Below are positions 1-64,000 of a stretch of 64,000 nt of DNA, piece by piece. The position numbers were made by a program, and so were the translations under genes. The DNA is taken from sequence record OZ413489.1; one strand, given 5' to 3'. The stretch's first letter is position 1; the number at the start of each line of letters is the position of its first letter. The notes below the pieces were generated by a model. It was given only the letters and a program-made list of their open reading frames with translations, was not told the DNA's origin and did no database searches. The stretch comes from a phage.

Positions 1-1119
1 AAAACAGCGCTGGATGCTACAATTTCCGATACCAATAAAGCCACTGTGGACCTTATCAACGGCACAGCGTCAGCTATTCGTCAAGAACTTGCTGTTGCTA
101 AGCAGGAGATCATTGATGATGTTGGGGATGTGTCTGAGATCAGGGCTGCAGTAGCTACAACATCTAAGGCTGTAACCGACTTAGAGGGTAAAGTAAATGC
201 TCAATGGGGCACAAAAATACAGGTAGACTCCGCAGGGAATAAATATGTTGCAGGTATTCAGTTGGGGATGGAAGGGTCTGGAGGCCAAGTTCAATCCTAC
301 TTCATGGTTAGCGCAAACAATTTTGCGGTATACAACCCTGGCAATGGAACAGCAACCCTTGCTTTCGCAATCAAGAACAACCAAGCGTTCTTGAAAGACG
401 CTTTTATAGAGAATGGCACGATCTCCTCTGCCAAGATTGCACAAGAAATTTCGTCAAACAACTACGATGGCAACGGGTACCATAAATACGGTTGGTATAT
501 TAACAAGAACGGGCACGCCCAATTTATGGATGTGTGGGTGAAAGGCAACATCAACGCCAGTTCTGGTAACTTCACAGGGGCAGTTAACGCCACTAGTGGT
601 ACCTTCCGTGGGGATGTTTATGCCAATAATGGTAGCTTTAGAGGCACCATAGATGCAACCGGAGGTACCTTCCGTGGTCGTGTAGAAGCTTCTGTTATCC
701 GCGCTAACCAGTTCGAAGGTGCAATTGTTGCACACAGGACTTACGGAGATTGTGCTCCAGTATATAACTCCCAGCAAAGGGTTTGCCGTTGGAGGTGGAG
801 ATACGTAGATAACGTTTCAGGTCAGGGTAAGAACGTAACATTCTTCTTTAAACTGAATGGTACTCTTGCCAGCTCCCAACTGAATGCATGGATAGCTGGT
901 CATCAGATCCTTGCTGGCAAGAAGTATTTTAACGACAACAACGGCATGTGCGCGGTAGGGATAACAGGTCTTGGTGAACAAACTATAGACATTGTTATCG
1001 AGATTTACACACCGTGGTCAACGTCGAGCGTGACAGGTGTCACAATTTCCTGTCCTACTGTGATAGTAAGTCGTTCAAACTCTAGCTTCCAGGGACCTTG
1101 GAACGAGTCTCACGACTAA
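1..1119 (+). CDS. Tail fibre / host-specificity protein, C-terminal part (5' end lies outside the window)
   Basis: Frame is open from position 1 to the stop at 1119. Contains a lambda J/side-fibre-like motif (SYFMVSANNFAVYNPGNG) and short G-x-F-x-G repeats (GNFTGAV, GTFRGDV, GSFRGTI, GTFRGRV). Terminator follows. Confidence 0.7.
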   Translation, partial: KTALDATISDTNKATVDLINGTASAIRQELAVAKQEIIDDVGDVSEIRAAVATTSKAVTDLEGKVNAQWGTKIQVDSAGNKYVAGIQLGMEGSGGQVQSYFMVSANNFAVYNPGNGTATLAFAIKNNQAFLKDAFIENGTISSAKIAQEISSNNYDGNGYHKYGWYINKNGHAQFMDVWVKGNINASSGNFTGAVNATSGTFRGDVYANNGSFRGTIDATGGTFRGRVEASVIRANQFEGAIVAHRTYGDCAPVYNSQQRVCRWRWRYVDNVSGQGKNVTFFFKLNGTLASSQLNAWIAGHQILAGKKYFNDNNGMCAVGITGLGEQTIDIVIEIYTPWSTSSVTGVTISCPTVIVSRSNSSFQGPWNESHD

Positions 1120-1127
1120 CCTTTAAA

Positions 1128-1154
1128 GCCCCGCTTCGGCGGGGTTTATTTTTA
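1128..1154 (+). terminator. Rho-independent terminator
   Basis: GC hairpin gccccgcttcggcgggg followed by tttattttta, directly after the stop at 1119. Confidence 0.7.
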
Positions 1155-1224
1155 TGCTCAGATTGACTATTGTTACAAAATTTGGTAAAATACCTTGTAG
1201 AGATTTTCATACCGGAGGAGTGAC

Positions 1225-2715
1225 GTGGCTAAGTATGGATTGACAGAGGCTGGTTTCGTTATACCAACCCTAAATGACCTAATCGTTGAAACTAAGCAAA
1301 GCCTGATCCGTGCTTTTGGCGAAAACTTCAACGTACAGAGTAACTCCGTTGCAGATAAGCTGACCACTATCTTCAACGAGCGAGAGTATCAACTTATTCT
1401 TATGGCAGCATCTGTATACGCATCACAGACGCTGTATGGGGCAGAAGGTATTTACCTAGATGAGCTTCTTGGAAGACAGGGTATTTACCGAAGAGGCCGT
1501 TCTAAATCATCAGGTACCTGCCAGTTGACAATCAACACAACTGTGCCGTACAATATGATTTATGATTCCAAAACTTATACACTGGATAGTGGCAACTTTG
1601 TTCTTAGCAATGATGTGCAGGTGGCAGGGAATCTTATTGCCCACAGAATAAATGCTCCAGACCTAAGGATTGGTAAATACAACTTTCAAATCACCAACCA
1701 GACAGATGGAAGTATCAAAACAAAAAGTCTGGTTTTAACAGATAAGTCTCTGGACTCTTCTGATCTGCCAAGCTTTTACGGAGAGATTAAGCAGTTCATT
1801 GTCGATAATACAACCCTGTTGAACGACGATTTGATTCAGATCGATATGTTGACAGGAACGTTGTGGATAGGGTACAATTCGAATCTTGATCAAGTTGGAC
1901 TTAATAGTAGGGTAGATTTCAGAGTATCCCCGATTGTAGGGGAAAGAACTATCACACTGGATGTTATCGCTAACGAGGCTGGTGAGCTGTCAAGAGAAGC
2001 AGAAACCGTGACAACAATGTCACCTACTCCTAGTGGATTTATCAAGCTTACCAACCGAGAAAGATTCAATGAGGGCAGGGATGTTGAGAAAGACTCAGAG
2101 TATCGCTTAAGAGCTTCCAGCACAAAACAGTTAACATCTAAGGCTACCCGTCCTGCAATCCTTAGCGCTGTAAGCGAGGTGAAAGGTGTTGAGAAAGTGA
2201 GAGTGTTCTCCAACAACACCGATAAAACTGATGCTAAAGGTATACCTCCTTACAAGTTCCAAGTGGTTGTGTTTGGTGGTGCAACGGAAGACATTTGCCA
2301 AGCACTTTACCAAACTATAGCCTGTACGAACAGGACTTATGGTAATATTTTCTACGATGTCACTACATCTGATGGTCAAACTGAAAGAATTTATTACTCC
2401 AAGGCAAATACCTACCGCCTAGATGTAAGAATTACCTACTCCGGTGCCGCACTTTCCACAACCGAAAAAGATGCCATTGTAGAGGCTCTTTTGCAGGTTG
2501 TTAACGGACTGGATGTTGCAGATACGTTGTATAATATCCAATTGGTCGGCGCTGCATCTGCTGCTGTATCAATAGGCAGATTTAATAGACTGGTAATTCA
2601 AGTTAAACCAGTAGGAGCTTCTGATGAAGCTTACACTACAAACGATATTGTTGCGAACATGACCGAGGTGTTTGACCTCGACGAAAGTAATATAACTTTC
2701 CAACAAACTATTTAA
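1225..2715 (+). CDS. Baseplate J-like protein (putative)
   Basis: 496 aa; RBS ggagg before the GTG start; N- and C-terminal residue patterns resemble P2 gpJ-type baseplate proteins; sits in a tail gene cluster. Confidence 0.5.
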   Translation: MAKYGLTEAGFVIPTLNDLIVETKQSLIRAFGENFNVQSNSVADKLTTIFNEREYQLILMAASVYASQTLYGAEGIYLDELLGRQGIYRRGRSKSSGTCQLTINTTVPYNMIYDSKTYTLDSGNFVLSNDVQVAGNLIAHRINAPDLRIGKYNFQITNQTDGSIKTKSLVLTDKSLDSSDLPSFYGEIKQFIVDNTTLLNDDLIQIDMLTGTLWIGYNSNLDQVGLNSRVDFRVSPIVGERTITLDVIANEAGELSREAETVTTMSPTPSGFIKLTNRERFNEGRDVEKDSEYRLRASSTKQLTSKATRPAILSAVSEVKGVEKVRVFSNNTDKTDAKGIPPYKFQVVVFGGATEDICQALYQTIACTNRTYGNIFYDVTTSDGQTERIYYSKANTYRLDVRITYSGAALSTTEKDAIVEALLQVVNGLDVADTLYNIQLVGAASAAVSIGRFNRLVIQVKPVGASDEAYTTNDIVANMTEVFDLDESNITFQQTI

Positions 2716-2726
2716 GGCGGCGAGAT

Positions 2727-3413
2727 ATGGCAGAGATTAAGTCGGATGTTAACCACATCCACACTCTGCCAGATTTTGTTCAGGGAGGTCTTGACTACCT
2801 GCCTGGAGATTTTCTGGCTGAGAAGGTTAATTTGGTCACATTCTTAACCGTGTACCTTAAAAGGTTGGAGGATGTTGATAAGATGCTGGTAGGTTTGGCT
2901 GAAGGAAGATTGCTTAACAATGCCAGCGGAAGATACCTTGACGAAGTTGGTAATCAACTTGGTATTCTTAGGAATGGACTTTCAGATGCTGATTTTCGTG
3001 CCACACTAATTATTCAGCAGGCCGCAGCATCAAGGGGCGGGACTCGCGAAGATGTCATCTCCACCTTGCGACAATTGTTCGGAAGAAACAATTTCGATAC
3101 GTGGAAAGGAGACAACTTCAGGTTTGACATAAATATTAGAAAAACTTGCTTTGACATATTGCAGTCTATCGATCAGATCTTAGATATGCTACCATTGCCT
3201 TGTCATTTGCGTCTTACAGAATCGCAAGGGCAAGCTTTTGGTTTTGAAGGGGACCATACAGCTCTTGGCTTCGGATCAGTGTGGGAAGAAAACCAATTCG
3301 GAGTTGGTGGGCTGGCTACTTTGCTGTATGTTCCTGACGTAAGACCTGATTGGGACACCACAACCATTTATTGTGAAAGTATTACAGTAAACGCAACTAG
3401 ACAGGAGGGTTAA
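2727..3413 (+). CDS. Baseplate/tail protein, gpI-like (putative)
   Basis: 228 aa; tightly coupled to flanking genes (stop/start overlap at 3413); position after the J-like gene. Confidence 0.4.
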   Translation: MAEIKSDVNHIHTLPDFVQGGLDYLPGDFLAEKVNLVTFLTVYLKRLEDVDKMLVGLAEGRLLNNASGRYLDEVGNQLGILRNGLSDADFRATLIIQQAAASRGGTREDVISTLRQLFGRNNFDTWKGDNFRFDINIRKTCFDILQSIDQILDMLPLPCHLRLTESQGQAFGFEGDHTALGFGSVWEENQFGVGGLATLLYVPDVRPDWDTTTIYCESITVNATRQEG

Positions 3414-5485
3414 TGGCAACAGCTATTTTTAAACCTTACCGTGATTACTCTACAATGGCTGCACGGTTTCATTACCGCACAGTTCAGGATACTGCAGTTC
3501 CTGGTAGGGATTATAATCATGTTGAGGGTGATGTAACTATCCCAATTGGGGCAACCAGTATTGAGATCCCAGTGGAAATTGTTGACAAATTACCCAACAG
3601 GTTGCCAAGAAGCTTCTTTATGGAGTTTTCATCAAAATCTCAAGGGGTGATGATTGGAACACAAAGGGCGAAATGTACAATAGTTTCAGATGAGAATCTT
3701 GACAGGATATCTTGGGATACTGTCGAGGAGAGAATGTTTCACCCAAGATATTGGGTTACATCTACCCAGCAGACTGAAAGCACCTGTATTGTTGCAGATA
3801 ATAACTGTTGTATTAACCGTTTAGTGTCAAGAACATATGGAGGTATGGCTGGGTGCATTTGGGAAACAGTTGACAAGTATGACCATTTCGGTATTGGGTT
3901 TGATGATCATTATGAGATGAGAAATACCAAGCTTTGGTTCAGAATGTCAATAACCAACGCCAGCAACTTCTCCACTCCTGAAAAGATGATTATGACTGTA
4001 GACCTTGTTGATGGCACAATCATCTATGTTCCTTTAGCTCAATATGCTGTCAGCATCTCAGAGGATAAGAATGTTGCAGAAATTCATATTGATTTCGAGG
4101 ACTGCGTCGGGATGGACCAGAACAACAATATGATGGGTGTTGATCCTCGACAGGTGAGAAGGATTTTAATACCGCTTATGCCTAAAGATTGGGTAAGCAA
4201 TAGCACAAACCCAAGAACGGAAAATGTAGAGTGTGAGTTGCGCCTAGATCTGCTTCAGCCAGACACAGGCTGGAAAATGATGCAACTTAACAATATTCAG
4301 GTGAAAGAACACGACGTTGGGATCTGCACAGCATATGACGATATGTGGAACGTGTCTCCTTTAAGGGTGTTGAACAATATCAAGCGTCTGGGCTATACCG
4401 GAACCATAAACCATTATGTTGGTATGAGTCATTATTATGACTACACATGGTCAGGAACTCAATGGTCTATAAACAGAACAGGAGCGCTAAACGCTGCAGC
4501 TTATAAATGGCATGATGATTTTATGTACAATGCCAAACGACATAACTTCGACGTTATGCAATCTGTAAGTTTTGAGCTTTTCAGCGATGCCTGCCCGTTG
4601 GAATGGACCCAAAGAGACTGGAACGATAACTACGCTAAAACAGGGTATACACCTTGTAGCTACCTCCTGTCTCCAACCATTGAAGAGGGTATGAATTTCC
4701 TTACTGCAGTATTTAAGAATTTTGCATCAGCCGCTATGAGAAACAACCTGCCAGTGATTATGCAGGTTGGTGAACCGTGGTGGTGGTACAATACCGATAC
4801 TCGTAGACCTTGTATTTATGATTACCCTACAAAGCAGGCGTTTTATGATGAGACAGGTGAGTATGCATTAGATATTGGGACTATTGACGATCCTAAAACT
4901 GGCGGTGTTTACGACAAGTATGTAGCATTTTGTCGTGGTAAGCTTGGCGCTCGTATTGCGGCTATTTCAAAGGCAATAAAGGCACACGCTGCATCAGCTC
5001 AGATGACAGCTCTACTGTTTTTCCCAACCATTATGGAAACCGAGCTTACGCAAAAGCTTAACCTTGCTGACCAATATAAAAAGGAAGCAGGTGCTCTTGA
5101 TTTCTTCTGCACCGAGTGCTACGATTGGGTGATGCAGGGAGGTATTGAAAAGGCAAAAGAGTCTGTAAACATACCTATCGTTAAGTTAGGTTGGCAACCG
5201 TCTGAAATACAATACCTTGCAGGGTTCGTTCCTAGTAAAGAGCTTGCTCCGGTATATGGTTACGACCCAACCAGGAATTACCAAGAATTTTTATGGAGAT
5301 GTATTTGCGGAAACATGGCAACTATAGAGTATAGATATCCTGAGGTAAAACAGTATGTGTGGGCATACCCGCAAGTAATGTCTGACAGCATCACTGTTAC
5401 CGCTAGAGATTCTACCGTGCTTCATATGGGGCAGGTTGCTCTGAAAGGGTATGTAGAAGATGTTGTCCCGCCAGACTTCTCATAA
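3413..5485 (+). CDS. Tail fibre / baseplate structural protein
   Basis: 690 aa ORF, start overlaps upstream stop (ATGG); within tail module; no recognisable enzymatic motif. Confidence 0.55.
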   Translation: MATAIFKPYRDYSTMAARFHYRTVQDTAVPGRDYNHVEGDVTIPIGATSIEIPVEIVDKLPNRLPRSFFMEFSSKSQGVMIGTQRAKCTIVSDENLDRISWDTVEERMFHPRYWVTSTQQTESTCIVADNNCCINRLVSRTYGGMAGCIWETVDKYDHFGIGFDDHYEMRNTKLWFRMSITNASNFSTPEKMIMTVDLVDGTIIYVPLAQYAVSISEDKNVAEIHIDFEDCVGMDQNNNMMGVDPRQVRRILIPLMPKDWVSNSTNPRTENVECELRLDLLQPDTGWKMMQLNNIQVKEHDVGICTAYDDMWNVSPLRVLNNIKRLGYTGTINHYVGMSHYYDYTWSGTQWSINRTGALNAAAYKWHDDFMYNAKRHNFDVMQSVSFELFSDACPLEWTQRDWNDNYAKTGYTPCSYLLSPTIEEGMNFLTAVFKNFASAAMRNNLPVIMQVGEPWWWYNTDTRRPCIYDYPTKQAFYDETGEYALDIGTIDDPKTGGVYDKYVAFCRGKLGARIAAISKAIKAHAASAQMTALLFFPTIMETELTQKLNLADQYKKEAGALDFFCTECYDWVMQGGIEKAKESVNIPIVKLGWQPSEIQYLAGFVPSKELAPVYGYDPTRNYQEFLWRCICGNMATIEYRYPEVKQYVWAYPQVMSDSITVTARDSTVLHMGQVALKGYVEDVVPPDFS

Positions 5486-5497
5486 TCAGGAGATAAA

Positions 5498-6538
5498 ATG
5501 TCAAAACCTAGTTTTCCATTAGAGATTTGGGCAGAGGAGGATCAGGTTCTGCCTAACACCCACAGACAGAACAGGCTACGCCCGATTGATGATTTGTGGA
5601 GAAAAGGTTGGGATCTTGGTCAAAAGCCCTCATGTGAAGAACTTAACTATATTTTCAATATGCTCGGGACTTGGGCAAAATACATCGCTGACGAGCAGAT
5701 CCCCGCTCAAGAAGGCCGTTATCTGGTACGTGATAATAACTTGAGTGATCTTTTGAACATTCCTGTTGCCCGTAGAAACCTTGGGATTATTACTAAGGAA
5801 GAGGCAGACGCCAGGTATGTAAAAGTTACAGGTGATACAATGACAGGCCCATTGGGTTTGCAACGTATCAACTTTAAAGCTGCCGAGTCAGATAAGGCTT
5901 GGATAGAGACAACTATTGGCCCAGATAAGACAACTCTCGACTTTGGGTTAAGTGATAATACCGGGTCGTTTGATGATGGTGGTACATCTACAGTGGATGC
6001 GTTCCGTTGGAGATTCCAGCCAACTCAGCCGGATATTAATCCAGAGTTCACTTTGATGTACCTTAACGCGATCACGGCTAACCGTGCGCTGTTGAAAGTG
6101 GTAGGCAATGTTGAAGTTGTCGATAACATGAGGTGCAATAACCTTACTATCAGCAATACAGCGACATTCACCAACTGTAATGTGGCTAGTCAGTTGACGG
6201 CTGGGTCAGTGTATGTTAATGGTGGTGCAAGTTGTGACAGTATGGTTGTAAGAAGCCAGCACTGTGTTGTCGGTAACAGAAATGTGGTTCGCTCTGTGAA
6301 CGGAGTGACGGCTAACGGTAACGGTGATGTAACGATCACTATCCCGCAGACAGGTGTGCAAGACATCAGAATCGGTGCAAGACTTGTTGACGGCGTTTCC
6401 GAATCTCCAATTCGCAACGGCTACGTTGTCACAGGCTGGCATTTCGGTGACAAAAAAGAGATGCGTGGTTCAACCTACTGGGCAGGACCTTTACAAAAAC
6501 TTGTAAACGGTCAATGGATCACTGTTAATTATGCATAG
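5498..6538 (+). CDS. Tail fibre protein (receptor-binding candidate), paralogue 1
   Basis: 346 aa; homologous over its full length to 7553-8596; shared C-terminus QKLVNGQWITVNYA; GDTMTGPLGLQRI motif common in tail fibres. Confidence 0.7.
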   Translation: MSKPSFPLEIWAEEDQVLPNTHRQNRLRPIDDLWRKGWDLGQKPSCEELNYIFNMLGTWAKYIADEQIPAQEGRYLVRDNNLSDLLNIPVARRNLGIITKEEADARYVKVTGDTMTGPLGLQRINFKAAESDKAWIETTIGPDKTTLDFGLSDNTGSFDDGGTSTVDAFRWRFQPTQPDINPEFTLMYLNAITANRALLKVVGNVEVVDNMRCNNLTISNTATFTNCNVASQLTAGSVYVNGGASCDSMVVRSQHCVVGNRNVVRSVNGVTANGNGDVTITIPQTGVQDIRIGARLVDGVSESPIRNGYVVTGWHFGDKKEMRGSTYWAGPLQKLVNGQWITVNYA

Positions 6539-6552
6539 ATCGGAGGACTAGC

Positions 6553-7137
6553 ATGAAAATACTTCAAGAGTTTAAACTTTACCAACCGGGATCTGGCGAA
6601 TACCACTCCAACAAGGAAACCAAGGAGCTGACCCCTCAAGAGGTTGAGGATTACACCGCATACACTGGGTATTTTTTACGTAATGATGATGGCGATTGGT
6701 ATGTGCAGTCACGAACATTACGACAAGAAAATCCGGGTTGTATCTTCCTACTTGTTGACGAGAAGGGAATTCTTAAGACATCTACAGAAGAACCTGATGC
6801 CTTATGGCCTGCTCCAGGTCTTCGTGTGGTTATCGCCAAAAAAGAAGAGGTACCAGAAAACATTATGCTTCACCACGACGCTTTGCGTTTAGTTGGTGAT
6901 GAATTTGTCACAGATAATGAATTCTTTGTTCAACAGGCAGAGGGTGTCATAGAGACAGAACTTGCTTGGGCTACTGCTAGAATTGGTGCCTATCAAGACA
7001 TGATTGACCTTGAATATGATCTTACTGATGACCAGAAACGTAACATCAGAGATTTGAAAATGTACAGGGTAAAACTTCTTGAAATAGATACATCTAAAGC
7101 CCCTGACATTTTCTTCCCGGAGCGACCTACCCTCTAA
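6553..7137 (+). CDS. Tail fibre assembly chaperone (Tfa-like)
   Basis: 194 aa; C-terminal motif MYRVKLLEIDTSKAPDIFFPERP matches the conserved Tfa C-terminus (YR..L..iD.S.APDI.WP..P). Confidence 0.75.
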   Translation: MKILQEFKLYQPGSGEYHSNKETKELTPQEVEDYTAYTGYFLRNDDGDWYVQSRTLRQENPGCIFLLVDEKGILKTSTEEPDALWPAPGLRVVIAKKEEVPENIMLHHDALRLVGDEFVTDNEFFVQQAEGVIETELAWATARIGAYQDMIDLEYDLTDDQKRNIRDLKMYRVKLLEIDTSKAPDIFFPERPTL

Positions 7138-7148
7138 GAGGAGGTGTT

Positions 7149-7463
7149 GTGGAGTTGGATTTGGCGGCATTGTACGGTATCTGCATGGGTACCGTTGTCC
7201 CGATCTGTGTATGGGCTTTCAACCAGTGGCACACCAAATGGAAAGGCATTTCCAAGAGGTTGGATGAACTGGAGAAAGACCTCATCTTAGTGAAAAACAG
7301 TATGGTTACAAAAGATAAACTTGATTCCGTTATCGAGACCCGGTTAAGCAAGCTAGAGGCCGATATTAACGACCTTAAGCAGGATGTCAGGACAGATGTC
7401 TCCGGCATCCGAGCTGATGTACAAAAGATTTTGCACATGCTCGTAGAGCATAGTAAAAGGTAA
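7149..7463 (+). CDS. Membrane-anchored coiled-coil protein
   Basis: 104 aa; RBS aagaggagg + GTG start; N-terminal hydrophobic helix (LAALYGICMGTVVPICVWAF) then a heptad-like charged region. Confidence 0.45.
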   Translation: MELDLAALYGICMGTVVPICVWAFNQWHTKWKGISKRLDELEKDLILVKNSMVTKDKLDSVIETRLSKLEADINDLKQDVRTDVSGIRADVQKILHMLVEHSKR

Positions 7464-7552
7464 ACAAAGGTCAGAACGGAAAGGACTCCGTTCTTGCATT
7501 TTGTTCTCTAAAGTGTTAAAATAGTCCTAAGGAATTTTCTCAGGAGAACGTG

Positions 7553-8596
7553 ATGACTAAACCAGTTATCCCTCTTGATATTTGGGCCAATCAGGATGTT
7601 GTGCTTGAAAATACGGGAGAGTTGAATAAATCTCAACCAAAAAAAGAAGAGAGATTGAAAGGTTGGGATATGACACAAAGAGTGGCATGTGAAGTTGTTA
7701 ACTTTGAACTCCACATGCTTTCTGCGTGGTTAAAGCATTTAACAGAAGATGTTGTCCCAGGATGGGATAATAGATTCTTAAGGGTCACTAATAATCTAGC
7801 AGACGTTCCAGACAAAGCTGCTGCACGTCAAGTTCTCAATGTATACTCGCCTGAAGAAATGGACGATCTGTATGTTGACAAGTCTGGAGACATAATGACT
7901 CAGACTCAAACTTTAGGCCTTCAAAGAATCGAGTTTGCATCTGCGTCAACAGACAATGCGGCAATATATACCACCATAACTCCAGACAAGACGACGATGG
8001 ATTTCTGGATTATGGACAACATCGGTGGTGCTGACGGCACAGACCTTGATGATCCTTCTCACCAAATAGACGGGTTCCGTTGGAGATTTCAACCTTCTGG
8101 TGGGCAGCCTGTGTTTTCGGCTATGAAGCTCAATGCTATAACTGCCAACCGTGCAAGACTGGCCATCCAAGGAAATCTTGAATGCAACGATGCAAAAAGT
8201 TCCTCTGCAAATGCCAATGCGGTCACGATACCAAGAGCCACTGTTAACGGACAACAATCCTGCGGAATCGCTCAAATAGGTGGAAGAGTTGATTGTAACG
8301 ATGAAACAGTCAGGGGTCAATATGCAACAGTTGGTGGAAGAAACGTGGTCCGCAGGGTAAATGGTAACGGCGCAGACAGTAGTGGTAACCTTACTATCCC
8401 TATGCCCAGCAGAGGGGTTGATGATGTAAGGATAGCAAACCGTTTCAAAACCACCTACAGAGAGTCAAGAGTCTACCCTGGACATGTGATGTGCTCTGGT
8501 AACTACGCTTATAAACACCCTTATCAAGGTGATTACTGGACAGGTGCTATCCAAAAACTTGTAAATGGTCAATGGATCACTATATCTTATGCTTAA
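7553..8596 (+). CDS. Tail fibre protein (receptor-binding candidate), paralogue 2
   Basis: About 347 aa from the ATG at 7553 (RBS caggag); homologous to 5498-6538; C-terminus QKLVNGQWITISYA. Confidence 0.7.
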   Translation: MTKPVIPLDIWANQDVVLENTGELNKSQPKKEERLKGWDMTQRVACEVVNFELHMLSAWLKHLTEDVVPGWDNRFLRVTNNLADVPDKAAARQVLNVYSPEEMDDLYVDKSGDIMTQTQTLGLQRIEFASASTDNAAIYTTITPDKTTMDFWIMDNIGGADGTDLDDPSHQIDGFRWRFQPSGGQPVFSAMKLNAITANRARLAIQGNLECNDAKSSSANANAVTIPRATVNGQQSCGIAQIGGRVDCNDETVRGQYATVGGRNVVRRVNGNGADSSGNLTIPMPSRGVDDVRIANRFKTTYRESRVYPGHVMCSGNYAYKHPYQGDYWTGAIQKLVNGQWITISYA

Positions 8597-8607
8597 AAAG
8601 AGGGTAA

Positions 8608-8874
8608 ATGAAACTAACTCAGTTTTTATGGGGACTGGTTGCGGCATCTGATGACCCTACGAAAGTGTCCCAAACTAAGCTATGGTCGAACATAGGCATG
8701 GCGGTGATGACTGGGGTGTTTATTCATATGGGGTATAATGATACGCTTCCTGAATGGTATGCGTGGATATACGCGCCTTCAGTAGCTTGCCCCCAGCTTA
8801 TTAGCAAATTCATCTCGCTCCGGTGGGGTTGCCAGCACCCTGACCACGTTAAAAACGAAGAGCAAAAAGCTTAA
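8608..8874 (+). CDS. Small membrane protein
   Basis: 88 aa; hydrophobic segment NIGMAVMTGVFIHMGY; RBS agagggtaa. Confidence 0.4.
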   Translation: MKLTQFLWGLVAASDDPTKVSQTKLWSNIGMAVMTGVFIHMGYNDTLPEWYAWIYAPSVACPQLISKFISLRWGCQHPDHVKNEEQKA

Positions 8875-8883
8875 GGAGAAATC

Positions 8884-10629
8884 ATGGCGCAAGACATGAC
8901 AAGCTTTGAGCAGGCGGTAGATCAAGTAATTGTTGATTCTGAACGTTTGCACCTGATTGTCAACGGTAACGCTGTGGATGAAGTTGTCGTAGAGGATGGG
9001 ACCACCATCCCTACGGTACGAAAAGCCATGCTTGACACCCTTTATTTTAAAACGCCACCGATCCCTTGGGCGTATGGTGCATCCACAACAGTTTTTAACC
9101 AGCTGTACGAGTTTAAAGGGGACACAGGCCCTCAGTGGTGGTACGCTCCCGCAGCATCAAAATCTAACCCGGTTAGAATGCCAGCAGATCCTTCACAATC
9201 TCCAAACTGGAGATTATATACCGATTCTGCAGTAATGGCAAAATACTACGCAAAACTTAACAGTCCGAGGTTCGAAGGTGACCCGCGAGTACCTACGCCT
9301 CCAATGGACGACAAATCCGAGTCTATAGCAAACACAGAGTTTGTTGTTGACTATGTGGATAGCATATTTGAAGCCATGGAGGGAATGAAAGTTACTGTAG
9401 GGTCTTTGGTGGTAAAAGGTCTTACAGAACTTGCTAACACTATAGTTGGTGGCACACTCACCTTACATGGGCCTGTTAATGGAGCAGATTCTACTGCACG
9501 CTTCAGGAACCTAATCCTCACGGCAAATACTTCTACACTTACTTTTGCGTGGAGTGATCCTAAGCATGCAGACTGGAGAAGCACAGAGCTGCAACCTCAT
9601 GAAGTGTCCACCCACAGGGTTATAGCTGACACTATAACTTCTGGGAAACCAGTGGCTAATAATAACGATGTGCATTTTGATGGTCTAGGTAATAACTTTT
9701 TTGACTACGTGTACATTCGTGGTAATGCCATGAAGGCAGCAACCGAACCGACATTGCAGGTAGATGGAACCACCAGGGTTAAGAACCTTGAGGTGACAGG
9801 CACTGTTACAGGGATAACCTACTCTGTCGATGGCACCATGATTTACCCTAGCTATATTGAAAGCACGGGGGACGCATTAATAAATGGTGATTTAGAAGTT
9901 GGCGGATCTGTAGTTATTCGAGGTACAGCCTCTATCCAAAACATAGCTCTGAATACCCTAAGAGTCAATGAGCGTGCAACTTTTGAAGGGGAAGGGCTTA
10001 CAGCCAACAAAGGTGTAATTACCGAGCTGACAACCACTACTTTAACTGCAACAACTGCAAACTCTGAAAACTGCAACGTTACCAGAAACTTGCAGGTAAA
10101 TGGAGATGTTAGTTTAAACGCAGCAGGGACGGGCACCACCTACCTTCACAACCTTGAAATATCCGGCACAGTGACTGGGTGGCTGCCAGACTTCTCTAAT
10201 GTCAACTTTGTTTGTAATGGCATTAACTCCAGTGGCAAGATAACCACCTCTCAAGAAATTGAGGCGGGTAAAACCATTACTGCCCCTACTTTCCACGCAG
10301 GAAAGGTAGATTTTGATTTAGAGGAGGTTGACGCGTCCAGTGGGACATGGACACCTAACGGGCAGGCCAGTATGTATGTTGTCCACGCGAAAGGGGATTT
10401 TACAATAGGACAATGGCCTGGTACATCAGCGGAAGATAAACCTTATCCATTCACTGCGGTTATCTATGTCATTCAGGATGCTGTAGGTCACAACGTGACT
10501 TTGCACGATAAGTATGCTATCCTGTCGGCAACGCCTGTTATTAATAACAAGGCTAATAGTGTTACCTTGCTGCAATTAACATATTGTGGTGTTGGTGATA
10601 TCGTAGACGTAGTAATTGCACAACGTTAA
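8884..10629 (+). CDS. Tail fibre / tailspike-like structural protein
   Basis: 581 aa; RBS aaggagaaatc; T/G/N-rich repetitive beta-type composition; terminator immediately downstream. Confidence 0.55.
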   Translation: MAQDMTSFEQAVDQVIVDSERLHLIVNGNAVDEVVVEDGTTIPTVRKAMLDTLYFKTPPIPWAYGASTTVFNQLYEFKGDTGPQWWYAPAASKSNPVRMPADPSQSPNWRLYTDSAVMAKYYAKLNSPRFEGDPRVPTPPMDDKSESIANTEFVVDYVDSIFEAMEGMKVTVGSLVVKGLTELANTIVGGTLTLHGPVNGADSTARFRNLILTANTSTLTFAWSDPKHADWRSTELQPHEVSTHRVIADTITSGKPVANNNDVHFDGLGNNFFDYVYIRGNAMKAATEPTLQVDGTTRVKNLEVTGTVTGITYSVDGTMIYPSYIESTGDALINGDLEVGGSVVIRGTASIQNIALNTLRVNERATFEGEGLTANKGVITELTTTTLTATTANSENCNVTRNLQVNGDVSLNAAGTGTTYLHNLEISGTVTGWLPDFSNVNFVCNGINSSGKITTSQEIEAGKTITAPTFHAGKVDFDLEEVDASSGTWTPNGQASMYVVHAKGDFTIGQWPGTSAEDKPYPFTAVIYVIQDAVGHNVTLHDKYAILSATPVINNKANSVTLLQLTYCGVGDIVDVVIAQR

Positions 10630-10638
10630 TATATATCT

Positions 10639-10668
10639 AACCGCTCCTGACGGGGCGGTTTTCTTATC
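10639..10668 (+). terminator. Rho-independent terminator
   Basis: Hairpin accgctcc-tgac-ggggcggt followed by tttcttatct. Confidence 0.65.
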
Positions 10669-10679
10669 TGGAGAACACA

Positions 10680-13600
10680 ATGCTTCCAATCCCTTTGCTA
10701 AAACTTGGTCGTCATTTCCTCGATAAGAGGGGTGGAATTAAGGAACTTGCTGTTCTGTCATACCCAATAGACAACAGTGATGGTACAAGCAACACAGTAT
10801 CCTATGTAAATAGCTTAGCTATACTTTTTGATGATGGTCAGCTTAATATTACTGGCTATAATAGGTTCGGAGAGTGTCGGACTGGAGATCTTGATACAAT
10901 AAACTATCCTAATGAGGCAGCTTGGAACGTAGACCATGTTTGGAGAGCTGACCGTGCATTTGTAATCCGCACATTCGATAATAAATTTTTCTATATTGGT
11001 TGCACAGCTGGTCTTATCGGATCGGAGGCAGCAGGTGGAAACGATGTTTGTGTCAGAGAGTGGACACCTTTGCCGGAACAGATCGTAACAGGGTTGCATT
11101 TGGACACCCATCCTGAGAGACTTGTTGAAGTAATGGGTGGCGTAAACAATACAGTGTGGGTAATTGCTGCACCAGAGGCTGATGGTATGCTTCACCTGTA
11201 CGGCTCTGGCAATAATACTTACGGCTCTCTTCATGTTGACAAAAGTCAACACGCTACTCCAGTTAAGATCGGTGAAACATCTGAAAGTCCAGAGACAGGT
11301 CCTTGGAAAAATCCAAGAATTAATTGTGAAGTTCATGACAACTCGGTTATTTTTGGTGGTCCTAACGGATTCTGGATTGCAGGTTACGATTTCTTAAGAA
11401 ATAACAGCAAAAACACACTAGTTTATCCAGCCGAGCATGTGACTCTTGACCAGTTTAAAGGCATCCCGGTGGGCGAGACATGGAAAGGGTTCATGTGTGG
11501 ACCTAATGGTGCAATTATAGCCACAGAAAGGATGCACAAACCTGATGACCAACAGCTTGTTAACGTATTCTACGGGCAAGACGTCTGGGGAGATGACACA
11601 TGGCGTTCCTTAAATATCACCTACACCCATGAGGTGATAATGGCTCGTGGATACGGCACAAGTGGCATTTTCTTCAATAATGGCACTAAACAGTATCGTG
11701 GATTCTCTCGCAACTTGTGTAATGATATTGGTGCACAATCTGCAAACAATAGCCCTAGGGCTAATTTTATCCACTATCAGGCTCTTGCTACAGCTAAATA
11801 TGTTGAGCAACGCCTGCCAGTTAGCTGGACAGAGAGTGTTTATTTCCAAGGCATCCACAGGGAAGGTTTCTTAGGAACCTTTACTGTTGTTAATGGCAAA
11901 CTTTGGTGGTCAGGCATCCCAAGGGGGAGTTTTGCAGGATCTAACAACCTCTTTGGCGGCAGACTTAACAGCCAAGGGTTCACAGAGATTCCGGAGAATT
12001 GGTATAAAAATGTCCCGGTAGATAGCTGGGGTATCGAAGACATCTTTGATGTCAATGGTGTGAGCAATGTTAGCAACATTTACATCGGAGATACTGTCAA
12101 GATGAAATTGAAACCTCAGCCGGAGGGTGCTACGTTCATTATTGACAAGATTGAGTTGGTAAATGCTGCAGGCACTGTTGTTACAGATGCAAACTATCAG
12201 TTCTCCACTAACTGGAACCATGGTGGTGCTAACGAAGTTGTGGTCACCCAGTATAACCGTAACATCAACAGACGTGGTTTGTATTCTATCAAGATCACCT
12301 ACCATGACAAGCATGGCACTGGAAGAACCTGTACGACAAGGACTTTGAACTGGAACACTATAGTTCCTGCGTATCCGTCCAACGGCAAGTGGCATACCGT
12401 TGGTAGAAACAAGCAGTTCCATGTTAACGATACTGTATACTTTGGGCTGAATGGGACCCAGCCTGCAGTAGAAGGGGATACATCGTATATGGTCAGACTC
12501 CACAGAATGGATGCTGGATCAGTCACTTATGATGTGACCCAAGAGATCTACGATCAAAGACGCGCCACGTATGACAATATTGTGAAAACACAAGCCTTGT
12601 GGAAGTTCAATCCTAATGGCAAGGGTGGTAAAATGTTGCAGGTTAATGAGCAGAACGGAACGTCGTTGACTGTTCACGAACACCCAGACCCTTGGCCTGA
12701 TCCTGGAAAACCTCACCCGGGAGCTCGTACACTGAAAATTGTCAGCCATGATGCAGGGTATTTCGGAATACGCTGGGAAGCTACAGTAAGATATGTCGAC
12801 GGGACAACAAACAACATAGGGATTACACTTGGCGGCACTAGTGAAGATAACTCGCTGAAAATTGCCTACACGCCTAGAGGTATCTCTATTGATAATATGG
12901 ATGTTGTTCGCAATGGTTACGGCGATGTGAATGTCAAAGTTACTCTTGGCGAACATCTTGGTGGGGAAAGGATCATCATGTATGCCTTTGATCATGATCC
13001 ACGCACCAATGGAACTTATGCAAATCAGGCATGGAGTTACCTGATAAATGCACCTGAGCCGAATACTAAAGAGTTCTACTATGGTATGAAGCGAGATGTG
13101 TGCAAGAAAACAGGAACACATGACTGGATTGCTATCTGCGTTAAAGATGAGCGCACAGCTTGGGATGAGCCTGTTAACAGATGGTTCATAGGTATTCCTA
13201 CCAGAAGTGATAAGTATGTCGCAGAATATATTGTATGCATGGGCGGTACCAACCTAAACATGTGTTGGAACGAAGATGTAAACAAATACTCTGATTATGA
13301 CTATATGAGGGATTACTCTTGTAATTTGTGGTTTAACCAAACTACAGGTTACCCTCCGCGTCAGGCAAGGGTAAATCCTGCAATCTTTACAGATACGCAG
13401 GTTTTCTTGACAAAACAGGCCAACGAGGTTCAGACCTTCAAGAATAACTATGACCCTAACAAGTGGTTCTACAACTGTTACGGCGCATTTTTCTGGGGAC
13501 CTGGTGAGTTACCTGGTGGAGGATCTTGCTTGAATGAGGCAACTTACGCCAGTGACTACATCATGGGGCAGGTCAAGAAGTATAAGATAATCCCCGGTCC

Positions 13601-16316
13601 TGAGACTCTGGGCAATGCCGTTGACCCTTATATCATCATGACTGCACTGAGATCAAACATGGACGGGACATCCATGTCTATGCAAATTCCGGTAACAAAC
13701 GGGTACAAACGTGTTGTGATGATCATTAAGTGCGATCTGATCGGGAAGCAAGTTCTTGCAGAAAACGGGACATCCACACATCCTTTTGAGATCGCTCTGC
13801 ACTATCAGTTTGCTGACTCACCTTTTGCAGGGGATAAGAGAATATCTGATACAGACGCACAGCGTTGTAAGAAAGTATTGTTGGGTGCAGGTTGGTGGTG
13901 GTATGAGTTTGATTTAACAGACAAATTCACCGACACGTCTAAAGTTGTAACAGGACTTCGTCTAGACCTTGGCGAGAACATGCACAAAGCTGTTTGTGAT
14001 GGCACCTATGGTGACCCTACAATATACCTAAAATATGTTTCTTTTGAGCATCCGGAAGATGTTGTCTACGGTCCAAAACTGAGATTGTTTGGCAGCTGGA
14101 TTGCAAAAGATAGGGTAGGCATGGGTAAGAAGGTAAGAGGGCTCTTGGTTGATGCAGGAACAGAAGACATGCTGGTTAATGCAGTGTGGCCTGAATTACC
14201 TGGGACTCAGTGGGACAACTCAGCCAAATCTATAAACTGGTTTAACATTCATAGGGCCATGTGGACCACTAACTGCTACTTGTGGAGAGAGCTTAACGAT
14301 CAGGCCTTTGGATTCAGCGATGGTAGAAGGATGGCGATCATTTGCTGGACAACACTGCAAAGATGTTATGACCATGACTATGAGATTGGGGGCAGGGCAT
14401 GGAAAAATATCAGGGATAGAATCATAACCAATTTTGCAGACGACAACGGTGGTGGAGCACATAACTTTGGCACAAGCCGACTCATCCATTTGAACGGATC
14501 CTCAGCCTACAAGAAAGAAGGTTACTCTGGGTCTATGATCGAGTGGGGTCTGGTGAAAGATGCTCGCGTATTGATGGGCCAGCAACTTGCTGCCGCAATA
14601 GGTCCCAGCGCAGTGCAGTCGGTTAAACCAGCGTGGTTCGATATTCCATTGTGGTCACCCGGAACACCGGGAACTGCTGCAATCAACCCTACCACTGGGG
14701 ATCTAGAAATCTCCTGGGAGGACTTGAAGCAGGTCGGTGGTTGGGACAAAACAGGGTACCAGGTTCAGTGGTGGAGAGCTGATGGATCTTTAGCTGCTGA
14801 TGAGTTTGTTAAGGACAATTTCTACACTATGTCCTCTGCAAAAGCACAGCAATTATTTGGTCAGGCAACTCCGTCAACGATCACCATGTCTATGTGCTGT
14901 AAAGACAACAGGACTGGAGCTTTGGGGCCAAGGGTTGCTAAAGTTTTCTCAGGTATTAAATGGAATCTACCTGTCCAAAGTATTTCATGGAAGCAAATAG
15001 GTGATAACAAGCTGCTGGTTACCCCTGCCTGTCAGTTCAACGCAACTCTTAACGTTGATCCTGCTGTTGCGGCAAACTCAGCTAAAGCTTCTGACTTCTC
15101 TGTGTCTAACACTGCTATGGCAGATGTGAGGAAGATTGACACGCTGAACGCCAGAATTACCTGTAAAAACACTTATGGCACATTCCAGATCATCAACAAC
15201 TTCACAGATGCTGATTCTAAGGTAGTGAGGACAGCAAGCCAGACTTTGAGTTTAGGAACTCTGGCCTATGCGGCCCTGATCACTGAACAGTCGGCAACAC
15301 TCCAAGGAGGTGGTGTAGGCAAGTCCATTACAACACCTGTGTGGAAGCCAAATGAGTGGGTTGTGTTTGATTTGACTGTGGACTTCTCCAGCGATAATAA
15401 CTGGACATGGGTAAGGAATTGTTTGTCACAGTTGATGGGCGGTCCAAGCTCCGTTAGTGATAGTCACGACTCTACTGACCCGAGTGTGTTCCAGGTAGGT
15501 AAAACTCACCCAGAGACTGGAGAAACGTTGCCTGACAGGAAGTATGCTTTGGTTTGCATCTCTTACGGGAAGGCAGATGTCACCTTCTCAGGGACACACA
15601 CTTATAACGGAACCTACAACTTCTCAAGGAAGTATAGTCTCAAAGCAGGGAACATTATAGACGAGGTTGGTGTGCTGTATAATCCGGGCAACGGCATAGG
15701 GATTGTTGGTGGTAAACTGCAGATGCAGGAACCTTCTATTACCCCTTCCAACGTATCCGGGATTAGAAAGACTTGGGAAAGTAGTAATACCAACATTGCA
15801 ACAGTGGATGCCACCACAGGACTGGTAACATTTAAAGCTACTGGGAATGTCACCATAAAGTTTGTAGTTACAGATGATGCAGGGCGCAAAACGTCTTCAA
15901 CATCTTTTACTGTCAAACAGATGGCACCACAGTGGAGAATGTGGATAGGTACAGCAACAAACGGGGCATACCCTAATCCGGCAGGTACTTCTGGTATGAA
16001 GACTTTCTCTACAAGCAAACCGATGGAGTACGGCAGCGGTCCTAAGGTAGGGCAGATGGTGTACTTTGGTGCGTATATTCCTGAAATTATAGGGCTTCCG
16101 AGAAGTCAGCTTCAGTTGCTGTTTGGGGCTGGTGTTGACGATCTTGCCACTTTCGGGTATAGCGACAACATCGAGGCTGCAAGGAGTTCAGGATGGGTAG
16201 GGTTCAGAATGGAGTCTGGAAAGGAAGGCAGGATTCTAGGGACAGCCTCTATAGGTGTTATGTTCCCTGGTGACCAGCAGTATCGTCTAGAAGCCTACGC
16301 AACCTTTTCTCGTTAA
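10680..16316 (+). CDS. Large virion-associated protein with bacterial Ig-like (Big_2-type) repeat
   Basis: 1878 aa single ORF; near the C-terminus a segment (SNVSGIRKTWESSNTNIATVDATTGLVTFKATGNVTIKFVVTDDAGRKT) has the Big_2 pattern; last gene of the late block. Confidence 0.65.
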   Translation: MLPIPLLKLGRHFLDKRGGIKELAVLSYPIDNSDGTSNTVSYVNSLAILFDDGQLNITGYNRFGECRTGDLDTINYPNEAAWNVDHVWRADRAFVIRTFDNKFFYIGCTAGLIGSEAAGGNDVCVREWTPLPEQIVTGLHLDTHPERLVEVMGGVNNTVWVIAAPEADGMLHLYGSGNNTYGSLHVDKSQHATPVKIGETSESPETGPWKNPRINCEVHDNSVIFGGPNGFWIAGYDFLRNNSKNTLVYPAEHVTLDQFKGIPVGETWKGFMCGPNGAIIATERMHKPDDQQLVNVFYGQDVWGDDTWRSLNITYTHEVIMARGYGTSGIFFNNGTKQYRGFSRNLCNDIGAQSANNSPRANFIHYQALATAKYVEQRLPVSWTESVYFQGIHREGFLGTFTVVNGKLWWSGIPRGSFAGSNNLFGGRLNSQGFTEIPENWYKNVPVDSWGIEDIFDVNGVSNVSNIYIGDTVKMKLKPQPEGATFIIDKIELVNAAGTVVTDANYQFSTNWNHGGANEVVVTQYNRNINRRGLYSIKITYHDKHGTGRTCTTRTLNWNTIVPAYPSNGKWHTVGRNKQFHVNDTVYFGLNGTQPAVEGDTSYMVRLHRMDAGSVTYDVTQEIYDQRRATYDNIVKTQALWKFNPNGKGGKMLQVNEQNGTSLTVHEHPDPWPDPGKPHPGARTLKIVSHDAGYFGIRWEATVRYVDGTTNNIGITLGGTSEDNSLKIAYTPRGISIDNMDVVRNGYGDVNVKVTLGEHLGGERIIMYAFDHDPRTNGTYANQAWSYLINAPEPNTKEFYYGMKRDVCKKTGTHDWIAICVKDERTAWDEPVNRWFIGIPTRSDKYVAEYIVCMGGTNLNMCWNEDVNKYSDYDYMRDYSCNLWFNQTTGYPPRQARVNPAIFTDTQVFLTKQANEVQTFKNNYDPNKWFYNCYGAFFWGPGELPGGGSCLNEATYASDYIMGQVKKYKIIPGPETLGNAVDPYIIMTALRSNMDGTSMSMQIPVTNGYKRVVMIIKCDLIGKQVLAENGTSTHPFEIALHYQFADSPFAGDKRISDTDAQRCKKVLLGAGWWWYEFDLTDKFTDTSKVVTGLRLDLGENMHKAVCDGTYGDPTIYLKYVSFEHPEDVVYGPKLRLFGSWIAKDRVGMGKKVRGLLVDAGTEDMLVNAVWPELPGTQWDNSAKSINWFNIHRAMWTTNCYLWRELNDQAFGFSDGRRMAIICWTTLQRCYDHDYEIGGRAWKNIRDRIITNFADDNGGGAHNFGTSRLIHLNGSSAYKKEGYSGSMIEWGLVKDARVLMGQQLAAAIGPSAVQSVKPAWFDIPLWSPGTPGTAAINPTTGDLEISWEDLKQVGGWDKTGYQVQWWRADGSLAADEFVKDNFYTMSSAKAQQLFGQATPSTITMSMCCKDNRTGALGPRVAKVFSGIKWNLPVQSISWKQIGDNKLLVTPACQFNATLNVDPAVAANSAKASDFSVSNTAMADVRKIDTLNARITCKNTYGTFQIINNFTDADSKVVRTASQTLSLGTLAYAALITEQSATLQGGGVGKSITTPVWKPNEWVVFDLTVDFSSDNNWTWVRNCLSQLMGGPSSVSDSHDSTDPSVFQVGKTHPETGETLPDRKYALVCISYGKADVTFSGTHTYNGTYNFSRKYSLKAGNIIDEVGVLYNPGNGIGIVGGKLQMQEPSITPSNVSGIRKTWESSNTNIATVDATTGLVTFKATGNVTIKFVVTDDAGRKTSSTSFTVKQMAPQWRMWIGTATNGAYPNPAGTSGMKTFSTSKPMEYGSGPKVGQMVYFGAYIPEIIGLPRSQLQLLFGAGVDDLATFGYSDNIEAARSSGWVGFRMESGKEGRILGTASIGVMFPGDQQYRLEAYATFSR

Positions 16317-16328
16317 CAAGGGGGTAAA

Positions 16329-16360
16329 TAAAAAGGGGCCAAACGGCCCCTTTCTTTTTA
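16329..16360. terminator. Bidirectional rho-independent terminator
   Basis: aaaaa-ggggcc-aaac-ggcccc-tttcttttta: hairpin flanked by A-tract and T-tract, between convergent genes ending at 16316 (+) and 16364 (-). Confidence 0.75.
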
Positions 16361-16363
16361 TAG

Positions 16364-16564
16364 TTAGTAATACTCCCAACATGCCCCATCTTCAGACGGC
16401 TTGACGCGCTTACCTTTATGGTCAACATAGGTATAGCCACAACCTTCACAAATAACAGGTGCTGCATAACCTTCCTTCCACTGCTTCTCCGTGATCAATC
16501 CTTTCAGATCTCCGCAGTCACGACCAAACAACTCTTCAGAACAGTCTTTACAAAAATCAGCCAT
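16364..16564 (-). CDS. Small zinc-ribbon protein
   Basis: 66 aa with CxxC ... CxxC pairs (CKDC, CEGC). Confidence 0.5.
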   Translation of the reverse strand: MADFCKDCSEELFGRDCGDLKGLITEKQWKEGYAAPVICEGCGYTYVDHKGKRVKPSEDGACWEYY

Positions 16565-16633
16565 CTCTATCAGTCTCCATATTTAACCAATCTATATTAC
16601 ATATTGCCGAAGAAACAGTATTTCATTTCATTA

Positions 16634-16852
16634 TCACAGATCTCCAACAACTTCCCAAATACCCCAGTGAGCATCTATATCCTTGATAAAGTATCTTTCT
16701 CCACGGTTTGTCCACACACCTATCCCAACTTTACCATCTATCCCATTGTATACATCTGCCTCATACTCTTTGCCCGGTGTAAAGTGTACACCCATCATAA
16801 GGGCTGTTATTCCATTAGGATTTTTAAATTTAACAAATTTTACTTTGCTCAT
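16634..16852 (-). CDS. Hypothetical protein
   Basis: 72 aa ORF; adjacent to the next gene (stop/start 1 bp apart). Confidence 0.45.
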   Translation of the reverse strand: MSKVKFVKFKNPNGITALMMGVHFTPGKEYEADVYNGIDGKVGIGVWTNRGERYFIKDIDAHWGIWEVVGDL

Positions 16853-16853
16853 A

Positions 16854-17183
16854 TTACTTAATCCTTGCAGTTACAGTAGCGCTATACCCCATGTAGTTAT
16901 GAGACATAAAGAATGTAAGCCCTTTAAGTTCAGGATTCTTTCTAAGAAATCGTTTCAATTTTCGAATGCAATTAACACCATGATCATAGTTTGAGAAATT
17001 AAATTTAATACCCTGCTCCATCATAGTGCACACTTCTTCATGGGTATGCCATTGTCTATCGTGGTCACAAAACCAGTAACCAATACCTTCTTTTTCTTGG
17101 ATATGCAATCCCCAAAATACTTTATGCATTGGATATTTTGGTTTTCTACCATGATAATGTAGTTTAATATTCACATGTGCCAT
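16854..17183 (-). CDS. Hypothetical protein (His-rich)
   Basis: 109 aa ORF in a co-directional array. Confidence 0.45.
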   Translation of the reverse strand: MAHVNIKLHYHGRKPKYPMHKVFWGLHIQEKEGIGYWFCDHDRQWHTHEEVCTMMEQGIKFNFSNYDHGVNCIRKLKRFLRKNPELKGLTFFMSHNYMGYSATVTARIK

Positions 17184-17351
17184 TTTTTGTTACTCCGTTC
17201 TGTATCTGTGATAATGAGAATAGCAAACTGGGGTGTGTGCTGTCAACAACATTTTTAAGCGTTTTGGGGAAGTTTTTTGAAAGGTGGGTGTAATCACAAG
17301 AGAGGGTGGAGTTATTGAAGGCACAGGCCTCTTTTGAGGCCTTAAAGTCGA

Positions 17352-17732
17352 TTATGACACTTTGACGTAGCGCTCTGACAGAGCTGGAAAGCCAAAAGCA
17401 GTACCTATACTACCGTATGCTACCCACCATTGAAGTTCATCGTGACACCATTTTCCGATCAGGAAGGTGCTGGGGTAGCGGGTCAGTATTTTGGCATAAG
17501 CTTTAGGGTCTGCATCTTCTGGGATAATGATACTTGGAACATCTTTGTTATGGCCACAGCAGCAGTTTAGAGTTTTCAATCCTGCCGCCCATAGACTCAT
17601 GATAGGCTTAGCCATGCACTTATCAAGGCACACACGTTTTTTGCCGTCACGGAGCTTTTTAGGCACATCAACGATAACATTTTGATGCTTGGCACCTTTC
17701 ACTTTCCAATTATAGGATTTACACTTGCACAT
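17352..17732 (-). CDS. Hypothetical Cys-rich protein
   Basis: 126 aa; several Cys clusters (CKC, CLDKC, CCCGHN) suggest metal binding; function not assignable. Confidence 0.45.
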   Translation of the reverse strand: MCKCKSYNWKVKGAKHQNVIVDVPKKLRDGKKRVCLDKCMAKPIMSLWAAGLKTLNCCCGHNKDVPSIIIPEDADPKAYAKILTRYPSTFLIGKWCHDELQWWVAYGSIGTAFGFPALSERYVKVS

Positions 17733-17762
17733 TTAATCAGTCTCCATCTAGAAAGCAATACT

Positions 17763-17933
17763 TTACTTAAAATCTTTGTCACCTATTACGATTGCACGAA
17801 TCCACTCATTGTGATGTTCAATGGCGGTAAGGTGTAACATAATGCAGTGATTGTCATTACCAAACACGGTGCGGTAAGCTTTAGCAGCACCATGATATAA
17901 CTTCCACATCAGGTAATGATATCTTCGCCTCAT
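17763..17933 (-). CDS. Small hypothetical protein (56 aa)
   Basis: Not in the >=60 aa track; ATG overlaps the upstream TGA stop (ATGA coupling) of the HAD gene. Confidence 0.35.
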   Translation of the reverse strand: MRRRYHYLMWKLYHGAAKAYRTVFGNDNHCIMLHLTAIEHHNEWIRAIVIGDKDFK

Positions 17934-18409
17934 GGCTCTTTCTCCGGTTCAGGATCTGGGTAATCTTCAATAATAAAGGGCCATCCGTTCCGCTTAGCCT
18001 CAGACTTGTACTCAATCTCCTTCATTGCAAACTCTAACTGATTTTTAGCCGGAATACATGCCGGAGAATCATCAACCCAGATATCTGGGTAGATATCAAA
18101 CTGCGCCAGGTAGGCTGCCTTCTGAACACCGCCAGTATAAAACACACCAACATCGAGCTCCTTGCGCCAATACTCAATGTCCACATTGTCTTGAGTAATG
18201 AATCGGAAAGTCACAAGGTATACTGTCCACCCCTCCTTCTTCAGGTCCCTGATCAGGCGGGAGAAGATGAAAGGGCTCGCATTAAACGTTCCATCAAAGT
18301 CAATGGCAATGATGTGCGTGCCGTGGCGAGTCTCATATGGATTGCTTGTGGTAAGATTGCTGTAGTTAAAAGGGACCTCTTCCCCGCAGTAGCTGTAGTC
18401 CATATTCAC
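17930..18409 (-). CDS. HAD-superfamily phosphatase (candidate nucleotidase)
   Basis: 159 aa; HAD motif I IAIDFDGTF (DxDGT) near the N-terminus. Confidence 0.65.
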   Translation of the reverse strand: MNMDYSYCGEEVPFNYSNLTTSNPYETRHGTHIIAIDFDGTFNASPFIFSRLIRDLKKEGWTVYLVTFRFITQDNVDIEYWRKELDVGVFYTGGVQKAAYLAQFDIYPDIWVDDSPACIPAKNQLEFAMKEIEYKSEAKRNGWPFIIEDYPDPEPEKEP

Positions 18410-18681
18410 ACCTTCTCGTTGATAAATTTACGGGCGGTTTGGTGAGTTGTTTCTGCTGTCTTCAGAATAATATTAATTTTATCGTCAAGATCATTCATCT
18501 CAGCAGTTAATTCAGGAATCTCTCCGGCATGCATAGTGAAATCATACATAGACATGCCAAGAATCTCATTGATTCGGCGGTTGCATTCTGCAGCACGCTG
18601 GTTCATTTTCCAAGCTAACACCAGAGCCTCTTGCGTAGCCTCCAGTGCAAAGTCTAATACGTCAGCTTCTTCTTTCGTCAT
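18406..18681 (-). CDS. Hypothetical protein (helical)
   Basis: 91 aa ORF, stop overlaps the next start. Confidence 0.45.
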   Translation of the reverse strand: MTKEEADVLDFALEATQEALVLAWKMNQRAAECNRRINEILGMSMYDFTMHAGEIPELTAEMNDLDDKINIILKTAETTHQTARKFINEKV

Positions 18682-18736
18682 CTCAGTCTCTCTTGTTGTA
18701 TTGTTGGTAGGTGCATGAACACCTTATATCTCACTT

Positions 18737-19303
18737 TTATTCAAACTGCAATAGTAAGTCCACCACCGCGCTAGGTCTGTCAACAAATTCCCCAGGTCCA
18801 CATGCCCACAGAGGGTATCCGTCTACATACCGCCAAATCCAACCTGCGGTGTGGAGTTCGAGCAGGGCAGTGCCGTCCTTACTGTCAACCACTCTTTCCC
18901 ACAGTGTCGGGCAGCGAAGCTTGAGGATCGGATCCCCTCCCTTATACCCATCCATGTAGATACCCATTGCAAAGTTCAGCATCATCTTTTTGTGCACTGA
19001 TCTTTTACTGAGGGTACTCATCACTTCCTCTTTGTGAATGTTTGTAAGCTTCTCCTTGGCTACCCGCAGATCGTTGCAACCATTGTTCAGCAGATCTTCC
19101 AGACACTTGATCCGAAGGTCGTGAATGTCTTTGTCGTGTACCGTTGGCACAGGGTCGTAGCGGTATAGCACTGTTGATACAAGGTTGCTCGGGTGTGGGT
19201 CTGACAGCAACCCATAACCCCAATACTCTTCTGTATCTGAAAGGACAAGACACCCAATGTCTCTGTCAAGCTTTCCTGTGTTGTAAGCCACATTGACCGC
19301 CAT
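18737..19303 (-). CDS. Hypothetical protein
   Basis: 188 aa ORF in the co-directional array. Confidence 0.5.
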   Translation of the reverse strand: MAVNVAYNTGKLDRDIGCLVLSDTEEYWGYGLLSDPHPSNLVSTVLYRYDPVPTVHDKDIHDLRIKCLEDLLNNGCNDLRVAKEKLTNIHKEEVMSTLSKRSVHKKMMLNFAMGIYMDGYKGGDPILKLRCPTLWERVVDSKDGTALLELHTAGWIWRYVDGYPLWACGPGEFVDRPSAVVDLLLQFE

Positions 19304-19305
19304 GA

Positions 19306-19551
19306 CTATAGCTCCACTAGCAAAGTGCTTTCAAAGTGCCGTTCATGCAAACCGTTGTAAGGGACCACTTCTACAACGCCATCACGGACATATGGGGCCA
19401 TCATGGTGGTATAATCTCCAAACGGGTTGGTATTGTCACTAACCACAACCACCTTCTGCCCTTCCTTGGCAGAGTGCCAAATAGATCTGCACTTCATCAG
19501 GTGTTCGAGAGCTCCAGGTAAAATTTTGTTACGTTCTTTACGGGTCTTCAT
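19306..19551 (-). CDS. Hypothetical protein
   Basis: 81 aa ORF, tightly packed. Confidence 0.45.
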   Translation of the reverse strand: MKTRKERNKILPGALEHLMKCRSIWHSAKEGQKVVVVSDNTNPFGDYTTMMAPYVRDGVVEVVPYNGLHERHFESTLLVEL

Positions 19552-19997
19552 AACAGATATAGCTCCTTATGAAAGTGGTCTTTTAATTTCTCACTGAGAA
19601 ACTTCTTGATACCTTCCTCTAAAGTGTTTTCGATGTAGTCCAGCTTAACTGCTTCGATGGACATATCATAGATTGCCAGCTCTAAGCTGTCAAGTCCCAT
19701 CATAGCATGAACCATAAGATTTTCATCTTCAGATACATTCAGGGGACTTCCTATAACATCTGGAGGCAGAATAGTTTCCCAATTATTCTGGGTGGTAGTT
19801 CTCCCGCCATCTACTTTACGGCGCAGTTCGAATGTGTTCTTAGTGTAGAACACTTCATAAGAAACGATACGACTGTCACTCTCATAATAAACGAAGTTCA
19901 GGTAGGAGCCTAGCCGCAGTCGGCAAACTTCCACCCCAAACCATTGTTTCTTATAAGAATTCAGGCTAATGCTGTCGCATTCACGTTTGCTCAACAC
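19548..19997 (-). CDS. Hypothetical protein
   Basis: 149 aa ORF; start overlaps the downstream gene (ATGA). Confidence 0.5.
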   Translation of the reverse strand: MLSKRECDSISLNSYKKQWFGVEVCRLRLGSYLNFVYYESDSRIVSYEVFYTKNTFELRRKVDGGRTTTQNNWETILPPDVIGSPLNVSEDENLMVHAMMGLDSLELAIYDMSIEAVKLDYIENTLEEGIKKFLSEKLKDHFHKELYLL

Positions 19998-20013
19998 GGC
20001 TATCTCCTTTTTG

Positions 20014-20247
20014 TTAATCTTCGTAAATCAGGATTTCTGCTTTAGGTTTTCGTGCTTTCAGATCCAGCTCTATCCAATGCACCATGGCTGTTTCAAGAAA
20101 AACAGCCTGGATGCATCCGTCCTCAGCGTGCCCTACCAACATAACAAGATCTTCACCTTCGTCATCTGCATCACGAACATACAGAATCTCTCCAGATTCA
20201 AAGTCTTTCACAACCTGATTGCTGGATAATTTACGAATTTTTGCCAT
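20014..20247 (-). CDS. Hypothetical small protein
   Basis: 77 aa ORF. Confidence 0.45.
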   Translation of the reverse strand: MAKIRKLSSNQVVKDFESGEILYVRDADDEGEDLVMLVGHAEDGCIQAVFLETAMVHWIELDLKARKPKAEILIYED

Positions 20248-20248
20248 A

Positions 20249-20512
20249 TCAGAAACCCTCTAAAAAGCTCTTGTAGAAAACAATCTCAGTATCCACACCA
20301 GTCACAATCTTGTCGTTCCTGATTTCATCAGTAAGATAGGTGTCAAAACGCAGAACCTGTGTGGTATTGTCGCACATCCACTCAGCTGTGACCATGGCGA
20401 AAATCTTAGCATCCTCATTATCTGGTGTAAATGTTACCACCTCACCACATTTAAATTTTTCGATAGGTTGCGTGTTAGCTTTCGGTTCTGCAATAGTGAT
20501 TTTCGTGGTCAT
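20249..20512 (-). CDS. Hypothetical small protein
   Basis: 87 aa ORF, adjacent to neighbours. Confidence 0.45.
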   Translation of the reverse strand: MTTKITIAEPKANTQPIEKFKCGEVVTFTPDNEDAKIFAMVTAEWMCDNTTQVLRFDTYLTDEIRNDKIVTGVDTEIVFYKSFLEGF

Positions 20513-20769
20513 TACTCTTCCTCCATAGTTTCACCAAATACTTCGATACGAGCATCGAGCTCTGTTGCTTTCAGCTCCCCAACAAAATCTTTTAGTTCTT
20601 TCTCGTCCAGATCGTAAGCCCACACACAAGAAGAACATGCAGATTTCACAATCAGCAGCGTAGATACACGGCCTGACTCTGTGATCATGCTCACAATGGT
20701 TCCCACAGGGAACGTGTTGATAGCTTTTTTAACTGGGCGTTCAGATTTGATTACTACTTCTGTTGCCAT
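20512..20769 (-). CDS. Hypothetical small protein
   Basis: 85 aa ORF. Confidence 0.45.
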   Translation of the reverse strand: MATEVVIKSERPVKKAINTFPVGTIVSMITESGRVSTLLIVKSACSSCVWAYDLDEKELKDFVGELKATELDARIEVFGETMEEE

Positions 20770-20784
20770 AAATAACGTCCTCTC

Positions 20785-22266
20785 TTACTTAGCGTACTCG
20801 ATTAATTCCACAGTTTTCCCAAAGCTCGGGATATAATTTTTATTATACCCTTCGGTGAGAACCCATAAAGTATCGTACTTTTTCCACTTGTTGTCAACAG
20901 CCTTTTGTTCAAAGTTATGCTCAAAGTATAGGTCGGTCAGGACGATGACATCTTTTGCATTTGGTATGTTGGCATCCAGATACTCGAACACGCAAGCAGC
21001 TGTTGTGCCCCATGTTGAGTGGACCTCATAGTTAATCATCTCATCGATGTTACCGCGAGTGTATACTTTAACCTCTCCAACCTCCGTTGACCAACAGAAC
21101 ATAGTAACCTTAAACTCTTTATACAAATTGCACAACCCGGTGATCTCATTGAACATTTTCTTTAAAGTTCTTTGTGAGATCGACCCAGAAACGTCTAAAG
21201 CCACTACAATATCTATAGTGTTTTCCGGATTACGACCAGGAACAATAACGTGTTGATTCTTGTTTATAGCTCCAACTTTTCGCATTGTGGTGGTCAAAGA
21301 CCCAGATCGGCGACCAGGTTTTCTGTAGGTTAACTCAGCCTTTCTTTTAGATAACATACGTTGCTTAATAATATCTATATAATTGATTACAGGCTTGCCT
21401 CTGTTTTTGACAAACTCGCGCACCGCCTCGGGGCAACGACCTCCTGAAGCTTGCATTGCTGCTTCCAACATGTCACCAGAGTCCTGCATGGCCTGATCTT
21501 TGTCAGATTGACTGATTACTGGTTGCGGCTGATCATACCCCATAGCCTTTCCAAGATCATCACTAGTGCCACCGTTCCCGCTCATGTGATCATCGGTTTG
21601 TCGTTTATCTCCTTGGGAGTTCTCACCTTTACCGTTCTTACTTTTACCGTTATTCTGATCTCTTTGCTTATCAAGAACTGCATAGACGTTCTCAGCAATC
21701 CATCCATGAAACCTCATGTCGCAGTAGCAATTAGCTAAGAAGCCAAAAGGCTTACCTTTTACGAACTCAGTGCTTTTCCCCTTCGGGAAGAAAACACAAG
21801 GAGGCTTACTAAAGTCAACCACAAGACCTGTGTTGATAACGTGATCACAAGCAATATTGAACAGTTCCGGCTCAAAGCTTTTACCACGGACCAGATGATC
21901 ACAGATAATATGCCCCACCTCATGTGACAGAAGAAAGGCCACCTCTTTCACAGATTTTGGGGAATAGAAAACCTCAGCCATCTCAAACTGCTTGTCAGTC
22001 AGAGATGCTTTAAGAATGGTTTTACGCTCATCCGCCAACCCCATAATGAACTCAGGGCTGTAGTAGATGCGTTTATGGTCGGTTGCCATGGTGGAGCACC
22101 ATGTGTGGTTTTCTACGAACTGCAACCCTGACAGTAGTGTGCCATAAAACGGCAGCTTTTCAAGGAGATACATACGTGCAGCCTGCAACATTCTCAGGGC
22201 ATCATCTTTCTGTGAGGCAATGATTTCTGAACTTCTGCTATCCATTAAAACTCCAGAAGGGGCCAT
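20785..22266 (-). CDS. VWA-domain protein with N-terminal metallopeptidase-like domain
   Basis: 493 aa; zincin-like motif HEVGHIICDH in the N-terminal half; MIDAS-like VVALDVSGSIS (DxSxS) in the C-terminal half. Confidence 0.7.
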   Translation of the reverse strand: MAPSGVLMDSRSSEIIASQKDDALRMLQAARMYLLEKLPFYGTLLSGLQFVENHTWCSTMATDHKRIYYSPEFIMGLADERKTILKASLTDKQFEMAEVFYSPKSVKEVAFLLSHEVGHIICDHLVRGKSFEPELFNIACDHVINTGLVVDFSKPPCVFFPKGKSTEFVKGKPFGFLANCYCDMRFHGWIAENVYAVLDKQRDQNNGKSKNGKGENSQGDKRQTDDHMSGNGGTSDDLGKAMGYDQPQPVISQSDKDQAMQDSGDMLEAAMQASGGRCPEAVREFVKNRGKPVINYIDIIKQRMLSKRKAELTYRKPGRRSGSLTTTMRKVGAINKNQHVIVPGRNPENTIDIVVALDVSGSISQRTLKKMFNEITGLCNLYKEFKVTMFCWSTEVGEVKVYTRGNIDEMINYEVHSTWGTTAACVFEYLDANIPNAKDVIVLTDLYFEHNFEQKAVDNKWKKYDTLWVLTEGYNKNYIPSFGKTVELIEYAK

Positions 22267-22278
22267 TGGCCCCTGTCA

Positions 22279-23256
22279 TTATTTAACGTGTTTGAAAATA
22301 CCTGCCAACTCGGTCATTGTCATGCGGGTGGTCTTCATAAGATCTGTCATAGCTTTCTCCATAATTGGAGATACTACCATAAAGTTTCCTTTAGTGAAAC
22401 CTTTATTCCAGTCGGTCACCAACAGTGGTTTAAGTCCAGCTCTGAGACGTTCACCAGTTAAAGCACAGCATTTGCGAATATACGAACTCTTAAATTGGCT
22501 GAACGACAGATCAACTTTCATACCTGCATCGTAGAACGTTTGACAATAGAAAGTGTAAGCCTTAGCAATCTCAACATCATCAGGCAGTGCAGGAACCTCT
22601 TCTGCAATCCCCTCTTCGACCTCCTGAGGCTCTTTTTCCTCTTCAGAGTTCTGTTCTTCAACTTCTTCTGTCACAGTCTCGTTCACGATGTCTGAAATGT
22701 GTTTGTTGGCTGCACGATCAGCCATGAAATTTTTAAAGTCCTGCATTGGTGACATATCTTCTTCCTCTTCGTCAAATAGTGCTAGTTTATCTTCTTCTGT
22801 CCCGTATTGCAAGATGAAATCTTCAAAAGTATAATAACCTTTCAATTTCTCCATACGCTCTTCGCTCAGGTGGAGCATCATCTGCTGGACAATTTTTCGA
22901 TCAGTTTTGTCTTTAATCAGGATTGCAGTCTTTTTATCTACCAGACAGTCTTTCAGAGCATTGCACCTCAACCCTACCACACAACAATTGTCAATTGCGT
23001 AAGGACCTTCATCATCTATACGCTCCAAAGATGGGTAGAAAGGATTCCCCAGCCCGTTTTCATCTGTGTGCATGTCAAAAGGTATAAGGGTATAGTCGCA
23101 TACTCCATCTCCTAAAAGTTTTTTACCAAATAGGAGGTATTCTTCCCATGACAGGTCGAACTCTATATCTCGTTTCCGTGCGTTATTCTGTTTGCGTCTA
23201 TATTTTTTGAGCAAGCGCTCTAACTCTTCTGGTGTATAATATTTTTCAAGATTCAT
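22279..23256 (-). CDS. Hypothetical protein with possible HNH-like motif and acidic linker
   Basis: Track ORF runs to 23322, but a minus-strand promoter sits inside its first 60 nt, so the start is more likely the Met of MNLEKYY (about 23256). Segment ERIDDEGPYAIDNCCVVGLRCNALK resembles an HNH core; long E-rich stretch. Confidence 0.45.
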   Translation of the reverse strand: MNLEKYYTPEELERLLKKYRRKQNNARKRDIEFDLSWEEYLLFGKKLLGDGVCDYTLIPFDMHTDENGLGNPFYPSLERIDDEGPYAIDNCCVVGLRCNALKDCLVDKKTAILIKDKTDRKIVQQMMLHLSEERMEKLKGYYTFEDFILQYGTEEDKLALFDEEEEDMSPMQDFKNFMADRAANKHISDIVNETVTEEVEEQNSEEEKEPQEVEEGIAEEVPALPDDVEIAKAYTFYCQTFYDAGMKVDLSFSQFKSSYIRKCCALTGERLRAGLKPLLVTDWNKGFTKGNFMVVSPIMEKAMTDLMKTTRMTMTELAGIFKHVK

Positions 23257-23287
23257 GAGTCGTCTCTCGTGCTCTGTAAGTGAAGAA

Positions 23288-23316
23288 ATCGTATCAATTG
23301 TCTCAACAGATGTCAA
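23288..23316 (-). promoter_or_regulatory. sigma70-type promoter (minus strand)
   Basis: Minus-strand reading TTGACA-17 bp-TACGAT, heading the minus block. Confidence 0.45.
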
Positions 23317-23329
23317 CATCAAAAACGTG

Positions 23330-23358
23330 TTGACTTTACTCTAACTCTACAATATAGT
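23330..23358 (+). promoter_or_regulatory. sigma70-type promoter (plus strand)
   Basis: TTGACT-17 bp-TATAGT, about 40 bp before the ATG at 23399; back-to-back with the minus promoter. Confidence 0.55.
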
Positions 23359-23398
23359 GCACCCATTCGAAAGAAAACTAACATAGGAGCACTTACTT

Positions 23399-24298
23399 AT
23401 GGCAAATCTTAACAGTTTTAGTACGCGGTGGAAACAGGACATAACAACCAATCTTTCAGCTGGGGACATCCTTTCTGCAATTTACGAGGCTTTAGATGAT
23501 AAAGCTACTTCAAAAGCGGTTTGTACCAACCCGCTAATTCCTGTAGTGATGAAGGTTATTGAGCGTAGATTGGTATCTGGGTCTGATAAGTGGACATATT
23601 TAGATAATGAAGGACACACCTATTCCAATGGGTACGTCGATATAAAAGTAGAATACGCGGTATCATACCGCCGGAGCGGTTCTGTAACTTTCAACTTCTC
23701 TGGAGGTTTTCGATCTCTGGCTACCTCACCTTTTGTTTCCTCAGAGGAGAAGTATGAGCTGCCATTTCTTTGGATGATGGCTAACGCGACAGGAAAAACC
23801 CCCGTTAGCATCCGAGTAAAATACAACTACAACGGATCTAGTAAGATCTATGCCGAAAGTGTCTCAGCAAGTTTTTATTTTGTGATGGGGGATGGAATCC
23901 TCAAACATATAAAGATGTGCGATATGCATGATGTTATAAATGAAGTGACTGATAAGAATGTTCTAGTGAAAGACCTCAACAATTTTTATACACCCGGAGA
24001 CTATTACGTCAGCCGTCCACTGTGCATCTTTAATGCCGCACACCCTCTAGGTGAGTATTTGATCGCCAATAGCGATATTGCCAATAACCGCTTCGAGGTA
24101 GCAAGAGTTCAGAATGAGGTATTGACATCTTGCAAGAGCGGTGATAAGTTTACCGAAGAAGAGATGGGTGTTTTAGAAATGATGGGATATAAGTGTAGCC
24201 TTTGGGTAGATGAGGTGTTTAATGATTGCATCTATGGACAGGATATTTACCCATTAAAGAAGTATACTGATACAAGTTTAATTTATGCAAGGGTTTGA
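23399..24298 (+). CDS. Hypothetical protein
   Basis: 299 aa; RBS ataggag; first gene after the divergent promoters. Confidence 0.55.
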   Translation: MANLNSFSTRWKQDITTNLSAGDILSAIYEALDDKATSKAVCTNPLIPVVMKVIERRLVSGSDKWTYLDNEGHTYSNGYVDIKVEYAVSYRRSGSVTFNFSGGFRSLATSPFVSSEEKYELPFLWMMANATGKTPVSIRVKYNYNGSSKIYAESVSASFYFVMGDGILKHIKMCDMHDVINEVTDKNVLVKDLNNFYTPGDYYVSRPLCIFNAAHPLGEYLIANSDIANNRFEVARVQNEVLTSCKSGDKFTEEEMGVLEMMGYKCSLWVDEVFNDCIYGQDIYPLKKYTDTSLIYARV

Positions 24299-24573
24299 CT
24301 ATGATGAAGGCATGTGGTAATGTATATTACGTCGGTGAACATGTTCAGGCAGACAGTGTGTGGAAATCTATTAAGTCCACCACTGACGATGCCTTTCTGA
24401 GTGGACTATGTTTCCCCAATCCGGGAGACATCCTCCCTCATCCTGGAGATTTTGTTGTCAACAAGATGGACGGTTATACCGTGTGCCTGATGGTTGAAAA
24501 AATCTTTTTAGACACTAGACACAATCACCGTCTTGTGTTAAAATTTCAAGAATGTAAAATGACAATTGCCTAA
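24295..24573 (+). CDS. Hypothetical protein
   Basis: 92 aa; start overlaps upstream stop (ATGA). Confidence 0.45.
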   Translation: MTMMKACGNVYYVGEHVQADSVWKSIKSTTDDAFLSGLCFPNPGDILPHPGDFVVNKMDGYTVCLMVEKIFLDTRHNHRLVLKFQECKMTIA

Positions 24574-24586
24574 GGAGACCTTACCG

Positions 24587-24943
24587 ATGTCTAAAGTTAC
24601 TTATCGTGCAGCTATTTACTGCAATGAACACCCAATCAACAATGATGGTCACTGCCTTTTTAAAGAAAATCAGTTGGGATGTATTGTCCTCCCTGATGAA
24701 GGGAAAGGTTATCTGATTGCATTGACAGGGTTTGAACCTGAAGCTCTGGAAGCCAATCTGGACTACCTGGTAGAAGAGGGTGCTGCAGACCTGGTTGCCA
24801 ATGGCTTCTCCATAAGCCTTGACGAAGTGGAGCGCTTCATGGGCAATTACCGTGTAGTGCGTGAGTTTACTATCGAGGTGGAAACTCCAGAGTGGGGTAG
24901 CCATGAAACTAATGCCGAAGAAAAAGAAGAGGAGGTAGAATAA
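24587..24943 (+). CDS. Hypothetical acidic protein
   Basis: Track ORF from 24566; the ATG at 24587 is preceded by RBS aaggag. Confidence 0.45.
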   Translation: MSKVTYRAAIYCNEHPINNDGHCLFKENQLGCIVLPDEGKGYLIALTGFEPEALEANLDYLVEEGAADLVANGFSISLDEVERFMGNYRVVREFTIEVETPEWGSHETNAEEKEEEVE

Positions 24944-25200
24944 TGAAAGTGCAGATCTTGACTAATGCCGAGAAGATGTTTATTGAAGATACACCTTTTG
25001 AAGCTGGTGAGCTCCAGTTCATTTATTTTGTTGACTTAGATAAGGTGTTCCCTGCACTGAATCTTGGTCTGGATGAAGTTCCTCATAAGGTTTTGTGCCA
25101 AGTTGTTCGTGCATTAGCGGCAGATGGGGAGTTCCACACCCTTGAAGATGTCCAGACCTACGGGTATCTTGAACTACAACGAGAAGAAGAGGTGGACTGA
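24943..25200 (+). CDS. Hypothetical protein
   Basis: 85 aa; coupled start (ATGA). Confidence 0.45.
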   Translation: MKVQILTNAEKMFIEDTPFEAGELQFIYFVDLDKVFPALNLGLDEVPHKVLCQVVRALAADGEFHTLEDVQTYGYLELQREEEVD

Positions 25201-25202
25201 TA

Positions 25203-25583
25203 ATGGCCCGGTGGAAGACAACAGTTGACCTTCATGATCAGTGGTTAGGACGCATCACTGAAGACGGGAAGCTAGTGGAGTGGGACAATAAGCATGTTAG
25301 CGAGTTGGCAAGTATTGTGGCTGGCAAGTTACGCTCCAAGTTCCCTGAACAACTGGATCCTGATAGTTCAAAGTTCGATCCTGAGTTGGAGGATGTTGTA
25401 TACTACTTCGACACCGTTGATGACTACGACGCGTGGTTTGCAGCACGGGAGCTTTACCCACAAGGCTCTGCTATGCGTCAGATGGAAGAAGATTATCCTC
25501 CGTGTGAGCAATTCAATAGTGCAATGACTTGCCTCTATGATTGGGCAGATAAGAACCTTGTCTGGATTCGGACTGCATTTTAG
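25203..25583 (+). CDS. Hypothetical protein
   Basis: 126 aa ORF. Confidence 0.45.
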   Translation: MARWKTTVDLHDQWLGRITEDGKLVEWDNKHVSELASIVAGKLRSKFPEQLDPDSSKFDPELEDVVYYFDTVDDYDAWFAARELYPQGSAMRQMEEDYPPCEQFNSAMTCLYDWADKNLVWIRTAF

Positions 25584-25627
25584 TGGGCAGGAATGGCGGC
25601 AAGGATGCTGCTTAAGGAGTAGTAGAG

Positions 25628-25897
25628 ATGTTATACCAGCAATATGAACTTCGTGCAGAAAAAGAGTTAAATTTTGACAAAGATATTCACAGATATTATT
25701 ATGGGAAAGTTAGAGGGCAAGCAAGAAAGTGTACTCCAACACTCTTTTATGCCAGCAGACGACTAGCGCCAGAAGAGGCAACAGCAGAAAGGGTTGCGTA
25801 CAACTGGAGAGTCACGTATGATATTGACAGATCCGATGTGATATCTGTTTTGGAAAACTTTGAAAACACTTACACACAAGTAGAGGACTTTTACTAA
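25628..25897 (+). CDS. Hypothetical protein
   Basis: 89 aa; stop overlaps the ATPase start. Confidence 0.45.
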   Translation: MLYQQYELRAEKELNFDKDIHRYYYGKVRGQARKCTPTLFYASRRLAPEEATAERVAYNWRVTYDIDRSDVISVLENFENTYTQVEDFY

Positions 25898-27081
25898 TGT
25901 CAAGAAACGTATTCGAAAGTGGTCAAATCACTGTCCGTGAGTTGCCAGCTATTATTCAGTTTGCCCAACGTCATAGCCGATCTGTCCTAATTTTGGGACC
26001 AATGGGTGTGGGTAAAAGTCAGGTGATGAAGCAGATCGCTGATAATATGTTCGGTGAGCGAGATGACAACCTTGTTGACGTGCGACTGTCAGATAAAGAT
26101 CCTGCCGACTTATCTGGGCTACCTATCCCTGTAGAGGCGGATGGAACTACACGTACAGTGTTTGCAATTCCAGAATTTTGGCCTGCGGATCCTGACTGGA
26201 GCGGAATTATCTTTCTGGATGAGCTCACTCATGCAGATAACTACCTGCAAAAGGTTGCAATGCAAATTATGCTTGACCACAAGTGCGGTACCTATGCATT
26301 CCCTAAGGGTTCTGTTTTTGTGGCTGCTGGTAACCGTTCTACAGATGGTGCGGTTCTTTCGGCGCTCGAAGCCCCTCTGGCTAACCGTTTTATCATTGTA
26401 GAGGTTACAAGCAATGCAGAGGTGTTTATTGAGGACTACGCATTCCTTAATGGGGTGCACTCCTCTGTAATTGGATATCTGAAAAGAGTTCCATCAGCTA
26501 TCGATAATTATGAGGCCATGGCTGAGATTAATTGTCCATCTTTTGCCACACCGCGATCTTGGGTTGCTGCATCTGATATCTTGCACGATTTTGACAGCGG
26601 TATTATTTCTGACGCTATGGCCCGTGTTCTTCTGCAAGGTGCTATTGGTCACACTGCAGCGGTAGAGATCTGGACATACCACACCAAGAAACGCAATTTA
26701 CCTGAAATCGGTCGGATTATGGCAGGTGGTTGCAAAGAATACGTAGGTCCTAAGCAGCCAGACATTTTGTGGATTCTTGGATCTGAAGGTTGTATCGCTA
26801 TTCGTAATATGATGGAAAATGCAAGTATCTCAGACGAAGATCTTGTCAGCTGCGTGGCAAACTTCCTCGATTTCCTTTGGGAAAACTTCAAGGACGAGAA
26901 CCGAGATTTTGTATTCTCAGTCTTTATGGCGATGATGAAACCTAATGCCTTAGGAAATGCCTTGCTTATCGGCAAAGGGCGTGACAAGATTGTTGCTCAG
27001 CTGATCAAAGCATACCCAAACCTGATGAAGATTGTAAAAGAGTTTGGTGAAGAGTTTAGCGCCATTTTGGCTAAAGCTTAA
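25897..27081 (+). CDS. MoxR-like AAA+ ATPase
   Basis: 394 aa; Walker A LILGPMGVGKSQ, Walker B IIFLDELTHA, and the short single-AAA architecture typical of MoxR/CbbQ-type ATPases. Confidence 0.75.
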   Translation: MSRNVFESGQITVRELPAIIQFAQRHSRSVLILGPMGVGKSQVMKQIADNMFGERDDNLVDVRLSDKDPADLSGLPIPVEADGTTRTVFAIPEFWPADPDWSGIIFLDELTHADNYLQKVAMQIMLDHKCGTYAFPKGSVFVAAGNRSTDGAVLSALEAPLANRFIIVEVTSNAEVFIEDYAFLNGVHSSVIGYLKRVPSAIDNYEAMAEINCPSFATPRSWVAASDILHDFDSGIISDAMARVLLQGAIGHTAAVEIWTYHTKKRNLPEIGRIMAGGCKEYVGPKQPDILWILGSEGCIAIRNMMENASISDEDLVSCVANFLDFLWENFKDENRDFVFSVFMAMMKPNALGNALLIGKGRDKIVAQLIKAYPNLMKIVKEFGEEFSAILAKA

Positions 27082-27090
27082 GGGGGTTGT

Positions 27091-27471
27091 ATGGCTAAAG
27101 TAGGTAAGCGGGGAAACTGCCTGGTGGTATTGACCGAGGAGCCGGAGAAGGAGTACGAATGCAGCTCCACTTGCGTGATCGATATCCGAGAAAAAGATGT
27201 AGATGAAATCTGGTTTAAAATATTGGACGCTTGCGACAGCAGTGATTATTTCTTCATCTATGTCAACGATAAGGCTGGGTTCTTCCATGACGACGGAGAG
27301 TTGCCGTATGAAATCTATGAACTTGTAGAGGCTTGCCATCGTGGAGATGCGGAGTTGTTTGGCTTACGGCTGAAAAGCGGTAAATTCTTCTATCAAGATG
27401 AGTGCATGAATCTTCATAACTTTGTAGAGGGAACTTGCAACGATGGAGAGATTTTGGCACACTATGATTAA
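27091..27471 (+). CDS. Hypothetical protein
   Basis: 126 aa; followed by a terminator. Confidence 0.45.
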   Translation: MAKVGKRGNCLVVLTEEPEKEYECSSTCVIDIREKDVDEIWFKILDACDSSDYFFIYVNDKAGFFHDDGELPYEIYELVEACHRGDAELFGLRLKSGKFFYQDECMNLHNFVEGTCNDGEILAHYD

Positions 27472-27477
27472 TTTCTA

Positions 27478-27512
27478 AGACCTCCCCCGCTTCGGCGGGG
27501 ATTTTCTATTTG
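27478..27512 (+). terminator. Rho-independent terminator
   Basis: Hairpin cccccgcttcggcgggg followed by attttctattt. Confidence 0.7.
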
Positions 27513-27520
27513 GAGTTATT

Positions 27521-28021
27521 GTGAAAATTAAGATCTTTGCTATTATTTTGAGCGCATTTTTATCGCTGCCTGTTGTTGCAGCACCAAAACAAAAAGTATA
27601 CCATACTTGCAAGCCATCAGATACTAAGGAAAACATTCTAGCATGCAATATCTACAGGGAAGCTAGAGGGGATGGCACGATGGGTATGCTGGCATCTGGG
27701 TTTGCCACCCTAAACAGGAAATCTCACCCCAAATACCCAGACACCATAAGAAAGATTGTCTACCAACCTAACCAGTTTTCGTGGACAAACCACGGCAAAA
27801 CTTTTAAGGTGACAGAAAAAGATTCATGGGATCACGCTAAAAGTCTTGCAAAGATGCTTCTAAAGGTCTATAATAACAACCATGTTGCATACATGGCTAT
27901 GGACATAACAGGTGGAGCAACACACTACCATACAACCAAAGTACGACCGAAATGGGCAAAAAAGATGCAGAGGACAGCTCAATTCGGGAGTCATATCTAC
28001 TACAAGGAGCGCAATAAATGA
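27521..28021 (+). CDS. Secreted SleB-like cell-wall hydrolase (candidate lysin)
   Basis: 166 aa; GTG start after RBS tggag; N-terminal signal-like peptide MKIKIFAIILSAFLSLPVVAAP; core residue pattern (YREARGDG ... NQFSW) resembles the SleB/Hydrolase_2 family. Confidence 0.6.
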   Translation: MKIKIFAIILSAFLSLPVVAAPKQKVYHTCKPSDTKENILACNIYREARGDGTMGMLASGFATLNRKSHPKYPDTIRKIVYQPNQFSWTNHGKTFKVTEKDSWDHAKSLAKMLLKVYNNNHVAYMAMDITGGATHYHTTKVRPKWAKKMQRTAQFGSHIYYKERNK

Positions 28022-28563
28022 TTGTAAACAGTAATGAAACTAAAGCAGTACTAACCGGAAATATGGAGGTCACCAGGGGCTCAATTTCTCTGAACAAAGA
28101 GACTTTTGGGCTAATCATTAAAGGGATTTACGAAGATAAGGTGCTGGCAAGCTGCCGTGAACCAATCTTCAATGCTGTGGACTCTCATGTTGAGTCTGGA
28201 CGGGGTGATGTACCGATCATCATTCACTCCCCTACAGACCTTGAACCATACTTCTTTGTGCAGGACGTTGGATTGGGTATGTCAGAAGAGATGGTCCGCA
28301 ACACTTTCATGAACCTCGGGGAGTCAACCAAGCGCAACAGCAACGCTCTGGTAGGTAATAAAGGTGTAGGTTCAAAGGCCCCGTTCAGCATGGTTGACCC
28401 TGCAGATGTGGTTAGTGTGCCATACCAACACAATAGCGCCAAGTGCCGTGCATGCCGCTATGAGATTGTGGTAGCTCCGGAAGCACGCAAAGATGGAGAC
28501 CCTATTGAATATGTAGTTGATCGTGACGGTAACACTATCGACATTCTTTACGAGGAGGCGTAA
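28018..28563 (+). CDS. Short GHKL-superfamily ATPase-domain protein
   Basis: 181 aa; Bergerat-fold motifs: N-box EPIFNAVDS, G1 box VQDVGLGM, G2-like GNKGVGSKAPF; too short to carry a transducer or dimerisation domain. Confidence 0.6.
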   Translation: MIVNSNETKAVLTGNMEVTRGSISLNKETFGLIIKGIYEDKVLASCREPIFNAVDSHVESGRGDVPIIIHSPTDLEPYFFVQDVGLGMSEEMVRNTFMNLGESTKRNSNALVGNKGVGSKAPFSMVDPADVVSVPYQHNSAKCRACRYEIVVAPEARKDGDPIEYVVDRDGNTIDILYEEA

Positions 28564-29933
28564 TGGAAAAAGGGCAGTATGATGTAGGCACAGATGCTGC
28601 CCTCGTTGCAATCATGAGCGGTGAGAATGTCTTCGTTTCAGGACCTGCAGGTTGTGGGAAGACGTATCTCATCAACATGATCCAGTCGATGTATGGAGAC
28701 TCTTGCATAACGGTTGCCCCGACAGGGGTAGCCGCTTTAAACGTTAATGGAGCAACAGCACACCGAACCTTCGATCTTGCAGCAGGTGTGAGCATGGAGT
28801 CAGACTGGACCGCAATAAGGGCAAAAACAGCAAAGCCTTTGAAAAGCAAGGCATTTACCATCCTAATTATCGATGAAATCTCTATGATCCGTGCTGATAA
28901 GTTTATAGAGATGGATAGGAAACTCCGCTTCCTTCGAAAAAATGACAAACCTTTCGGAGGCATACAGGTCATATTGTTTGGCGATTTTTACCAGGCACCT
29001 CCTGTTGTCTCTTCTATGGAGAAGGAAGCCTACTTCAACTTCTACCATACGGACCTGTGTTGCTATACCGAATCTTGGAAAGAGCTTGACCTCCACAACA
29101 TAGCCCTAATAGATCAGTTCCGACAGGAGTCTATTCGATTTGCCACAATGCTCAACTGTGTTCGTGAGGGTCGTCGCATAAAAGAGGTTGTAGCAGAACT
29201 TAATGCTCGCTGTTACAAAGGAGGTGTACCAACAGATGCTCTCACAATTTGCGCCACCAACAAACAAGCAGAGGAAGTGAACAGAAGGTTCTATGATGCC
29301 ATCAACGCCCCAGAGAAGGTATACACTGGTGAAATGAAGGGTAAGTTTCCCTCCACCCTGCCAGTTGAGCAGGAGATGAAGTTGAAAATTGGCATGAAAG
29401 TTATGATAACCGCCAACGATGTTGACCCGACGCACAAAGTACCTTATTATGTTAACGGAACACGTGCCACAATTGTTAAATTTAAGAACAAGGCGGTGGT
29501 GGTAGAGCTTGAAGATGGAACACAGGTTGACATAGAGCAGAGGTTGTGGGAGAATAACGAGTATAAGCCATCTCAGAGATACAACATTGCAGAAAGGAAG
29601 ATGGAGAAGTTTATAGAGAGGGTAGTGATTGGGTCATACAGGCAACTTCCTCTGAAATCTGGGTATGCCGTAACATCTCATAAAAGTCAAGGACTTACGC
29701 TAGATTGTTACAACCTGGACCTTGGAAAGAACGGAGCTTTCTCTCCTGGGATGACGTATGTTGCTTTGAGTCGGGTTAAGACAATACAAGGAATAAACTT
29801 GTTGCGTCCACTAAGAGAAGTTGACATTATTGTTGACCCGCGAGTCGTAGAGTTTTACAATACAACATTCCCTGACTTAGACAAAATTGTCAGGAAAGAT
29901 TTTGAAACCAGAGCCGAAGAGGGGGACGTATGA
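28563..29933 (+). CDS. Dda/RecD/Pif1-like SF1 DNA helicase
   Basis: 456 aa; Walker A GPAGCGKT, Walker B ILIIDEISM, C-terminal SH3-like fold motifs (YAVTSHKSQGLT). Confidence 0.8.
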   Translation: MEKGQYDVGTDAALVAIMSGENVFVSGPAGCGKTYLINMIQSMYGDSCITVAPTGVAALNVNGATAHRTFDLAAGVSMESDWTAIRAKTAKPLKSKAFTILIIDEISMIRADKFIEMDRKLRFLRKNDKPFGGIQVILFGDFYQAPPVVSSMEKEAYFNFYHTDLCCYTESWKELDLHNIALIDQFRQESIRFATMLNCVREGRRIKEVVAELNARCYKGGVPTDALTICATNKQAEEVNRRFYDAINAPEKVYTGEMKGKFPSTLPVEQEMKLKIGMKVMITANDVDPTHKVPYYVNGTRATIVKFKNKAVVVELEDGTQVDIEQRLWENNEYKPSQRYNIAERKMEKFIERVVIGSYRQLPLKSGYAVTSHKSQGLTLDCYNLDLGKNGAFSPGMTYVALSRVKTIQGINLLRPLREVDIIVDPRVVEFYNTTFPDLDKIVRKDFETRAEEGDV

Positions 29934-30271
29934 GTTTGTGGAGAAATATCGTTAACTACGTGTGCGGCAATCCAACTCCTGAAGAGAAGGATGTTGTGAT
30001 TCACGATTTTACTAAAAGATCTCGTGAAAAAGATCTACTGCTAACAAAGGTGACTGATAAAGATCCTGCAGTAGGGGACTGGGCAGGTTTTGCGTTTACA
30101 TCGGACAAATACACCTTTAACAAAGGTGACTACCTTGTTGTGGATTTTAACGAAGACATTGAGGGTGCTGAACCTTACTATCAAACCCTTATTGTTGCAG
30201 GGTGTGTTGATCTCTCTGCAGGCATGCACAGTTTGATTCTTTTTGAGCTTGACTCTGAAGACCTTGAGTAG
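29930..30271 (+). CDS. Hypothetical protein
   Basis: 113 aa; ATGA overlap with the helicase stop. Confidence 0.45.
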   Translation: MSLWRNIVNYVCGNPTPEEKDVVIHDFTKRSREKDLLLTKVTDKDPAVGDWAGFAFTSDKYTFNKGDYLVVDFNEDIEGAEPYYQTLIVAGCVDLSAGMHSLILFELDSEDLE

Positions 30272-30331
30272 TAAGATGTGAGTATAAAGGGGAGGCACTC
30301 CTCCCCACAAAAACTAAGGAAGCACTAAACG

Positions 30332-30634
30332 ATGAAACGTTATAAACCATACACTTTTGAAATCGATTTCGAACTTGACGATATGTTTACTGTGGAAGCT
30401 CAGGCAGTAGTTCAGTTGCCAGATCCGGAGTGCCGGGATTCTGATGTTGACTGTTACGGATTTAGACAAATCACCGATGTGCATGTTTACCACAACGGTG
30501 AAGAGGTGGACTTCCACCAACTGCCAAACGATATGCGCCACTCAATTTACAAACGTGCAGCCCGTGAACTAGAGTCCTATCTGGATGCAGCGACGACAGC
30601 AGCTGCATTTGCTGAAGAAGTGGGAGGTTTCTGA
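30332..30634 (+). CDS. Hypothetical protein
   Basis: 100 aa; RBS aaggaag. Confidence 0.45.
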   Translation: MKRYKPYTFEIDFELDDMFTVEAQAVVQLPDPECRDSDVDCYGFRQITDVHVYHNGEEVDFHQLPNDMRHSIYKRAARELESYLDAATTAAAFAEEVGGF

Positions 30635-31029
30635 TGATTACAGGTGTGAAGATTATCCAATACCACTTAACCAAATTGGAAGATGCTGAAAAAGAGCTTG
30701 CAGAAGTTCTGAATAGTGGATATACTTTACTATCATGCGCCTGCTCAGACACATACGCTGTGTGGACACTTATCCGGAAGGAAGAGCCTGCGTGGATCTT
30801 GGTGCCAAACCCTAAGATCATTAGTGAGGTGGATGACTACGCTCAGGACGGCCTGCCAGAAGGCTGGGAAGTATGGGAAGGTGGTGAAAACCCTGCACCA
30901 GGTAAGTGGGTAAAATACAAACTACGTAGCGGTGCACAGTACGCTGACTACTCTGATGACCTGGACTGGAGTCATTCTTCACCAGGATCATCTGCAAGTT
31001 CATATGATATCGTAGCTTTTCAGGAATAA
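30634..31029 (+). CDS. Hypothetical protein
   Basis: 131 aa; coupled start. Confidence 0.45.
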   Translation: MITGVKIIQYHLTKLEDAEKELAEVLNSGYTLLSCACSDTYAVWTLIRKEEPAWILVPNPKIISEVDDYAQDGLPEGWEVWEGGENPAPGKWVKYKLRSGAQYADYSDDLDWSHSSPGSSASSYDIVAFQE

Positions 31030-31041
31030 GGAGAAGAAGGT

Positions 31042-31524
31042 ATGTCAGATTTTATGTGGAAAGTAGGTTACGCAACCCCTGAAATGTGTGAGGCTTGCTT
31101 TGTTAAAATAGGCCGCGAGGATATCGACAAAGTGATCCTTAAGTTTCGTGATGTGGCTGTAATCGGCAACCGAGTGCTTAAGCACTTAAAGAATCTGAAG
31201 CTCACCAAAAAGAAGTTCTTTGGACTTTTCGAAGAGAAGGTTGATGCTTGGACCCATTGCATTCAGGAAGCTAAATCTCACTACAGTGCCATCGTTACTC
31301 CAGAACGGGTAGCAAAGATGGAAGGATTCATCAACAGCACAGAATTTGAGTGCCTAAAGGCTGCCCTTGATAGCTATCCAAAGTGCCTCAAACACCTTGA
31401 CAAGTATGCAGAAAAGGATGGTGAAATGTATCTCACCCTGGACGCATATTATGAGATGCAAGAAATTTTAAATTTAGATTTGACATTGGTATCCACCGAG
31501 TATACAATAGGTATCCGGGTTTAA
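31042..31524 (+). CDS. Hypothetical protein
   Basis: 160 aa; RBS aaggagaag; terminator follows. Confidence 0.5.
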   Translation: MSDFMWKVGYATPEMCEACFVKIGREDIDKVILKFRDVAVIGNRVLKHLKNLKLTKKKFFGLFEEKVDAWTHCIQEAKSHYSAIVTPERVAKMEGFINSTEFECLKAALDSYPKCLKHLDKYAEKDGEMYLTLDAYYEMQEILNLDLTLVSTEYTIGIRV

Positions 31525-31530
31525 CACTAG

Positions 31531-31557
31531 GCCCTGCCCGAAAGGGTGGGGCTTTTT
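31531..31557 (+). terminator. Rho-independent terminator (repeated hairpin, copy 1)
   Basis: gccctgcccgaaagggtggggc + ttttt; the same hairpin recurs at 42528. Confidence 0.65.
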
Positions 31558-32340
31558 GCATTAGGAGACAGCAAATTGAAATTTATCTACAAAGAACACT
31601 ACCACAAAGGTGTTGTGTGGAGTCTATTTGACGGGTCTGGTGGTGCAGTCATTGACTGGGCAAAAGCTGGGTACCTGTGCCTGTGCTTTAATGCAGAAGG
31701 TGCTGATCACGGCAGTTATGCAGAGGTTATAACCGATCATCCCAACATTCACTATGTGGATTATTGGATTGACCCATGGTTCCCTCAGGAAACTTTTTGC
31801 ATGTACCCAGCTCCAGACTTTATTCTTGCATTTCCTCCGTGCACGCATTTAGCGGTATCAGGTGCTGCACATTTTAAGAAAAAGCTGGCTAAGGACCCCA
31901 TGATCCAAATTAATGCTGTAAAGGATGCTCGGGTTGCGGAAGAGCTGGGAGAGATTTACGATTGCCCGTGGCATGTAGAGAATCCTGTGGGTGTTATGTC
32001 CACACTGTGGCGTAAACCTGATTACCGTTTTCATCCTTCTGACTATGGTGGGTATTTACCGGAGGATGATGTAAACCCTTGGTTTCCTGAATTTATAGCT
32101 CCACGTGATGCCTATCCAAAAATAACTTGCGGCTGGATAGGTAATGGATTTATAATCCCGCCCACAAAACCTGTCCCGCAAATAGTTGACGCGGTTAGCG
32201 GGTATTCCATGCAACACGCCAAGCTGGGTGGAAAGAGTGCAAGAACGAAGATGATTCGAAGCCTCACACCACGTGGCTGGGCAAAAGCCGTATTCTTAGC
32301 AAACGAGCCTGTAGTAAGGAGCAGAATTAATGGGAAGTAA
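31546..32340 (+). CDS. DNA (cytosine-5)-methyltransferase
   Basis: About 260 aa; motif I LFDGSGG, motif IV FPPC (catalytic PC), motif VI HVENPVG (ENV). Track start at 31546 lies in the terminator hairpin; a TTG at 31576 after RBS aggaga is the more likely start. Confidence 0.7.
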   Translation: MGLFALGDSKLKFIYKEHYHKGVVWSLFDGSGGAVIDWAKAGYLCLCFNAEGADHGSYAEVITDHPNIHYVDYWIDPWFPQETFCMYPAPDFILAFPPCTHLAVSGAAHFKKKLAKDPMIQINAVKDARVAEELGEIYDCPWHVENPVGVMSTLWRKPDYRFHPSDYGGYLPEDDVNPWFPEFIAPRDAYPKITCGWIGNGFIIPPTKPVPQIVDAVSGYSMQHAKLGGKSARTKMIRSLTPRGWAKAVFLANEPVVRSRINGK

Positions 32341-34408
32341 ATTTATGGCATCTGCATACAACCGTTTCGGTGAGCCAAACCCGAAAGCAACTAAGTATAA
32401 AAGTGGGGGAAGTGTGAAACGAGACTATCGTGATGAAAAAGAGATTGAAACTGTAGAGACTGTTTTAGAAAATACTAAAATCGTCCCTGTCCCACAACAA
32501 AATATCGGTCTGATGGCTGCACAATATTTTGGTGTGCGATCAGCATTGTCCCAAGAAGACGGTGTGACAGTTACTGCAACATATTTCCCATATTACGACC
32601 GCTACGGGAATCTGTCCGGTTTCAAAAAGCGTGACTGGACGATTCCTAAAGAGCAAAGGGGCCATTTCTCCGTTGTTGGCATAGTAAAGGCCAACTCCCA
32701 GATGTTTGGTCAAAAGCTGTGTGCATCTTCCAACAACCGTAAGCAGATTAACGTTTGTGAGGGGGAAGGTGATGTTATTGCAGCATGGCAGGCTGCATAT
32801 CAGATACAAGTAAAAGGGATTCTCACCAACGCTAAAGCCCCGGCAAAGGTGAAGCAGTGGGCTAAAGAAGTCCAGGACGGGATCGATGCAGTTATCAACG
32901 GTGGTGATCTGGCAGGAAAACCATGCCTGCCTTTTGTTGGAATTAACTGTGGATGTGCAAACGCAGTAGATACTTTTGCAAACAATGAGAAGTTTATCCG
33001 TAGCTATGGAACAGTTGTGCTGGCAATGGATAACGATGCAGCTAACGAGGTAGAGAAGCAAAAACACGTCATTAAAGGTGTTGAGGCCACGCACAATATC
33101 GCAGCATTTTTGATGGCTGATAACGTTTACCACGTAGAATACCCTGGTGAAGTAAACGACCCTGACGGTGTAAAAGATATCCGAGACATGCTGAAGGCTA
33201 AAAAGCTGGAAGATATTGTCAACATGTTCCGGCATCCTGTTAAATATGTGCCTGATGCGGTGTCGGATTTAGAAGACTTCTCTATCGAGTCTTTGCGGAA
33301 AAAGACTTCCAACGGGGTAGATATCAGCGCAGAGTTCCCAAAACTGCAAAAAATGCTAAAAGGCTTGCACAAAGGGACACTCGTAATGCTTACAGGTCCA
33401 TCAGGTGGCGGTAAAACAACCGTAGCTAAAAAACTGGAACACTGTATTGCAAGATACCTAATGGACCCGACATGCCCGAAGGCTGATGACTATGAAGAGG
33501 ATGATCGTCTATGTATGATCCATCTTGAGGAGGACCCAGAGGAAGCAATTAACTCCTTGTATGCAAACCAGTTAGGGTTTGATGTTAAAGAGTTTGTTGA
33601 AGATCCTAGCCAGTTTTTAACTGATCAAGAACACGCAGAGATTCACCAATCATGGGCAAAAGCTGGAAAAATCAAAGTGTTCAAACATTTCGGGTCTATT
33701 CCGGTGGATGAGTTGATTACCAAGCTTAAGCAAATGGTTTGCCTGTACCATTGCCGTTATATTGTGCTGGATCACCTGTCCATGGTAATTTCAGGGCTTA
33801 ATGTTAAGGATGAGCGAAAAGAACTGGACATGGCTATGACTCAGCTGGCTGCGTTTTGTAAGCAGTTTAACGTGTTTATCTTGGTGATCGCTCACCTCAA
33901 ACGTACAGAGATTGTGCCTCCTAAGGACAAGGATGGTAACCCGTTACCTTTCTGGTATCCTGTGCGAAAAGAGAATTTGCGAGGATCGGCGGGGCTTGAA
34001 CAGTTGAGTTGGGTAGTCATAGGTGTCGAGGCCGAAGAAATGGTGGATCGTTCTCGTGGACGTGTCCGTCTGGTAGGTCTTAAAAACCGTCCAGCAAAAA
34101 CTCTAGGTATTGCTGACACTTTGGTTATGGACCCGCACACAGGTAAGTTCCATGATGCCAGTAATTGGTACTGGGACAAAGAAATGCAGATGTTTACAGA
34201 CGGAGAAGGTGGGGAGGTTGTTTGGAGACCTCAGGCCATGTTTGAGGACCAAGAGCATGCAGTTGTAGAAACACCTATGGGCAAGGTTGTAGCCGATAAG
34301 GTTGTAACTCCTACTATTAAGCCTGTTGACACGCAGGAAGACCTCCAGTACGATGATCCATCCTCTGATCCGGTCCCCGGTTTTGAGGATGATGAAACAC
34401 CTTTTTAA
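32330..34408 (+). CDS. Primase-helicase (TOPRIM + DnaB-like)
   Basis: 692 aa; TOPRIM-like VLAMDNDAANE; Walker A LTGPSGGGKTT; Walker B-like VLDHLS in the C-terminal half. Confidence 0.8.
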   Translation: MGSKFMASAYNRFGEPNPKATKYKSGGSVKRDYRDEKEIETVETVLENTKIVPVPQQNIGLMAAQYFGVRSALSQEDGVTVTATYFPYYDRYGNLSGFKKRDWTIPKEQRGHFSVVGIVKANSQMFGQKLCASSNNRKQINVCEGEGDVIAAWQAAYQIQVKGILTNAKAPAKVKQWAKEVQDGIDAVINGGDLAGKPCLPFVGINCGCANAVDTFANNEKFIRSYGTVVLAMDNDAANEVEKQKHVIKGVEATHNIAAFLMADNVYHVEYPGEVNDPDGVKDIRDMLKAKKLEDIVNMFRHPVKYVPDAVSDLEDFSIESLRKKTSNGVDISAEFPKLQKMLKGLHKGTLVMLTGPSGGGKTTVAKKLEHCIARYLMDPTCPKADDYEEDDRLCMIHLEEDPEEAINSLYANQLGFDVKEFVEDPSQFLTDQEHAEIHQSWAKAGKIKVFKHFGSIPVDELITKLKQMVCLYHCRYIVLDHLSMVISGLNVKDERKELDMAMTQLAAFCKQFNVFILVIAHLKRTEIVPPKDKDGNPLPFWYPVRKENLRGSAGLEQLSWVVIGVEAEEMVDRSRGRVRLVGLKNRPAKTLGIADTLVMDPHTGKFHDASNWYWDKEMQMFTDGEGGEVVWRPQAMFEDQEHAVVETPMGKVVADKVVTPTIKPVDTQEDLQYDDPSSDPVPGFEDDETPF

Positions 34409-34423
34409 TGTTTAACAAAGAGT

Positions 34424-34452
34424 GGGAGGGGTAGTACAACCGCCTCCCCTTT
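34424..34452 (+). terminator. Possible weak terminator / hairpin
   Basis: gggagg...cctccc hairpin followed by a short T run; weak. Confidence 0.3.
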
Positions 34453-34466
34453 AAGGAGAACTGTAT

Positions 34467-36896
34467 ATGAGCATGTGGTCGTTCGACTTTGAGTCATCCG
34501 GTTTGCTGGAAGACCCAGATCTTTATTATCACTGCGGCCTGTTTAAAGAGCTGAATAAGAACCGTTTTATGCTGTTCCTTCCTCTAAATGACCGCACACA
34601 CTACTCCGAGGAGGATATAGAAAAGGCTAAGAACTTCATTCTGGCAAAGAAAACTCTTTATAAAGATTTTGAAGTTCGCATAGCAGATTTTTCAGAGTTG
34701 GAAGGTTGGCTTACAGGAAATTCTGACTGGTCACCAACAGCTTTGAACTGCCATAACTGCTACAGTTATGACTTTATGCTGATGGAAAGATTATCTGGTA
34801 TTCATTTTGATATGTTCCGTGATCCTAAATGTATGGGGACTATCAACGATCACCAGGTTAACCTGTTTGATACGTTGGCGATGAGCCGAATCTTGTGGCC
34901 TGATCGCCCTTTACCAAAAGGTTGTCCGGACTCTGTATTCAACCCGGTTACTAAGAAAATGCAGCCTGTTGGTCCTCACGGCCTTATGGCATGGGGCTAC
35001 GCCCTTGGTAACCAGAAAGTTCAAATTGATGACTGGCGCGATCTTCCGTTGTGGAAGTATGTGGATCGTGTATTCGAGGACGTTATCATCCAGGAGCTGC
35101 TCTGGAAAGAGCTGGTAGCGGAATCAAAAGGTGTATTCTACGGCAAATCTGACATGCAGAACTTTATGTACGATCCGGCCAAAGAGAAGCCGAAAGGGTT
35201 CAAGAAGATCACCTGGAAGAACGCATTACGTCGAGGCATGCTGCAGCACTTCCTGATGGAGCTGCAGGCCCGTCAGGGTGTATACTTCGACATAGATGGA
35301 GCTATTGCTTTACGTGACCGTTGCGATGCGTGGATGAAAGAAATCGCTGATCGTGTTGAACCACAACTACCTTTAAAAGAGCTGTCAATGTCTCAGCGGC
35401 CCAAGTTCCCTGAAAAGCCGTTTAACCAAGACGGGACAATCTCTAATAATGGTTGGAAATGGTTAAAAGATAAGCTTGGCTATCCTGTAGACATGAGTGC
35501 TTTAGAGTTCAAAGCCCTGCCTAAGCGAGCATTTACCTCTACAGGAGATGTCAGCAAGATGGGGATAAAATGGTGTGAAGAGATGGGCTGCAAAGACCCC
35601 GATAAGATGGCTGATTTCTTGAGAGGCTATATTAAGGGCACCTCCACACCACAACCCTTACCTAAAGAGCTGATGGATCAGGCAATAAGTGATCTGCAGC
35701 AGAAGCGAATGCCTGACTGCAAGATACCTATGAAAATCAGCAATCAGGACGACATCAAGCGATACCTAATCAGTGCTGGTTGGCTCCCAACAATGTGGAG
35801 AACTAAAGATGTAACTAAAGACAGCAAGAAGAAAGCTTTACCTGATGCAGATGTTGATGCACGAGTATATGCATATATGGACGAGCTTTTGGAGTCAGAG
35901 TATTGTGACCTAATTATCAACTTCTGGAACAAAACTGATGCTAAGTTCCAGACAACCGTGCACAAGTTCCGAAGCTTTCCTAACTCCGAAAGGATTAAAA
36001 AGGAAGTATTCGGGAAAATACGTAGAAAAGCCAGGGCACTTATTACTTCTCCGCAACTGAAAGATACGTTTGGACACCTATGCCCAAATCTTGAAAAATT
36101 GAACGGAGAGATGGCTAAAGATATCGTCTTGTGGTTATCATTGCGAAACCGCAGATCGGTCCTTGATCCAATCAAGGAGGATAAGGTTGATACTGGTCTT
36201 CTTAATCACCCACGTTTGAAGATTGACCATAAGCTTCCTGCTAAAAGCTCTGGATTAACAAACACTTCCAGACAGAAACACAGTATTTGTGCAAACATGC
36301 CTAAACCATCTCCTAAAGTAGTTATGGGTAAAGAGATGCGTAGTCTGTGGGGTGTTCCTCCAGGATACTTTGAGATCGGTATTGACGGGTCCAACTTAGA
36401 GCAGCTCATCGGGGCTTGGGGTGCCTTTGAGTTCGACAACGGCTTGTATTATGATGTTGTAAGTAACGGAGACGCACACCAAAACAATGCTGAGGCATAT
36501 ACAAAAGTGGCAGGCAGAGAGGTGTCCCGTAACGACGGTAAACCTATCACGTATGGGGTTATGTACGGGGCACAAAAAGATAAAGTTGCAGATATGCTGG
36601 ACATCTCCCCAGAGTTGGGACAAAGGGTAATCGATGCACTCTGGGATGCCAACCCAGGTCTTAAGGGGCGCAAAGAGGATCTGGAGAAATTCTGGGAAGC
36701 AACAGGTAAGAAGTTTATCTACTCTTTTGATGGTCATGCTATCTGGACCCGATCTAAACACTCTTTACTTAATGCATACCAACAAAATGGCGGTGCATCG
36801 TTGTGTGACTTAGTTGGAATACTCATGCACCACCAGATGGTGAAGCGTGGGTGGTACGATGAAGGTGTTCGTCGTATTATTTATTACCATAAATAA
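34467..36896 (+). CDS. Family A DNA polymerase
   Basis: 809 aa; RBS aaggagaac; exonuclease-like segment (LFDTLAMSR); palm motifs DGSNLEQL (motif A-like) and KPITYGVMYG (motif B-like). Confidence 0.8.
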   Translation: MSMWSFDFESSGLLEDPDLYYHCGLFKELNKNRFMLFLPLNDRTHYSEEDIEKAKNFILAKKTLYKDFEVRIADFSELEGWLTGNSDWSPTALNCHNCYSYDFMLMERLSGIHFDMFRDPKCMGTINDHQVNLFDTLAMSRILWPDRPLPKGCPDSVFNPVTKKMQPVGPHGLMAWGYALGNQKVQIDDWRDLPLWKYVDRVFEDVIIQELLWKELVAESKGVFYGKSDMQNFMYDPAKEKPKGFKKITWKNALRRGMLQHFLMELQARQGVYFDIDGAIALRDRCDAWMKEIADRVEPQLPLKELSMSQRPKFPEKPFNQDGTISNNGWKWLKDKLGYPVDMSALEFKALPKRAFTSTGDVSKMGIKWCEEMGCKDPDKMADFLRGYIKGTSTPQPLPKELMDQAISDLQQKRMPDCKIPMKISNQDDIKRYLISAGWLPTMWRTKDVTKDSKKKALPDADVDARVYAYMDELLESEYCDLIINFWNKTDAKFQTTVHKFRSFPNSERIKKEVFGKIRRKARALITSPQLKDTFGHLCPNLEKLNGEMAKDIVLWLSLRNRRSVLDPIKEDKVDTGLLNHPRLKIDHKLPAKSSGLTNTSRQKHSICANMPKPSPKVVMGKEMRSLWGVPPGYFEIGIDGSNLEQLIGAWGAFEFDNGLYYDVVSNGDAHQNNAEAYTKVAGREVSRNDGKPITYGVMYGAQKDKVADMLDISPELGQRVIDALWDANPGLKGRKEDLEKFWEATGKKFIYSFDGHAIWTRSKHSLLNAYQQNGGASLCDLVGILMHHQMVKRGWYDEGVRRIIYYHK

Positions 36897-37163
36897 CATT
36901 GTGGCTTCATAGAGTAATCTATGTCGAATAACCTCTTTAACTGCGGGAAGCCTAAACCTTATGGCAAGGTAATCCGCAACGAAGCGCTCAAAAGAGCGAA
37001 CGCTCAGAGGCCATTCCGAAAGGAAGTAGACCAGCAAGTGCGGTCGAAATGGGAGGATTCCTGTGGTTGCTTATCATAGGAATATGAGATGGTCCGATCC
37101 TACGTGAAAACGTATGGCTATGCACGTAATGGTGCGGGGTAGCTTAACGACCTACCTGAACTA

Positions 37164-37520
37164 TTGGATGAGTACCAACTTCAAGTGCCTGACACACCGA
37201 AGTATAAGACTGTGTACACCTTCGACACAATTGAAGAACTGGAAGCATTTAAGGCAGAGCAGGAAGCCAAACTTCATGTGTTCGACGGTCATAAGTACAA
37301 AAAGGCACGCAAGGATGAGGACGGAAACGAAGTGGTTGACAGAGACGGAAACACGGTGTACGATCCTATCCTGAACGATGACGGAAAGCTTGAACTTATC
37401 TGGAGCCCTGTGGGTGAAATGGTGGTACATTGCTTCTGGCAAGCTTCTAAAATGATGGGAGTCCCGTTCCAGATCACAGGTGAATACTTGTGTGGTCGTA
37501 ATTGGGGTGATTGTCACTAA
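37164..37520 (+). CDS. Hypothetical acidic protein
   Basis: 118 aa; TTG start in the track with a weak RBS, start uncertain; preferred over the overlapping 37114-37374 frame on composition. Confidence 0.4.
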   Translation: MDEYQLQVPDTPKYKTVYTFDTIEELEAFKAEQEAKLHVFDGHKYKKARKDEDGNEVVDRDGNTVYDPILNDDGKLELIWSPVGEMVVHCFWQASKMMGVPFQITGEYLCGRNWGDCH

Positions 37521-37569
37521 TGTAAACTATCAACACATGGAAGTGTTGTTGAGCAAAGAGGAGACTTTT

Positions 37570-37854
37570 ATGGTAGTAGAACCAACAAAAACATTTACAT
37601 CCATGACTATCCCTGTTATTATGCAGGTGGAGTGTGTTCAGGTATCTCAAGTGTGGCCTGGCACCAAAATCCCAACAGGGCCTGATTTCTTTCAGGTTGG
37701 GAAAGTGTACAATGTCTGGAAGGCACCAGATTGTTACCCTTTCATTAAAGATGACCGTGGGATGCTGTGGTACCTTGGAAATGACTTGACACTGCACCTT
37801 GGGAATACTATTATTGCAGTATTCAGACTTAACAAGAAGGAGACCGATCAATGA
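37570..37854 (+). CDS. Small protein, KDD-G-x-W paralogue family
   Basis: Track ORF from 37480; strong RBS aagaggag before the in-frame ATG at 37570; motif FIKDDRGMLWYL. Confidence 0.5.
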   Translation: MVVEPTKTFTSMTIPVIMQVECVQVSQVWPGTKIPTGPDFFQVGKVYNVWKAPDCYPFIKDDRGMLWYLGNDLTLHLGNTIIAVFRLNKKETDQ

Positions 37855-38078
37855 CGACTTTGGTTAAAGCTACCTTTGTAGAAGAAAAGATGACAGACCT
37901 GTCATTCTTTAAAGAAGGAAAGACCTACGAGGTTTATTACGATAAAGCTCGTGCAAACAAAATGATTAAAGACGAGGAAGGGGTTGCCTGGTATATCTCT
38001 CACCTGGCAAACGGTGAGTATCATATCTACGGAACCACTTTGCTTGCCAAGTTTGTAGTTGTTGAAGAGGACCTATGA
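37851..38078 (+). CDS. Small protein, KDD-G-x-W paralogue family
   Basis: 75 aa; motif IKDEEGVAWYI; ATGA overlap. Confidence 0.5.
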   Translation: MTTLVKATFVEEKMTDLSFFKEGKTYEVYYDKARANKMIKDEEGVAWYISHLANGEYHIYGTTLLAKFVVVEEDL

Positions 38079-38269
38079 AAGTAAAGTATCTTGCTGAAGG
38101 TATGAATAGGTATTTTACCCTTGGTGAAGAATATTGGCCCTTTACAAACAACGGCGATGTCTACGTGAAAGATAATTTCGGCACGCCGTGGTTTCTGCAC
38201 TCTAATGGGCTGGGATACTCCATTTACTGCGGTGCAGTGAACAACACAACTCTTGCAGAGTTCGTTTAG
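38075..38269 (+). CDS. Small protein, KDD-G-x-W paralogue family
   Basis: 64 aa; motif VKDNFGTPWFL; ATGA overlap. Confidence 0.5.
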   Translation: MKVKYLAEGMNRYFTLGEEYWPFTNNGDVYVKDNFGTPWFLHSNGLGYSIYCGAVNNTTLAEFV

Positions 38270-38279
38270 AGGAGGTAGG

Positions 38280-38651
38280 ATGTTAGTAAAAGGTACCCAC
38301 ACAGTCAAACAACGTATTGAAGTTGAGATTGATGATTGTGAGCTGAAGCATATTTTACGGTCATGCTCCAACGTTTTGCTCCTTAGTATTCTTCAGGAGC
38401 GAGCGGAGAACGAGTTCTTAAATGCATTGGCAGGCCGTCCCGGTGACTTCTGTGTGCGTAAGCGTGGTGACAACAAGTCGTGGTTGTGGGAGATCGATGC
38501 CGACTGGGATTACCACAAAAATGAGGGTATAGATGAGCCTATTCGTGAACTGACGGACAAAGAGATTCAGATGTACAATGAAGTTTGTCATTGGGCAACA
38601 CGCCAACAAATTTACCTAGACCCTGTGTGGCTGATTGAAAATAGTCGTTGA
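38280..38651 (+). CDS. Hypothetical protein
   Basis: Track ORF from 38253; ATG at 38280 after RBS agaggaggtagg. Confidence 0.5.
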   Translation: MLVKGTHTVKQRIEVEIDDCELKHILRSCSNVLLLSILQERAENEFLNALAGRPGDFCVRKRGDNKSWLWEIDADWDYHKNEGIDEPIRELTDKEIQMYNEVCHWATRQQIYLDPVWLIENSR

Positions 38652-38676
38652 CAAGAAGTAAGGCTAGATGTAAGAT
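38648..38676 (+). promoter_or_regulatory. sigma70-type promoter
   Basis: TTGACA-17 bp-TAAGAT upstream of 38728. Confidence 0.55.
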
Positions 38677-38727
38677 ACTCCCCACAAACAGAGTATTGAT
38701 TGTTAAATAATTAAGGAGACCTCTAAG

Positions 38728-38982
38728 ATGAAAATCATGTTGAAACCAGAATGCGTTGCAAACGACCGAGCTTTTAAAGATTGCACACTTGGCGCTACTT
38801 ATGAAGCAGAGTTTTGTGAGAACCCTTTGGTAAAAGCCCTTTTGGAAGAAGGGGCCCCTCTATCACAAGAAGAGCTTGATGAGCTGGAAAACTCAGCACA
38901 GTGCCTTACCTTTAAAGATGATGAAGGAGACTCTGTCTGGTGCACTGTTAATGAAGTAGTTTTTGTAAAACCTGAACATTAA
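38728..38982 (+). CDS. Small protein, KDD-G-x-W paralogue family
   Basis: 84 aa; RBS taaggagac; motif FKDDEGDSVWC. Confidence 0.5.
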   Translation: MKIMLKPECVANDRAFKDCTLGATYEAEFCENPLVKALLEEGAPLSQEELDELENSAQCLTFKDDEGDSVWCTVNEVVFVKPEH

Positions 38983-38985
38983 TAC

Positions 38986-39014
38986 TTGACAACAGTGATG
39001 GGGCCTAATATAAT
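38986..39014 (+). promoter_or_regulatory. sigma70-type promoter
   Basis: TTGACA-17 bp-TATAAT; falls inside the track ORF 38986-39306, which argues for a downstream start. Confidence 0.55.
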
Positions 39015-39045
39015 GGCCCTATCAAAACGAAAGGGGACCACAGCA

Positions 39046-39306
39046 ATGACCAAACAATATCAACGAATTAAAGCCAAGGTTAAGCCAGACTATCTGGAGA
39101 AAGACTCTGCTTTTCGGGACTGCACAGCCGACAAAGTTTACACAGGGGCTGTCCTGTTGAACGATAAACTTGAAGTAGATGTGCTGGGTAAAGAGGCCGT
39201 TATCGAGGATGACAACGGTGACTGGGTTTTCTGCACCACACGAGAGCTAGAAGTCTTAGAATATTTCGGTGAAATCTTCAACTCCTTAGACGACGAGGAA
39301 GCGTGA
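39046..39306 (+). CDS. Small protein, KDD-G-x-W paralogue family
   Basis: ATG at 39046 with RBS aaagggga; motif IEDDNGDWVFC; homologous to 38728-38982. Confidence 0.5.
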   Translation: MTKQYQRIKAKVKPDYLEKDSAFRDCTADKVYTGAVLLNDKLEVDVLGKEAVIEDDNGDWVFCTTRELEVLEYFGEIFNSLDDEEA

Positions 39307-39695
39307 TGAAAAATATTTGGGATATCGATATCTTTGAAGCCTCTAAGCTTGACGGTGCTGATGGAGTGATTATGGTGTCTGATGGCAAGGCAACACTAAC
39401 TTCCGGAGATATCATCTATGCCTTGGACGAGCTGGCGCTTCTGAAATCTACCGGTAACACTTTGGAGGAGCGTCTTCAAGGATTCGCTTTCAAAGAAGGT
39501 ACAAATACAGCCATGATGTGCACCACACGGACAGTTCAGGTTGGTAACGGTGTCTATATGATTATTGCTGTGTGTCCTAAATTCAGCAACGTCAACAAAG
39601 ATGATGCTGACGCGGTCAACGATGTGGTTGTTCTCTTCGTGGGTGACGCTATGGCAGATCTGATGAATGCAGGAGAAGCAGCAAATGAAGACTGA
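39303..39695 (+). CDS. Hypothetical protein
   Basis: 130 aa; ATGA overlap. Confidence 0.45.
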   Translation: MMKNIWDIDIFEASKLDGADGVIMVSDGKATLTSGDIIYALDELALLKSTGNTLEERLQGFAFKEGTNTAMMCTTRTVQVGNGVYMIIAVCPKFSNVNKDDADAVNDVVVLFVGDAMADLMNAGEAANED

Positions 39696-39987
39696 AAACA
39701 TCACCCCAGCAGGGTTCTTAAAAGTATACCGTGAACTGCTATATACTACAGAGGACAGTGTTCTAGAGTATCCAGAATATCTTTTGCTGTATAAGTATCT
39801 GCAGGAGGCTGGTGAAAATCTGCCAGTTAGTGCAGAAGGTGGTCCAAACTGGATATACAGCGCATGGAGAAAGGTTGACATTCTCCCAGACCCAGGTAAA
39901 GATATGGTAGTTTGGCAGCTTATCAACAACATCGGGATTCCAATCTTTGATGAAGCTGTTAAAATCTATTTTGAACTTGACGATTAA
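39685..39987 (+). CDS. Hypothetical protein
   Basis: Track ORF from 39667; ATG at 39685 follows RBS aggagaag. Confidence 0.45.
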   Translation: MKTENITPAGFLKVYRELLYTTEDSVLEYPEYLLLYKYLQEAGENLPVSAEGGPNWIYSAWRKVDILPDPGKDMVVWQLINNIGIPIFDEAVKIYFELDD

Positions 39988-40004
39988 TATCAGGAGACCT
40001 TAAG

Positions 40005-40250
40005 ATGACTGAAGCAGTTGCTCGCGCAGGACAGAAAGTACGTTGTGTTGAAGTAGGTTTTGGTGGCAAAGGGTGTCAAAACTTGACTCAAGGTAAGGAA
40101 TACGCTGTTATCTCTGGGGGTGGAGACGAAAGTATTGTGTTCGAGGGCCACATCCTGGATGCTGAAAACTTTGAAATCTTTGACGACGATGGGGACCCGA
40201 TCACCTGCCTGCTGGACGGGAATTGGGGAACTTTCGAAGTGATTGGCTAA
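40005..40250 (+). CDS. Small protein, KDD-G-x-W paralogue family
   Basis: 81 aa; RBS caggagac; motif FDDDGDPITC. Confidence 0.5.
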   Translation: MTEAVARAGQKVRCVEVGFGGKGCQNLTQGKEYAVISGGGDESIVFEGHILDAENFEIFDDDGDPITCLLDGNWGTFEVIG

Positions 40251-40333
40251 CAAATACCTATTGTAATTTACAGAAGGGGATGCTAAAATAGTGTCTCCTT
40301 CTATGTTGTTCAAATAAAATCGGAGATTCCATA

Positions 40334-40699
40334 ATGGAACAAATGAACGATCAAGCGTCGGTTGCGATGAACGAGCAAGAACAACCTCAAGAATTTTTCT
40401 TAGGGTTAAGTAAAGATCAAGTGTCTCTTCTGCTAGTGCTTTCTTCTTTCATGGGAAGACTTCAGGAGCTTACACAACAGCCAGAGGCTGAACAATTATT
40501 CCAGGCTCTGCGTGAAGAAGAAAAATATCGTCGTTTGGACTATGCCTTAGGTTGGGTAGCTCAACAACGAGATATGCTGATGGCCCTCTCTGGGACCACA
40601 AGTTTTGCAATGGGCCTGTTGGCTCAAGTTCAGGACAAATTAATTCAAGCAGGGTTTGCACACACGGCAAACACTAACGAAGAACAAGGAGATAAATAA
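40334..40699 (+). CDS. Hypothetical helical protein
   Basis: 121 aa; RBS ggagatt; stop overlaps the next ATG. Confidence 0.45.
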   Translation: MEQMNDQASVAMNEQEQPQEFFLGLSKDQVSLLLVLSSFMGRLQELTQQPEAEQLFQALREEEKYRRLDYALGWVAQQRDMLMALSGTTSFAMGLLAQVQDKLIQAGFAHTANTNEEQGDK

Positions 40700-41925
40700 T
40701 GAGCGTTATTCAACAATTCGCTAACCCGATGAATCCGCGTGAAACTGTTTTACTAGCTCACGGCATGATTAAACGTGTCAGCATCAAGCCTATCAAAGGT
40801 GCTGATCCTACAACAGGTATTAAAACCACTGTGTGGCAAGGTAAGAAAATTGAATCCAGCCACACCATCTCTTTACTGATTTCTGAACTGGATTCCTCTG
40901 ATAACCTACTTCAAGGTGGTGAAGAAGTTTGGATCAGTATGGGCGATAAGCTGCTTAAACCAGGTCATCAAGACTCTGTCTCTGTTAAAATTGATGACAA
41001 GTGGGAAACCGTAACGCCAGGATGGATCGTAAATATCCCTTTGAAGGCAAACGAGCATAACGGTAAGACCTACTACAAAGGCTCACTGGCTAAGATGGTT
41101 AAGCTGGGTGCAGGAGAGGCTCCAGCAGCGACTCAGCAGCAAAAACAGCAACAAGGTGCACAATCACAAGGCCAGAAGCAGAAACCTCAGCAGAATGCCA
41201 ATCAGGACGTTTTACGCATCTATGGTGATGTGACTCAGATTGTTGGCAACGTGGTTACTGTTAATGACCACAAGATTGGCGAAGGTGCTATGGTTGTCAC
41301 TGATGAGCAGCTTAAAGACCTGGTGGTAGGTGGTCGTGTTGCAGCCATTGTTGACAAAGACACCGGAAACATTATCAGTGGCTTCAAGGCCTATCCTCCT
41401 AAGGCAGAGAACGGCACTCAAGGCTCTGGTGGCAAGCGTAAATCCTCTTACGACCCTATCGGTGTGGAGACGGGACATAGCATCAATGCGTTGCAGATCA
41501 TCCTGGATCGCGGGTTTAAGGTGGACGACCCACTAGGCGTGGCTAAAACACTGCACGTAGTCACCATTGAGCTTAAGAAAGAGTATGCTCAAGCCACCAA
41601 CCGAACTGAAGATGAAGTAGGTGCCAGTGTCGGCAATGCGGTGTTGAACGCTTGTCGCCGTATTGACAAGAAAACGAAAGTTGATGATTTTGCAGCGGCA
41701 ATTACTGCAGAAGCAAAAGATGTCTTGACTAATCTGGCTGAGCCGTTGTACGATTGGATCAAGAACGGTGCTGGGTCCACTGACCATCAAGAACCTCAAG
41801 CTGCCAAACAGGAAGCAGCTCCACAGCAAAACACTGTAGACGCTCCTCCTGTAAATGACGAGGAAGATGACCCGATGGATCAGAATCCAGCACAGTATGA
41901 GTTCGATGACTCGATCCCTTTCTGA
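40699..41925 (+). CDS. Single-stranded DNA-binding protein-like
   Basis: 408 aa; Q-rich low-complexity linker (QQQKQQQGAQSQGQKQKPQQ) and an acidic C-terminal tip ...YEFDDSIPF resembling the SSB C-terminal interaction motif (DDDIPF). Confidence 0.55.
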   Translation: MSVIQQFANPMNPRETVLLAHGMIKRVSIKPIKGADPTTGIKTTVWQGKKIESSHTISLLISELDSSDNLLQGGEEVWISMGDKLLKPGHQDSVSVKIDDKWETVTPGWIVNIPLKANEHNGKTYYKGSLAKMVKLGAGEAPAATQQQKQQQGAQSQGQKQKPQQNANQDVLRIYGDVTQIVGNVVTVNDHKIGEGAMVVTDEQLKDLVVGGRVAAIVDKDTGNIISGFKAYPPKAENGTQGSGGKRKSSYDPIGVETGHSINALQIILDRGFKVDDPLGVAKTLHVVTIELKKEYAQATNRTEDEVGASVGNAVLNACRRIDKKTKVDDFAAAITAEAKDVLTNLAEPLYDWIKNGAGSTDHQEPQAAKQEAAPQQNTVDAPPVNDEEDDPMDQNPAQYEFDDSIPF

Positions 41926-41933
41926 GGTCAGTT

Positions 41934-42512
41934 ATGAAATGCAAACGTTGTGGAGAGGACAAGGAGGCCTCCGACTTCTACACCAGTAACAAATCAACGT
42001 GCAAAGAGTGTTGCAAGAAGGCCAGCAGGGAGGCTGACCAATTTGCTAAAGACTCTTCAGAAAAAGGTGTAATACGTGTGTTGTACAAGGCTCAAAAGTG
42101 CAACAGCAAGCAAAGAGGTCACCCTCCTCCGACTTACACCAAAAAAGAGTTTAAGGAGTGGCTATACCTTAACGGTTACAAAGAGTTGTATGATCAGTGG
42201 GTAGCCAGCGGATACGACAAAAGGAAAAAGCCTTCTTGTGACAGGATAGATGATTTCAAAGGGTACTCTTTTGATAATATCCGTTTAACGACTTGGGGAG
42301 AAAATAAAGACAAGCAGACAGAGGATATTCTGTTACATAGAAGCACCAGCGGTAGACGGTGCAAAAATGTAAGGAGGTTGGACATGAATGGTAACGTTCT
42401 TAAAGAATGGGTATCTCACAACTCTTGTAGCAGAGAAACCGGAATATATATTGGTTACTACATTCATGAAAAAATTCCAGCTCCAGATGGATACTTATAC
42501 GAATACTTTTAA
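41934..42512 (+). CDS. HNH-family homing endonuclease
   Basis: 192 aa; N-terminal CxxC...F...CxxCC zinc motif (KCKRCGEDKEASDFY...CKECCK) and an HNH-like core (SCDRIDDFKGYSFDNIRLTTWGEN). Confidence 0.6.
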   Translation: MKCKRCGEDKEASDFYTSNKSTCKECCKKASREADQFAKDSSEKGVIRVLYKAQKCNSKQRGHPPPTYTKKEFKEWLYLNGYKELYDQWVASGYDKRKKPSCDRIDDFKGYSFDNIRLTTWGENKDKQTEDILLHRSTSGRRCKNVRRLDMNGNVLKEWVSHNSCSRETGIYIGYYIHEKIPAPDGYLYEYF

Positions 42513-42527
42513 CACATAACTAACATA

Positions 42528-42556
42528 GCCCTGCCCGAAAGGGTGGGGCATTTTTG
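42528..42556 (+). terminator. Rho-independent terminator (repeated hairpin, copy 2)
   Basis: gccctgcccgaaagggtggggc + atttttgtat; same hairpin as at 31531. Confidence 0.65.
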
Positions 42557-42574
42557 TATAAGGAGATCTGAAAA

Positions 42575-42991
42575 ATGACATTAGAAGATATCATTGTTAA
42601 ACCTGAGAACTATGACCAATACAACCTGTCAACTCAATCTGTAGACCTTGGATGCGCCACAGTTAGTGCGTGGCTGGTTAATGGAAAAGAGCTGGACAAG
42701 TGCTTAGAAGCTCACATGTCTGTTAACAAGTTTCTGGATGAAAATACTCACTGGCTTGAGGGTGCTGGAGTATATGCTTCATGGTTGGAGAGCATGGGCT
42801 TTGACTATCAATCTGATGAAGGGTGGTGGAGCTATCTGGCTATCTGTCCAGAAACACTGCAATGCTTCATGAAATACTCTGAAGATCTTGAGTACCGAGC
42901 GGTGGTTGATAGTGCTATTGCCCGTTATAGCCGTAAACCTTTTTCCCATGACATTAAAACTGTGGAAGAATTTGTTGAAGTTTTCTGTTGA
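42575..42991 (+). CDS. Hypothetical protein
   Basis: 138 aa; RBS taaggagatc. Confidence 0.5.
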   Translation: MTLEDIIVKPENYDQYNLSTQSVDLGCATVSAWLVNGKELDKCLEAHMSVNKFLDENTHWLEGAGVYASWLESMGFDYQSDEGWWSYLAICPETLQCFMKYSEDLEYRAVVDSAIARYSRKPFSHDIKTVEEFVEVFC

Positions 42992-43087
42992 CACAGGTTG
43001 AAAGGTGTGCAATTATAACTTCATAAAACGGGAGGACGCGATGAACGAAGAAAACTGGGATGTATAACTAACAGGAGACCACTGCCC

Positions 43088-43285
43088 ATGATTTATCGAA
43101 TCCGTGTAAGAGAAGATGCACCAGGCTGTTACTTTGACTGGCGTGGGTGGTGGTTTCTCCACCCGATGGATGGACTCACAGATAGAATGCTGGATGCTGC
43201 CCTTTATACAGATACCGACATAGAATATAATCTTTATCTGAAGGACGGTATAGATAACGGCCTATTTGAAGCAATTCCTGTGTAA
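43088..43285 (+). CDS. Hypothetical small protein
   Basis: 65 aa; RBS caggagacc. Confidence 0.45.
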   Translation: MIYRIRVREDAPGCYFDWRGWWFLHPMDGLTDRMLDAALYTDTDIEYNLYLKDGIDNGLFEAIPV

Positions 43286-43353
43286 GAGACTGCGATAGCC
43301 ATGTTTTATGATCTTCCTGTAGCACCACCACCTATTGAACCCGGAGAACCAAG

Positions 43354-43773
43354 ATGATCTATGAAATGCCAAAATTGATCCGTGACGATGCCCAAAACCA
43401 CACCATTATTATGGGTAAACGCATGAATATCCTTTGCCGTAACGATTTCTGTGGTGGAGAATACGTTGCAGACTACTTCGGTGAGAATGGTAAACACCCT
43501 GTTCAGTTCTTCCTTGACCATGAGGATAACATTATCTGGGAGTTTGAAACTGAAGATATCCGCAACCTCTTCATCTTCCTCGGTGTCAAGGTTAAGGCCA
43601 ATTTCGCAGAAGGTGAGTGCGACGATTGTGGATTTTATGAGGTGACAGACTTTTATCTCCCGAGTGGCAAGAACCTTTACTATGAGAGTCACTTCGGAAA
43701 CACCAACATGCCTCAAAGCTGGGAAGAATTTTTCAGTATCGTAGAAGAGGAGCTGGCATACCGTGATTATTGA
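43354..43773 (+). CDS. Hypothetical Cys-containing protein (coupled to macro-domain gene)
   Basis: 139 aa; RBS ggagaacc; Cys pairs (CRNDFC, CDDC); 3' end overlaps the macro-domain start. Confidence 0.5.
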   Translation: MIYEMPKLIRDDAQNHTIIMGKRMNILCRNDFCGGEYVADYFGENGKHPVQFFLDHEDNIIWEFETEDIRNLFIFLGVKVKANFAEGECDDCGFYEVTDFYLPSGKNLYYESHFGNTNMPQSWEEFFSIVEEELAYRDY

Positions 43774-44221
43774 TACTGTAAAGGGAGATTTAATCTCCCT
43801 TTTTAAGAGCGGTGCTGGTCACCTGATCCACGGTTGTAACTGCTTCCACACAATGGGTAAAGGTATAGCAAAACAGATTGCCCGTGAGTTCCCTCAAGCA
43901 TTGGCAGCCGACAAAGAGACGAGACACGGTTGCCTAAGTAAACTGGGTGCGTTCTCCCGATGGGAGCACTTATCTCCGATAGGTATTGTCTACGGAATCA
44001 ATCTGTATACTCAGTTCTACCCAGGGCCTAATGCTGAATATTTCTCAATCCTGAAAGGCTTTGAGCTAGTCAATGAGGTATTCAAGGGATCGACTTTACC
44101 ATTCTACATCCCTAAGATCGGGTGCGGCATAGGCGGTTTGAAGTGGGAGCACGTAGAGGACGTTATTAACCTCGCCACTTTTGATATAGATATTATCGTG
44201 GTGGAGTACAAAGAGTGTTGA
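43763..44221 (+). CDS. Macro-domain (ADP-ribose-binding/processing) protein
   Basis: 152 aa; GTG start overlapping the upstream gene; macro signatures HGCNCFHTMGKGIA and IPKIGCGIGGL. Confidence 0.65.
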   Translation: MIIDTVKGDLISLFKSGAGHLIHGCNCFHTMGKGIAKQIAREFPQALAADKETRHGCLSKLGAFSRWEHLSPIGIVYGINLYTQFYPGPNAEYFSILKGFELVNEVFKGSTLPFYIPKIGCGIGGLKWEHVEDVINLATFDIDIIVVEYKEC

Positions 44222-44246
44222 CAGCTGGCTTTTGAGATGGTATAGT
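44218..44246 (+). promoter_or_regulatory. sigma70-type promoter
   Basis: TTGACA-17 bp-TATAGT overlapping the macro gene stop. Confidence 0.5.
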
Positions 44247-44274
44247 CACCACAACGATTGAGAGAGGGAGCACT

Positions 44275-44475
44275 ATGGAGACTAAAATCTTAATTCTGGC
44301 TGTGATAGATACGACCGAAGGGGCCGTGTTCGAATCTGCAGGAGGGTATTTCTACCTGCCCTACGGAAAAAGAACTTCCGAACCGAGTAAAGATTCAATC
44401 CTTAAAGTGTTCCCTTGTGCTTTCTGGCTGGAGATTCTGGTAGAAGATTGCAGAGGATTGGGGAGAGAATTATGA
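44275..44475 (+). CDS. Hypothetical small protein
   Basis: 66 aa; RBS gagggag. Confidence 0.45.
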   Translation: METKILILAVIDTTEGAVFESAGGYFYLPYGKRTSEPSKDSILKVFPCAFWLEILVEDCRGLGREL

Positions 44476-44666
44476 GAAACAAGAAAGAGCTTTACTCTGG
44501 CGAGTGGATCAACGATCAACAGGTCGGAGAGGTAACCTGCTTCCGATGTTTTACCAGGTACAATCTTAAAACTGCACCAAAAAGTGTTCCAAAGACTGAT
44601 GGTTATTATATAAAAGAACCTCATTGCCCAAAATGTAAATGCCGATTGTACTGGAGCAATCTGTAA
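44472..44666 (+). CDS. Small zinc-ribbon protein
   Basis: Track ORF from 44415; ATG at 44472 with RBS ggggagag and ATGA coupling; CxxC...CxxC (CFRC, CPKC). Confidence 0.45.
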   Translation: MRNKKELYSGEWINDQQVGEVTCFRCFTRYNLKTAPKSVPKTDGYYIKEPHCPKCKCRLYWSNL

Positions 44667-44670
44667 GAGG

Positions 44671-44698
44671 TTGACATCTGAAAACTGCAGTGTATAAT
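44671..44698 (+). promoter_or_regulatory. sigma70-type promoter (extended -10)
   Basis: TTGACA-16 bp-TGtTATAAT. Confidence 0.55.
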
Positions 44699-44729
44699 AT
44701 ACGCATAAACTAACAGAGAGCGATGTATT

Positions 44730-44921
44730 ATGGTAATTTTTAACCGGGATGGTATCATAGTTAGACAGCACCCGTTCCTTGAATACTATCAAATTGAGCA
44801 ATGGTGCTACGGGGATTGCAGTCACTCCTATGGGCAAAGTTGGGGATACCGTACAGTTTTTGAATCCACAGACCTTGACAAAGTAAGACAGAAAGTTTTA
44901 GAACTTATTAACAACAAGTGA
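44730..44921 (+). CDS. Hypothetical small protein
   Basis: 63 aa ORF downstream of the promoter. Confidence 0.4.
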   Translation: MVIFNRDGIIVRQHPFLEYYQIEQWCYGDCSHSYGQSWGYRTVFESTDLDKVRQKVLELINNK

Positions 44922-44928
44922 GTATGAT

Positions 44929-45261
44929 ATGGTAACATTAGAAAGACGTAAAGCTATTGCCGCCACACTGGCAGACATCTTTTGGGATTGTAATTTAAAA
45001 TCTACCCGAAATTGTGGCGCATCTGTAGATGTATTATTCCCACGGCCTACTATTGTTGCAATGGGCAACCTTCTTGATGTGGTATATGGAGCATGGGACA
45101 AGGAAGGTGGATTCTATATCTGGCAACCTGACTACGGGACTTGGAAAGAGGTTAGTGGTTCTACGGACTTCACTCCTGCAGTGGCTAAAATGGATGGCTG
45201 GAAAATCTATGTCGGTAACGACATGGAACTGAAAGGCGAAATTGTTTACTGGTTACCTTAA
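44929..45261 (+). CDS. Hypothetical protein
   Basis: 110 aa. Confidence 0.45.
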   Translation: MVTLERRKAIAATLADIFWDCNLKSTRNCGASVDVLFPRPTIVAMGNLLDVVYGAWDKEGGFYIWQPDYGTWKEVSGSTDFTPAVAKMDGWKIYVGNDMELKGEIVYWLP

Positions 45262-45282
45262 GAGAATGCAGGAGATAAAGTT

Positions 45283-45528
45283 ATGAACAAAGGGTGGACA
45301 TTTGTAGACGGCGTTAAAAACATGCCTCTAGGAAAGTATATTGTAGCCATGGCTGATGAGGATGGCAATGTGGATTTCGGAGCTTGCGAGGTTGTTCTTG
45401 CAGGATCTGGTAACTATGTGGACAAAACCGGGATAATTAACGGTCAGTTCTACTTTGATCACAACCCTGTTGTAGCGTATATGGCTATGCCAGAGTTTAA
45501 GTTCCCAAAGGATGGTGCTGATGTTTAA
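45283..45528 (+). CDS. Hypothetical protein
   Basis: 81 aa; RBS caggagat. Confidence 0.45.
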   Translation: MNKGWTFVDGVKNMPLGKYIVAMADEDGNVDFGACEVVLAGSGNYVDKTGIINGQFYFDHNPVVAYMAMPEFKFPKDGADV

Positions 45529-45718
45529 GCTTAAATCCGCATGGAGCATTGCTGTGGGTGATGAGATCCGTATCCCCGGTGGGAAGACCATTATGAAGAT
45601 ATCTCGTATTGAGTACGAAGGTGACCGTGTATTCCACATCTTCGCAGAAGATGGTCGAGAAATTTATATACAGGCAGGTTCTCACATTTATATCCGTAAG
45701 AAAGGGGACGACAAATGA
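45512..45718 (+). CDS. Hypothetical small protein
   Basis: 68 aa; overlaps neighbours at both ends. Confidence 0.4.
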   Translation: MVLMFKLKSAWSIAVGDEIRIPGGKTIMKISRIEYEGDRVFHIFAEDGREIYIQAGSHIYIRKKGDDK

Positions 45719-46044
45719 CAGAAATCATCATTTCAACTGCAGGGTATGTGTTCCTGACAATCATTGCACTGACTATTTTGGTGACAGTGTATGGGTTTGT
45801 TATCCTTCCTATCCTTGAGACATTTAGTTTGTGTCGGTGTTGGAGAAAAGCTTACGGTCCACAACCATGGAAGGACTGGCCCCACCTGGTGCGCTTAGCG
45901 TTCTCTTATGCTTACGATCACTCCAGTAGTGCATGCATAACCGGATACCACGCCCACAACTGGAGCTGGGAAGGGTTGAGGAAATGGAATGTTACAAAGA
46001 CCATACCTCTGCGCATGTACAAACCTAAAAACAAAGACAACTGA
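45715..46044 (+). CDS. Membrane protein
   Basis: 109 aa; N-terminal hydrophobic helix (GYVFLTIIALTILVTVYGFVILPIL). Confidence 0.5.
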   Translation: MTEIIISTAGYVFLTIIALTILVTVYGFVILPILETFSLCRCWRKAYGPQPWKDWPHLVRLAFSYAYDHSSSACITGYHAHNWSWEGLRKWNVTKTIPLRMYKPKNKDN

Positions 46045-46079
46045 TACTTGAAAATTCTTGGCATATCAAGTATAAGGGG

Positions 46080-46560
46080 GATTTCTAAAATGGATTTCCT
46101 CCTTTTGATATTTCACCGGGCCGGATATTTTAAAATTCTTAGAAAATCAGAAAATGGATCGAAAACTAAAATGGATTTTTCAGAGTAGGCGCGACAAGCT
46201 GAATAACTCATCCTATCGTTTGCACCATATTCCAGGCCACCATTATAGATTTCCCACACATGCTAACCTCCCTCTACTAGAACTTCCTCCACTTACCCTT
46301 GACCTTCTATGGTAACAATCTAACCGCTATCTTGAAGTTGCTGTGCAGCTTTCCAGGTACTCGATCTACTTTTCATTTCAGGGCTTGGATTTTCTGAAAA
46401 TTTTTCTCGATAAATTTCTCAGTACTCGATCTGTTTTTCGTTTTCTGAATCGGATTTTCTGGAAATCGTTCCGGCTCTCGACCTGAAATTTTTGGGGACG
46501 AAATCGATTTTTCGTTTTCAGAAATGGATTTTTAAAATTTCTATATGGGAATATTTTATG
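46080..46560. repeat. Iteron-rich AT-rich non-coding region (candidate origin / protein-binding array)
   Basis: Repeated words: aaaatggat(t/c) x4, gtactcgatct x2, ggattttctg(a/g)aaat x2, tttcgttttc x2; no convincing ORF. Confidence 0.5.
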
Positions 46561-46646
46561 GGATACTGTTTTATAGGAAATTGTTACGGAGGGTAATTAG
46601 CGTGCTAATTAAATTTATTAAATGCGAGGAGTTCTCATTTAGAATT

Positions 46647-46665
46647 TTGAATGATAATCATTCTC
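46647..46665. promoter_or_regulatory. Fur-box-like operator, copy A
   Basis: ttgAATGATAATCATTcTC: 15/19 to the Fur consensus GATAATGATAATCATTATC (15/16 over the core). Confidence 0.5.
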
Positions 46666-46677
46666 GTTTGCAGAATA

Positions 46678-46722
46678 ACGGGCAGGCCCGGTGATTGTCT
46701 CCCGGCCCCTACTGCCCCGGCT
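46678..46722 (+). other. Conserved hairpin element, copy A (core ggcaggcccggtgattgtctccc)
   Basis: GGGCAG-GCCCGG-loop-CCGGCCC-CTGCCC hairpin followed by ttgttatt; the 23-nt core recurs at 46822 and, inverted, at 54121. Confidence 0.4.
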
Positions 46723-46782
46723 TGTTATTATAGTATCACACAGGACAAAGAAAGCAAGGATTTTTTGCATAAATTTTTAAAT

Positions 46783-46801
46783 GATAATGATAACCGTTCT
46801 C
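46783..46801. promoter_or_regulatory. Fur-box-like operator, copy B
   Basis: GATAATGATAAcCgTTcTC: 16/19 to the Fur consensus; TTGCAT lies 16 bp upstream. Confidence 0.5.
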
Positions 46802-46807
46802 ATTTTA

Positions 46808-46858
46808 TGCAGCGCCCATCCCCGGTGGTTGTCTCCCCCGTCACCGGTGCCTGCCGTC
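46808..46858 (+). other. Conserved hairpin element, copy B (core ccggtggttgtctccc)
   Basis: CCGGTG...CACCGG stem around the loop gttgtctccccc; same core motif as copy A. Confidence 0.4.
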
Positions 46859-47060
46859 CTTTCGATAGGTATATCGTGCCACCTGGCGGGGCCGCTGTCA
46901 ACACTTTTCAAAAAATTTTTCTAACCTGATGCGCTAACCGCTGCAACCTGGCGGGGTCAGCCTGGCAGGACCTAACTGACCGGGTAGGAGAGAATGAAGG
47001 CTTGTAAACCTGGTGGGCCTATGCTACAGGATAGGTAACAATTGAAGAGGAGGTACAAAA

Positions 47061-47228
47061 ATGAAAGGTAATATGATCCCCCTAGAAAATGTAGCTATTA
47101 ATGACGCTGAGGCTATCGCCCTGGTTGAAAAGGCTATGGCGGGAGCGTTGGAACATAAAGAAGAGTACGAAAAATGGTGGTTAACCTGGCGGGGGCGGCA
47201 GGTGGATTCTATCATAAAAATAATTTAA
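47061..47228 (+). CDS. Small hypothetical protein (55 aa)
   Basis: Strong RBS gaagaggaggt, 7 nt before the ATG; not in the >=60 aa track. Confidence 0.45.
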   Translation: MKGNMIPLENVAINDAEAIALVEKAMAGALEHKEEYEKWWLTWRGRQVDSIIKII

Positions 47229-47235
47229 AATAGTC

Positions 47236-47265
47236 GTTGACAACAAGGTTAATCATGGTATTATT
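47236..47265 (+). promoter_or_regulatory. sigma70-type promoter
   Basis: TTGACA-17 bp-ATTATT (or TATTAT at an 18-bp spacer). Confidence 0.5.
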
Positions 47266-47314
47266 ACCCTACAAGGTGAACAACACCGCACTAACCAGTA
47301 AAGAGGATAAATTT

Positions 47315-47512
47315 ATGAACGCATACGGGATCAAAGTACGTCGCAACACTCGCCAGGTGGTCACCAATCAAGTGATTTGCCGGGTGGATGTAACCATCAA
47401 CAACGGGCAAGGCCTTTATAAATTTCGTCGCGGTCATAGCTATACCCTGCAACAGCTTAATCGTTGCGCCCTGACAAAAGGTCAGATCAACCATTGGTTT
47501 AATAAAAAATAA
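47315..47512 (+). CDS. Hypothetical small basic protein
   Basis: Track ORF 47237-47512 begins inside the promoter; ATG at 47315 with RBS aaagaggat. Confidence 0.45.
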   Translation: MNAYGIKVRRNTRQVVTNQVICRVDVTINNGQGLYKFRRGHSYTLQQLNRCALTKGQINHWFNKK

Positions 47513-47515
47513 GTA

Positions 47516-47544
47516 TTGACATACAGTCCGACACCAAATACACT
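47516..47544 (+). promoter_or_regulatory. sigma70-type promoter
   Basis: TTGACA-17 bp-TACACT. Confidence 0.5.
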
Positions 47545-47576
47545 AAAAGCACAAAAGACACTAAGAGGATAAAATC

Positions 47577-47975
47577 ATGAAAACCACTACCTTTAATTTT
47601 GATAATGCAGACTTTTCTTTTTCTGATGTCAAGAACTGCCGCCGTGATCGTGGATTTTACAAGGCTTATAATCTGGTGGGCCTGGACGATGACAATAATT
47701 TGCACGAAGTAGCTGAGATCCGGTATTATGCCGCCGCCAGCGGTAACACTAACTACTGCGTTTTTTGGATACACGACAACAAGAACAATAAGTACGGTTA
47801 TACTGGTGGCAAGGCTAGCGGTCACGGTTATGATAAAGCCAACGCTGCACTTGAAAGCGCATTAAATGCCATGGGAATCACTGCCGACGGCTGGATCTAT
47901 GAAGAAGAGTTTTTGGCGGCACTTGCTGCCCACCTGGGCTATAAAAAGCACATTGTAACATGCGCCCACGAATAA
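47577..47975 (+). CDS. Hypothetical protein
   Basis: 132 aa; RBS taagaggat. Confidence 0.5.
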   Translation: MKTTTFNFDNADFSFSDVKNCRRDRGFYKAYNLVGLDDDNNLHEVAEIRYYAAASGNTNYCVFWIHDNKNNKYGYTGGKASGHGYDKANAALESALNAMGITADGWIYEEEFLAALAAHLGYKKHIVTCAHE

Positions 47976-47986
47976 AAAAAAAATTA

Positions 47987-48014
47987 TTGACACGCTGCAA
48001 AATTCAAGTAAACT
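47987..48014 (+). promoter_or_regulatory. sigma70-type promoter
   Basis: TTGACA-16 bp-TAAACT, followed by a 5'-UTR hairpin. Confidence 0.5.
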
Positions 48015-48024
48015 AGGCACAAAA

Positions 48025-48043
48025 GGCGGGAATGTTTCCCGCC
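48025..48043 (+). promoter_or_regulatory. 5'-UTR stem-loop
   Basis: ggcggg-aatgttt-cccgcc between the promoter and the RBS of 48063. Confidence 0.45.
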
Positions 48044-48062
48044 AACACGAAGGAAAAAGATC

Positions 48063-48458
48063 ATGAATAAAAACGTACGCCGCATCATGAACGAACTGGC
48101 AAACGATGAAAAAATTATTGATATGCATTTGGTCAACATTTGCCGCCGTTGTGTAACATATAACAACCGCGCCGCAAAAGCGCGTGAGATGAACGCAAAA
48201 GGCACCTTAAAGCCCTTTCAGGTGGTTGTAAAATCTATGACCAGTGCAGCAGGCCAGGCGCATGACCACAACAACGGGAGCACTAATATTGATCCATCTT
48301 ACGTAATGAAACGGATCCGGACTTGCAAGAATAAAGAGCAGGTGTATAACGTCATAGATTGGCTGGACTCCCTGGGTGACGTGGTTTACAATAGGTTTTC
48401 TGCAGCTATTGAAATTCAGTTAGACAGGTTGGACGGGAAAGTACTGAAAACTTACTGA
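48063..48458 (+). CDS. Hypothetical protein
   Basis: 131 aa; RBS aaggaaaaag. Confidence 0.5.
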   Translation: MNKNVRRIMNELANDEKIIDMHLVNICRRCVTYNNRAAKAREMNAKGTLKPFQVVVKSMTSAAGQAHDHNNGSTNIDPSYVMKRIRTCKNKEQVYNVIDWLDSLGDVVYNRFSAAIEIQLDRLDGKVLKTY

Positions 48459-48460
48459 GT

Positions 48461-48506
48461 TTATTTTTAGATGGCCTTGACTCCAGGGCCATCAATAAAG
48501 TAAACT
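48461..48506 (+). promoter_or_regulatory. Repeated 46-bp promoter/palindrome element, copy 1
   Basis: ttatttttaGATGGCCttgactccaGGGCCATCaataaagtaaact: a TTGACT -35 inside an inverted repeat, TAAACT at -10 spacing; near-identical copies at 49089 and 52803. Confidence 0.5.
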
Positions 48507-48538
48507 AATCCCAGTTAAGCGAAAAAGGAGGCTTGAAG

Positions 48539-48658
48539 ATGAGCACTACACGCCAGCACACAAAGGTAACTATTATCGTTTGCATCATTGGTTATATCCT
48601 GGCGCAAATGTTGATGGGTAGCGCTAACGGTGTCGCAAAATTTTTCTTAAACTTTTAA
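48539..48658 (+). CDS. Small hydrophobic peptide (39 aa)
   Basis: RBS aaaggagg, 8 nt before the ATG; one predicted TM helix (TIIVCIIGYILAQMLMG). Confidence 0.45.
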   Translation: MSTTRQHTKVTIIVCIIGYILAQMLMGSANGVAKFFLNF

Positions 48659-48686
48659 TTGACAAGCTAACTTAGATCAGTATACT
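48659..48686 (+). promoter_or_regulatory. sigma70-type promoter
   Basis: TTGACA-16 bp-TATACT. Confidence 0.55.
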
Positions 48687-48698
48687 AAACACATAAAC

Positions 48699-48711
48699 GG
48701 GAAAACTTCCC
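48699..48711 (+). promoter_or_regulatory. 5'-UTR stem-loop
   Basis: ggg-aaaactt-ccc between the promoter and RBS aaaggagaaaac. Confidence 0.4.
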
Positions 48712-48735
48712 AGAACACCAAAAGGAGAAAACATT

Positions 48736-49086
48736 ATGAATACTTCCATCACTATGACCGCCGAAGAAAAAGCCCTGCAGATCGCCGCTCTGAAAAAACA
48801 GATTGCAGAACTTGAAGACAAGATCGACAATTTTGAAATCGACGAAGACAAATACGACGATAAATATGATGAATGGTTGGACGAGATCTACGGCGAAATT
48901 ATGATCGGAAACATTTCTTTTCTTCCGTCGCGTATCCTCAAGGAGCTAGATCCTATCGCTTACCGCTGCGGATTTAGCGACTACATCGACAGCCTGGATA
49001 TTGAGGACGATGAAGAATACCAGGAATTGCAGACAGAGCTTGAAGAAGTGAAAGAAGAGCTTGCAGAACTGGAAGAAAACGAGTAA
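48736..49086 (+). CDS. Hypothetical acidic coiled-coil protein
   Basis: 116 aa; heptad-like N and C termini; very acidic. Confidence 0.5.
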   Translation: MNTSITMTAEEKALQIAALKKQIAELEDKIDNFEIDEDKYDDKYDEWLDEIYGEIMIGNISFLPSRILKELDPIAYRCGFSDYIDSLDIEDDEEYQELQTELEEVKEELAELEENE

Positions 49087-49088
49087 GA

Positions 49089-49134
49089 TTATTTTTAGAT
49101 GGCCTTGACTCCAGGGCCATCAATAAAGTAAACT
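49089..49134 (+). promoter_or_regulatory. Repeated 46-bp promoter/palindrome element, copy 2
   Basis: Identical core to copy 1, directly after the stop at 49086. Confidence 0.5.
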
Positions 49135-49175
49135 TTATACTGTTAACACTGAACTAATGCATAGGAGTTAAAACC

Positions 49176-49421
49176 ATGGCAGCACTAATCACCAAATATT
49201 ATGCCCCTACCAACACCAAAAGCGCCCGTATCATGGTAAAAGGCTTCGGACGTAAAAAGGTTTACACTTGGGATTATTCCCTAGACATGGAAGACAACTA
49301 CACCAACGCGATGACCGATTTTATTAATGAACTAAATAAGCAGATCTTAACCAATTATAAGGTGACCGACATCGCCTATGTTGGGGAAGGTGGGATCTGT
49401 TTTGTCGGTATTGTCAAATAA
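49176..49421 (+). CDS. Hypothetical protein
   Basis: 81 aa; RBS ataggagtt. Confidence 0.5.
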   Translation: MAALITKYYAPTNTKSARIMVKGFGRKKVYTWDYSLDMEDNYTNAMTDFINELNKQILTNYKVTDIAYVGEGGICFVGIVK

Positions 49422-49496
49422 GCTGTTTTTTCGGTGGTCCTGGTGGCAGGGCCATCTATAAAGATAGTTTATTAACACCATGAAAGGAGAAAGTAC

Positions 49497-49850
49497 ATGA
49501 TCAGCGGGGCTAGTTTTATTATTGGCGCTATTGCTACAGCTTTAATTGTAAACAAGATCCAGGATAAAAAGGAAAGAGGAAGTACCGCCCTTGCAGAATA
49601 TCCATTTTGGACATTCAACGATAACGAAGATTATATTATAAAGTATAAAAATAAAGAAGGTGACCAAGTAACACCGCGACCGATCCCGGCTTACAAGATG
49701 CAGGAAACACTATACCGCTTGGAGGCAGGGGGCGCAAAAATTGTGGACTTTTGGGGATACGATCACACAGATCAGGAAGTTATAAAGCGCCGTATCCGGG
49801 CTATTCAGGCCAATATTGAAGTTAGCAAGGGGGGAATATATGAAGATTAA
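49497..49850 (+). CDS. Hypothetical protein with N-terminal hydrophobic segment
   Basis: 117 aa; RBS aaaggagaaag; N-terminal TM-like helix. Confidence 0.5.
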   Translation: MISGASFIIGAIATALIVNKIQDKKERGSTALAEYPFWTFNDNEDYIIKYKNKEGDQVTPRPIPAYKMQETLYRLEAGGAKIVDFWGYDHTDQEVIKRRIRAIQANIEVSKGGIYED

Positions 49851-50037
49851 TTTTGAGAAAATTGTAAAGCGATCTCATGATTCCGAAGAGCTGCCGGAAC
49901 GCCGCCAGCGTAACAATAAACTGAATAAGCCAAAAAGATTTGGGAAGATCTGGCGGAATCATTATGATCGTAAATTGCCGGGCCTCCTTTTGGAACGTGA
50001 ACGGCAGGCGGAACGATACCGCCACAAAGGCAACTAA
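49840..50037 (+). CDS. Hypothetical small basic protein
   Basis: Track ORF from 49816; ATG at 49840 after RBS aagggggg. Confidence 0.4.
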   Translation: MKINFEKIVKRSHDSEELPERRQRNNKLNKPKRFGKIWRNHYDRKLPGLLLERERQAERYRHKGN

Positions 50038-50044
50038 CAACCAA

Positions 50045-50073
50045 CGCCCCGCCATCGTGCGGGGCTTTTTATT
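50045..50073 (+). terminator. Rho-independent terminator
   Basis: gccccgc-catcgt-gcggggc + tttttattt. Confidence 0.75.
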
Positions 50074-50195
50074 TCTACCCTACGAATAGCGCCCCTGGTT
50101 GGCCCCACAACGCCCTAAAAGCCCCCTACCCATGCAATCCCATTTCTTAACCTGAAAACATCGTCAAAGGCTGTTTTAAAGCGTTAAAAATATTG

Positions 50196-50223
50196 TTGAC
50201 ATCTAAAATATTCTAGATATACT
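50196..50223 (+). promoter_or_regulatory. sigma70-type promoter
   Basis: TTGACA-16 bp-TATACT. Confidence 0.55.
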
Positions 50224-50258
50224 AATCACATCAAAGCGAGAAGTAAGGAGTAAACGCC

Positions 50259-50519
50259 ATGCGTAAATTAAAAAATTTTGATAAAGTTGATATTGTCCTG
50301 AATAATTTTTACTACTGCAATAACAAGGCCGTTTGGTGGCGTGATAGTTCCACCGATAAAGTCAAGGCGCGCTTTCTCCAGGGGCACTGGCAAGGCCGCC
50401 CAGTGATTAAAATCATGGGGCAATTGGTAGCGTTTAAAAATTGCCGCCGTGTTGATGACGTTGAAGAGATTTTAAACATTTTGCGCCACAATAATTTAAA
50501 AAATAGTGTTGACAAGTAA
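50259..50519 (+). CDS. Hypothetical protein
   Basis: 86 aa; RBS taaggagtaaac. Confidence 0.5.
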   Translation: MRKLKNFDKVDIVLNNFYYCNNKAVWWRDSSTDKVKARFLQGHWQGRPVIKIMGQLVAFKNCRRVDDVEEILNILRHNNLKNSVDK

Positions 50520-50536
50520 ATCTCAATAAGTATAAT
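50509..50536 (+). promoter_or_regulatory. sigma70-type promoter
   Basis: TTGACA-16 bp-TATAAT overlapping the stop of 50259-50519. Confidence 0.6.
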
Positions 50537-50546
50537 TAAAAACACA

Positions 50547-50565
50547 GGCGGGAAAACTTCCCGCC
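50547..50565 (+). promoter_or_regulatory. 5'-UTR stem-loop
   Basis: ggcggg-aaaactt-cccgcc, then RBS acaggagaaaat. Confidence 0.45.
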
Positions 50566-50593
50566 ACTAACAAAGAAAACAGGAGAAAATATC

Positions 50594-51217
50594 ATGACCA
50601 CCGTTAACATTACCACAGGTTACAATTTATCTTTCGACGTGCTGACCGACGAACAAAAAGAAAAAGCCGTGGAAATGGTCCGCGAAAGAGAAGAACACAG
50701 CGGGGATAACTTTTTTGCAGAAAGTGTAATTGAGTACTATAAAGAATATGTTTTTCCAGAGTACGGCCTTGAAGATACCGATGTACATTGGTCAGGCTTT
50801 TGGTGCCAGGGTGACGGCGCGTCAATCAGTGCGGAAAACGTGGATTTAGAAAAATTCTTGCGTAAAGTCAAGTCTCTGACTAAATTCCGCTCAATTCGTC
50901 ACTTGTTCGGCACAATGCACGATGGCGAGTTATCCGCAAGTGTTGAGCGTGATCCATATAGCCGCTATAGTCACGAAAACACTGTAAACGGATACATCGA
51001 TACTACATGGCTAGACCTGACCACCAAACAAGAAAACAAAGTGGAAGATCTGGAAGAGCTGATCACCGAGACGGTACGGGAGTTATCCCGCAAGGTTTAC
51101 GTAGACCTGGAGGAGGCCTATCTTGAACAATTCACCGCCGAAAACTTGATCGGCCTTATCGAGGCCAATGATTGGCGGTTTGATGTCGATGAACACGGTA
51201 AGATGACTTTTTCATAA
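50594..51217 (+). CDS. Hypothetical protein
   Basis: 207 aa. Confidence 0.55.
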   Translation: MTTVNITTGYNLSFDVLTDEQKEKAVEMVREREEHSGDNFFAESVIEYYKEYVFPEYGLEDTDVHWSGFWCQGDGASISAENVDLEKFLRKVKSLTKFRSIRHLFGTMHDGELSASVERDPYSRYSHENTVNGYIDTTWLDLTTKQENKVEDLEELITETVRELSRKVYVDLEEAYLEQFTAENLIGLIEANDWRFDVDEHGKMTFS

Positions 51218-51225
51218 ATAAAGTG

Positions 51226-51253
51226 TTGCAATAACCTAAAAACCTGCTATATT
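51226..51253 (+). promoter_or_regulatory. sigma70-type promoter
   Basis: TTGCAA-16 bp-TATATT, followed by a 5'-UTR hairpin. Confidence 0.45.
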
Positions 51254-51262
51254 AAAACTCAA

Positions 51263-51281
51263 GGGGCAAGACGTTTGCCCC
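51263..51281 (+). promoter_or_regulatory. 5'-UTR stem-loop
   Basis: ggggcaa-gacgt-ttgcccc, then RBS aaagaggtaaac. Confidence 0.45.
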
Positions 51282-51305
51282 ACACAAAACAAAGAGGTAA
51301 ACATT

Positions 51306-51686
51306 ATGAAAAACACTACTAAAGCTATTGACACCGTTATGTTTAACCTGGTTACATTCCGTGAAGATATGAAAGATCTTCCACGTGAAACAGTGTGCGA
51401 TCACATTGAAAACTATCGCAAACTAATCAAAGAGTTGCCTTTAAAACGTGACCAGTATGCGGCTAACGCTATGCTTAACGCCATGATCAAAAAGATGATT
51501 CAGTGTGATTTAACTCTGGCCTATGATTATGCAGGTGGTCGTTTTGCAGTATACAATCAGCCCGTGCCTGGTATGAGCACCACCGAAGAATTGCACGCGT
51601 TAAATCTGAAACAAGATGTATGGGATAACATGCCCCGCGTGGTGGTGTGGGCAGAAAGCGGAAAGATTTACGGCGATAATTTTTAA
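51306..51686 (+). CDS. Hypothetical protein
   Basis: 126 aa. Confidence 0.5.
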   Translation: MKNTTKAIDTVMFNLVTFREDMKDLPRETVCDHIENYRKLIKELPLKRDQYAANAMLNAMIKKMIQCDLTLAYDYAGGRFAVYNQPVPGMSTTEELHALNLKQDVWDNMPRVVVWAESGKIYGDNF

Positions 51687-51696
51687 TCAGGTAACA

Positions 51697-51722
51697 GGCG
51701 GCATATTTGCCGCCTTATTGTT
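51697..51722 (+). terminator. Rho-independent terminator
   Basis: ggcggc-atattt-gccgcc + ttattg. Confidence 0.55.
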
Positions 51723-51750
51723 AAACAGAACTGCAAAAGAGGTACATAGA

Positions 51751-52122
51751 ATGGAATTTATTATTTTGGCTGTAGTAGTTGCCTTGTTCAACGCCTGGAT
51801 CGCTGGCAAGATAGGTAGATCCGCTTTTCTATGGTTTGTTATATCTATTTTCCTGGGAGTGGTTGCAACTATTGTATTGGTTATCCTTGCAATTGTTGAC
51901 AAGGGCGATAATAGAAAGGGTAAAGTGTTTTCCGACCTGTATGACGCACAAACGTTTGTCAACGCCTATTATAGTGATCTTCCAGTCTCCCTACGCTGCA
52001 GCCTGGCACAACAGGTTTTTGATGAGGCTAAAACCAGAGACCAAGCCCATGAGATATGTTTAACTGAAGCGGATCGCCTATTTGAGAGGAATAGAAAATA
52101 TGTGGACCAGCCGTTTAAATAA
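51751..52122 (+). CDS. Membrane protein (two predicted TM helices)
   Basis: Track ORF from 51616 overlaps the upstream gene and terminator; ATG at 51751 follows RBS aaaagaggtac; begins MEFIILAVVVALFNAWIAG. Confidence 0.5.
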   Translation: MEFIILAVVVALFNAWIAGKIGRSAFLWFVISIFLGVVATIVLVILAIVDKGDNRKGKVFSDLYDAQTFVNAYYSDLPVSLRCSLAQQVFDEAKTRDQAHEICLTEADRLFERNRKYVDQPFK

Positions 52123-52321
52123 CGCCACGTTAATTAATCCCTTTAGTGAAGATTTGAAGCCAGCCGCCTGGCGTGACGGATTCAATAACGAACGCTTTAT
52201 TTTCAGGCCTGATCTTGAGGAATTTTATAACAATGGATCGAACAACAGCGGAGATAATTTTTCTTGTGGTGTGCGTGGTGATAGGACTCCTGGGGGCCAT
52301 TGTAAACCACGTCACTACTAA
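52100..52321 (+). CDS. Hypothetical small protein (uncertain frame)
   Basis: ATG with RBS gagaggaa; overlaps an alternative-frame peptide (52233-52358) that has a clear TM helix, so one of the two is probably spurious. Confidence 0.3.
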   Translation: MWTSRLNNATLINPFSEDLKPAAWRDGFNNERFIFRPDLEEFYNNGSNNSGDNFSCGVRGDRTPGGHCKPRHY

Positions 52322-52341
52322 CAGGAGGGAAGGGGGAGACG

Positions 52342-52461
52342 ATGACAACCAAAGATAAGCCATGCGCTGATAAGGTGCGCCGTGTTATGGTATGGCTTGA
52401 GATTATCGCCCTTGAAATATTGTTAGGCGTAGGGATGTACTTTATCGCTGTAAGTAACTAA
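52342..52461 (+). CDS. Small hydrophobic peptide (39 aa)
   Basis: RBS gggggaga before the ATG; TM helix VMVWLEIIALEILLGVGMYFIAV; terminator follows. Confidence 0.45.
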   Translation: MTTKDKPCADKVRRVMVWLEIIALEILLGVGMYFIAVSN

Positions 52462-52463
52462 GA

Positions 52464-52496
52464 GCGGCCCCCGATCATGGGGGCCTATCTTTTAAA
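52464..52496 (+). terminator. Rho-independent terminator
   Basis: ggccccc-gatcat-gggggcc + tatcttttaaaaaattttt. Confidence 0.65.
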
Positions 52497-52515
52497 AAAT
52501 TTTTCTTCCGGGGTG

Positions 52516-52544
52516 TTGCAATCCGGTCCGGAATGTGGATAATA
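52516..52544 (+). promoter_or_regulatory. sigma70-type promoter
   Basis: TTGCAA-17 bp-ATAATA; the -10 region contains TGTGGATAA. Confidence 0.5.
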
Positions 52545-52599
52545 ACAATCAACGGGGAGCTAATCCCCACCACCACAAAAACCAGAAAGGAGAAACAAA

Positions 52600-52800
52600 A
52601 TGAGCAACAATATCCGCGTTATTAACTTCAAAAAAGAAGAAAAAATTGCCGTGCTGATTGACGGTCAAGAAATCTTCAAGGGCGACTATGAAGATCATCA
52701 AACGGCGATTAGTATCACTCGCGTGATTGGTTATCATAATTTCTACCCCCAAGGCGCTGAGGCAGCAGTTAAACGAATCAAAGAGATTGTAGGCCTGTAA
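52600..52800 (+). CDS. Hypothetical small protein
   Basis: 66 aa; RBS aaaggagaaac. Confidence 0.5.
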   Translation: MSNNIRVINFKKEEKIAVLIDGQEIFKGDYEDHQTAISITRVIGYHNFYPQGAEAAVKRIKEIVGL

Positions 52801-52802
52801 AA

Positions 52803-52848
52803 TTTATTTTTAGATGGCCTTGACTTCAGGGCCATCGATAAAGTAAAT
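52803..52848 (+). promoter_or_regulatory. Repeated 46-bp promoter/palindrome element, copy 3
   Basis: aatttatttttagatggccttgacttcagggccatcgataaagtaaatt; two substitutions relative to copies 1 and 2. Confidence 0.5.
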
Positions 52849-52893
52849 TTAAACCCTGTTAAAATACCACGCAGTTAACAAGGAGTGATAGAC

Positions 52894-53193
52894 ATGTTTA
52901 TCCAGGCTAATAATCTTTATTTCTTTGATGGTCAGATCGTAGATGGTGTGGAAGTGGAGATCACCGGGTGCCCTGGCGGTCAGGCTATGACTTTTCGGAA
53001 TAATGCCTTTGATGATTCTCATATCGTTATAAGAATGGAAGTTACGAAGCTGGACGACAAGAAAACACTTATTGACTATTCTGTGAAAGATCATCCAGAC
53101 TACCGCATGATCCATGGTGATTTGTGCATTGTTGACCGTGACAAGGTGGGCGGCATTGTGATCGCTATTGTGAACGATGTTTTCTCAAACTAA
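52894..53193 (+). CDS. Hypothetical protein
   Basis: Track ORF from 52885; in-frame ATG about 9 nt in, after RBS aacaaggagtg. Confidence 0.5.
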   Translation: MFIQANNLYFFDGQIVDGVEVEITGCPGGQAMTFRNNAFDDSHIVIRMEVTKLDDKKTLIDYSVKDHPDYRMIHGDLCIVDRDKVGGIVIAIVNDVFSN

Positions 53194-53210
53194 TTTCAGC
53201 AGGCGATTTT

Positions 53211-53561
53211 ATGAAAGTCAAACTATATTACCTTAATGAGCTTAACCCCCTTGCCCAGGTCCGCGCCCTAGCTAATACCTTGATTTGTGAGAAATCTGTA
53301 TATTGTGTTGAGCTTAACGCCATGCGTGAACGTCTCAAAGGTGGTTACTTTGACATCCATGCTGCAATCAACGGCCTGAATATGGAATTTATACGCTTAC
53401 GTAACAGCCGCCGGAATCTGGCAAGAATGGAACAAGATCCGGCCCACCTTCGTAAACTGGTTATTGAAAATCATCTGATGTTTAATGCCGAGGGGGATTA
53501 TTACCATTTTCACCGCAAACGCTGGTACCGTGGCGGCAATACAGGCAAGAATGCAAAATAA
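53211..53561 (+). CDS. Hypothetical basic protein
   Basis: 116 aa ORF. Confidence 0.5.
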   Translation: MKVKLYYLNELNPLAQVRALANTLICEKSVYCVELNAMRERLKGGYFDIHAAINGLNMEFIRLRNSRRNLARMEQDPAHLRKLVIENHLMFNAEGDYYHFHRKRWYRGGNTGKNAK

Positions 53562-53597
53562 GGCCCCTAGCAGGGCCTGCAGCAATATAATCACATA

Positions 53598-53631
53598 AAG
53601 GCCATGCGGTTGCATGGCCTTTATTATTTTG
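53598..53631 (+). terminator. Rho-independent terminator
   Basis: aaaggccatgc-ggtt-gcatggccttt + attatttt. Confidence 0.7.
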
Positions 53632-53678
53632 GCGTTACAACGGCATACGGGGCGCTTAAAAAATTTTTAAAGAAGTAC

Positions 53679-53707
53679 TTGCATCATTCCCGACAATATG
53701 GATAATA
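53679..53707 (+). promoter_or_regulatory. sigma70-type promoter
   Basis: TTGCAT-17 bp-ATAATA; same -10 context (tgGATAATAa) as the promoter at 52516. Confidence 0.5.
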
Positions 53708-53770
53708 AGAGTTGTCGAGGGGGAGGCCCCCAATCGTTGACCAGATAGATAGGAGTTAAAATCATGGCTA

Positions 53771-54034
53771 TTGTTACCGCTGGCTATCTTCAAAGATGCG
53801 GAAGCAAAACAACGCCGGATCTCAATACATGAGATCATCAACCTTAACGCTGGAGGCACACCATACCGCCCAGGACCTGGCCGTGAGATGGACAATACGC
53901 TAGCGATCCTGAAGATACGCCGTAAACGGTCCTCCCTTACTCTGGACTCATTACACACAATGCAGCCTCCGTTCCAGGTGACCGGGAAACGGATCGCCAG
54001 GTCCTGGACAAAGGCCAATGATCGGACCGTATAA
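53771..54034 (+). CDS. Possible gene with aberrant start (candidate frameshifted gene or non-coding transcript)
   Basis: 87-codon ORF with only a TTG start; a well-placed RBS (taggagttaaaatc) precedes an ATG at about 53764 in another frame that stops after 22 codons. Confidence 0.25.
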   Translation: MLPLAIFKDAEAKQRRISIHEIINLNAGGTPYRPGPGREMDNTLAILKIRRKRSSLTLDSLHTMQPPFQVTGKRIARSWTKANDRTV

Positions 54035-54120
54035 ATAAAAGTGTTTTGGTACTGATTTTGGGGTTGACTTGTTCGGCCCCTTTTGCTATTCTTATTAAAC
54101 GGGCGGCACTTGGGAACAGG

Positions 54121-54143
54121 GGGAGACAATCACCGGGCCTGCC
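54121..54143 (-). other. Conserved hairpin-core motif, copy C (inverted)
   Basis: Minus-strand ggcaggcccggtgattgtctccc, identical over 23 nt to copy A at 46681. Confidence 0.4.
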
Positions 54144-54168
54144 TGTCATATAAGAACTATAAAAACCG

Positions 54169-54197
54169 TTGACATCTGCCATGGGGTGGGGTAACAT
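54169..54197 (+). promoter_or_regulatory. sigma70-type promoter
   Basis: TTGACA-17 bp-TAACAT upstream of 54252. Confidence 0.45.
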
Positions 54198-54251
54198 TTA
54201 TCTTGAAGGGGCAAAAGTGCCCACACAACAACCAAGAGAGAGGAAAACACT

Positions 54252-54524
54252 ATGTCAAACTGGATTAATCAAGAAGTCGAATCACGTTTTAATGCTATTT
54301 GGGATCTCATCGAAAAAGAAGACGGCACATCAAGCCCCTACCTCAACAATTTGGAATTCCATTTTGTGGAAGCGATGAACGCAGAACATGATCACGAAGG
54401 TGGCGCGGATGAGTTCGCTAAAGGTTATGGCTTTAACAATGCCAACGAAATGATCGAGGCGGTAGTACTCCAGGCTGAGGAAGATTATCAACTAAAAACG
54501 CTTGAATTCTGCCGCCGCAAGTAA
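54252..54524 (+). CDS. Hypothetical acidic protein
   Basis: 90 aa; RBS agagagaggaaaac. Confidence 0.5.
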   Translation: MSNWINQEVESRFNAIWDLIEKEDGTSSPYLNNLEFHFVEAMNAEHDHEGGADEFAKGYGFNNANEMIEAVVLQAEEDYQLKTLEFCRRK

Positions 54525-54530
54525 TAAGAT
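54502..54530 (+). promoter_or_regulatory. sigma70-type promoter
   Basis: TTGAAT-17 bp-TAAGAT at the end of the upstream gene; a 5'-UTR hairpin gggccaaaaggccc (about 54539-54552) follows. Confidence 0.45.
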
Positions 54531-54584
54531 AATGACACGGGCCAAAAGGCCCACTAATCAGAACCGCACAAAGAGGTAAACATC

Positions 54585-54848
54585 ATGAAACGTCTTGATC
54601 AGCTCAAATTAGTTCAATATATGGCTTATCGTGTTCTTGAAGTCCAGAAAGGTAGCAAAAAAGAGGTTTGCGAGAAAGCTTATAAGATCTTCACTCGCAA
54701 AAAAGATGACTGGATGCTACGCCAGACTAAAAAGGCTGACATCTTGGGGTACCTGGAAGAAGAGATCCGCCTTGAAGAGCAAGAAGAGATCCGCCGTAGT
54801 GAGGCAGATTATCAGGCAGCTTGGGAAAACTGGATGAGCAACAAATAA
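54585..54848 (+). CDS. Hypothetical protein
   Basis: 87 aa; RBS aaagaggtaaac; last plus-strand gene before the non-coding region. Confidence 0.5.
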   Translation: MKRLDQLKLVQYMAYRVLEVQKGSKKEVCEKAYKIFTRKKDDWMLRQTKKADILGYLEEEIRLEEQEEIRRSEADYQAAWENWMSNK

Positions 54849-54867
54849 TACAACAAGGTGCACGGTC

Positions 54868-54893
54868 AGGGGCTTAAAGCCCCTTTCTTTTTG
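54868..54893 (+). terminator. Rho-independent terminator
   Basis: aggggc-ttaa-agcccct + ttctttttgtct. Confidence 0.75.
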
Positions 54894-55770
54894 TCTCCTC
54901 TTTTCCTACCACAAATGGCCCCGCCTGGCAAATGGAATAATCAACAAGCCAGCAATTAACCCCACTGTACAAACATACATATAAAATAACTATTGCATAA
55001 TTTTTCATTGTGTGGTAGCAGTGCCATTTTTACACGTTTTTCCTTCCAAAATTGCACGTAATGCAGCATTTGCACAAAATTTAACCTGATGCATATCTTC
55101 AATAGCTTGTCAACAACTAAAAATCTTTATAAGTCATACACTTACATAACTACAAAAACGTTTTCTACGTGAAAAATCGAGTATAACTATAGCCGCCAGA
55201 TCTCAGAATTTACGTACGCTCGCCATTCTATAGCCTGCTAAGCATTTATTCCAACCATAGAATAACGGAATAGTCAATACCTGCATAAAATAATTATTCG
55301 TGTAAACTGCATAACATAAATCGGCCCAGGTGTCAACATTTTTCGTAAACAGTCTGGAATTGTCACGTTAGGTTACCATAAGCAGAGAAATCTTTAGTCG
55401 TCTAATGTTTACTGTACATTACTATACTGACTGGAATCATTAGATGACTAAGAGAAAGATAAGAAATAATTAATAATGTAATTATTTTACCTGTAACAAT
55501 AAGGCAACTATGCAAACGAATGGCATGGCGCGACGGAGTCGCGACATAATATAAAAGCAGTAACCATCACCCCCGTGATAGTTTGTCTGCAAACTATTAA
55601 TCAGATCATAGTTGCCTTGTATTTAGTTAATCATGACATGACAAGCAAGGCAACTATAGATCTGCTAATAGTTGCCCTGCTTTTATATTATGTCATGCTA
55701 ATTATAATCAGTGCGATTATTGTCATGTATAATTATTGTCATGCAAACGAATGGCATGGCTGATTATCGG

Positions 55771-55860
55771 TGTGTAAACAGTCAATCATGTAAATGGTTA
55801 GCATGTGAACAATCAGGAATGTAAACAATCCAGTGTGTAAACTAATAGGTGTGTAAAAGT
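55771..55860. repeat. TGTAAAC-type iteron cluster
   Basis: gtgtaaaca, atgtaaatg, atgtaaaca, gtgtaaact, gtgtaaaag within about 90 bp. Confidence 0.45.
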
Positions 55861-56001
55861 GTCATGTTGTGTCAGTTAGGTCACATTATGTCAGACAAGT
55901 TTTTCTCCTCTTTGTCAAGTGCTGCATGAAAAATTTACAAGCTTGTATGGTAGCATTTTTGCGGCCCTGTTTACATTCAGTAATGTATGTATAATCCTTG
56001 T

Positions 56002-56165
56002 TGTGTGGGCGTTTAGACGTCTAGACGGTTGGAAGTCCACAGGTCAATATCTAATCTATCGGCTGCTAACTATATCCCACACATGTGTGGGCGTTTAGAC
56101 GTCTAGACGGTTGGAAGTCCACAGGTCAATATCTAATCTATCGGCTGCTAACTATATCCCACACA
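56002..56165. repeat. Perfect tandem duplication, 2 x 82 bp
   Basis: The unit tgtgtgggcgtttagacgtctagacggttggaagtccacaggtcaatatctaatctatcggctgctaactatatcccaca occurs twice head-to-tail with no mismatch seen; each copy contains the palindrome TAGACGTCTA; the junction forms CCCACACATGTGTGGG. Confidence 0.8.
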
Positions 56166-57461
56166 AATAGTAAGAAATATGATTGTTATATGCGTAAACT
56201 GTAACTCATGTTATCAATCCCTGTATGGATCGCCAGTGGTGCGCATAATAGGTATTATGTTAAATTGCCCGTAATGATAACAGTTCTCACAATGATAGGT
56301 ATTCTCATTCATCCACACAAAATAGGTTGCAAATGTTGTGCCACTGTGTGAACGGCCTGGCCTATTAATTTCTCTCACTGCCTCGATATTTGAGAATTGT
56401 TATAAGAATGAGAAGTATTCCCATTCCGTCCGCCTGGCAGCACTCCTGTAGGTCCTGCAAGGACTCTAGCTGAAAGCTAGACCCTTCGGGCCTCCCTGTA
56501 GGTCAGGTCAAAATCGTGGTAGAATTGGGCCTGTTCAGATATTTCTGGCTGACTCTTCAGGTCTGTGTGGGAAAAGCCAACCTCTCCGGCGGGGCAGGGG
56601 GTCATGACGGGAAAATTGCAGGTCAATTAAAAAATTTACGTGGTGTATGAAGCGCTCTTCAGGTAAGGCATGTATTATGGGATGAAACCCTCTTCAGGCA
56701 ATGATATTTGTGGGTGTGATATTTGCTGGAAAGCCAGATATGACGGGACTCCCGGCGGGGATGGGGTAGTACAGACAGGGAAAATATGAGAATGTAGTTG
56801 GGGAAATTGATCAGACAGGTAGAGTATGGAATATGTTACAAGTATGTTAAATATGGAGGTTGAATATCTGTAGGATTTGTGTGTAAAATCAAAGACTTAA
56901 GGGGTGTTGTGGTATTTTCTATAAATAATTCAAGTTTAATAGGCAATATTTGTCTCTATCCGCTTTGTGTGGTAAACAGATTCAGATTAGATTGGTTTAC
57001 AAGTGTATACATAATATACAAATTAAAGATACAAGAAACCCCCCTCCCCCTTCGGCTACCATTCACCTTTTCCTCTGACTGGTACTTAAACACTTATTCA
57101 GACTCTTCAGGTTATCACCCATATATCATATGGCAGTGACTGGTGTCCTCCGGCCCCTCTTTCGTCACCCGTCCGCTTCGCCATGCTAATGCCATAGCCA
57201 ATGGTTCGGTTGTTCACTCTGTTCACTCAGGTGTATCTCCATACCCCTTCAAACCGAAGAGAACAGAAAACCCGAATTACTCGGTAAAAGAAAAGAGAAG
57301 AACTTAATTTTATCAGGATAGGCAAGAATGTCAAGGCATGACTGCTCACTAAACAAGCAAACAGTCATGTGTGGAAGGTAAGTGATTGTGGTGGTGGGAA
57401 ATTTAGTTGAAAGATGTGTTATAGGTGCTCCCAGCACTTTAGCCGGGTAGCTAATTGTGTG

Positions 57462-57743
57462 TCAGTCCAGTGGTTCATCACCTACTTCACTGAAATCAAT
57501 GTTCATGGTCTCCTCCCAACCATCAATCTCAGCACCAGAGTAGAGATCTTTAGGACTTACTCCCAAAGCATCAGCAACAGAGTCCATATTTAACACCTCT
57601 GGCAGGTATGATTCATCGAATTCAAGGTAAATCAGGCCACGAGTGTTGTCAGCTCCACCAAATATTTCTATCTTCATGAAATCTCCTCTGGGAATGAGAG
57701 TGTGAACAGGGTTTATACGTTCCAATGCGCTGGAATTATGCAC
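57462..57743 (-). CDS. Hypothetical acidic protein
   Basis: 93-aa track ORF; possible true start at the internal Met (MKIEIFGG). Confidence 0.45.
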   Translation of the reverse strand: MHNSSALERINPVHTLIPRGDFMKIEIFGGADNTRGLIYLEFDESYLPEVLNMDSVADALGVSPKDLYSGAEIDGWEETMNIDFSEVGDEPLD

Positions 57744-57797
57744 GTTTGCCTCTTCAGGCCATGCTTCAGCATGAGGAACCTGTGTGGGCTCGGTGCT

Positions 57798-58010
57798 TCA
57801 TAGTCTACCACCCCTGAACTCTTCGTGCTCAGGCATAATAGAGAACCAGATATCTACGATGTCTTCCCACGTCAGGTCATCAGCCTCAGGATCTACCTGG
57901 AGCGAAGATGAAGAATCTTCAGAATCGAAGTTTTCCTCTTGCACTGGCTCAGTCAAGGGACATATAGTCACTCCTTTGGATGTCTCTTCAGATGCATGTG
58001 TGTTTATCAT
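57798..58010 (-). CDS. Hypothetical acidic protein
   Basis: 70 aa; ATG overlaps the stop of the upstream micro-ORF. Confidence 0.45.
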   Translation of the reverse strand: MINTHASEETSKGVTICPLTEPVQEENFDSEDSSSSLQVDPEADDLTWEDIVDIWFSIMPEHEEFRGGRL

Positions 58011-58096
58011 GTTCCACCCGTGAGTATTCCGGCAACAGCTGCTATGGACGTAATGATCATCAGGATCACCACTAAAACTTCGGACAATGTTCTCAT
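58007..58096 (-). CDS. Small hydrophobic peptide (29 aa)
   Basis: Minus-strand ATG after RBS tggag; MRTLSEVLVVILMIITSIAAVAGILTGGT; sits downstream of the minus-strand promoter at 58129-58158. Confidence 0.4.
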   Translation of the reverse strand: MRTLSEVLVVILMIITSIAAVAGILTGGT

Positions 58097-58128
58097 TGTG
58101 TACTCCATATTCTACAAACTATGTGTGG

Positions 58129-58158
58129 ATACTATCACTGGATCGGTAATGTGTCAAC
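58129..58158 (-). promoter_or_regulatory. sigma70-type promoter (minus strand)
   Basis: Minus-strand reading TTGACA-17 bp-TAGTAT. Confidence 0.5.
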
Positions 58159-58312
58159 AGAAACGCCGCGAGGGTTTGGTTAAAATCCGAGCGTATGGTG
58201 ATTTGGGTCAAAACGGACGTGCGTTCTCGCTACGCTCGAAATATGGAGTTGTTTGTAGGGAGCTCTTAAACGCTCTGTAATGAAATTAACTACCCAAGGT
58301 ATGCAATCGTGC

Positions 58313-58346
58313 ACCAGACAAAGAAAAGGACGCCACAGAGCGTCCT
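58313..58346 (-). terminator. Rho-independent terminator (minus strand)
   Basis: Minus-strand hairpin ggacgctctgtggcgtcc followed by ttttctttgtct, downstream of the gene ending at 58371. Confidence 0.65.
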
Positions 58347-58370
58347 AGGTGTCTTAAATTTGATATTTTG

Positions 58371-58682
58371 CTATACCCACGAGGGCTTATCAAGGTTGGA
58401 GTAGCTGAAAGGTGTCAAAAGGTGACTGTCAAAATCTCTCAAACTATCCAAATCTTTTTCCTCGTCCTGACACCATCTGTGCCTACATTTGTTGTTGTAG
58501 TGCATGGAATGCATAGCGTTCTGCAACTTAACAGGCACAAGTGATTCAGGAGTAGATAGTATTGTTGGGTATGCCAGAACCACCTCAAACAGTGGAAACA
58601 CATCGAAACTAAAGTCTACCTCTGCAGAGGTTGATGGCATATAGGAGTATTTAGCCGCCTTTGTAGACATAATCCACCTCAC
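58371..58682 (-). CDS. Hypothetical protein
   Basis: 103 aa; start overlaps the upstream stop. Confidence 0.5.
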   Translation of the reverse strand: MRWIMSTKAAKYSYMPSTSAEVDFSFDVFPLFEVVLAYPTILSTPESLVPVKLQNAMHSMHYNNKCRHRWCQDEEKDLDSLRDFDSHLLTPFSYSNLDKPSWV

Positions 58683-59011
58683 ACAGGTTTGATAATACCT
58701 TCACCGAATAGCTCTTCGTATCTAATCTTGTCCGGATCCCACTCCTGTATAATTTCGAAGACAATATCCAACCCAGGAACAATCACTTCTCCAGTGTCAA
58801 GCTTAGCAAGAACAAAACCGGAAGGTTGAATGGTTTCCCAGTTACGGCGATCAGAATAAAATACTTCGAAAATATCACCAACCTCAATCCGTTTCTGTTG
58901 CTCAAGATGCTGAAGGTTCTCTTTCATACGGATGCAGCGTATTTTTCGTGCAGGCCATAGACCACCTGCATCACGTTCATTCAATTCTTTTACAGTGATC
59001 GGTATACCCAT
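58679..59011 (-). CDS. Hypothetical protein
   Basis: 110 aa; RBS gaaggagac. Confidence 0.5.
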   Translation of the reverse strand: MGIPITVKELNERDAGGLWPARKIRCIRMKENLQHLEQQKRIEVGDIFEVFYSDRRNWETIQPSGFVLAKLDTGEVIVPGLDIVFEIIQEWDPDKIRYEELFGEGIIKPV

Positions 59012-59023
59012 CTCAAGTCTCCT

Positions 59024-59056
59024 TCATGGATAGTAAAAAGAGGGGCCTAAGCCCCC
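59024..59056. terminator. Hairpin terminator (functional on minus strand, possibly bidirectional)
   Basis: agaggggcctaagcccccctct flanked by aaaa / ttt tracts; lies after the minus gene ending at 59067. Confidence 0.55.
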
Positions 59057-59066
59057 CTCTTTGTCA

Positions 59067-59372
59067 TTATTCTACAGAGCGTTTGAACAGAATGTCTGCC
59101 TCAGACATGTGCTCAACCTCTTCTTCGATTTTAGCTCGACGTTTTTCAGCCTCATATCGAATATCGAACTCGGTAGCCACCAGAGATTTGATGAATTTAG
59201 GAGAATACAGATGATCCTGCTTCTCAACAAGAATGATATCCTTGATGGCATCTTTCAAATCTTTAATCTGAAGCTGGAGTTCCACCAGTTCTTCAATTGT
59301 TTTGCGAAGGCGATCACGTTCTGCAGTGTCAGAAGGAAGAGAGGTGAACAGTTCAACTTTAGATTTAGCCAT
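59067..59372 (-). CDS. Hypothetical coiled-coil protein
   Basis: 101 aa; RBS taaggagac; charged heptad-like sequence. Confidence 0.5.
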   Translation of the reverse strand: MAKSKVELFTSLPSDTAERDRLRKTIEELVELQLQIKDLKDAIKDIILVEKQDHLYSPKFIKSLVATEFDIRYEAEKRRAKIEEEVEHMSEADILFKRSVE

Positions 59373-59400
59373 AGTAAGAGTCTCCTTATGTTGTTTTAAA

Positions 59401-59652
59401 TTAACGTTCTACAAAAATACCGTTCAGTTCAATAACCAGGAATTTCTGGTCTTCACTATCGTCTCGTGCCAGCACCTCACAGACGTATCGGTCATCCCCA
59501 TCATCATCGCAGTCAAATACAAGACTGAGGACTTTATCATGGTAAACCTTCGCCACTACCGCCTCGTAAGTATTGCCGATTGTGAATCCAAGATAATCTC
59601 CGATGCATTTGACAACAACATGGTCTCCAGCATTTAAGTCAATCTTCGTCAT
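59401..59652 (-). CDS. Hypothetical protein
   Basis: Track ORF to 59718; RBS aaggag precedes the internal Met (MTKIDLNAGDHVV) at about 59652. Confidence 0.45.
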   Translation of the reverse strand: MTKIDLNAGDHVVVKCIGDYLGFTIGNTYEAVVAKVYHDKVLSLVFDCDDDGDDRYVCEVLARDDSEDQKFLVIELNGIFVER

Positions 59653-59779
59653 TACTGCGCTCCTTGGGTAATAATACTGTATGTAAAACTTTAACCAGAG
59701 ATGTGAATAACGCCCCAAAACACACCGATAGCGCTAAAACAGACAAGGCCATCATTAAAGCTTCAGTAAAATCCGTCAT
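59642..59779 (-). CDS. Small membrane peptide (45 aa)
   Basis: Minus-strand ATG after RBS gaggtgagga; TM helix ALMMALSVLALSVCFGALF; overlaps the next start. Confidence 0.4.
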
Positions 59780-59807
59780 TCCTCACCTCTTGTTAGTCAC
59801 TATACTA

Positions 59808-60071
59808 TCATTTATCCTTGTCGTCAAGAACTTTTTTAAATCTTTCAGGGATATCTCCCGTTCTTAGATAGTTCATGACCTCGCAAGGTTCCCACTTGAA
59901 TTTCTTACAGAGCAGGGCGGCTGAGATTGTTTCATTGCGAAAAGAAAGGATATTAATATCCCACTCTGAGAACCCCAACTTCCGAAGGGTAGCTACAGAA
60001 ATCCTCACCGCAACCCAGCAGCAAAAACATGCAACAAACGCCACTGCTACAACCCACATCAGGATGTTCAT
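59808..60071 (-). CDS. Membrane protein
   Basis: 87 aa; N-terminal TM helix ILMWVVAVAFVACFCCWVAV. Confidence 0.5.
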   Translation of the reverse strand: MNILMWVVAVAFVACFCCWVAVRISVATLRKLGFSEWDINILSFRNETISAALLCKKFKWEPCEVMNYLRTGDIPERFKKVLDDKDK

Positions 60072-60160
60072 ATAAGCACCTTACTGAAATACAAGACACA
60101 GTGTTAAGGTTACTGACCAGCAAATAATTAACAGTGCCGTTGCAACCTTGGCAAGATTTA

Positions 60161-60448
60161 TCATAGTGCCTCTAAGATTTCATATCCTTCGGGTCGGAAT
60201 ACAAGCCACTCCGTGGCTCCGTTTGGTCGATACGCTTTATACAGAACAACCTGATCTCGGCACATGCACATGGCTACATAGTTTTCATCCACACCTGCAG
60301 CCTGCATTGCATCTTCTTCTCCGGCAACCGCTTTGCTTACAACTTCCTTGGTAGGCAGGTGTGCGATCAGCTCGTCACCATCATTAATTCCAAAATGGCT
60401 GAGTTCTCCATTGGTATCTTTGATCTTAATCTTAACCAGATCTTTCAT
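60161..60448 (-). CDS. Hypothetical protein
   Basis: 95 aa; start overlaps the upstream stop. Confidence 0.5.
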   Translation of the reverse strand: MKDLVKIKIKDTNGELSHFGINDGDELIAHLPTKEVVSKAVAGEEDAMQAAGVDENYVAMCMCRDQVVLYKAYRPNGATEWLVFRPEGYEILEAL

Positions 60449-60777
60449 TAGTCTTTCTCCAGGTTCAAAGGTCCTAAGATTTCATATGCCAGATTAGAAG
60501 TTACAAGAGGGTCTTCTGCGTCTTTAGTATTATACCACCCGTGAATAACCAGAGTCCCACTTTGTTTCATGTCCAACTGTAACTCTTCTGCCGTTTCCTC
60601 ATCCAGCTCCAAGATTTCCATAAGGTATTTGATGTTAGGGAGGTATGCAGCTGTTACAGTCCCCTCTACCAGACCTTCAGGCCAACCTACATCTGGATGA
60701 CAAGTAGGAACCAGGTTGGTCAGCTTAATGGTGTACGCTTTTTCTGCACGAGCCTTCAGTAACGGGTCAATCTTCAT
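60448..60777 (-). CDS. Hypothetical acidic protein
   Basis: 109 aa; ATGA coupling. Confidence 0.5.
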   Translation of the reverse strand: MKIDPLLKARAEKAYTIKLTNLVPTCHPDVGWPEGLVEGTVTAAYLPNIKYLMEILELDEETAEELQLDMKQSGTLVIHGWYNTKDAEDPLVTSNLAYEILGPLNLEKD

Positions 60778-61127
60778 TATTCGTCCTCCTCTTCGGTACC
60801 TGCTTCCAGTAATAAGTTAAGAATATCTTCTGCACAAGGCTCATAGAACTCTTGGCCTTCATTATCGATGATTTTATAGTCATCTCCACGAATAATCAGG
60901 GGATCACTCTCAAAATTATCGAGACCTTTAACAACGACAACACGATCGATTGCCATCATTGTAAGAACTTTATCGACATCTTCCTCTGCTACACCATACT
61001 GCAGCAGAATGTCTTTGGTAGGAGGAACAGCATCCACCACAACGCCGTTACCAAAACCTTCTGGAAGTTTAGCTAAAATATCTTCCGGAACCACATTCAC
61101 ATCAAAACCGGTAATTTCTACTTTCAT
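60777..61127 (-). CDS. Small acidic protein, tandem paralogue family
   Basis: 116 aa; begins MKVEITGF; Asp/Glu-rich; resembles 61128-61388 and 62552-62821 in start and composition. Confidence 0.5.
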   Translation of the reverse strand: MKVEITGFDVNVVPEDILAKLPEGFGNGVVVDAVPPTKDILLQYGVAEEDVDKVLTMMAIDRVVVVKGLDNFESDPLIIRGDDYKIIDNEGQEFYEPCAEDILNLLLEAGTEEEDE

Positions 61128-61388
61128 TTACAGCACCTCTTCGTCAACTACTTCATAAAAATGGCCTGGGATTGCAATAGCGTTCTCACCTTCACCTACA
61201 AACACAGTTCCGTCAAGAATCAACATCATAAGAATTTCTGTAATATCCTCTTCCGGAACGTTGCCAAAACCTTTAATCAGCTCGTAGGTTGGAATATTTA
61301 CCTCTAAGATGTCACCATCTTTAGAACGGAAATCAACACCGTCCTGAATCTCTGCCGTTTCAAGGTTTTTCAATTTAATCTTCATCAA
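61128..61388 (-). CDS. Small acidic protein, tandem paralogue family
   Basis: 86 aa; begins MMKIKLKNLETAEI. Confidence 0.5.
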   Translation of the reverse strand: MMKIKLKNLETAEIQDGVDFRSKDGDILEVNIPTYELIKGFGNVPEEDITEILMMLILDGTVFVGEGENAIAIPGHFYEVVDEEVL

Positions 61389-61464
61389 TCGGTCTCCTGT
61401 CTTGTTAAGATGAAGGTATTATTTCACACAGGGTTGGCGTTGTCAACACCTGTGTGCAAGAAAA

Positions 61465-61860
61465 TTACTGAAACAGTGCGGATAAATTACCTTCTGGTGG
61501 GAACTTATCTGCCAAAAACGGTGTTAGCACAGTAGCCCTCTGAAGATCTGGGGTCCACTCGTTGTTCAGAACATCCCAGTAGTACGCAATGTTGCTGTGT
61601 GGGTGCCGCATTACGAACTTTTTCCCTTCGTAGTCATCTGAAACCTCTACAGAAGAAATAACAACAGAATCTTCAAGGGTTTCTTCATAGAAAGATCCAC
61701 CTTCAAATTTCCAACGAGATGCAAGAGCCCCTGCCTTGAACGCTGCAGATAACGGACTGTCGGCAAGAACATACATTTCTTGCACTCTGTCGCTGCGATC
61801 TTTGCTTCTTACGTTGTATACAGTATCTGAGCTATACTCAACACGGTATAGGCTTACCAT
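61465..61860 (-). CDS. Hypothetical protein (paralogue of 63667-64000)
   Basis: 131 aa; shares KKFVMRHPHSNIAYYWDVLNNEWTP with KVFVIVHPDSRVKHYWNARTKTWTP of the gene at 63667. Confidence 0.5.
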   Translation of the reverse strand: MVSLYRVEYSSDTVYNVRSKDRSDRVQEMYVLADSPLSAAFKAGALASRWKFEGGSFYEETLEDSVVISSVEVSDDYEGKKFVMRHPHSNIAYYWDVLNNEWTPDLQRATVLTPFLADKFPPEGNLSALFQ

Positions 61861-62192
61861 TACCGAACCTCCTCAATAACTTCCACATCTGAACCTACCA
61901 CAAATGCAAAAGGACAGGTTTCATGAAAGATATCCGGATCGCCGCCAAGCTTGCTAACAATTTCTCCACCACTAATAAACACAAGCTCACCGATATTCAT
62001 CAGATTGCTGAAATAGTACCCATAATGATTAAAGAATGCAGCAGGGTCAGGTAGACTAGTAGCCTCAAGCACTACATCGGTTGAGGTTACTTTCTTATCA
62101 TAACCTCTCGCCTTTTGAGATGCAAGATCTGCAGAATCCTCAGGCGACCGGAGATGCACAGGAATTGTTTCACCAATAAAGCGTACTTTCAT
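61860..62192 (-). CDS. Hypothetical protein
   Basis: Track ORF to 62219 overlaps the upstream gene by 22 nt; the internal Met (MKVRFIGE) at about 62192 is immediately after the upstream stop. Confidence 0.45.
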   Translation of the reverse strand: MKVRFIGETIPVHLRSPEDSADLASQKARGYDKKVTSTDVVLEATSLPDPAAFFNHYGYYFSNLMNIGELVFISGGEIVSKLGGDPDIFHETCPFAFVVGSDVEVIEEVR

Positions 62193-62196
62193 ATTA

Positions 62197-62460
62197 TCAC
62201 CCAACAACCATAGCTTCAAAAGGAGTCATGAACGAATAAACGGCATCATCATCTGCTTCAGGGAATGCTCCCAAAGACTTCATATCTGAGCCCTTGACAA
62301 ATACAAGGTTTTGATCAAAGGCTTCTTGGGGGTCAATCCGATACATATTTCGTAAAATATCGCTTACCTCCTCATCAAGAGGTGAGTATGCTGTGCACGT
62401 TTTTCCGATCAAGCTTTGAGAATCAGGGTATCCACCTGAAGTTTTAAAATAAACAATCAT
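62197..62460 (-). CDS. Hypothetical protein
   Basis: 87 aa. Confidence 0.45.
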   Translation of the reverse strand: MIVYFKTSGGYPDSQSLIGKTCTAYSPLDEEVSDILRNMYRIDPQEAFDQNLVFVKGSDMKSLGAFPEADDDAVYSFMTPFEAMVVG

Positions 62461-62551
62461 ATAGTATCACCTCTGGTAAGAGATTGGGACTCCTTTCCCA
62501 CAAATAATTACAAATCTTCCTTAGCGAGGAAGTATGCTAATCCAAGCAGGA

Positions 62552-62821
62552 TTATTCCTCTACAATCTCATACACATCAGGAGTTACAATCAACTCTTCT
62601 CCGTTACCCGGTGCAACAAACACCACCAAACCTTCAGGTGTGTGCTTTTTAGCCATCTCGATAACATCTTCTCGCAGAGCTGGCTCCATCAGATCAAAAC
62701 CTTCACCTAGGGCATCACGAACCACCTTCATATAGTCCACTGGTTGTGCTTCAACAATCATGCCTTCAACCAGTCCACAATTTTTGTCTGCCAGCTCAGT
62801 TTGGAATAATTTAATTTTCAT
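62552..62821 (-). CDS. Small acidic protein, tandem paralogue family
   Basis: 89 aa; begins MKIKLFQTELADK. Confidence 0.5.
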   Translation of the reverse strand: MKIKLFQTELADKNCGLVEGMIVEAQPVDYMKVVRDALGEGFDLMEPALREDVIEMAKKHTPEGLVVFVAPGNGEELIVTPDVYEIVEE

Positions 62822-62958
62822 TTAGAGGTCTCCTCAATTATTTGATATTAATAGCCGTAACCTAACACATTAACTACAACTGCGATTGCAAACATAATTT
62901 CAAAGCATGCAATCTCTACATTTGGGACTAATTTCTTAATCACACCCATTGTAGCACC

Positions 62959-63276
62959 TCATTCTCCAAAGTCAATCTTTACTTTGCCTTTCCCCTTACC
63001 TTTCTTTCCACCGCATTTAGCCAGCTGACGTGCTGCAACATCTACCATACGGTCAGTTGCCTCGTAAGCATCACTGCCTTTAGCCTTGGCAATAACTTCT
63101 TTTCCAGAATTGTCAAAAATGAACGCCATAACTTCCTGGTGATCATTTTCAACTTTTACACTCACACGTGCATAGTTGGCAGAGGGATGCAAACGCTCCA
63201 ACTTAGACATTTTGTGGGAAATGAAAGACACCATACCTTCAGTGATTTCTACGTTGCCAGTGATTTCAATTTGCAT
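62959..63276 (-). CDS. hpf: Ribosome hibernation promoting factor / RaiA-like (short HPF family)
   Basis: 105 aa; aligns along its length with short HPF/YfiA proteins (MQIEITGNVEITEG ... VSVKVE ... AKAKGSDAYEATDRMVDVAARQLAK); Lys/Gly-rich tail. Confidence 0.7.
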   Translation of the reverse strand: MQIEITGNVEITEGMVSFISHKMSKLERLHPSANYARVSVKVENDHQEVMAFIFDNSGKEVIAKAKGSDAYEATDRMVDVAARQLAKCGGKKGKGKGKVKIDFGE

Positions 63277-63323
63277 AACGTGTTCCTTTTAAAGAAGAGG
63301 GAACCGAACCCTCTTTGAAAACA

Positions 63324-63353
63324 ATGATACTAAATCTGAAGCGTTGTGTCAAC
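63324..63353 (-). promoter_or_regulatory. sigma70-type promoter for the HPF-like gene
   Basis: Minus-strand reading TTGACA-17 bp-TATCAT, then 5'-UTR hairpin agagggttcggttccctct and RBS aaaaggaac. Confidence 0.55.
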
Positions 63354-63358
63354 AGTTT

Positions 63359-63649
63359 TTACAGATTGTTGTCGATAGTTTTTAAAATATCCACAGCAAG
63401 ATCTGCCATTTTTCGAACATACTCTGCAAACTCAACAGGATCCTTGATCAAAGAATTCACAGGGTCGTACCCTAGAGCGTTCAAAATGGCTGCAGCATCT
63501 ACAACCTTCTCATCATTTGCGAAGATCTCTCCATCAAACTTGTAGGTCCATTTTGAGTCAATCTTGGCAGGGAATGATTGGTCAACGCTTGTTACACCAT
63601 CCTTTTTAAACGCTCCGGTGTTATCAGTGTCTAGAACTAAATCCATCAT
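63359..63649 (-). CDS. Hypothetical protein
   Basis: 96 aa. Confidence 0.5.
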   Translation of the reverse strand: MMDLVLDTDNTGAFKKDGVTSVDQSFPAKIDSKWTYKFDGEIFANDEKVVDAAAILNALGYDPVNSLIKDPVEFAEYVRKMADLAVDILKTIDNNL

Positions 63650-63666
63650 GTTAGTACCTCACCGTT

Positions 63667-64000
63667 TCAGTTTAGCTTTTCTTCAACAACCCCATAGCTC
63701 GGGACAGAGTCAAGAGCTTTCTGGTTTAAAAGTGGTGTAGCAGAATCTGCAAACGGTGTCCAAGTTTTTGTTCTGGCGTTCCAGTAATGCTTCACTCTGG
63801 AATCTGGATGCACTATAACAAAAACTTTTTCACTTGTCAACACATTAATTTCTTCCACACCCCTGCTGATAATTTCTCCGTCATATCCCCCGGTCTGGTA
63901 TCCTTCGTACCAGGTTCTTGCATAGGCATAGCCAGCCTGCCAGCATGCAGCCTCCTCCGAGGTGGAGACTACGTAGAAGTCTTTCTCAAATTCTGGGATA
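63667..64000 (-). CDS. Hypothetical protein, 5' end outside window (paralogue of 61465-61860)
   Basis: Minus-strand frame stays open to the window edge beyond the GTG the track used at 63858; conserved HYWNARTKTWTP segment. Confidence 0.45.
   Translation of the reverse strand, partial: IPEFEKDFYVVSTSEEAACWQAGYAYARTWYEGYQTGGYDGEIISRGVEEINVLTSEKVFVIVHPDSRVKHYWNARTKTWTPFADSATPLLNQKALDSVPSYGVVEEKLN

What the first reader, a model, noticed from the sequence alone, without database searches (positions are those of the whole stretch)
62959..63353. Phage-encoded ribosome hibernation factor (HPF/RaiA homologue) with its own promoter
The 105-aa product aligns along its length with short bacterial HPF/YfiA proteins. 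The gene has a near-consensus promoter (TTGACA-17-TATCAT) and a 5'-UTR hairpin, i.e. it is set up as an early, host-polymerase-transcribed gene. A phage HPF could silence host ribosomes or protect them during takeover. A few phages are reported to carry HPF-like genes, but I am not aware that their role has been established.
Basis: partly seen in the sequence, partly recalled or inferred. Interest (0 to 1): 0.7.

Follow-up and report, generated by a model that had tools for sequence, protein, structure and literature searches.

The report
Known rV5-phage ribosome hibernation factor gene
This is the already annotated and published ribosome-hibernation-factor (HPF) homologue of rV5-like E. coli phages: a real, strongly conserved gene with its own promoter, whose role in infection is still unproven.

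Summary
A 105-aa ORF lies on the minus strand (62959-63276). It passes the curated Pfam Ribosomal_S30AE and TIGR00741 HPF/YfiA cut-offs, and its predicted structure superposes on E. coli and V. cholerae HPF at about 1 Å. An 11/12 sigma-70 promoter (TTGACA-17-TATCAT) and a 7-bp hairpin lie upstream.

It is not new. The window is a Vequintavirus (rV5-like coliphage). The protein is 100% identical to rV5 ORF144, annotated with promoter P144 in DQ832317. Mizuno et al. 2019 (PMC6375957) expressed this exact protein in E. coli. They found no effect on 70S/100S profiles and no protein on 0.5 M NH4Cl-washed ribosomes. They did not regard this negative as conclusive.

What this analysis adds:
- The gene is present in all 118 Vequintavirus records and in a syntenic sister lineage (64% identity).
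- Purifying selection is very strong (dN/dS 0.00-0.06 within the genus).
- It is HPF-like (39-45% identity), not RaiA-like (21-28%).
- It lacks two basic residues that are near-invariant in bacterial homologues, and carries a conserved, disordered Lys/Gly-rich tail.

The most likely function is reversible binding to idle 30S/70S ribosomes. Host shut-off is unlikely. "Early gene" is an inference; the hairpin is genus-specific and not statistically exceptional.

The parts
63347..63352 (-). -35 hexamer TTGACA of promoter P144
   Evidence: Consensus scan. Invariant together with its flank AAACTGTTGACACA in 11 aligned phages, including the sister lineage. Annotated as 'Sigma70-type promoter; P144' in rV5 DQ832317.
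63324..63329 (-). -10 hexamer TATCAT, 17-nt spacer from the -35
   Evidence: 11 of 12 matches, no TG extension. It reads TATCAT or TATTAT in Vequintavirus relatives. At the same spacing the sister lineage has AATTAT.
63295..63315 (-). 5'-proximal hairpin: AAGAGGG / loop UUCGGUU / CCCUCUU. It starts about 1 nt after the inferred transcription start (about 63316-63317).
   Evidence: Fold of -9.9 kcal/mol, z -0.73 against shuffles. A hairpin is kept at this place in all 10 Vequintavirus-type 5'UTRs, with loop indels and one internal mismatch in V18/Murica/nomo. It is absent from the sister lineage, where GAGGG serves as the Shine-Dalgarno sequence. The start site is inferred, not measured.
63284..63288 (-). 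Shine-Dalgarno AAGGA, 7 nt before the ATG
   Evidence: Read from the sequence. Conserved in the alignment.
63010..63276 (-). hpf homologue, S30AE core (residues 1-89), beta-alpha-beta-beta-beta-alpha fold
   Evidence: Pfam, NCBIfam and PDB sequence matches. AlphaFold2 model with pLDDT 85-95 over most of residues 1-80. Foldseek matches to 4HEI_A (rmsd 1.0) and 6H4N_x (rmsd 1.1, TM 0.90). dN/dS 0.00-0.06 within the genus.
62959..63009 (-). C-terminal Lys/Gly-rich tail (residues 90-105, GKKGKGKGKVKIDFGE) plus the TGA stop
   Evidence: pLDDT below 50 for residues 90-105. The 17-residue C-terminal segment from residue 89 has net charge +4, against -4 for the RaiA tail. The amino-acid sequence is kept across the genus despite synonymous changes. 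The sister lineage has a different but also basic tail ending KWDY. Murica has a 1-nt deletion here.
62848..62949 (-). 33-aa hydrophobic ORF, probably co-transcribed and translationally coupled with hpf (rV5 ORF145)
   Evidence: Its ATG lies 9 nt after the hpf stop codon, and the Shine-Dalgarno GAGG (62960-62957) overlaps that stop. Annotated in rV5, V18 and FV3. Absent in the sister lineage.

Best explanation
This is gene 144 of an rV5-like coliphage (genus Vequintavirus), a diverged homologue of the short enterobacterial ribosome hibernation promoting factor HPF (YhbH).

Host sigma-70 RNA polymerase most likely transcribes it from its own conserved promoter, probably together with the small ORF that follows.

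The protein most likely does what its fold does elsewhere. It sits reversibly in the tRNA/mRNA channel of idle 30S/70S ribosomes. This holds or protects the non-translating ribosome pool, or competes with the host's RMF/HPF/RaiA, while the phage grows in slow-growing or starved gut E. coli. It is probably not a host shut-off toxin.

Shown here: family membership by sequence and fold, the promoter motif and its conservation, presence throughout the genus, and very strong purifying selection that includes the tail. Inferred: timing of expression, ribosome binding, and the benefit to the phage.
For: Identity:
- Pfam S30AE 48.3 bits (gathering score 23.7) and TIGR00741 45.9 (cut-off 40.9).
- E. 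coli HPF in PDB at E about 5e-12 over residues 1-89.
- 39-45% identity to enterobacterial HPF against 21-28% to RaiA.
- AlphaFold2 model with pLDDT 82.8, matching V. cholerae and E. coli HPF at 1.0-1.1 Å.
- Columns invariant across bacterial HPF and RaiA are retained: K25, D69, Y71, A73, R83, L85, K87.

Selection:
- Present in all 118 phage records that carry either flanking gene.
- A syntenic copy at 64% identity in a sister lineage, with saturated synonymous sites (pS 0.81, pN 0.25).
- Within the genus, dN/dS is 0.00-0.06 at dS up to 0.8; for example 20 synonymous and 0 non-synonymous changes against FV3.

Promoter.

Against a toxin role: cultures expressing the rV5 protein grew to OD 1 with normal ribosome profiles.
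Against: - The only experiment on this protein found no peptides in 70S/100S fractions and no change in 100S, although the protein was present in crude extract. The ribosomes came from late-exponential cells and were pelleted through 0.5 M NH4Cl. The authors themselves name salt washing, growth phase, or genuine loss of binding as possible causes.
- Both phage lineages have lost two basic residues that are near-invariant in the bacterial proteins: the equivalents of E. coli HPF R17 (now V16) and K79 (now V80/T).
- It scores far below the HPF equivalog cut-off (55.8 against 125).
- No transcription or proteomic time course was found.
Confidence: 0.6

Rival explanations
1. Anti-hibernation competitor, working like RaiA. 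The phage protein occupies the HPF/RaiA site, and its 16-17-residue C-terminal extension hinders RMF binding or 100S maturation. Ribosomes of a starving or defence-arrested host would then stay as quickly reusable 70S for phage translation. This is a specific version of the main explanation.
For: - The tail extends beyond helix 2 by about 17 residues, against 7 in HPF and about 25 in RaiA. It is disordered and conserved at the amino-acid level across the genus.
- Mizuno et al. proposed competition with cellular homologues.
- RMF rises during DRT2-mediated anti-phage dormancy (PMC11100668).
Against: - The tail is basic (+4) whereas RaiA's is acidic (-4), and the two share no sequence similarity.
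- No decrease in the small 100S fraction was reported on expression.
- The tail sequence differs in the sister lineage (pN 0.46 over the tail).
Confidence: 0.2
2. Host translation shut-off factor. The protein blocks the decoding centre of host ribosomes early in infection to silence host protein synthesis.
For: - HPF-family proteins block the tRNA/mRNA sites of the 30S subunit (descriptions of PDB entries 4V8H, 6H4N, 4V8I).
- The gene has a strong sigma-70-type promoter.
Against: - Arabinose-induced expression, from overnight pre-culture through to OD 1, did not stop growth or change ribosome profiles.
- A decoding-site blocker cannot tell host mRNAs from phage mRNAs (inference from the family's mechanism).
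- From my own knowledge, not tested here: HPF-type factors bind vacant rather than translating ribosomes.
Confidence: 0.07
3. Exapted, non-ribosomal function. The S30AE (dsRBD-like) fold was recruited for another ligand, for example an RNA other than rRNA or a nucleotide signal, as in the Acb4 sponge family, whose fold resembles V. cholerae HPF.
For: - No ribosome association was detected.
- Two near-invariant basic residues are lost in both phage lineages.
- Strong selection is consistent with some function, but does not say which.
- The Acb4 monomer is structurally similar to 4HEI (PMC11722364).
- Weak Foldseek matches to dsRBDs and to T7 Gp1.2 (E 4e-3 to 2e-2).
Against: - Full-length sequence homology to HPF, with most family-invariant positions kept.
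- The non-HPF fold matches are about six orders of magnitude weaker than the HPF matches.
- Acb4 resembles HPF only in fold, and the Acb4 paper does not mention Vequintavirus or rV5.
Confidence: 0.12
4. Decaying passenger gene with no function.
For: The negative ribosome-binding result, and one record (Murica) with a frameshifted tail.
Against: - dN/dS of 0.00-0.06 at dS up to 0.8.
- Present in 118 of 118 records.
- Kept at the same syntenic position in a lineage with saturated synonymous divergence.
Confidence: 0.01

Closest known systems
rV5 gp144 / ORF144 (ABI79209), 'sigma 54 modulation factor' or 'ribosome hibernation factor' of Vequintavirus phages
   Same: 100% identical protein. Same promoter (P144) and same neighbouring genes. 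The window is 98.9% identical over 1.5 kb to BASEL phage WalterGehring.
   Different: Nothing of substance. The window is simply another member of the genus.
E. coli HPF (YhbH), short HPF of gammaproteobacteria (PDB 2RQL, 4V8H, 6H4N)
   Same: Same fold (rmsd 1.1 Å, TM 0.90). 41-44% identity over residues 1-89. HPF-type residues at the positions that separate HPF from RaiA, for example ITG-N, VEIT and KVE.
   Different: - Below the HPF equivalog cut-off (55.8 against 125).
- V16 and V80 replace R17 and K79.
- Extra Lys/Gly-rich tail; 105 aa against 95 aa.
- Phage sigma-70 promoter instead of an rpoN-operon context (the HPF operon context is from my own knowledge).
- No effect on 100S when expressed.
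E. coli RaiA (YfiA, protein Y; PDB 4V4G, 4V8I, 1N3G)
   Same: Same S30AE domain plus a disordered C-terminal extension. RefSeq names the phage protein 'RaiA'.
   Different: Only 21-28% identity. NF007654 scores 17.6 against a cut-off of 158. The tail is basic rather than acidic. The RefSeq name is therefore misleading.
Other phage S30AE proteins: Cronobacter phage GAP32, Escherichia phage PBECO4, Xanthomonas phage XaC1; PHROG 8990
   Same: Same fold and family in large myoviruses.
   Different: Separate PHROG: 12469 at E 7.5e-71 against 8990 at E 1.5e-6. About 21-22% identity in structural alignment. Mizuno et al. place GAP32 apart from the rV5 group, implying independent acquisitions.
Acb4 viral nucleotide sponges (SPO1)
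   Same: A small phage protein with an alpha/beta dsRBD-like fold, reported as structurally similar to V. cholerae HPF 4HEI.
   Different: No sequence relationship was claimed or found. The window protein is a sequence-level HPF homologue.

Membership tests
Ribosomal_S30AE / HPF-YfiA family (PF02482, TIGR00741) | Sequence score above the curated family thresholds | tested here: met
   PF02482 scores 48.3 against 23.7. TIGR00741 scores 45.9 against 40.9.
Ribosomal_S30AE / HPF-YfiA family (PF02482, TIGR00741) | beta-alpha-beta-beta-beta-alpha fold | tested here: met
   AlphaFold2 model with strands 2-7, 33-42, 47-55 and 60-67 and helices 13-29 and 70-89. The top 36 Foldseek PDB hits are all HPF, protein Y, RaiA or a related ribosome-bound factor (RafH).
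Ribosomal_S30AE / HPF-YfiA family (PF02482, TIGR00741) | Conserved basic and aromatic surface residues of helices 1 and 2 | tested here: inconclusive
   K22, K25, D69, Y71, R83 and K87 are retained. The equivalents of HPF R17 and K79 (the 'DKL.RQL' motif) are V16 and V80/T in both phage lineages. Which of these contact rRNA could not be checked, because no coordinates or contact tables were available.
Ribosomal_S30AE / HPF-YfiA family (PF02482, TIGR00741) | Binds the 30S decoding region of vacant ribosomes | not testable with these tools
   The published test on the identical protein was negative after a 0.5 M NH4Cl wash of late-exponential ribosomes. The authors call it inconclusive.
Short HPF (YhbH) equivalog, NF007780 | Score at or above the equivalog cut-off | tested here: not met
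   55.8 bits against a cut-off of 125.
Short HPF (YhbH) equivalog, NF007780 | Converts RMF-induced 90S into 100S dimers | not testable with these tools
   Mizuno et al. saw no discernible effect on 100S particles. No stationary-phase test and no test with RMF is known.
RaiA / YfiA equivalog, NF007654 | Score at or above the cut-off, and a RaiA-type C-terminal tail | tested here: not met
   17.6 bits against 158. 21-28% identity. Tail net charge +4 against -4.
Long HPF (Gram-positive type) | C-terminal dimerisation domain, protein of about 180-190 aa | tested here: not met
   105 aa. Only PF02482 is found, and the tail is disordered.
Sigma-70 promoter | -35 and -10 hexamers at 17-nt spacing, upstream of the gene and conserved among relatives | tested here: met
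   11 of 12 matches. The -35 is invariant in 11 sequences. The motif class is enriched 13 against 0.71 expected.
Sigma-70 promoter | Measured transcription start and early timing | not testable with these tools
   No transcriptome of a Vequintavirus was found.

The most novel reading that the evidence does not exclude
The phage HPF is not a hibernation promoter but a counter-measure. Its strongly conserved basic tail, together with an altered helix surface (loss of the R17 and K79 equivalents), would let it occupy the decoding channel loosely. It would keep RMF/HPF, or ribosome-targeting defence toxins, off the ribosome, so that ribosomes of starved or defence-arrested gut E. coli stay usable for phage translation.
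Probability: 0.2. Interest if true: 0.6.

Novelty: already known. Interest (0 to 1): 0.22.

Why it matters
What a virus gains from carrying a ribosome hibernation factor is still an open question, and rV5-like phages are abundant gut coliphages and candidates for phage therapy. The gene itself, its promoter and the idea are already in GenBank and in the literature (PMC3606486, PMC6375957, PMC6969025), so the finding adds no discovery.

The useful points from this analysis are practical:
- The gene is a core gene of the genus under very strong constraint, so the published negative binding result should not be read as loss of function.
- It is HPF-like, not RaiA-like as RefSeq names it.
- A conserved basic tail and two substitutions at otherwise near-invariant basic positions are the obvious targets for mutagenesis.

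Tried and rejected
- Rfam scan of 62000-64000 at E up to 1, looking for a raiA-type or other known RNA element in the leader: nothing found.
- Reading the hairpin as an intrinsic terminator of the upstream gene: rejected. It lies downstream of the -10, has only CUUU after the stem, and the terminator scan did not call it.
- Covariation support for the hairpin: none. Variants differ by loop indels and one uncompensated G-to-A change, and the sister lineage lacks the segment.
- Looking for the gene's slot in other Vequintavirinae genera using the two flanking proteins: both are confined to the same 118 records, so no 'empty site' comparison is possible.
- Exhaustive phmmer search for a closer cellular donor: nothing above 45% identity. 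One high-ranking 1160-aa hit (P0006) is a repeat-protein artefact.
- Residue-level rRNA contacts: Polikanov 2012 is not held, and a literature search for HPF mutagenesis returned nothing relevant.
- Literature searches for a Vequintavirus transcriptome, or for any functional study of a phage HPF after 2019: none found.
- Pfam scan of ten neighbouring small ORFs: no informative hits.

Full report
**1. What is in the sequence**

The minus strand carries a 105-aa ORF at 62959-63276 with an ATG start and a TGA stop. Upstream of it lie, in order:
- an AAGGA Shine-Dalgarno sequence (63288-63284);
- a 7-bp stem-loop (63315-63295);
- a TATCAT -10 hexamer (63329-63324);
- a 17-nt spacer;
- a TTGACA -35 hexamer (63352-63347).

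All of these sit inside the 82-nt gap that follows the stop codon of the preceding gene (63361-63359).

**2. Is it an HPF?**

Yes.
- Pfam Ribosomal_S30AE scores 48.3 bits against a gathering score of 23.7.
- TIGR00741 (HPF/YfiA family) scores 45.9 against a cut-off of 40.9.
- phmmer against PDB sequences puts E. coli HPF first, at E about 5e-12 over residues 1-89.
- An AlphaFold2 model built on a 24-sequence alignment has mean pLDDT 82.8 and a beta-alpha-beta-beta-beta-alpha core over residues 1-89. Residues 90-105 are disordered.
- Foldseek superposes the model on V. cholerae HPF (4HEI, rmsd 1.0 Å) and on E. coli HPF in the 100S ribosome (6H4N, rmsd 1.1 Å, TM 0.90). The top 36 PDB hits are all HPF, protein Y, RaiA or a related ribosome-bound factor.

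Within the family it sits on the HPF side.
- It is 39-45% identical to enterobacterial HPF and 21-28% identical to RaiA.
- It reaches neither equivalog cut-off: HPF 55.8 against 125, and RaiA 17.6 against 158.

The RefSeq product name 'RaiA' is therefore misleading.

**3. Where the window comes from, and what is already known**

The 1.5 kb around the gene is 98-99% identical to many Vequintavirus (rV5-like) coliphages, the best match being BASEL phage WalterGehring.

The protein is 100% identical to rV5 ORF144 (ABI79209). GenBank DQ832317 annotates that ORF as 'sigma 54 modulation factor', together with a 'Sigma70-type promoter; P144' at exactly this place.

The rV5 paper predicted 33 sigma-70-like promoters spread across the genome and placed this gene in the transcription unit of genes 82-163. 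It gives no experimental timing (PMC3606486).

Mizuno et al. 2019 listed rV5, FV3, FFH2, JES-2013 and typing phage 14 as HPF-encoding phages and placed their proteins among gammaproteobacterial HPFs.
- rV5 HPF was expressed from pBAD24 in E. coli NM522 with 1 mM arabinose and harvested at OD600 of 1.
- Ribosomes were pelleted through 0.5 M NH4Cl and sucrose and separated on gradients.
- 70S and 100S fractions were analysed by mass spectrometry.
- HPF peptides were found in crude extract but not on ribosomes, and the 100S profile did not change.

Mathieu et al. 2020 again note hpf in five rV5-like gut isolates. I found no later functional study. The finding is therefore already known, and its function is unresolved.

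**4. What the comparative data add**

*(a) Distribution.* tblastn finds the protein in 118 phage records, all rV5-like, at 94% identity or more. The 119th match is a bacterial record. The two flanking genes occur in exactly the same number of records (118). The gene therefore behaves as a core gene of the genus rather than a sporadic insertion, and the whole block of small genes is genus-specific. Using E. coli HPF as the query, only about a dozen further records in 50,697 match.

*(b) Sister lineage.* A 103-aa protein at 64% identity (P0004) is encoded at the syntenic position on contigs of about 125-137 kb. These contigs share only about 71% nucleotide identity over short stretches with Vequintavirus.

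*(c) Selection.* Between the two lineages synonymous sites are saturated (pS 0.81) while pN is 0.25, or 0.22 in the core and 0.46 in the tail. Within the genus dN/dS is 0.00-0.06 at dS up to 0.8. Against FV3, for example, there are 20 synonymous and 0 non-synonymous differences over the first 100 codons, which include most of the tail. This effectively excludes a decaying gene.

*(d) No recent donor.* An exhaustive phmmer scan of 1.84 billion representative proteins finds nothing cellular above 45% identity.

*(e) Deviations from the bacterial proteins*.
- Both phage lineages have V in place of E. coli HPF R17.
- Both have V or T in place of K79, the Lys of the 'DKL.RQL' motif.
- They keep K22, K25, D69, Y71, A73, R83, L85 and K87.
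- The rV5-type protein ends in a disordered tail, GGKKGKGKGKVKIDFGE, with net charge +4. This tail is conserved in the genus through synonymous changes.
- The sister lineage has a different but also basic tail ending in KWDY.
- RaiA's tail is acidic (net charge -4).

**5. Regulatory features**

*Promoter.* The promoter matches 11 of 12 consensus positions. Strict TTGACA-N16-18-TATNNT sites occur 13 times in the window against 0.71 expected. The -35 hexamer with its flank AAACTGTTGACACA is invariant in 11 aligned phages, including the sister lineage. Transcription by host sigma-70 polymerase is thus a sound inference. 'Early' is not shown, because such promoters are predicted all over rV5.

*Hairpin.* The hairpin folds at -9.9 kcal/mol, which is no better than shuffled sequence (z -0.73).
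- Every Vequintavirus variant examined keeps a stem at the same place, starting about 1 nt from the inferred transcription start. The variation consists of loop indels and one uncompensated mismatch, so there is no covariation support.
- The sister lineage lacks the roughly 30-nt segment altogether and uses the GAGGG as its Shine-Dalgarno sequence.
- Its position fits a 5'-terminal stabilising stem-loop of the ompA type. That comparison is from my own knowledge and was not tested here.
- It is not a terminator by the scan criteria, and no Rfam family matches.

*Transcription unit.* A 33-aa hydrophobic ORF starts 9 nt after the hpf stop codon, and its Shine-Dalgarno sequence overlaps that stop. 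It is probably co-expressed with hpf. A terminator-like hairpin at 62532-62516 after the next gene may end the unit.

**6. Mechanism**

The best-supported reading is that the protein keeps the family's activity: reversible occupation of the tRNA/mRNA channel of vacant 30S/70S ribosomes. On this reading it acts on the idle ribosome pool, either protecting it or competing with host RMF/HPF/RaiA. It would not act as a shut-off factor.
- Supporting the family activity: the fold, the retained family-invariant residues and the extreme purifying selection.
- Against a shut-off toxin: cells expressing the protein grew with normal ribosome profiles.
- The one negative binding experiment used salt-washed ribosomes from late-exponential cells. 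From my own knowledge, not verified here, E. coli hibernation factors are normally studied on crude ribosomes, and high-salt-washed ribosomes are used as factor-free material. The Wada-laboratory methods text is consistent with that usage.

A more specific variant is RaiA-like blocking of RMF-driven 100S formation by the tail. RaiA is HPF's paralogue with a flexible C-terminal tail and it inhibits 100S assembly. However, the phage tail has the opposite charge.

Exaptation to a non-ribosomal ligand cannot be excluded. The points in its favour are the lost basic residues, the negative binding result, and the precedent of Acb4 sponges that share this fold.

**7. Verdict**

- Novelty: already known.
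- Interest is low to modest. The biological question is real, but it is not new, and the window adds nothing beyond another genus member.

Noticed in passing
window 62848-62949 (-): A 33-aa hydrophobic ORF (MGVIKKLVPNVEIACFEIMFAIAVVVNVLGYGY) starts 9 nt after the hpf stop codon, and its Shine-Dalgarno sequence overlaps that stop. It is conserved across Vequintavirus (rV5 ORF145) and absent from the sister lineage. It may be a small membrane protein co-expressed with HPF.
   Followed up: partly
window 60161-61388 (-), possibly also 62552-62821: The small acidic ORFs downstream of hpf look like weak tandem paralogues (blastp 27-31% identity, E 1e-4 to 3e-3 in a 12-sequence database). None has a Pfam match.
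   Followed up: partly
loci L003-L006 (hpf at 6001-6312): A sister lineage of rV5-like phages has a 64%-identical HPF at the same syntenic position, on contigs of 125-137 kb. One is a 136.8-kb contig inside E. coli assembly GCA_012894635.1. It has no close record in the phage collection (at most about 71% nucleotide identity over 17% of a 2.5-kb query).
   Followed up: partly
GenBank records matched by window 62500-64000: Annotation errors have propagated. The hpf gene is called 'ATP-dependent protease La type I' in MT884008-11 and OR0625xx. The neighbouring 89-aa gene (window 62552-62821) is called 'sigma 54 modulation factor' in several MN8505xx records. RefSeq names hpf 'RaiA' although it is HPF-like.
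   Followed up: yes
phage collection hits to window 62959-63276: Eighteen records named 'Campylobacter phage' (MG0656xx, host C. jejuni) carry this rV5-type gene at 97-100% amino-acid identity, along with both flanking genes. They are Vequintavirus genomes, so the host label looks doubtful.
   Followed up: no
whole window, e.g. 37786, 38986, 44218, 44671, 47237, 48659, 50196, 50509 (+); 17246, 19693, 63352, 63840 (-): Strict sigma-70 consensus sites (TTGACA-N16-18-TATNNT) occur 13 times against 0.71 expected. They are on the + strand between about 25.7 and 50.5 kb and on the - strand at the two ends, consistent with convergent transcription units.
   Followed up: partly
locus L013 (Escherichia phage Murica), hpf tail: A 1-nt deletion in the GGGGAAAGG run truncates the Lys/Gly tail, giving 99 aa. 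Metagenomic variant P0003 also has a frameshifted tail. These may be homopolymer sequencing errors or real tail variants.
   Followed up: no
window 62516-62532 (-): A terminator-like hairpin (CTTCCTCGCTAAGGAAG followed by ATTTGTAATT) lies just after the 89-aa gene. It could end a three-gene unit made up of hpf, the 33-aa ORF and the 89-aa gene.
   Followed up: no
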